IMG/VR virus record: IMGVR_UViG_3300032318_001070
Span: 1-24,592 of that record
DNA length: 24,592 nt
DNA from: a virus
Lineage: Duplodnaviria > Caudoviricetes
Direction: 5' to 3' (one strand)
Part shown: positions 1-24,592 of the stretch, one piece after another
Position numbering within the stretch: the stretch's first letter is position 1
How the letters are laid out: every line of letters starts with the position of its first letter
Position numbers and translations under genes: made by a program
The notes under the pieces: model-generated
Seen by the model: the letters and a program-made list of their open reading frames with translations, nothing else
The model's database searches: none
Told to the model about the DNA's origin: nothing

Positions 1-171
1 AATGAAGTTGGCGACTAAAGGCTTTGGGTAATCCTCTGAAAACATCGAAGGATAAACCTTAGATATGTCTCCTTGACGCACGGAAAGCACATCGCGCATA
101 CGTTGATCTCGCGCTGATGAGCGCGTACGTAGCCGCGATAGTTTCGCGTCAACTTCTTTGACTGATAACAA
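1..171 (-). CDS. Portal protein, N-terminal part (runs off window)
   Basis: Hand translation from TTG at 171: MLSVKEVDAKLSRLRTRSSARDQRMRDVLSVRQGDISKVYPSMFSEDYPKPLVANFI..., open to position 1. AGGAG RBS lies just upstream. The gene directly follows the terminase and resembles actinophage portal N-termini. Confidence 0.75.
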   Translation of the reverse strand, partial: MLSVKEVDAKLSRLRTRSSARDQRMRDVLSVRQGDISKVYPSMFSEDYPKPLVANFI

Positions 172-180
172 TGTTATCTC

Positions 181-2043
181 CTAAATGATTCTCATCTTAT
201 TTTGCTCAGCGAAAGCCTCTTCGATATTTATAACTGTTCGCTTGCCCATCTCGTGCCGAGATAGGAATGGGTTTTTCATATGGTGGGTGGCATACTGTCC
301 ATAGTTGAGCATCTCACGTGCTCGGATCTCACAGAACCAAAGAGCCATAACCATATCGGTCTTACCCTTAGTCGTTGGAGTCCAGGTAATTAACTGCTCA
401 ATCAAAGCCTTGATATTCTCAGTTTGATCTGATGGCAGATGTATTAAGTTATCTCGATGGTGCTTACCATCAAACTGCTTAGTACCGAAAAGGGTAGACA
501 TAGATGCCACACCGAAGCCGGCATCCCACTTGTTGGATCCAGTATGGTGTTCCTTGAACTGCACTCCGCGTGATGCTAAGTGCATACGGATACCTTCATC
601 CTGCGTTAGGAAGGACTGGAAGGCGTTCTTTTCGACGATCCACTCGGAAGGTGAGTAGAGCGCTGTCCAATCAAAAATAAGATTACGGATATCGGCTGGA
701 GACGGACGGCTAATTTTAATAGCATCTACTATGTACCTCTTGCTAGTTGATCGGTCAACGGCGTAGCAGATAGCTGCAGTATCACCAATCATCGCAGGGT
801 CTAGACCACAGATATAAGTAAAACCGTTTAAGTCTTTAGGATGACCGGGCCAGCCTGCAACTAAGTTGCCAGACTTACGCATACCGTCAATAGATCCCTT
901 AACACATATAGGATCAAAGGCAGCGTTCTCGGAAATGTCTTGCTGCTGATATACCAAAGCCCAGGTGCTTGCATCCATCGCTTGGCGTTCGTTATAAAGG
1001 TTACGTCCAGACCAACGAGGATATAGGCCGTCATCGTTCTTGTCGGATTCTTCTTGTCCATCAAATGGAGCATCTGAGGCAGGCCACAATGTAACCCACT
1101 TGTCAGGGTCTTCGTCGGCTTCTAAAAGCGCTGGCATTGCCAAATACTTCCAAGGAACCTGACCGCCAGGGTAGCGATCTTCGGAGCGTAGCTCGCGGTA
1201 TAGATCAACGGAGGCTACACGAGTTCCAATAATAATAAGTTTACCCGTAGGGTTCAAACGAGATCGGACGTCTTGGGTTAACCAGCGGATCTGCTTTTCA
1301 AACTCATTGGCGTTCTTTAAGGTAACTGCGTCATCTACAATAATCATATCTGCACGCTTACCGTAGATCTGACCACCAATACCAACGGCCTCGATGTTCG
1401 GATCCTTTTCAGATGACTCGCGGAGTTCATCACCAAAGGTAACGCGGGTTGCCTGCCAAGAGGCAGACTTGGAGTTAAACCCTACGCCAGCAGCATAAGC
1501 GCTCTGCAGATCTGCATACATAGGATGGGTCAGACGTTGCTTGATGGCGTAGAGAAAGTCGGCAGCTAGTTGCTGCGTCTGGGATACAATCAAAACTCGG
1601 AAGTTCGGATTACGGGCTACCTGCCACGTAACATAGTCTACGGTAACCGTAATGGACTTTGCGTGGTTTGGCGGAATATTTATAAGTACGCGGTTGGCGG
1701 CAAGGCCCGGTTCAAACTTCATACTGGGGTGTAGCCAAGAAGGTTCACGACCTTCGATTACATCTATCAGATTCCTCTGATGGGCGAAAGTCTTAGAGTG
1801 TAGAAACTTCTCGCGGAACTCCACGAAATCAATATCGTGTACGTCGCCACCTTGGAACTGCTTATCCTTTAGACCTAGGCGGGTTCGATCAATCTTATCC
1901 GCAAATATCTTATCGGTCCGGCGGTAATACTCATAAGTCTTAATGGACTTGCCAGCGGAGGCAGTAGCTGCCTCAACGGTCATACCTTCTGCTACAGCGC
2001 CGAGAATGATTCTCTTGGCTATATCGGCTGAATTATCTGCCAC
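181..2043 (-). CDS. terL: Terminase large subunit with an N-terminal HTH-like extension
   Basis: 620 aa. Walker A-like PPNHAKS, Walker B IIVDD, coupling motif IIIGTR, RNase H-type nuclease start GLDPA and C-terminal DMVMA. Adjacent to the portal. Confidence 0.92.
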   Translation of the reverse strand: MADNSADIAKRIILGAVAEGMTVEAATASAGKSIKTYEYYRRTDKIFADKIDRTRLGLKDKQFQGGDVHDIDFVEFREKFLHSKTFAHQRNLIDVIEGREPSWLHPSMKFEPGLAANRVLINIPPNHAKSITVTVDYVTWQVARNPNFRVLIVSQTQQLAADFLYAIKQRLTHPMYADLQSAYAAGVGFNSKSASWQATRVTFGDELRESSEKDPNIEAVGIGGQIYGKRADMIIVDDAVTLKNANEFEKQIRWLTQDVRSRLNPTGKLIIIGTRVASVDLYRELRSEDRYPGGQVPWKYLAMPALLEADEDPDKWVTLWPASDAPFDGQEESDKNDDGLYPRWSGRNLYNERQAMDASTWALVYQQQDISENAAFDPICVKGSIDGMRKSGNLVAGWPGHPKDLNGFTYICGLDPAMIGDTAAICYAVDRSTSKRYIVDAIKISRPSPADIRNLIFDWTALYSPSEWIVEKNAFQSFLTQDEGIRMHLASRGVQFKEHHTGSNKWDAGFGVASMSTLFGTKQFDGKHHRDNLIHLPSDQTENIKALIEQLITWTPTTKGKTDMVMALWFCEIRAREMLNYGQYATHHMKNPFLSRHEMGKRTVINIEEAFAEQNKMRII

Positions 2044-2062
2044 GTATTCCTCCTACAGATTA

Positions 2063-2262
2063 AAGCCCGGATTACATATCGGGCTGAGGAATTTAGCGGA
2101 TCTAATATTTAGATAGAACTATCCCGATTAAAAGCACCGCTAGTGTCGGGCTTAGCGCCCGAAGGAGCCACAGCGAACTGAGGGGTAAGTCAGTACTCGG
2201 CCTAGGGGCCTCGTAAGAGGCAACCGCAACGGGTCGCAAAGGTCTTCCCCGCTTTGCTCCCC
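2063..2262 (-). ncRNA. Candidate structured RNA / structured 5' leader of the terminase (late) operon
   Basis: Nested helices: 2162-2168/2256-2262 and 2182-2189/2244-2250. Hairpins at 2171-2180, 2208-2221 (GCCTC-GTAA-GAGGC), 2146-2162 and 2064-2085. G.U pairs complete helices on the - strand. Confidence 0.45.
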
Positions 2263-2263
2263 T

Positions 2264-2273
2264 ACTGTATATA
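2264..2273 (-). promoter_or_regulatory. Candidate -10 region for the terminase operon (TACAGT or TATATA)
   Basis: TANNNT-type hexamer immediately 5' of the structured leader on the - strand. Confidence 0.35.
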
Positions 2274-2309
2274 AGGCAGGAAATTTAACGCATTTCCCGC
2301 TTTACTTCC

Positions 2310-2370
2310 TGTGATATTAGACACACTGCTATAAGTCCTGCTCAGACGGCATATTGTACCGAATCTCACA
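2310..2370. promoter_or_regulatory. Two CRP/GlxR-like boxes
   Basis: TGTGA-TATTAG-ACACA (2310-2325, 1 mismatch to TGTGA-N6-TCACA) and TGTAC-CGAATC-TCACA (2355-2370, 2 mismatches). Confidence 0.45.
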
Positions 2371-2435
2371 CGGTTCACTTTAGCAAATATTTTTTGTTGG
2401 GGTATATATCCCGGCGTGCGCTGCAATTCAACAAC

Positions 2436-2950
2436 CCTGGGTGCCCCCTCGGCTACCCCTGCCCTTTTCTGCCGATGACCCTGCCGCTGCTGCTGGCCTG
2501 CTGCCGATGATCCGCCTGGAATTGCCAGCGGTTAAATCAATATCCTGGCCAGGCGGCTGCATATAACCGTAATCGCTGGCCTTGCTGCACTTTCGGCACA
2601 CCTGGCGAATTACGCAACAATTAGCCCCTGGAATAATTGCCTAAAAAAAGTTAAAAATTGACCCCGCAAAAATTGCTATTTTTATGCAGAAATAATGCAA
2701 TTTTGAAAAGGCTCGCGCCCGGTCTTTTTTAATTTAGCTGGTCTAATTACGCAACACTGGCCAGCCTCCAGCCCTGGAAAATTGAATTCCCCTGGATCCT
2801 GGCCAGGAATGTCGGCCCTGGATCCTGGAAAGAATTACCCGAAATCGGCAGGAATTGACCCGAAATAATGACCCGAATTCCCCGAAATTGCCAGGCCTCC
2901 AGCAATTCCCCGAGGCAATTCGCCCGGAATTTAACCCGCGGGAATTGCCG
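2436..2950. repeat. Low-complexity degenerate repeat region (CCWGG, AATT, CCCGAAAT units)
   Basis: Direct repeat AATTACGCAACA (2608-2619, 2745-2756). CCCTGGATCCTGG occurs twice (~2790, ~2816). CCCGAAAT/CCCGAATT at ~2838, 2859, 2872 and 2881. Confidence 0.6.
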
Positions 2951-2960
2951 CCCCGCCTGC

Positions 2961-2990
2961 TTGAATATACGGTAGGGAGAGGCATATCAT
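2961..2990 (+). promoter_or_regulatory. Housekeeping-sigma-type early promoter
   Basis: TTGAAT (2961-2966), 18 nt spacer, TATCAT (2985-2990). Followed by the hairpin GGGAGG-GAAA-CCTCCC (2999-3014) and the first early ORF. Confidence 0.65.
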
Positions 2991-3044
2991 TAAGCCACGG
3001 GAGGGAAACCTCCCCCAAAACCTACCGATTAGAAGGGCAAAAAA

Positions 3045-3287
3045 ATGAGCAGACAATATGAGTACCGCGTCGAAGATGAAGGGGCATTAAACCAAATAGC
3101 CCTCGAATTATTGGATAACTATTTAATAGACGCCGACGCTGACGAGATCGAAGGCGATATTGCAGCAATGAAATTAAAGCAGTGCGAAGGCTGCGATAAA
3201 TTTAATTTAGGCGATAATGCCTGCGCTGACCATAAAGGTGAATGCTACGACTGCTGCGGCTGCGGCTTACTAGAAAAGGCAAATTAA
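3045..3287 (+). CDS. Hypothetical early protein, Cys-rich C-terminus
   Basis: 80 aa, GAAGGG RBS, CxxC...C..H...CxxCCxC. Confidence 0.75.
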   Translation: MSRQYEYRVEDEGALNQIALELLDNYLIDADADEIEGDIAAMKLKQCEGCDKFNLGDNACADHKGECYDCCGCGLLEKAN

Positions 3288-3290
3288 ATA

Positions 3291-3536
3291 ATGACTATGG
3301 AAAAAGATATTTCACAATTTAATCTCGCCGATATTGAGGCCGTTATTGAAAGCAATATCGCCTACGACGCTTTCATAATCGCGCAAGATACGCATCCCGA
3401 CAATGTAACGCTCGACCTATTGGGCGCGGCTTACGCCTTAGACGGCGACGATTTACACGACGAGGAATTGCTCGCGTTAATGCAGGAAATTCTATCTATG
3501 CGCATTAATTGGAAAGCGAGGTACGAGGAAAAATAA
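3291..3536 (+). CDS. Hypothetical acidic early protein
   Basis: 81 aa, AAGG upstream, tightly packed in the operon. Confidence 0.75.
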   Translation: MTMEKDISQFNLADIEAVIESNIAYDAFIIAQDTHPDNVTLDLLGAAYALDGDDLHDEELLALMQEILSMRINWKARYEEK

Positions 3537-3538
3537 AA

Positions 3539-3591
3539 GGCCGAAACACCCGTAAGGGTGTCGCAGCGTTACGCGCTGCCTGACGATGGCC
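3539..3591 (+). ncRNA. Hammerhead ribozyme, type II (predicted cleavage after C3562)
   Basis: GGCC-GAAA, stem III (ACACCC-GTAA-GGGTGT), C, stem I (GCAGCG-TTACG-CGCTGC), CTGACGA-T-GGCC. The full core is present (CUGANGA, GAAA, GUC) and the element is intergenic. Confidence 0.9.
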
Positions 3592-3621
3592 GTCAGCAAA
3601 CTACCGAAAAGGAAAAAAATA

Positions 3622-3795
3622 ATGGCTAAATGGGAAATATACGCGACCAATATCCTCAATTTAAGGCTGGCAGTGGAGGCCGAAAGTTACGAGGCCGCGC
3701 TAGCAATTTATGAAAGTGGCGAGGATATTGCCGATGATTACGAAAATATTGGAGGCGAATTTCGCCTGGACAATATTGTGGAGGTAACCGAATAA
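3622..3795 (+). CDS. Hypothetical early protein (MAKWEIY...)
   Basis: Start moved from 3586 (inside the ribozyme) to ATG 3622, which follows an AAGGA RBS. Confidence 0.75.
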   Translation: MAKWEIYATNILNLRLAVEAESYEAALAIYESGEDIADDYENIGGEFRLDNIVEVTE

Positions 3796-4205
3796 TGAAA
3801 ATAAAATATGAATGTATCTGCCAGGGCTGCCGCGGTTACGCCCGCGGCAATATGCTCCAGGCCCAATATTGGCAGGGCTTAATTACCGAATTAAACGGAA
3901 ATTATTTTTCTGCCAGTAATAGAAAATTCCACGGCAGCCGAATAACGGGCTGGAATTACATCTATGAGCCAGGCGGCCGCGATATTTATGGCGTGGCAAT
4001 TAAGGAAACACGAAAGGCGGGCTGGCATAAATCCGACGGCCGCGAATATGCCGTGTCTATTTGGTGTCGTTACGGGGAAATCCTGGAAAGTGTGCGCCAG
4101 GAAAATAGCCGCGCTGCTAATAAATTCCTGGAAAGTAACGAGATCCTGGAAAAGATCCAGGGCTGCCGCTGCCACGGCTGCACTCTCGACCGAGAGGGGC
4201 GATAA
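3795..4205 (+). CDS. Hypothetical early protein with terminal CxCxxC motifs
   Basis: 136 aa, TAATG coupling, GGAGG RBS, CICQGC and CRCHGC motifs. Confidence 0.8.
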   Translation: MKIKYECICQGCRGYARGNMLQAQYWQGLITELNGNYFSASNRKFHGSRITGWNYIYEPGGRDIYGVAIKETRKAGWHKSDGREYAVSIWCRYGEILESVRQENSRAANKFLESNEILEKIQGCRCHGCTLDREGR

Positions 4206-4355
4206 GTGAGCCAGGGAAAAAATACCGTTATGAAAGAAAATTGCCCGTTATGCGCTAAGAAAAAATATTTATTCTGCTACATAAAAGGCGGGCAAGATCT
4301 ACTGGCCTGCGCTGCCTGCGCCACCGAATTACTGCTTACGGGCTGGAGTAGATAA
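4206..4355 (+). CDS. Small Zn-finger-like protein (not in ORF track)
   Basis: Hand translation MSQGKNTVMKENCPLCAKKKYLFCYIKGGQDLLACAACATELLLTGWSR. GAGGGG RBS. Confidence 0.6.
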   Translation: MSQGKNTVMKENCPLCAKKKYLFCYIKGGQDLLACAACATELLLTGWSR

Positions 4356-4486
4356 TGCAAGATCTTTTATACATCGGCAGCGTATTCGCCTTCTTAATCG
4401 GTATTTCAGCCCTGGCAGGCCTGGCCTGGCTGCTGATTGAAGGCGCGTACTGGATCTATTGCAAGGCAACTAGACGCAACTATTGA
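4355..4486 (+). CDS. Small single-pass membrane protein (not in ORF track)
   Basis: MQDLLYIGSVFAFLIGISALAGLAWLLIEGAYWIYCKATRRNY. TAATG overlap and GGAG RBS. Confidence 0.65.
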   Translation: MQDLLYIGSVFAFLIGISALAGLAWLLIEGAYWIYCKATRRNY

Positions 4487-4492
4487 AGGCGT

Positions 4493-4559
4493 ACTATCTC
4501 GCAGCGCGTAAGCGCTGCGGGGTAGTCTGCAGTCAGCAGACTTTCCCCGGGGCGGGGAT
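4493..4559 (+). other. Long intergenic RNA stem-loop cluster
   Basis: ACTATCTCGCAGCGC-GTAA-GCGCTGCGGGGTAGT (15 bp, 2 G.U, GNRA loop), followed by AGTCTGC/GCAGACT and TCCCCG/CGGGGA hairpins. Confidence 0.7.
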
Positions 4560-4580
4560 TGTGAGAGAGGATAAAAAAAT

Positions 4581-5204
4581 ATGGAAACTATATTAAAGGG
4601 TGAAACCGTAACCGTAACCGCGGGAGATATATCGGATCTATTGGAGGGAGCAATTACTCACGCTCACCAAAAATTAGATCTACCTATATTGAACACGGTA
4701 CGCCTGGAGGTGGCCGGTGGCCACTTAACGGCTATAAGTACCGATAGGTATCGCTTAATCCAGGGAGAAATCGCCCGGGAGCTGGAGGGTGATCTATCGG
4801 CCTGCCTGGTACCGGTTGAAGGTATCAAGCGTATTTTATCTATCATAAAAGGTGAAAAGGTGAAGGGTGAAACCTTACCTATAACACTTAACCGCTTAGG
4901 CGATATTCTAACCGTATCGCTAGGCGGTAACGCTATCAGCGTGGATCTAATCACCGGCACTTATCCACCGGTGGAGAAATTTCTAGACTTTACTAGCGAT
5001 AGCGTGGCAGTAACTAGCGCGGCCTTTAACCCGGCCTTTTTTGCTGATTACGCAAAAATCGCAGTAAAGGGAAAAGGAAAATTTAAATCTATGCAGCCGG
5101 TGGAGATCGAATTTACCGGTGAAGGTAAGCCGATGAGGATCACAATTACCGGGGAGCGCGTATCCTGGAAAGCAGTACTTATGCCTATGAGAATAGTTAA
5201 GTAA
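4581..5204 (+). CDS. DNA polymerase III beta-clamp (DnaN)-like protein, two-domain
   Basis: LPILNTV...AISTDRYRL...GTYPPVEKFL...AFNPAFF...KAVLMPMR match beta-clamp domain 2/3 motifs (ATDGxRL, G.YPd, FN..Y, lMPmR). Only 207 aa long. Confidence 0.8.
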   Translation: METILKGETVTVTAGDISDLLEGAITHAHQKLDLPILNTVRLEVAGGHLTAISTDRYRLIQGEIARELEGDLSACLVPVEGIKRILSIIKGEKVKGETLPITLNRLGDILTVSLGGNAISVDLITGTYPPVEKFLDFTSDSVAVTSAAFNPAFFADYAKIAVKGKGKFKSMQPVEIEFTGEGKPMRITITGERVSWKAVLMPMRIVK

Positions 5205-5207
5205 CCC

Positions 5208-5273
5208 GGCGGTAGGCTGCCTATCCTCTCCCGGTCATCGGTAGTGCCGGGAGGGGGTGGAGGGCAAATCGCC
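5208..5273 (+). other. Long imperfect intergenic RNA stem-loop
   Basis: CTATCCTCTCCCGGT (5221-5235) pairs with GCCGGGAGGGGGTGG (5246-5260) using G.U pairs. Outer GGCG/CGCC pairing extends it. No U-tract follows. Confidence 0.65.
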
Positions 5274-5301
5274 TTGATCTAAATAAATAAGGGAGAAAGT
5301 A

Positions 5302-5487
5302 ATGAACAATGGAGTAAAAGATCTACGCTATTACCGTCAGCTAGACGGGGCAATTCTGCTAGACGGTAATGACCGCTATTACCGGCTATCGGAAACCGGT
5401 GATCCGGTATATGGCTATAACGCACACTTTTCCGGGGCTTATGTCTGCTACACCTGCGGCCACTTATGCGACTGCGGGGAGGAATAG
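5302..5487 (+). CDS. Hypothetical protein with a C-terminal CxxC...CxC motif
   Basis: 61 aa, AAGGGAG RBS. Confidence 0.75.
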   Translation: MNNGVKDLRYYRQLDGAILLDGNDRYYRLSETGDPVYGYNAHFSGAYVCYTCGHLCDCGEE

Positions 5488-5660
5488 TGTATAAATACAC
5501 TTTTCACCGGGCGATGAATATGACCTACCGGGAGCAGCTGGAGGCAGTAGCGAGAGGGGAGATCCCTGGCCGGTGGATAGTAGGCTCGGGATATAAATTG
5601 CCCCGAATAGTGGCAATAAAATACTTAAAAAAGAAAATAGCAGCGGGAGGGGAAAAGTAA
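5487..5660 (+). CDS. Hypothetical small basic protein
   Basis: GTG start overlapping the previous TAG, GGAGG RBS, in frame with track ORF 5466..5660. Confidence 0.65.
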   Translation: MYKYTFHRAMNMTYREQLEAVARGEIPGRWIVGSGYKLPRIVAIKYLKKKIAAGGEK

Positions 5661-5818
5661 TGCAGATCAGCGAGATAGACACGATCCAGGATCTAGAGGC
5701 CTGGTTGAAAGAAAATATGCCAGGTGCTACCTTATTGGAGGGAGAAACCGGTATAGTAATACACACTAACCTGGTATCCACTATAGGTGGATATCTACAC
5801 GAGAAAGAGGGAAAGTAA
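5660..5818 (+). CDS. Hypothetical protein (not in ORF track)
   Basis: MQISEIDTIQDLEAWLKENMPGATLLEGETGIVIHTNLVSTIGGYLHEKEGK. TAATG-coupled at both ends. Confidence 0.75.
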   Translation: MQISEIDTIQDLEAWLKENMPGATLLEGETGIVIHTNLVSTIGGYLHEKEGK

Positions 5819-6009
5819 TGAAATATATAATAACGCTAGAAGTAGAGAGCGAGTGGAGTTTGGAGCAATTAACTAGAGGGCAACACGGCGCTCTGGTATT
5901 TGGCGCTAATCACCCGTGGAGGGTGTTAGAAGCTAGAGAGGGAGAGAATAAATGCGTATGTACAGACGAACCGCCTTACAGGGAGTGCTCAGAGCACTCC
6001 GGTTATTAA
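5818..6009 (+). CDS. Hypothetical protein
   Basis: 63 aa, GAGGGAAAGTAATG junction. Confidence 0.7.
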   Translation: MKYIITLEVESEWSLEQLTRGQHGALVFGANHPWRVLEAREGENKCVCTDEPPYRECSEHSGY

Positions 6010-6025
6010 AAAGGGAGATAATGTA

Positions 6026-6181
6026 ATGACGATAGAGAGAGTGCGACATAGCGGGGCTTATGTAATCTCGCAATTTATTGGTGAGGGAGCGGGCGAATAT
6101 CTATTTACCCGCACCTATTACGGTTATACGCTAAAGGAAGCTAAGGCGCAATTTAAGATCGCGCTAAAGGAGGGAGAGTAA
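6026..6181 (+). CDS. Hypothetical protein (not in ORF track)
   Basis: MTIERVRHSGAYVISQFIGEGAGEYLFTRTYYGYTLKEAKAQFKIALKEGE. AAGGGAG RBS. Confidence 0.7.
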   Translation: MTIERVRHSGAYVISQFIGEGAGEYLFTRTYYGYTLKEAKAQFKIALKEGE

Positions 6182-6414
6182 TGGATAAGCTAGATAAGGC
6201 TAAGCAGGAAATTGTAAACCTATTTGGGTTCAGCGATCACCTGGTGGCGGTTAATGACGCGGTGATAACGCTTGACGCTAAGCAGCTTATTGCCTACCGT
6301 TTGACCGTAGATGAAACCGCTACGGCCGGACAATGGCTAGAGGCAGTCAAAACTTTAAATAAGTGTGAAAGTTATTTATATCTAACCGAGATATTAAAGG
6401 GAGAGGGAAAGTAA
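6181..6414 (+). CDS. Hypothetical protein
   Basis: 77 aa, coupled, GGAGGGAG RBS. Confidence 0.75.
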   Translation: MDKLDKAKQEIVNLFGFSDHLVAVNDAVITLDAKQLIAYRLTVDETATAGQWLEAVKTLNKCESYLYLTEILKGEGK

Positions 6415-6725
6415 TGAATAAGCCAATTAAGGGAGACATAATTGTATTTGATAGACCGGTTACATTCTTAGACGGTAATACAATTAAAGAATTAAAGTTT
6501 ATTGAGAGATCTAAGTTTGCAGACCCCGTTACCGGTAAAGGATATTGGGTTACTAGCTGGCGCAGGTTCGCTTATTCTATTAAGCGAGAGGGAGAGCTAC
6601 TAGGGCGCCCCGATCACCTTGCAGACTTTCGCATATTGTGTCTATCTTGCAATATGCAGACTAAATATGACGCGTTAGATGTAGTAACCGGTAAGCCTTG
6701 CGATAAGTGCGGTGAAATACTATGA
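6414..6725 (+). CDS. Hypothetical protein with a C-terminal Zn ribbon
   Basis: 103 aa, CLSC...CDKC, coupled. Confidence 0.75.
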   Translation: MNKPIKGDIIVFDRPVTFLDGNTIKELKFIERSKFADPVTGKGYWVTSWRRFAYSIKREGELLGRPDHLADFRILCLSCNMQTKYDALDVVTGKPCDKCGEIL

Positions 6726-6856
6726 CTAAACACGATCATAATTTTAAGGCTACCGATATTCCGGGCGTAAGCCTATGCAAGTGCGGGGTCGAGATCTATT
6801 ACGCAAGCAAAGAGCAGGCGTACTATGTAAGCATAGAGGGAGAGAGTAATGAGTGA
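6722..6856 (+). CDS. Small hypothetical protein (not in ORF track)
   Basis: MTKHDHNFKATDIPGVSLCKCGVEIYYASKEQAYYVSIEGESNE. ATGA overlap, and it fills the gap exactly. Confidence 0.6.
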   Translation: MTKHDHNFKATDIPGVSLCKCGVEIYYASKEQAYYVSIEGESNE

Positions 6857-7100
6857 GATAACGATCAAAGAGGCAAGCAAGGAAGTAACCGGTTGGATGA
6901 AAGAGATTACTTTCGAGCGAAAGGGAGAAACTTATATTGCCACCCTTTATTGGGATTTTTATAAGGGTTACGATATTACTTTCCATAATAAGACTAATAA
7001 AACTCCTGAGTGGGTTTATGAGTGGCAAGATAGCCAGCAGTACGGGGCTGAAAGCCTGGAATATACGCTTGATTGCCTAACCGAAAGAGAGGGAGAATAA
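6849..7100 (+). CDS. Hypothetical protein
   Basis: 83 aa, GAGGGAGAGAGTAATG junction. Confidence 0.75.
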   Translation: MSEITIKEASKEVTGWMKEITFERKGETYIATLYWDFYKGYDITFHNKTNKTPEWVYEWQDSQQYGAESLEYTLDCLTEREGE

Positions 7101-7252
7101 TGAAGTGCGATTACTGCAAAGAGGAAAGCTGGAAAGAGATGTGCGATTGCTGCGCTGAGGCTGATGAGGCTGGCGTATTAAAGGAATATTTAGCCGGAAC
7201 TGCTGAGTGTCCAGCTTGTGCAAGAGAGAAGGCAAGTAATGAGCGATTATAG
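7100..7252 (+). CDS. Small Cys-rich protein (not in ORF track)
   Basis: MKCDYCKEESWKEMCDCCAEADEAGVLKEYLAGTAECPACAREKASNERL. TAATG coupling. Confidence 0.7.
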   Translation: MKCDYCKEESWKEMCDCCAEADEAGVLKEYLAGTAECPACAREKASNERL

Positions 7253-7412
7253 GTACGCAGTGGATCCGGTATTTGACGATAACTCTGAATGGGTCAAGTG
7301 CAAGGCGTGTGAGAGAGAGTATGACCGTAAAGAATATAAATCCGACACTTGTGTCGAGTGTGATAACCAATCAACCAATAAACAAGAGAGAGAGAGGGAG
7401 AGTAATGAATAA
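7239..7412 (+). CDS. Small CxxC...CxxC protein
   Basis: ATG 7239 follows GAAGG and is in frame with track ORF 7218..7412. Confidence 0.65.
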   Translation: MSDYRYAVDPVFDDNSEWVKCKACEREYDRKEYKSDTCVECDNQSTNKQERERESNE

Positions 7413-7611
7413 ATTACCAAAGAGAATTAACGTTACCAAAGTAGTGAGTTATGACGTTGATAAAATTGTAGGAGATATTAAGGATATGGGAAGAGAGGAA
7501 GAGATTACTCTTGAAAGTATCCTTGATTATATTGACGGTTGGGTGCAAGAGGATTTTGGTAGTGAGCACGAACTTATATTCGCAGATGAAAATGGAGAGG
7601 AACTACAATGA
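7405..7611 (+). CDS. Hypothetical acidic protein
   Basis: ATG 7405 follows GAGGGAG and is in frame with track ORF 7273..7611. Confidence 0.7.
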   Translation: MNKLPKRINVTKVVSYDVDKIVGDIKDMGREEEITLESILDYIDGWVQEDFGSEHELIFADENGEELQ

Positions 7612-7841
7612 ATAAAGAATACTGGCAACGCAAGGCTGATCTATGTCAGAAAATAGGTATAGAGCAGCTAATGGCGGGAGATATTAAGAATGGCACACGC
7701 AACCTAAAGAGAATGGTGAGGGCTATGGAGGAACTAAACCTAATAAATACGGTAGATGAGGATAAGCCGGCTGCTGATATGTGGGCTGAACTGATCGCCG
7801 CCGGCACTACACTAACGAACAAGGGAGAAAGTAATGAATAA
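7608..7841 (+). CDS. Hypothetical protein
   Basis: 77 aa, ATGA overlap, GAGG RBS. Confidence 0.75.
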   Translation: MNKEYWQRKADLCQKIGIEQLMAGDIKNGTRNLKRMVRAMEELNLINTVDEDKPAADMWAELIAAGTTLTNKGESNE

Positions 7842-8121
7842 CAGCGAGGTTAAATTAGTATTTACTGCACACTTACAGGTAGCCGGTGAGGGTGAAACCG
7901 CAATAGAGAACGCGATAGAGAAGGCGCGAGATGAGTACGGTAGTGAGGTAGCTGAGTATGGTGAGTTCACTATCACCGGCACAATAAAGACCGCTAAAGA
8001 TCCGGTAAAAAAGCCGGTGTGGACTTGCCCTATCTGCAAGGCAACTACTACTAATCCGGAGGATAGGCTAATAGAATATGCCGGTATGCACTTAGGCTGC
8101 AAGGGAAAGAAAGGAAAATAA
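7834..8121 (+). CDS. Hypothetical protein with a CxxC...HxxC Zn motif
   Basis: 95 aa, AAGGGAG RBS. Confidence 0.75.
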   Translation: MNNSEVKLVFTAHLQVAGEGETAIENAIEKARDEYGSEVAEYGEFTITGTIKTAKDPVKKPVWTCPICKATTTNPEDRLIEYAGMHLGCKGKKGK

Positions 8122-8378
8122 TGGATAAGTTAGGTAAAGTAATAGCTTTTCACCCGGTTAAATCGGGGCTAAAGTTATTTTATGAAGTGATCGAGCCCGA
8201 CGGGGAGACTAGATGGGGAGGGGAGAGAGCCTTCGACGCTATTAGCTGGCTACACCTTGCCCCGAAAGGGTCTAGACTGCTGGTATCGGGGTGGGAGAGC
8301 GACGATCTAGACGCTCAGCCAGTAGGACAACCGCTAGATGTAACCGAGATTTATCAACTACTAACAAGGGAGAAGTAA
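8121..8378 (+). CDS. Hypothetical protein
   Basis: 85 aa, TAATG coupling. Confidence 0.75.
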   Translation: MDKLGKVIAFHPVKSGLKLFYEVIEPDGETRWGGERAFDAISWLHLAPKGSRLLVSGWESDDLDAQPVGQPLDVTEIYQLLTREK

Positions 8379-8464
8379 TGAGTCTATTTATAGGGATACT
8401 GGTAGCATTGGTGGTCGTATATGCGTTATTGGTCTTGGAGGAAAAACTTAATGACGATAACTGA
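8378..8464 (+). CDS. Tiny membrane peptide (not in ORF track)
   Basis: MSLFIGILVALVVVYALLVLEEKLNDDN. AAGGGAG RBS and TAATG coupling. Confidence 0.6.
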   Translation: MSLFIGILVALVVVYALLVLEEKLNDDN

Positions 8465-8741
8465 GAAAAGAATTGAAAGCGCAAAAAGGCAAGCGGTATC
8501 TTACCGGAATTACCGGAGAGCTAGAGATCGTGCGCTAGTAAGGTTGGCAAACGCCTACCCGGAAACTTACAAGGAATTACTTGAACAGGAAAAGGTGGCA
8601 GATGTACAACTTGGTAAAAAGTGGATTGATATTGACGGTAGTACTATCCCTGCTATGGATACTCGCACCTACAGTTCAATCACCGGATCACTTACCGGTG
8701 GTAGCGCAGATGTCGCAGAGGGAGAGGGCGACAGCAAGTGA
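8451..8741 (+). CDS. Hypothetical protein with an Arg-rich helical N-terminus
   Basis: ATG 8451 follows GGAGG. Contains YRNYRRARDRALVRL. Confidence 0.65.
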   Translation: MTITEKRIESAKRQAVSYRNYRRARDRALVRLANAYPETYKELLEQEKVADVQLGKKWIDIDGSTIPAMDTRTYSSITGSLTGGSADVAEGEGDSK

Positions 8742-9024
8742 GAAACGAAACAACAAACGGATCGCAAGAGAATATAGTGCAGCTCTCGGCTATACGAAAA
8801 GAGAAACATATTGCCTCATCACCCTATGGACCCGTGAGAGCAGGTTTGACCACCTTGCAAGGAACCAGCAGGGATCAAGCGCTTACGGAATTGCTCAACT
8901 CCTTAGAGAGCGTAGTAGCAGCCCTGAACTCCAAGTCCTACACGGCATTAGATACATTAGCCATCGCTATTCAGGGAGCGCGTGTCGCGCTCTCAGCCAC
9001 TCCAATAGAAGAGGGTGGTACTGA
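8602..9024 (+). CDS. Secreted or membrane-anchored lytic transglycosylase (SLT, lysozyme-like fold)
   Basis: Hydrophobic N-terminus, then CLITLWTRES...A.N..SSAYGIAQ...Q..HG.RYI..RY...C.A......GWY, the motif set of actinobacterial SLT domains. Confidence 0.88.
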   Translation: MYNLVKSGLILTVVLSLLWILAPTVQSPDHLPVVAQMSQRERATASEKRNNKRIAREYSAALGYTKRETYCLITLWTRESRFDHLARNQQGSSAYGIAQLLRERSSSPELQVLHGIRYISHRYSGSACRALSHSNRRGWY

Positions 9025-9182
9025 TGTTTAGATATTGGTTACGCTTTGGCATATGGAAAGGTTGGGTAAGCAAACCTTACTGCGCTATGCACGACGGCGG
9101 GTTGGAGTATTACAATGAGGAAGAGCTTGAAGAACTAGAAGAAGGCGGCGATCCCTGCCAAGTTGTAGTATGCGTGCTATAG
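9024..9182 (+). CDS. Small protein with a C..HDG...DPC motif (not in ORF track)
   Basis: MFRYWLRFGIWKGWVSKPYCAMHDGGLEYYNEEELEELEEGGDPCQVVVCVL. TGATG coupling and GAGGG RBS. Confidence 0.7.
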   Translation: MFRYWLRFGIWKGWVSKPYCAMHDGGLEYYNEEELEELEEGGDPCQVVVCVL

Positions 9183-9183
9183 T
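9155..9183 (+). promoter_or_regulatory. Extended -10 promoter
   Basis: CTGCCA (9155-9160), 17 nt spacer, TATAGT (9178-9183) preceded by TGn. Confidence 0.5.
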
Positions 9184-9189
9184 TTAATC

Positions 9190-9266
9190 CTTGCGGGTAG
9201 GTCTGCCTTCTACCTAACCGCTTAACAGTAGCCTCACCGTAACCTCTTTCCGGTGGGGCTACTTTA
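9190..9266 (+). ncRNA. Candidate ~75-nt sRNA with two hairpins
   Basis: Promoter upstream, no ORF, hairpins at 9193-9221 and 9227-9263 with pyrimidine-rich loops. Confidence 0.45.
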
Positions 9267-9269
9267 ATT
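9227..9269 (+). terminator. Intrinsic terminator between convergent gene blocks
   Basis: 13-bp stem AGTAGCCTCACCG/CGGTGGGGCTACT followed by TTAATT. Confidence 0.7.
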
Positions 9270-9434
9270 ATCGGTGGTATAAAAACCTTTGCCCTTGAAG
9301 GTGATAGCGGGAGAGGACCACACTCGCTGCATAGACTTGTGGCAATCAGTACACATAGGTTCTATTACCTCAGCGTGGATAGACTGTTCAATATCTCTGG
9401 TGCTACCGCACTCGCAGTTAAAAGAATAGATCAT
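9264..9434 (-). CDS. FmdB-family zinc-ribbon protein (not in ORF track)
   Basis: MIYSFNCECG...PMCTDCHKSMQRVWSSPAITFKGKGFYTTDN. The FKGxGFYxTD tail is typical of this family. Confidence 0.85.
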   Translation of the reverse strand: MIYSFNCECGSTRDIEQSIHAEVIEPMCTDCHKSMQRVWSSPAITFKGKGFYTTDN

Positions 9435-9814
9435 AGCTTTACCGCCTCGTTTATGTCTAAGTAACCTACTAACTTGTAAGTCTTGTCTTTGTTCTCAAAC
9501 TCCGTAGACACCGGCATCACTTGTGTATACCATTCTGGTTCTGGCAGATCCATAAGGTCAAAGGAATAGATACCAAGTGGAGTCGAGTTGATGTAGTACG
9601 GAATAAGATCCCGCTCTGCTGCTTGGGTAATCAGTTTGCGGTACTTCATCTCTTCGATAAGCAGGGTTGGATAGTGAGTCTGCCTGCATTTAAGTTCAAT
9701 ATAGTGAGCAGCTTTGGCGCTGGTACAATCGTAAGAGTCATAGATTCCCGGCGACTTAACTAAGTCTGGGTAAAGGCTCTGTTGAAGGTAGTTAAATAAC
9801 TCTTCTTCTTTCAT
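9431..9814 (-). CDS. PD-(D/E)XK nuclease-fold protein
   Basis: SYDC...YIELKCR motif, 127 aa. Confidence 0.65.
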   Translation of the reverse strand: MKEEELFNYLQQSLYPDLVKSPGIYDSYDCTSAKAAHYIELKCRQTHYPTLLIEEMKYRKLITQAAERDLIPYYINSTPLGIYSFDLMDLPEPEWYTQVMPVSTEFENKDKTYKLVGYLDINEAVKL

Positions 9815-10443
9815 CTAAACGGTGTCTCTCCGCCTAGTCTAAGTTGCAATCTGCGAAGAGAGGCAATACATCTACGATCAGCAGTAGATACAGCACACTC
9901 TAAGTACGCTGCTATCTGGTGTAGCGTAGCCATATCGTGATGACGCATACGCAATACAATCTGATCCTTCTCATCTAACTTTAGATAGGCTTTCTTAATA
10001 TCTATCAGGCTAGCAAGCAAGTTGCCACCTTCTGCTGGTGATGATGAACCGCGTGGTTGACCGTCTCTAATCATCTCTTGTGCCTGCTCTAGTACTGTTC
10101 CATCTATGACGGAGGCAATAACAAAGGGCAGTAGCTGACCGAGGATAAGGGTTTCATAGTAAGCCTCATCCATTAACTGATAGCCAGACTTGTTAGCCTT
10201 CTCCTTGCGAACGTAACGTTCTGCTGCTCGCCTCATCTGGTAAGCAATACGCGACTGGTTGTACTCTAACTGCTTAGGATCTTCAACGCTCATCTGCTCA
10301 GTGATGTAATCATTGCGGGTGATAGCCCAAGCAATGCACTCCTGAGTGATGTCATCTTTCTCCACCCAATGCTTATAGCGCCGGTAGATTGCATAAGCAA
10401 CCGACGGCGCTAGATCGTAGGCAACAGGGTGTAGTTCACTCAC
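9811..10443 (-). CDS. Sigma-factor-like regulator (region 2- and region 4-like)
   Basis: EKDDITQEC near the N-terminus. C-terminal LDEKDQIVLRMRH...TLHQIAAYLECAVSTADRRCIASLRRL is a sigma region 4-type HTH. Start placed at GTG 10443 (track start 10473). Confidence 0.75.
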   Translation of the reverse strand: MSELHPVAYDLAPSVAYAIYRRYKHWVEKDDITQECIAWAITRNDYITEQMSVEDPKQLEYNQSRIAYQMRRAAERYVRKEKANKSGYQLMDEAYYETLILGQLLPFVIASVIDGTVLEQAQEMIRDGQPRGSSSPAEGGNLLASLIDIKKAYLKLDEKDQIVLRMRHHDMATLHQIAAYLECAVSTADRRCIASLRRLQLRLGGETPFR

Positions 10444-10837
10444 AATCAGTTGACTCGACTTCAGGCCAAACATTGTCCAAGACCATCATTGCAATAGCAG
10501 AATAGTTTAATAGATCCAAGAAACTATCACGCAAGGACTCGTTGCTAGGCTTAACGCCTGAGTCAAGCAGGTTGTTAATGCGAGCTATCTTATCCCACAT
10601 ACGTACACGCAAACCATTAAGTGGTCCACCTGGTGAGTGAGCAATATTCTTTGGGCCATAGTCTCGATGCTTACGCAATAGTAAGTTGCCAGCCTGATCC
10701 ATAATGCGCCAAACGTCAGCGACAAAGGCATCATCTATCTTGTCGGTGTAGGGCGCAAGAGAATAGTCTCTGCTTCCGTATTTATCTCTAGGATCTGAAA
10801 GCCCATATGCTGCAAAGTCTGTATCATTTGTAGCCAT
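10436..10837 (-). CDS. DUF1599 / nucleotide-modification-associated domain 1 protein
   Basis: KHRDYG..N...RMWDKIARINNL...ESLRDSFLDLLNYSAI pattern. Confidence 0.8.
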   Translation of the reverse strand: MATNDTDFAAYGLSDPRDKYGSRDYSLAPYTDKIDDAFVADVWRIMDQAGNLLLRKHRDYGPKNIAHSPGGPLNGLRVRMWDKIARINNLLDSGVKPSNESLRDSFLDLLNYSAIAMMVLDNVWPEVESTDCE

Positions 10838-10847
10838 TCTTCTCTAC

Positions 10848-11498
10848 TCACCCTTTCGGTTCGCCCACTAGCAATGCTCTGGTGGCGTCTGCCCCATATG
10901 CTAAGTAGTAATCATTTATATCCATACCCGGAGGTAGTGTAACAATAGTTGAGTTAAGTATCTCATTGGCGACACGCTTAGAGAAGTCAGCACCGGGGTT
11001 AGATCCATCTTCTTTAATATCGTTATCGCCTACAACGTAGACTGTTTCATAACCTGTAAATAACTTAGGAAAGTGTGGCTTCCAAGACTGCACACCAGGT
11101 ACTCCGACTGCTGGAATACCTAACATACCGCTAGTAACTACCGCATCTAACTCACCTTCGCAGATAACTATATGCGGTGATAGTGGTAGCACATCTGCCA
11201 CGTTGTACAGGTGTGCCTTCTGTCCAGTTGGTGAACCATACTTAGGTTTGCCATCATCAAGACGACGGAACTTAAAGCCTACGCAACCGCCACCAGCGGT
11301 GATGTAAGGAATAGATATCCACCCCTCATACATCTCGTGTCCGTTGATCGGCTCTGTTACTGTGCCAAGTTGAAACTTAGCTGCTGCAAGTTCAGATATC
11401 CCACGTTCTTCTAGCGCGACTAGAGTTTCCGGACTTACCTCTTGGGCGTATCTCTGCGCCGCTTCCAGTAGCAATTTCGACTGCACGTTTGAGGCCAT
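10848..11498 (-). CDS. DNA primase, TOPRIM part
   Basis: ISIPY, FKFR, PKY, ICEGELD, GVPG, GDND and DIND motifs. Confidence 0.9.
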   Translation of the reverse strand: MASNVQSKLLLEAAQRYAQEVSPETLVALEERGISELAAAKFQLGTVTEPINGHEMYEGWISIPYITAGGGCVGFKFRRLDDGKPKYGSPTGQKAHLYNVADVLPLSPHIVICEGELDAVVTSGMLGIPAVGVPGVQSWKPHFPKLFTGYETVYVVGDNDIKEDGSNPGADFSKRVANEILNSTIVTLPPGMDINDYYLAYGADATRALLVGEPKG

Positions 11499-11769
11499 CT
11501 CTAAACTCCAAGTTCTCTATGATGCAGACAATACTGACTGCGTTACCACCCTTGCCGCAGGTATGGCAAAAGTACAAATTGTTATAAGTATTTATTACAG
11601 CAGACCTGCGTGTGTCGCTATGCAAGCAACACTTAACTGATACATCTTGACCTTCTCGTACTTCACCACCGAAGTAAGAAACGATTGGGCCTATGGGGAT
11701 TGAGTTTGCAGAAGCGGAGTTCTTACTCCCTCGACCTTTACCCAACCTTGACCAGTCTTGTGCTGGCAT
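11392..11769 (-). CDS. DNA primase, CHC2 zinc-binding part
   Basis: CCLHSDTRRSA...YFCHTCGKGGNA. Overlaps the TOPRIM ORF by 107 nt. Confidence 0.85.
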   Translation of the reverse strand: MPAQDWSRLGKGRGSKNSASANSIPIGPIVSYFGGEVREGQDVSVKCCLHSDTRRSAVINTYNNLYFCHTCGKGGNAVSIVCIIENLEFRDGLKRAVEIATGSGAEIRPRGKSGNSSRARRTWDI

Positions 11770-11864
11770 ACACACCCCTCGCACTTCTCGTGCCAATGAG
11801 CTGCACGCTTTAGATGATTAGCCTTGTTTTCTTCGCCGGCTTTATAACAGTTAGAACAGATCAC
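11691..11864 (-). CDS. Small Cys/His-rich protein (not in ORF track)
   Basis: MICSNCYKAGEENKANHLKRAAHWHEKCEGCVCQHKTGQG..., GTGA overlap with the resolvase stop. Confidence 0.65.
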   Translation of the reverse strand: MICSNCYKAGEENKANHLKRAAHWHEKCEGCVCQHKTGQGWVKVEGVRTPLLQTQSP

Positions 11865-12304
11865 GCTTGATCTTCTTCCTCATCTAGTGCAAGTTCTACT
11901 ACTTCATCGGTGCTTAGTATTTCTGACGTGGTGATTTCACCTTCTGGTACTGGCATTTGTTTCTCCTTTAACCATTGTGCTAGATCCTGAATGACCCAGG
12001 CTTGATCTATTGAAGCGTTGCGACGCTTAACTATTACATAAGACAGTGGTACTTCCCCGATACCTCTAGCCTTCGCATAGTTAAGCGCCTCAACTTGTGC
12101 TTCTCTCCAGAACTGAGGCAAGGAAAGCGTTGCTCTGTTCTTGAGTTCAAGGATGTAAGTTTCCCCTGCGATAACAGTTACGATGTCGCCCTCATCCTTG
12201 GCCCCAGCTTTAGTCAGACGTTCTGCAATGGCACCCATCTTACGTAGCCACTTCATTACATCTGTCTCAAACTGAGAACCCTTAGTCTTGTTGTACTGAC
12301 TCAT
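11861..12304 (-). CDS. Holliday junction resolvase (Hjc-like PD-(D/E)XK)
   Basis: KGSQFE...AERL..AG.KDEGD...ILELKN motif, located in the replication module. Confidence 0.8.
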   Translation of the reverse strand: MSQYNKTKGSQFETDVMKWLRKMGAIAERLTKAGAKDEGDIVTVIAGETYILELKNRATLSLPQFWREAQVEALNYAKARGIGEVPLSYVIVKRRNASIDQAWVIQDLAQWLKEKQMPVPEGEITTSEILSTDEVVELALDEEEDQA

Positions 12305-12515
12305 CTACCAATACAACCTTATTGATTTTATAGATGACATTGTCTTCTTCATCTTTAACTAATTCGACAACACCGGATTGAAGTAGCGCACCAACAAAGT
12401 TGGTTAGGTCTACCTTGATTGCATCAACTTCTGCACGTAGTGAATTGATACTTTCACGTAGCGCATCAATCCTAAGATTCTCTCTGTACTTATTTGATAA
12501 TTCTTCTTCAGCCAT
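12282..12515 (-). CDS. Hypothetical coiled-coil protein
   Basis: 77 aa, AGGGAAG RBS. Confidence 0.7.
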   Translation of the reverse strand: MAEEELSNKYRENLRIDALRESINSLRAEVDAIKVDLTNFVGALLQSGVVELVKDEEDNVIYKINKVVLVDESVQQD

Positions 12516-12527
12516 TTACTTCCCTAT

Positions 12528-13394
12528 CTATTGTTGGACTATGTAATCGCCCTGGTATCCGTTTACTGCATCATTTCTTAGCATAACACCCCACGCATTT
12601 TTATCAGATATCTGACAGGCTGCGTAGTTTACAAACAGCGTTGCAAAGTCTTTGCCGTCTGCAGTATGTGGCCCAAAGCGGTTCTTCACAGCAGCCACCT
12701 TGAGTTCACCGTTAGATGGATCATAACCAAGCGTCAAGATTAACGCCGGGAGCTGACTCACCTTACCGTGAATGGCACGTCTAGCAGGTGGATTAGATGG
12801 TGATCCATACTCACTCTGCTCAGAGACGTGGTGTAATACAAGTACGCAGGCTTCGGTCTTACGTGCCATATCGTGGAGTTCCATCATTATCGCACGTAAG
12901 CCAGCCCACTCGTTGTCAGTCTCTGCTGCAACGTTCATTAAGTTGTCTATAATTATTAACTCTGGAGCCTCGCCATATAGCTCCACATATGCTCTGATCT
13001 CTAACTCGATATCGTCTAGTGATGGCGACGAATCAAAGACCCATTTGATATGACTTAACTTGCCAAAGTGTTTATCGTAGTAGTGCTTATCATTAGATAA
13101 GTTTAACTCCACCGATACCTGTGAATGACCGGATGCAACAGATGCTGCTCTCATCATTACAGTTGTGGTATCTGTATCTGCTGAAAAGAAAAGCGTTGAT
13201 ACGTTTGCCTTCATCGCATAGACAAGTGCAAACATAGACTTACCAGCGTTAGGTGCGGCAGCTACCATACAGACCTGTCCTCGACGGAACTTAATCTGCT
13301 TTGCTGACAGCGCCTGCCACACGTCAGGTAGTGGTGTTGCTTTGGTAAGCACCCCACTCCAAGCACGTGATAAATCAAGCACAGAACTCTCCAA
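12528..13394 (-). CDS. DnaB-like (SF4) replicative helicase, ATPase domain only
   Basis: Walker A AAPNAGKS, Walker B IIIDNL, LVLHH and KNRFG motifs. Confidence 0.88.
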   Translation of the reverse strand: MESSVLDLSRAWSGVLTKATPLPDVWQALSAKQIKFRRGQVCMVAAAPNAGKSMFALVYAMKANVSTLFFSADTDTTTVMMRAASVASGHSQVSVELNLSNDKHYYDKHFGKLSHIKWVFDSSPSLDDIELEIRAYVELYGEAPELIIIDNLMNVAAETDNEWAGLRAIMMELHDMARKTEACVLVLHHVSEQSEYGSPSNPPARRAIHGKVSQLPALILTLGYDPSNGELKVAAVKNRFGPHTADGKDFATLFVNYAACQISDKNAWGVMLRNDAVNGYQGDYIVQQ

Positions 13395-13638
13395 ACGGAA
13401 GGACTATATTATTTTTTCTACGTATTTCTTTTCTTTGGAATTCGGTTAAACCACCCCAGATTCCAAAGCGTTCGTGTCTAACGCCCCAGTCTGCACACTC
13501 AGTCTTATGAACACAGCTTCCACAAATAGAGACAATAAGTTTCTTTTCAGGAAATGAACTGCTGTTTTCTACTGGGTAGTACATCTCCGTATCTATGCCT
13601 CTACAACGTGGTTCCTCGAATTGCCAAGGACCACGCAT
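13375..13638 (-). CDS. whiB: WhiB-family Fe-S transcription factor
   Basis: C...CGSC-x5-C plus GIWGG...R. Confidence 0.93.
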   Translation of the reverse strand: MRGPWQFEEPRCRGIDTEMYYPVENSSSFPEKKLIVSICGSCVHKTECADWGVRHERFGIWGGLTEFQRKEIRRKNNIVLPFGEFCA

Positions 13639-13641
13639 CCG

Positions 13642-14052
13642 TTATCGGATCCAGATAGTCTCGCACTTGTCTGTTGCACCCTTTGGTGCAGCACACATAT
13701 AGCCCTTCCAAGGACCCTTTGCTGATGTACCTGAACGGAAAGACATCACACCGTGTCGGCAAACCTGATCTCCACCTGTTGGTGCAGGTGCTGCAACTGG
13801 CGTTGCATTAAATGCTGCAGCAACTGATGCAACTGTTGGTGCTGGTGCTGCTACCGGTGCTGGTGCTACTGCACCACCTGATAGTTCATTACCAGTAGCA
13901 CGAATGTTAAGTGCGTTCATTGCAAGATCTGCAAGACCTGATTCTAATTCTGTAACACTTGCTGCATACAGATTGATAAGCGTTCCGTCGGCTAACTTAT
14001 AGTTCACCTGGAACTTTGTTGTATCGGGTGCTGACATATTACTTTCCTCCAT
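13642..14052 (-). CDS. Hypothetical protein (Ala/Pro linker, C-terminal C-H...C...C domain)
   Basis: Likely start is ATG 14037 after GGAGG. Contains CRHG...YMC...KC. Confidence 0.7.
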   Translation of the reverse strand: MEESNMSAPDTTKFQVNYKLADGTLINLYAASVTELESGLADLAMNALNIRATGNELSGGAVAPAPVAAPAPTVASVAAAFNATPVAAPAPTGGDQVCRHGVMSFRSGTSAKGPWKGYMCAAPKGATDKCETIWIR

Positions 14053-14995
14053 TTGGTTTGATGTTTAATCTAATAGATTCCTTACCGACAACCTTCGGTA
14101 CAAAACCTAATAGTTTTTCTACTTGTTCAGAGTCAACTGTCTCACGACCTTTAACTGTTGTCCAACTGATTTGAATACCACTAGCAGTAACGCCAGTAGT
14201 TCCCTCGAAGGATGACTTCAAGGAATCTTTTTCTTTCTCTAGCTCTTTAATCTTCTCATCTAATTGCAGATATTTCAATGCGTGAGTGTCAACTTCTGCG
14301 TCCTCAATCACGACTTCACTAAGGACGATACGTTCTTTTATTATGCCTACGCAACCCATCTCACCGGATGCGTCGTAGTACTGGCAATAGTTCTTGCAAA
14401 ATGAAGCATCCTTTTCAGGTGCTGGTGCCTCTGGCAAAGCCTTTACATTAGCCAACCACTGCAACGCTTCTAGCGCTGAGACTTCATCGTATGGTTCAGA
14501 GTGGACTTTAATATCCTTCTCATCACCATCGCGTGCAATCGCTACTAGGTTAACTGTCTTAACGTCATAGCCATTCTTAGATAGCAAGTAACCATACACC
14601 TGTACCTGCCAGCGCTGTTGCGCTGACGGGAAGTATGAAAGGTTCTTTACCTTGCTTGTCTTCCAGTCAATGACCGCACCGATACCCGGTACGAATAAGT
14701 CAACGTGTGCTTTCATATCACCATATGCAACTTCAGTTTCGACTAGGTAATCCTTACCTTCGGGATCCAATGTAGTGATTGCATCTTCGATAGCAGCGTG
14801 AATTGCAGTACCCATAATTGCAGCCAGCTTTGACTGATTCTCATTAGTATCTGGCTGTGCATTAAGGCGGTACCAAACCTTACGACGGCAGCCACCGATC
14901 TCTGATGGGCCAACCTGTGTTTGCTTACTGCGATCACGACCTGCATCTTTAGAGTGCAGTACGTGCAGTAACAGTTCCTTTGGATCAGTAATCAC
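14039..14995 (-). CDS. Cas4/RecB-like PD-(D/E)XK exonuclease
   Basis: GPSEIGGCRRK, GTAIH, HVD...IDWKT, QVQVY and C-terminal C..YC...C Fe-S-type Cys. Confidence 0.87.
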   Translation of the reverse strand: MITDPKELLLHVLHSKDAGRDRSKQTQVGPSEIGGCRRKVWYRLNAQPDTNENQSKLAAIMGTAIHAAIEDAITTLDPEGKDYLVETEVAYGDMKAHVDLFVPGIGAVIDWKTSKVKNLSYFPSAQQRWQVQVYGYLLSKNGYDVKTVNLVAIARDGDEKDIKVHSEPYDEVSALEALQWLANVKALPEAPAPEKDASFCKNYCQYYDASGEMGCVGIIKERIVLSEVVIEDAEVDTHALKYLQLDEKIKELEKEKDSLKSSFEGTTGVTASGIQISWTTVKGRETVDSEQVEKLLGFVPKVVGKESIRLNIKPNGGK

Positions 14996-15219
14996 GCAAG
15001 TTCCTTTGCAATAGCTTTAGCAGTTTTGCAAGGGTATCTATCCCCTACCACTCCGTGTTGACAGCAAGAGCAAACTAATACGGGTTCATCGTTAAATAGA
15101 AACTCCATTGGCTTATGCACTTCTAGCACTGCACGTAGTGCAGCATATGGAGTCTCTGGAGTTCTGCTCTCTCTGTAATTCTTGCTTGCTATATCTGCTA
15201 GTAGTTCTTCGTATGTCAT
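14992..15219 (-). CDS. Hypothetical actinophage-type protein (H.P...CxxC...YPCxT)
   Basis: ALRAVLEVHKP...CSCC...YPCKT. Confidence 0.7.
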   Translation of the reverse strand: MTYEELLADIASKNYRESRTPETPYAALRAVLEVHKPMEFLFNDEPVLVCSCCQHGVVGDRYPCKTAKAIAKELA

Positions 15220-15302
15220 CGTTCATCCCTCTTTGTTAAGTAATAGTCAAGAGCATACGCCCCGACGAAACCAATTAGCAAACCGAATAAAAACTTAATC
15301 AT
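15216..15302 (-). CDS. Tiny membrane peptide (not in ORF track)
   Basis: MIKFLFGLLIGFVGAYALDYYLTKRDER. Coupled by TAATG and ATGA. Confidence 0.6.
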   Translation of the reverse strand: MIKFLFGLLIGFVGAYALDYYLTKRDER

Positions 15303-15859
15303 TATTCCCACCCTTCCTGTTGAGTAACTAATTGAATCGGTGGACAGGTATTGATGTCAAGAACCGACGCGATCTTTACTGCTCTTTCTGCCACAACCTT
15401 TGCCATTAGCAGGCTCTTATACGATCTTGGTTTCAAAGAATAAAGATAACCGAGTGCATAAGGACCGCCACTTCCGGCGGTGAATAGACCGTGCTCACTT
15501 GCGTTAAACGATAAGTCTTGGCCTATCGAGAAGAGCATAGAATCAAAAGCGATTAGATAGCAGAAGCTCGCTTCCTTATCCATCTCATACCCATTGTCCT
15601 TGAAGGCTTGCTGGATACTTGGGATTATCTTCTTACCCATCCACTCAACAGGGTTAGATCCTTTGTAGACCGGAGGCTTCCAGTTATAAGTGAGGATGTC
15701 GCCAGGGCGTGAGTCGCCAGTAACGCCGAGAATGTACTTTCCGACGTGAATAATTTTCGGAGTCTGTGTGCTGATAACGCGTTGATCGTTATCGGTTATC
15801 TGCGAATCAGCAGCAAGTACTACGAAGTCAGGTCCTTGGATTCCTACCAGAGTTGTCAT
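15302..15859 (-). CDS. Ntn-hydrolase protease (HslV / proteasome beta-type)
   Basis: N-terminal MTT, AADSQIT, PKI, GVTG, AGSGGPYALG and D..T motifs. Confidence 0.85.
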   Translation of the reverse strand: MTTLVGIQGPDFVVLAADSQITDNDQRVISTQTPKIIHVGKYILGVTGDSRPGDILTYNWKPPVYKGSNPVEWMGKKIIPSIQQAFKDNGYEMDKEASFCYLIAFDSMLFSIGQDLSFNASEHGLFTAGSGGPYALGYLYSLKPRSYKSLLMAKVVAERAVKIASVLDINTCPPIQLVTQQEGWE

Positions 15860-15865
15860 TAGCGG

Positions 15866-15917
15866 ATCCTATCACGGCGTGTCGCAAGACACATATTTGG
15901 CAGGCTCTGATTATAAT
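15866..15917. promoter_or_regulatory. Divergent promoter pair with a GACAC palindrome
   Basis: On -, TGn-TAGGAT (15871-15866) lies 6 nt before ATG 15859 (leaderless). On +, TATAAT is at 15912-15917. GTGTC-GCAA-GACAC lies between them at 15879-15892. Confidence 0.6.
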
Positions 15918-15978
15918 ATGAGCCGTAGGCGAATAACAGTGCGGCCCTTAGAGGGCCGACCCACAGGGAGGTCCGAAT

Positions 15979-16227
15979 ATGCGGCTCCGTCTACCAACCC
16001 TGCGCTTATTCAAGCGCACAGATACCCTGCCAGAAGCCTTTGGAAGCGATCTGCGGGGTTTTGGGCCTACTCACGTATGTCCTTGTGGCTCACAGGTATT
16101 TAGCGTTATGGCTGCCTTTAATGACTACGAGCTAGTCTGGTATTTCCTTGACGCTACCTGCGTCAGTTGCGGTAATTTGATCCGCGTTCCTTGTCCGGTG
16201 GACAAAGATGAATCACAAACTATCTGA
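15979..16227 (+). CDS. Small Zn-ribbon protein
   Basis: GGGAGG RBS, CPCGS...CVSCG...PCP. Confidence 0.7.
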   Translation: MRLRLPTLRLFKRTDTLPEAFGSDLRGFGPTHVCPCGSQVFSVMAAFNDYELVWYFLDATCVSCGNLIRVPCPVDKDESQTI

Positions 16228-16585
16228 GGTAGATCCTGATACTCGCAGAGCAATCTGCTCGGTTTGTGGTCCAACCAAAATAAAAACTAGAGATAAGACC
16301 AACGCAACTCTTGCTGGTCAATACCGTTGCAAGACTGTCTATAAAAGAAACATCCAGAAGAGCCAGTACCCATACACCCTGCATAAGAAGGATACCTGTC
16401 AGCACTGCGGGTTTGTTCCTGAACATAGCAGTCAGCTCGACGTAGACCACATAGACGGTGATCGTTGGAACAACGAACCTGCTAACTTGCAAACTCTCTG
16501 TGCTAACTGCCATAGGCTTAAAACTATGCAGAATGAAGACTGGTCGGAAAACAAAAAAGAACCCCCCGCCCAGGATTTCTCCTGA
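16208..16585 (+). CDS. HNH endonuclease
   Basis: CQHCG...LDVDHIDGDRWNNEPANLQTLCANCHRLKT. Confidence 0.9.
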   Translation: MNHKLSEVDPDTRRAICSVCGPTKIKTRDKTNATLAGQYRCKTVYKRNIQKSQYPYTLHKKDTCQHCGFVPEHSSQLDVDHIDGDRWNNEPANLQTLCANCHRLKTMQNEDWSENKKEPPAQDFS

Positions 16586-16593
16586 GCAGGGGG
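16553..16593 (-). terminator. Intrinsic terminator of the late/lysis operon
   Basis: Minus strand CCCCCTGCTCAGGA-GAAA-TCCTGGGCGGGGG followed by GTTCTTTTTT, just after the holin. Confidence 0.8.
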
Positions 16594-16618
16594 CATTTGC
16601 CTCGCGCTTATGGGCTAA

Positions 16619-16810
16619 TTACTTAGCACCACGTCCAAACTCTGTTGCCTTTGGATCCATTACCTTTAGCAATGGACCTGCAATAGCAGCAATTCCTGCT
16701 GTTGCTAAAGCCTTTGGATCTGTAACTCCTGCAAGCCATAGCGCAATTACTGACGCTATACCAGCACGAAGATACGTTGATGCGACTGCAATCAATTTCT
16801 CTTTATTCAT
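16619..16810 (-). CDS. Holin
   Basis: 63 aa with two hydrophobic segments and a D....FG tail. Follows the endolysin. Confidence 0.75.
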   Translation of the reverse strand: MNKEKLIAVASTYLRAGIASVIALWLAGVTDPKALATAGIAAIAGPLLKVMDPKATEFGRGAK

Positions 16811-17262
16811 TTTATCTCCTTCTTTTTAGGTAAAGGTTTAGGTAGTTTAGCCTTTACTTTATTTATGGCCTTTGGTTGGGGTAACCAAGGGAACCAAGGT
16901 TTTGTATCTTCTCCACAAGTCTCCTTTATGGAGATGTGAAGATGATGTGGGTGCTTATTAGGACCGGTGTAATCGTGGTTACCCTTGTCCTTTGACCAGA
17001 TCTTGCCATTAAATATTAAGTACTTGACGCGGGGATCTTTCTGTAATTCTACGTAAGCAACGGTGCAGTCAACACCATTGACAGGATCGTGCGTTATGTC
17101 TACCGCATATCCTGAGTTGTGGTCAGAATTTGGGTTCTGCTTTACGTGTGCTGCCGATGGCAGTAGGCCATCACTTGCCTTCTTGCGCTTAGGAAAGTGC
17201 GCTGTTGCTTGGCGTAATACTGCAATAGCTGCAGGTGTTGCTCTCTTTGCTAAGGCAATCAT
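16807..17262 (-). CDS. Endolysin (Zn metallopeptidase, M15-like)
   Basis: SDH..GYAVDI...YLIFNGKIWS...YTGPNKH..HLHIS (H-x6-D...HxH). Confidence 0.8.
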   Translation of the reverse strand: MIALAKRATPAAIAVLRQATAHFPKRKKASDGLLPSAAHVKQNPNSDHNSGYAVDITHDPVNGVDCTVAYVELQKDPRVKYLIFNGKIWSKDKGNHDYTGPNKHPHHLHISIKETCGEDTKPWFPWLPQPKAINKVKAKLPKPLPKKKEIK

Positions 17263-17456
17263 TGCTTCTCCGCTATCAGTTTGTATAGATCGTCAATGCG
17301 ATCCTCAAGTCTTTTTACGGAATCCTTTATCGAGCTGCCACCATTGGGTTTAAGTTCGTTTAGATAGTGCTTGACCATCCATCGAACAGCAGCAGCGAAT
17401 CCGCCAACTATTGTCATTACTGCAACTGTTAGCGTTGCATAGTCTGAGGCTTGCAT
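17259..17456 (-). CDS. Small membrane protein of the lysis cassette
   Basis: N-terminal TM segment, ELKPNGGSSIKD, then a coiled coil. Confidence 0.75.
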   Translation of the reverse strand: MQASDYATLTVAVMTIVGGFAAAVRWMVKHYLNELKPNGGSSIKDSVKRLEDRIDDLYKLIAEKQ

Positions 17457-19369
17457 TAGACCGTCCTTATTGTGATTAGAAGTGTTCCGCCAAAGCCAGA
17501 GAACCGTTTATCCTCTGGGGTCTTGTTGATAAAATCCATCTCTTCGATTAAGCCGATATACGATTCACCGGTTCTAAAGTCCTGAACTCTGATGGTATCT
17601 CCAGCGTTTTCAATAGTTTCAAGTTGAGACATACGGGCATAGGCAGATCCTTCATAGCCTACTTCGTTGGCGAACTTGTCGCTCTCGTGGTCATAGCAGA
17701 ATACTGGGTATTGGATCAGGCGCTGACGTGGAACTGCTGGCAAGGACTTCAACTGGTAGCCAGTAAATAGTGGACCATTAGCAGCATTGGTTGCTGATCG
17801 AGTCATAGTAAACTTAAAACCAAGATACTCTTGTGCAGTAGTTGGATAGTTTATGTTGATCTCAGGAACAGGTTCTCCTTGTGAGAATGTACCAATATCA
17901 AACTCAGTATCTTGTGAGTTGATAGATTTAATATTAAGACCGCCATTGGTTGTATCAATGCGAGCTTGTAGCAGTTTATAGATCTTAGTCTCAAGTGTGT
18001 TGTAGCGGATATAACCGGTACGCAAGTAACCGCTTGCCACTAGGCTAGTTGTAGATTCAGCCCAGATATTATTGCCTGTAGCAAATGCTAATCGGTCTGA
18101 GTTACCAAAGAAAGCAACCTGTGATGCAGTAACAGTAGTACCAGCAGCAACTAGATCCCAAGCCCAAGGAAAATACAGAGCGCTAGCGATAACGGTTGTG
18201 GATAGATCGGTACGAACTAACCCTGCCGCTCCATCTACAAGAGTTGCAATGTAGGCATAACTATCCTTGAAAGCAATAGCGGTACAGGCTGCATCTCTAA
18301 AGAGAAGCGGTCCATACTGGACATCTCCAGTGGTATCTGACACGCCGACTCTAAATCCTGCGCTGGTTGCAAGTATTGCATATGTGCCAAGGTAAACATC
18401 AAAGTCATTGATGCGCTCACCGCTTGGCATATCAATAATTACAGTAGGTGTAAGAAGTGTTGGAAAGCCTAAAGCGTTGGCAGTTCCTTCATTAAGGCCG
18501 ATCTTAAATACAGATGATGAAGTTCCATTTGGATCATAACCTGATACGTAGATGGCCTGTGGTCCTTCAGAGATACTTGACCATACCCAGTTAGCGTTAG
18601 GATGGGTATAAAGAGCAGTAGGCAGAGCAGCAGAAGCAGTAGCATTAGCGTTTAGTTCGTATAAAATATTTCCTTTAGCCAAGATAAGACGTTGCTTGAC
18701 ATAGCGGATGGTCGCTCTAGTAGTTGATGGAGTATCGTAGATCTCAGAGTCGGCAGGTGTTGCGCCCACTGAACCCTTGTGTACCTTGGTTCCATTGATG
18801 AAGTAATAGTTTGATCCATCAGTTGTAAGACTGTAGATAGTTGAAGCTGTGCCTGCTTGAGAAATAGTCGTTGGTGAACCTGCAGATGTTGCTTGTTTCT
18901 TTAAAGCAGTTCCATCTGTAAAAATAATGCAGTCATTGGTGCCATCATTAACACCAATTAACTGAGCAGGTGCTGAACCTGAATAGAAACTGGCTGTGTC
19001 ATTAAGCAGAGTTGCTTGGCCTCTAGTCCAGACGTCTATACCTTTAGATTCTGTGTATTGAAAGCGCAGAGACTCTTCTTGGATAGGCTCAAAATACTTA
19101 ATCCCCGCTCCTAGGTGGAACGAGGATTGAGATCTAACCCACCAACCGGTGAGTGTTTGCTCACCAGGTTCTCGTGTCTGGTCAATCTGTTGCTTGCGGT
19201 ATTGTGCTGTTACTCGACGATACGGTTGTTCATCGGATGCAGCAAGAAAGAACGGGAGCGCAGCAAAGGCTACGTCGTATGCAGGTCCTGTTGGAGTATA
19301 GGTTGTAGATCCTGCAGGGTTGGAAAGTACGTAAGGAATACCTTCGGTTATATCATCGCCATAGGGCAT
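17456..19369 (-). CDS. Tail protein (beta-propeller-like nozzle / tail tubular B-like)
   Basis: 637 aa, beta-rich, W..SSFHLGAG motif, located at the end of the structural block. Confidence 0.6.
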   Translation of the reverse strand: MPYGDDITEGIPYVLSNPAGSTTYTPTGPAYDVAFAALPFFLAASDEQPYRRVTAQYRKQQIDQTREPGEQTLTGWWVRSQSSFHLGAGIKYFEPIQEESLRFQYTESKGIDVWTRGQATLLNDTASFYSGSAPAQLIGVNDGTNDCIIFTDGTALKKQATSAGSPTTISQAGTASTIYSLTTDGSNYYFINGTKVHKGSVGATPADSEIYDTPSTTRATIRYVKQRLILAKGNILYELNANATASAALPTALYTHPNANWVWSSISEGPQAIYVSGYDPNGTSSSVFKIGLNEGTANALGFPTLLTPTVIIDMPSGERINDFDVYLGTYAILATSAGFRVGVSDTTGDVQYGPLLFRDAACTAIAFKDSYAYIATLVDGAAGLVRTDLSTTVIASALYFPWAWDLVAAGTTVTASQVAFFGNSDRLAFATGNNIWAESTTSLVASGYLRTGYIRYNTLETKIYKLLQARIDTTNGGLNIKSINSQDTEFDIGTFSQGEPVPEININYPTTAQEYLGFKFTMTRSATNAANGPLFTGYQLKSLPAVPRQRLIQYPVFCYDHESDKFANEVGYEGSAYARMSQLETIENAGDTIRVQDFRTGESYIGLIEEMDFINKTPEDKRFSGFGGTLLITIRTV

Positions 19370-19379
19370 TACTTACTCC

Positions 19380-19463
19380 TTAGTATATTTGTAATTCGTT
19401 TTCATCTATTGCGTTATCAATATCTCGTGCTAACGGAATTAAATCAATTAACAAACTATCCAT
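19380..19463 (-). CDS. Tiny acidic peptide (not in ORF track)
   Basis: MDSLLIDLIPLARDIDNAIDENELQIY fills the gap between the two flanking genes. No clear RBS. Confidence 0.4.
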   Translation of the reverse strand: MDSLLIDLIPLARDIDNAIDENELQIY

Positions 19464-19465
19464 TT

Positions 19466-20287
19466 TTAATATGCGTAAATATAAACAACGCCGCTAGTGC
19501 CAGCAGTGCCAGCACCACCTAAACCAATGGCACTTGCTAATGGGGATGATGTTCTAGATGCTTTACCGCCGCCACCACCACCAGCGCCACCGTTACCATA
19601 ACTACTAGGAGTGCCATATGCACTATAACCAGCAGTTGCAGCCGCTGTTGATAAGGTAATACTTGCGTCGCCACCCCGACCAGATGTTAAACCACCACTT
19701 GATGCAGGAGCTCCACCACTAAAACCATTAGCACCTGAACCTTCTACATTAGCGCCGCTGGCACCGCCTGGACCAGCAGTTCCTGTAGTAACTGTTATAT
19801 TACCTAAGCCTTTAAGATTAAGCGTTAAAGTTGATCCTGCTGCTCCAGCAGTTCCGTTAAGTCCAAATGAATTGTAAACACTAGCACCGCCAGCACCTCC
19901 TGTTACTCCAGTCGCTGAAATATAACCAGGCACAGATGAAGTGCCATTAACAAAATTTGTTCCATTACCATAACCAGAATCAGCTAAAGTACCAAAGGTT
20001 GAAGATTTCTGTCCAGTGTTTGAATTTCCAATATCTATAGAGTATGAAGTGCCAGGGGTAACGTAATAATCCTTAAATGCAACTCCTGGCGCACCAGCGC
20101 CACCAAAACCACCACCGCCACCACTATCTCCAGCAGATCCATTTTGTCCATTTCCTCCAGCGCCAACAAGAAATACAGCAATTTTGTTTATGTTTGTTGG
20201 TACAGTCCAAGTGGTATCGCTAGTAATTGTTGCTATTAAAGAGTATGATTTACCACTGGATGCTAAAATACCTAAAGTAGGAAACAT
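19466..20287 (-). CDS. Glycine-rich tail-fibre-associated / receptor-binding protein
   Basis: N-terminal LGILASS, TWTVP...VFLVGAGG, GGGGG tracts and a G.SGVVYI end. Confidence 0.7.
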   Translation of the reverse strand: MFPTLGILASSGKSYSLIATITSDTTWTVPTNINKIAVFLVGAGGNGQNGSAGDSGGGGGFGGAGAPGVAFKDYYVTPGTSYSIDIGNSNTGQKSSTFGTLADSGYGNGTNFVNGTSSVPGYISATGVTGGAGGASVYNSFGLNGTAGAAGSTLTLNLKGLGNITVTTGTAGPGGASGANVEGSGANGFSGGAPASSGGLTSGRGGDASITLSTAAATAGYSAYGTPSSYGNGGAGGGGGGKASRTSSPLASAIGLGGAGTAGTSGVVYIYAY

Positions 20288-21132
20288 TAACTTATATCAC
20301 CCACAACTAACCAGTTATTTGCTGACAGTTTTATTGCGCTAGCAGCAGCGTTGACCGCACGAAGTTTTGGTGTAACGCCAGAGGTTGAGTTGATTGTTGT
20401 TGTTCCAGGAGTTACCGCGCCAATGGTTGGTTGACCGGCTCCTGTGAGCCATACAAAGTTAATAGTAGTACCGATTGCAAAGTTAAAAGTAGCATCGGTT
20501 GGGATTGAAAATTGTTGCGCTGTAGCATTGTTCATTGAGAACAAGTAGCCTTCATCACCGCTTGCAACCGTATAGGCGGCAGTCTTGGCTGAGTACCCAA
20601 TAGCAACCTTTGGCGTAGTTATAACGGGCGAGGTCAACGTCTTGTTTGTAAGTGTGTCAGCAGTTGCTCTACCTACCAAGGTATCGGTAGCAGCAGGCAG
20701 TGTCAGCGTTGTAGTGCCAGCGATTGCAGTTGCCTGCACTGTGGTAGTTCCAGATGTGGATCCGCTGAATACGAAGTTTGCTACAGGTGATGAACTATCA
20801 CGGAAGTAAATTAAGTCAGATGATGTTAGTACGTGTTTAATAGATGCACCGGCAGTATGTGCTATGCCAGATACTCCAGCAGTTCCTGTACCAGCCTGAC
20901 CTCGACTAATCGTTAAGGTGTCGCCAGATACGTTTGTTACGAAGACAATCTCTTCGTTGACCGTATCGGCATCAAGTGCGACTGTAAAAATATCTACGTT
21001 ACCACCGGCAAGTGTTACCCCACCCATTAGCGCCGTAGCAGTACCAGTTGCTACTGTGATAGTAGTAGCTGTTGTATTAACACCACTAGCAAGCGTTGTC
21101 TCAACGCTGATACTTGAATACTGTCTAGTCAT
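20287..21132 (-). CDS. Tail fibre / fibre-adaptor protein
   Basis: Thr-rich, with EEIV...LTISRG, TLTLPAATDTLVGRAT.DTLTNKTL and a C-terminal W...GD module. Confidence 0.75.
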   Translation of the reverse strand: MTRQYSSISVETTLASGVNTTATTITVATGTATALMGGVTLAGGNVDIFTVALDADTVNEEIVFVTNVSGDTLTISRGQAGTGTAGVSGIAHTAGASIKHVLTSSDLIYFRDSSSPVANFVFSGSTSGTTTVQATAIAGTTTLTLPAATDTLVGRATADTLTNKTLTSPVITTPKVAIGYSAKTAAYTVASGDEGYLFSMNNATAQQFSIPTDATFNFAIGTTINFVWLTGAGQPTIGAVTPGTTTINSTSGVTPKLRAVNAAASAIKLSANNWLVVGDIS

Positions 21133-21141
21133 TTATTTGCC

Positions 21142-22038
21142 TTACTTTGTGTAATGGATACGGATAGGGTATTTGTCTTGCAGTTTAAGTGCTTCTTCTT
21201 CAAGTCTTGCTTTGTATAAAGCGTAGATATAACGAGATGATGCCACACCTGCTGTGCTTGGAATCTTGGTATCGTTTAGGTCAGCCTCTGCTGAACTCAA
21301 GTTGATACGTCCAGCATCTACATATGAGAGCAACTTGTAGCAGGCTCCGAGGATTACTACTTCTACTGATGAAGCAGGAAGTCCTGTTACATCGGCGTAG
21401 TCATCTGTATTGCTATCTAAAGTGTTAGGTTCGGTTGTGTAGTAAACCTGTACCGTTCTGCCAGGTTGGATATTCTCATAAATATTGACTGTGTTCTGCG
21501 TGTTAAATGCTGCAACGTTTGCCATTGGGTCTGCACGCCAACGGTTGATAGGTAACCATTCAAGGCTTGAACCTGTTGTTTGCCAAGACATATAAAGGAT
21601 TGACTCTACATCGTCAGGTAATGGGTAAGTTGTTTGGCTTGCATTAAAGGTAAAGGTAGTAGAAGCAACAGACCAGAGTTTAGGATAGAGGCTATTGATA
21701 ACATCGTTGATAGCCTTCTTAATCATTACTCGCGGGAAGGTTGGAGAAAGAGTTATCTGTGCATACTGGCTGTGAGGCGCTGGTGAAGTACCTTGGTATC
21801 CTCGACCAAATCCTGGAGCTGCATTGAGTACACCGGTTGCTTGGCTAAAGTTATCAACCCAGATAAGTTCATCGTCAATTTCAATGATACCTTTGGCAAG
21901 GTTGTTAGATGATCCAATACTCATAGCGGTTGCTGTTGTATTGATAGCAGTTGTTAGGTATGTGATTCTGTCTTGACGCAGGGTATAGCCTGCTAGAGAT
22001 GAGCGAACCTCATCAACCATTTCATTTAGCGTTGGCAT
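21142..22038 (-). CDS. Tail adaptor / tail tubular A-like structural protein
   Basis: IEIDDELIWV..RGY.GT, AINDVI..LYP and TYPLP motifs, plus gene position. Confidence 0.6.
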   Translation of the reverse strand: MPTLNEMVDEVRSSLAGYTLRQDRITYLTTAINTTATAMSIGSSNNLAKGIIEIDDELIWVDNFSQATGVLNAAPGFGRGYQGTSPAPHSQYAQITLSPTFPRVMIKKAINDVINSLYPKLWSVASTTFTFNASQTTYPLPDDVESILYMSWQTTGSSLEWLPINRWRADPMANVAAFNTQNTVNIYENIQPGRTVQVYYTTEPNTLDSNTDDYADVTGLPASSVEVVILGACYKLLSYVDAGRINLSSAEADLNDTKIPSTAGVASSRYIYALYKARLEEEALKLQDKYPIRIHYTK

Positions 22039-23099
22039 TATTTCCTCTCATACCAGCCATCTCCCCATAGAGTTAGCAGTCTTGCAAAGTATTGTTCGTA
22101 TTGTGGCGCAATAGCATCTAATGAATACAACGCTACTGCTCTCTTATGTATTGCTACTGGGTCTAGATCCTTGACCCATTCTGTTGCTACTGCAAACTCC
22201 ATTGCATTTCTGCAACGGTATCCAGTTACTCCATTTGGGTTAGTCTCTGTGAAGGCTCCCCAGTCTGTAGTAATTGTCGGAGTACCGCAGGCTTGCGCCT
22301 CAATTACCACATTGCCAAACGGTTCGATATAAAGTGTTGGAGCAAATAGGGCAATAGCACCGCCCATTAATTTTGCTCGCTCTTCTGGTCCAACAGGTCC
22401 TACCCATTCACCATATTCAATCTTTGGGTTATTGCCCGGACCTGCCATAATCAACTTAACGCCTAGTTCTCTGCAGACGTGTTGGGCTACGATTAAACCT
22501 TTGCGATCTACCATACGTCCAACGTATAGGTAGTAATCTTCTTTCTTCTCTTGCAATGGAAACATCTCAGGCTCTAAGTAACCAGGTATCACCGCATCAT
22601 AGAAGTTACCATCTACCAGAGTTGGGTTTTTCCACCCTGCATACATTGAGTGCATCCAAGCGTAAGACTCAAAGACTTTGTACTGACTAAATACTCCGCC
22701 GTAACCAACACCAAACTCTACGCTCATATAGTCTGGGTAAGCATCTGCTATCGGCTTCTGTGAAGCGCCACCGATAAGACAGATAAAGTCTTTCTTCTGC
22801 AAGCGCTTACTTAGTTCGACTATGGCTTTACTGTTAAAGATCTGCCAGTGAGGTAATGTATTATCAAAGGCAGCTTCGGTGTAATGCTTACCGTCTAGCG
22901 CCTCATCCTGCTGTTCTTTAGTGATGCAGGTGATTAACTCATCAACCGGTGCTTCATTATCTTCACCAGCATAGAGGTAGACCGTATGGCCTAGGTTCTT
23001 CATCATTATACAAAAGCGTCTTACCTTTTCGGTATAGGCGCAGTTGACATAGGCTTTAGTAGTTTGGGTATGTGGCAGACTTATTACGTGGAATCTCAT
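22038..23099 (-). CDS. Glycosyltransferase family 4 (GT-B)
   Basis: YVGRMVDRKG and EPFGNVVIEAQACGTPTITTDWGA (E-x7-E motif). Confidence 0.92.
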   Translation of the reverse strand: MRFHVISLPHTQTTKAYVNCAYTEKVRRFCIMMKNLGHTVYLYAGEDNEAPVDELITCITKEQQDEALDGKHYTEAAFDNTLPHWQIFNSKAIVELSKRLQKKDFICLIGGASQKPIADAYPDYMSVEFGVGYGGVFSQYKVFESYAWMHSMYAGWKNPTLVDGNFYDAVIPGYLEPEMFPLQEKKEDYYLYVGRMVDRKGLIVAQHVCRELGVKLIMAGPGNNPKIEYGEWVGPVGPEERAKLMGGAIALFAPTLYIEPFGNVVIEAQACGTPTITTDWGAFTETNPNGVTGYRCRNAMEFAVATEWVKDLDPVAIHKRAVALYSLDAIAPQYEQYFARLLTLWGDGWYERK

Positions 23100-23108
23100 A
23101 GTCCGAGA

Positions 23109-24513
<1,405 letters not shown>

Positions 24514-24517
<4 letters not shown>

Positions 24518-24591
24518 GATGAGATACCTCTGAGAGCCTGTGCTGCAGGTAGTTGAAAAGTACTAGCGAGAGCGTTACATACGCCGTTATA
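24514..24591 (-). CDS. 3' end of an upstream structural-region ORF (partial)
   Basis: ...YNGVCNALASTFQLPAAQALRGISS*, GTGA-coupled to the next gene. Confidence 0.55.
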
Positions 24592-24592
24592 G

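Follow-up and report, generated by a model that had tools for sequence, protein, structure and literature searches.

A type II hammerhead motif with a tail complementary to its own core between two small genes of a phage

The intergenic element and its setting

Terminase, tail-like, primase, helicase, WhiB and exonuclease genes lie on the minus strand of the window, i.e. the whole stretch of 24,592 nucleotides analysed here, a virus record with an estimated completeness of 61%. The plus strand carries, from 3045 to about 9030, a block of small and mostly unknown ORFs together with a clamp-like gene. Because of the WhiB gene and of the terminase, which shares 42% identity with terminases of Streptomyces phages, the host was probably an actinobacterium. 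An earlier reading made from the letters of the DNA (the sequence-only reading) had called the plus-strand block an early operon, a designation which may be apt and has the gene layout as its basis; a promoter-like site is found upstream of the block at 2961-2990, with a count not above chance (3 vs 5.1). Between the terminase and the block, a non-coding stretch (2745-2950) holds many short CCTGGA and GAATT-C-rich near-repeats and is possibly an origin, packaging or terminal region, and at the end of the block a transglycosylase-like ORF (8581-9024, plus strand) overlaps another ORF of 106 aa (8421-9024 region).

Within this block an ORF of 81 aa (3291-3536, plus strand; stop codon TAA at 3534-36) is followed by an acidic ORF of 57 aa (3622-3795, plus strand), both without a PHROG family and the latter without a relative among the viral contigs searched. 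A Shine-Dalgarno-like AAGGA (3609-3613, plus strand) stands 8 nt ahead of the ATG at 3622. The slot between the stop codon and this ribosome-binding site (RBS) is occupied by a complete hammerhead core, all of it on the plus strand, and every coordinate given for it in the sequence-only reading was correct. Stem II, supported by sequence and folding, joins GGCC at 3539-3542 to GGCC at 3588-3591 and begins, as claimed, 2 nt after the stop codon. Its 5' strand leads into the core bases G12 A13 A14 A15.1 (GAAA, 3543-3546) and these into the stem III hairpin with U16.1 (3547-3561), in which CACCC (3547-51) and GGGTG (3556-60) form five base pairs below a GTAA loop, with A3546-U3561 as an additional pair. 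The GUC triplet at 3560-62 ends in C17, and from the hammerhead consensus cleavage is predicted between 3562 and 3563. There follow the stem I hairpin (3563-3579; six base pairs and a U-G), which would form the 5' end of the downstream product and contains U1.7 at 3569, a base able to form a U-G pair within stem I in folding, and the core stretch CUGACGA (3580-3586; N7 is C3584). Next to it U3587 is inserted between A9 and G10.1, a base that had been overlooked, and the core is hence the consensus plus one nucleotide. Finally, a tail of CGUCAG (3591-3596), complementary to CTGACG at 3580-85, shares C3591 with stem II and is exclusive with that stem.

Stems I and III each have a closing loop and stem II is open, both in folding and by descriptor, which is the type II topology, and the class consensus of CUGANGA, GAAA and UH round a three-way junction is present with one extra U after A9. 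The assignment of 3539-3591 (plus strand) to type II was borne out by dinucleotide shuffling, where an equally good motif arose in 0 of 3000 sequences and a loose one in 20 of 3000; one hammerhead was found in the window when both strands were searched with the descriptor. Comparison with Rfam, proposed earlier as a check, gave a divided result: Hammerhead_II (RF02276) matches 3539-3598 with 25 bits (E = 0.003 in a 201-nt search, 8.4e-5 across the genome) and stays under its gathering score of 37, and the match appeared in narrow scans only, the all-family scan of the whole window reporting no hammerhead. An exact 24-nt search of viral contigs gave 0 matches. Judged by its motif, the element is likely to cleave itself at 3562/3563.

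Hammerheads between phage genes have been known since 2011. Type II hammerheads of bacteria and prophages were described with a pseudoknot between loop I and the 3' tail and in clusters flanking prophage genes; cleavage of polycistronic prophage RNAs containing hammerheads was seen in vitro and in E. coli, and regulated cleavage was guessed at (Perreault et al., 2011; PMC3088659). The window element shares with that type (RF02276) the open stem II, the closed stems I and III, the consensus core, the intergenic position in a phage and the proposed processing of a polycistron. It differs from the consensus of Perreault et al. (2011) in a tail that pairs with the catalytic core rather than with loop I, and in the 4-bp stem II, the A before stem II, U1.7 and the extra U. 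One inserted base between A9 and G10.1 is also present in the plus-strand hammerhead of CChMVd, where a U inserted after A9 is tolerated and the rate goes up 3-4-fold (PMC3705267); that hammerhead, however, belongs to a viroid RNA, has another topology and serves replication. The U seven bases after the cleavage site and the A directly 5' of the stem II strand preceding GAAA recall the Hoogsteen contact between U1.7 and an adenine of loop II (O'Rourke et al., via PMC11875169), although a section heading in PMC11875169 calls U7 not essential in that paper's own system. Unlike that contact, the one in the window is predicted from conservation and has to do without loop II; the A at 3538 (plus strand), predicted partner of U1.7 and stand-in for the last A of loop II, comes from the open 5' flank, often from a stop codon. 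In general, what hammerheads do in the genomes of phages and bacteria has been described as open (PMC6155905, PMC6765202).

Related hammerheads in other phages and covariation of the tail

Eighty terminase-related loci were compared, 47 of them with at least 1.7 kb upstream. Eight of the 47 (7 distinct sequences) have a type II hammerhead on the opposite strand, 1.15-2.3 kb from the terminase start and each between different small genes, and 39 are without a consensus hammerhead by the descriptor used. A first pattern with free tail and fixed U1.7, scanned against 10 of the 64 parts of the collection, gave 126 loci; together with the terminase loci and the window these yielded 151 hammerheads, reduced to 148 by removal of two with short stems and one duplicate. 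The second pattern fixed UCAG and placed no constraint on N7 and its partner, on position 1.7 or on the base preceding stem II. From its 132 raw matches the stem filter removed five and let 116 distinct ones through, 84 of which were new and served as held-out set. The stored stretches were estimated at about 800 for the first pattern and about 320 for the second.

An A directly before stem II, a position fixed by neither pattern, is present in 144 of the 148 copies and in all 84 held-out ones, and U1.7 likewise in 84/84 held-out copies, where the position had been left free; a tertiary contact between U1.7 and A3538 is predicted from this conservation. An insertion after A9 occurs in 32 of 148 copies and is a U in 31 of these. 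Since the extra U creates an AUG at 3586-88, a start codon was considered and dismissed: it is in frame here, but a long frame was found in 7 of the 31 insertion copies vs 16 and 9 in the other frames, which amounts to chance. A pseudoknot between loop I and tail was rejected for the window copy, where 2 bp are possible against a criterion of at least 4 bp; among the 148 copies, 4 bp or more are possible in 44, vs 21% with shuffled tails. The window motif is a member of a widespread subgroup in phages that lacks the published pseudoknot; this subgroup, with hundreds of copies, is missed by the Rfam model. Several contigs have at least three copies between successive genes among the matches listed.

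The competing hairpin of CGTCAG with CTGACG, which had been described as exclusive with the active fold, proved real and is kept by covariation between core and tail. Where the tail follows stem II immediately (the adjacent class, n = 40), N7 and its tail partner are C-G in 31, U-A in nine and otherwise combined in none (p 4e-9), whereas outside this class C7 mostly goes with A (37/47). The held-out copies (n = 84) gave 30 C-G, 52 U-A and two U-G pairs with no mismatch over seven stem II sequences (p 9e-21). Clustering at 70% similarity gave 30 clusters, and 11 of these contain both pair types; because the two types recur inside these 11 and over seven stem II sequences, the pairing does not go back to one inherited change, as far as recurrence can be judged from similarity clusters rather than from a tree. 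In an alignment of the window with 45 of the 116 copies (n = 46), all four helices are 100% paired, a percentage partly built in by the UCAG-fixing pattern and the stem filter by which rows were chosen, with the N7 pair left free. Two-sided changes were present in each of the four helices, the one of core and tail included; within the stems they affect all six pairs of stem I, the two middle ones of the four of stem II and four of the five of stem III.

A second tail solution, in which stem II ends in GUC and is followed by AG, is found in 39 of 43 such copies vs 23 of 57 after other stems, and a fold covering the core can form in 96 of 148 copies vs 19% with shuffled tails. Neither tail form is present in 69 of the 148 copies, from which it follows that the tail is dispensable. 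U-G pairs and loops of 3-5 nt speak for pairing in RNA rather than for a DNA palindrome. Judged from covariation, the pairing of core and tail is under selection. A helix that takes apart the core of its own ribozyme and is under selection would make this an element with a second, programmed fold and would offer a handle to separate processing, protection and regulation. Neither a core-blocking tail nor abutment of a stop codon was found for phage hammerheads in the literature searched, from which subscription journals were largely absent; the available part of PMC13481778 yielded nothing on a core-blocking tail, and four tail strings are absent from the supplementary files of PMC3088659, which has little weight for gapped alignments.

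In the Streptomyces phages Satis, Kradal, Quantum and EhyElimayoE the element has matches at 80%. Two hammerheads missing from the annotation of Satis (L336; 11691, 12002) combine a GGCC stem II with the extra U and a GUCAG tail. One lies between genes 249 and 248, 9 nt downstream of the first base of the stop codon, the other between 248 and 247 at a distance of 8 nt; in MH576962.1 the motifs start at 146,838 and 146,527 on the minus strand. Satis is a cultured phage that grows on S. lividans, and the design is therefore testable in infection. A scan of genome contigs including L336 detected 28 hammerheads in 18 of 129 loci, mostly of another subgroup, and its three adjacent-tail copies, all C-G, are too few for replication. 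Pseudoknot-like copies with longer stem I are separate from the subgroup treated here and come mostly from Streptomyces genome loci; such contigs (L231-L233, L237-L243) display arrays of 6-10 or more type II hammerheads with longer stem I and a pseudoknot-like GCAGCC tail, and a GUCAG/UCAG or GUCGG motif that might base-pair with the core follows farther downstream in many of them.

Folding, predicted products and the role of the tail

Folded with ViennaRNA, 3539-3591 forms the three-way junction (z -3.7), and addition of 3592-96 turns the minimum-energy fold into three tandem hairpins. When both folds were enforced in the window copy, the tail hairpin was favoured over the active fold by 1.4 kcal/mol. 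The same holds for the precursors of 38 of 40 adjacent copies (class mean 2.3 kcal/mol) and of 24 of 39 copies of the overlap class (class mean 0.4 kcal/mol), with energy differences between hairpin and stem II ranging from -5.6 to +1.0 between copies. Stem II has a probability of 0.97-0.99 for 3' ends at 3591-3594 and of 0.03 at 3596; it amounts to 0.14 in a short context and to 0.001 in 3500-3640, values from models without Mg2+ and tertiary energy, both of which favour the active fold. The predicted mean probability of a paired core is 1.00 in the 3' product of the adjacent class (n = 40) and 0.92 in that of the overlap class (n = 39), compared with 0.85 and 0.68 in the precursors. Since the inactive hairpin is predicted to prevail even before cleavage, the tail would not act solely after cleavage, and by these models it is clearly more than a post-cleavage element. 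A tail serving as RBS switch or RBS guard was rejected, predicted accessibility being unchanged with core pairing forbidden (p 0.16-0.58).

The reading we favour, with about even confidence, is that a type II hammerhead without pseudoknot cuts the message shared by two phage genes at 3562/3563 and that the tail then locks the product. The region would be transcribed as a single message, in which stem II, aided by the contact of U1.7 with A3538 and by Mg2+, would exchange with the tail hairpin, the active fold being a minority or stabilised by tertiary structure and cleavage being slowed, not abolished. After the cut only 4 bp would join the two pieces, and the tail would displace them, blocking re-ligation. 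The upstream piece would then have the stem III hairpin and a cyclic phosphate at its end, in agreement with a predicted 5' product that ends one base past stem III. The downstream piece would begin with a 5'-OH and two stacked hairpins and keep its RBS free; that the 3' product begins with two hairpins had been proposed before and agrees with prediction for the window copy, where the two adjacent hairpins start from the first base with zero unpaired 5' bases. The outcome would be a host-independent processing into separately stabilised messages, similar to that at an RNase III site. The glmS ribozyme offers a parallel, in which a bacterial mRNA likewise cleaves itself and leaves a downstream piece with 5'-OH, but it is triggered by a ligand and destabilises the mRNA through RNase J1 (PMC3997798). 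No ligand site is evident in the window, and the product would begin base-paired; the glmS case indicates that in the presence of active RNase J a 5'-OH end alone gives no protection (PMC3997798). The covariation of core and tail, the more fully paired core of the 3' product, the polycistron processing seen with prophage hammerheads and a fixed genomic slot with changing flanking genes, as in the 8 of 47 terminase-related loci, argue for the lock; the 69 copies with neither tail form, the 39 related loci without a consensus hammerhead and the inactive hairpin which nearest-neighbour folding already favours before cleavage argue against it.

Another reading gives the tail the selected role of a brake or timer. 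Less of the precursor would then be in the active fold, cleavage would come late or stay incomplete, and uncut and cut messages would be present side by side. The tail hairpin is predicted to be stronger than stem II in most precursors of both classes by no more than a few kcal/mol, and its strength differs among copies, as this reading would have it; yet weaker cores or stems would be a simpler way of slowing, the copies keep the A/U1.7 pair and the U insertion, the latter raising rates 3-4-fold in another hammerhead (PMC3705267), and the energies ignore tertiary folding. As the main role of the tail we consider such a brake unlikely, while lock and brake are compatible and can both hold. Far less probable is a kinetic switch with cleavage solely between the synthesis of 3591 and that of 3596, which had been suggested earlier and has so far gone unsupported. 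The steep loss of stem II beyond 3594 fits it, but the interval of 4-5 nt would be transcribed in less than a second at ordinary elongation speed, set against cleavage half-times of seconds, and would be too short for typical cleavage unless the polymerase pauses. Published rates of hammerhead cleavage range from 1 to >100 per min (PMC6155905). Hardly more credible is a spacer without catalysis, whose three hairpins insulate the RBS or bind a protein, or whose inverted repeat acts as DNA. Three hairpins are indeed the predicted minimum and the Rfam score is under the cut-off, but the compensatory changes of stem II, and the A before stem II and U1.7 kept in 84/84 copies though free in the pattern, matter in the catalytic fold only, and no terminator-like site was found at the element.

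A coupling to translation had also been suggested for the competing helix. During termination a ribosome shields some 9-13 nt beyond the stop codon, which here would be the GGCC of the 5' strand of stem II together with GAAA; with these masked, the core would be trapped by the tail, and the cut would be made only if the upstream gene is untranslated. The position of the stop codons invites this reading, as in 123 of the 146 copies with sufficient flank an ORF of 40 aa or more has a stop codon that starts 1-9 nt ahead of stem II, vs 0-13 in other 9-nt windows, and 64 of 82 held-out copies show the same; ATG-led ORFs start a median of 25 nt after stem II in 134 of 148 copies. Moreover, the two folds are close in energy, and the RNA at 4484-4541 described below likewise combines a stop triplet in its 5' strand with a competing 3' hairpin. 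Stop proximity, however, is equal with a clear tail (67/79) and without (49/59; p 0.82) and leaves the coupling unsupported so far. Genome compactness, together with the A required ahead of stem II, which the stop codon can supply (TA|G overlap; 49 of 146 copies at -2), accounts for the spacing without regulation, blocking of 3500-3548 let the anti-core probability drop from 0.995 to 0.52 instead of rising, and a hairpin of 6 bp should re-equilibrate after the ribosome has departed. We therefore consider the gate improbable, and the same doubt attaches to its wider form, a natural self-cleaving switch of phages in which cleavage reports upstream translation and whose logic is reused by the interchangeable RNA at 4484-4541, itself maybe a cutter. 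If this were true, the cutter would have the upstream stop codon as part of its edge and would be held inactive by the covarying tail during termination.

A second structured RNA in the same gene block

A conserved RNA at 4484-4541 (plus strand) occupies the same kind of slot. Its long irregular stem (GCG-U-ACUAUC ... GGURGU-CUGC) has a 5' strand starting with a stop triplet, which is paired at the stem base, and a competing GUCUGC/GCAGAC hairpin (4525-4541) can be formed by a GCAGA tail with the 3' strand of the stem; an RBS and the clamp-like gene follow. The hairpin at 4500-4519 resembles stem I of the hammerhead, a likeness that led to this separate element and not to a second hammerhead. 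A pattern scan returned 79 loci with 67 distinct matches, 51 of which have the conserved GCG; among these 51, both the tail and the stop triplet at the same place are present in 49. The genes on either side differ from copy to copy. Two-sided changes occur in 11 of 21 pairs (41 aligned copies), and no Rfam match was obtained in 15 loci. Candidate roles for the RNA are processing by RNase III, a promoter function (TACTAT) and self-cleavage as a new ribozyme. In L510 an RNA of this type precedes a homologue of the gene that follows a hammerhead in L003 and L042. The succession of stop, structure, competing 3' hairpin and RBS is shared by two unrelated elements, which fits both the protective-hairpin and the switch readings.

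Further along the block, a protein of 207 aa (4581-5204, plus strand) matches PHROGs for DNA polymerase processivity factor and RusA-like families. An unlisted hydrophobic ORF of 43 aa (4355-4486, plus strand) ends at the RNA, and similar small membrane peptides precede RNAs of this type in many relatives.
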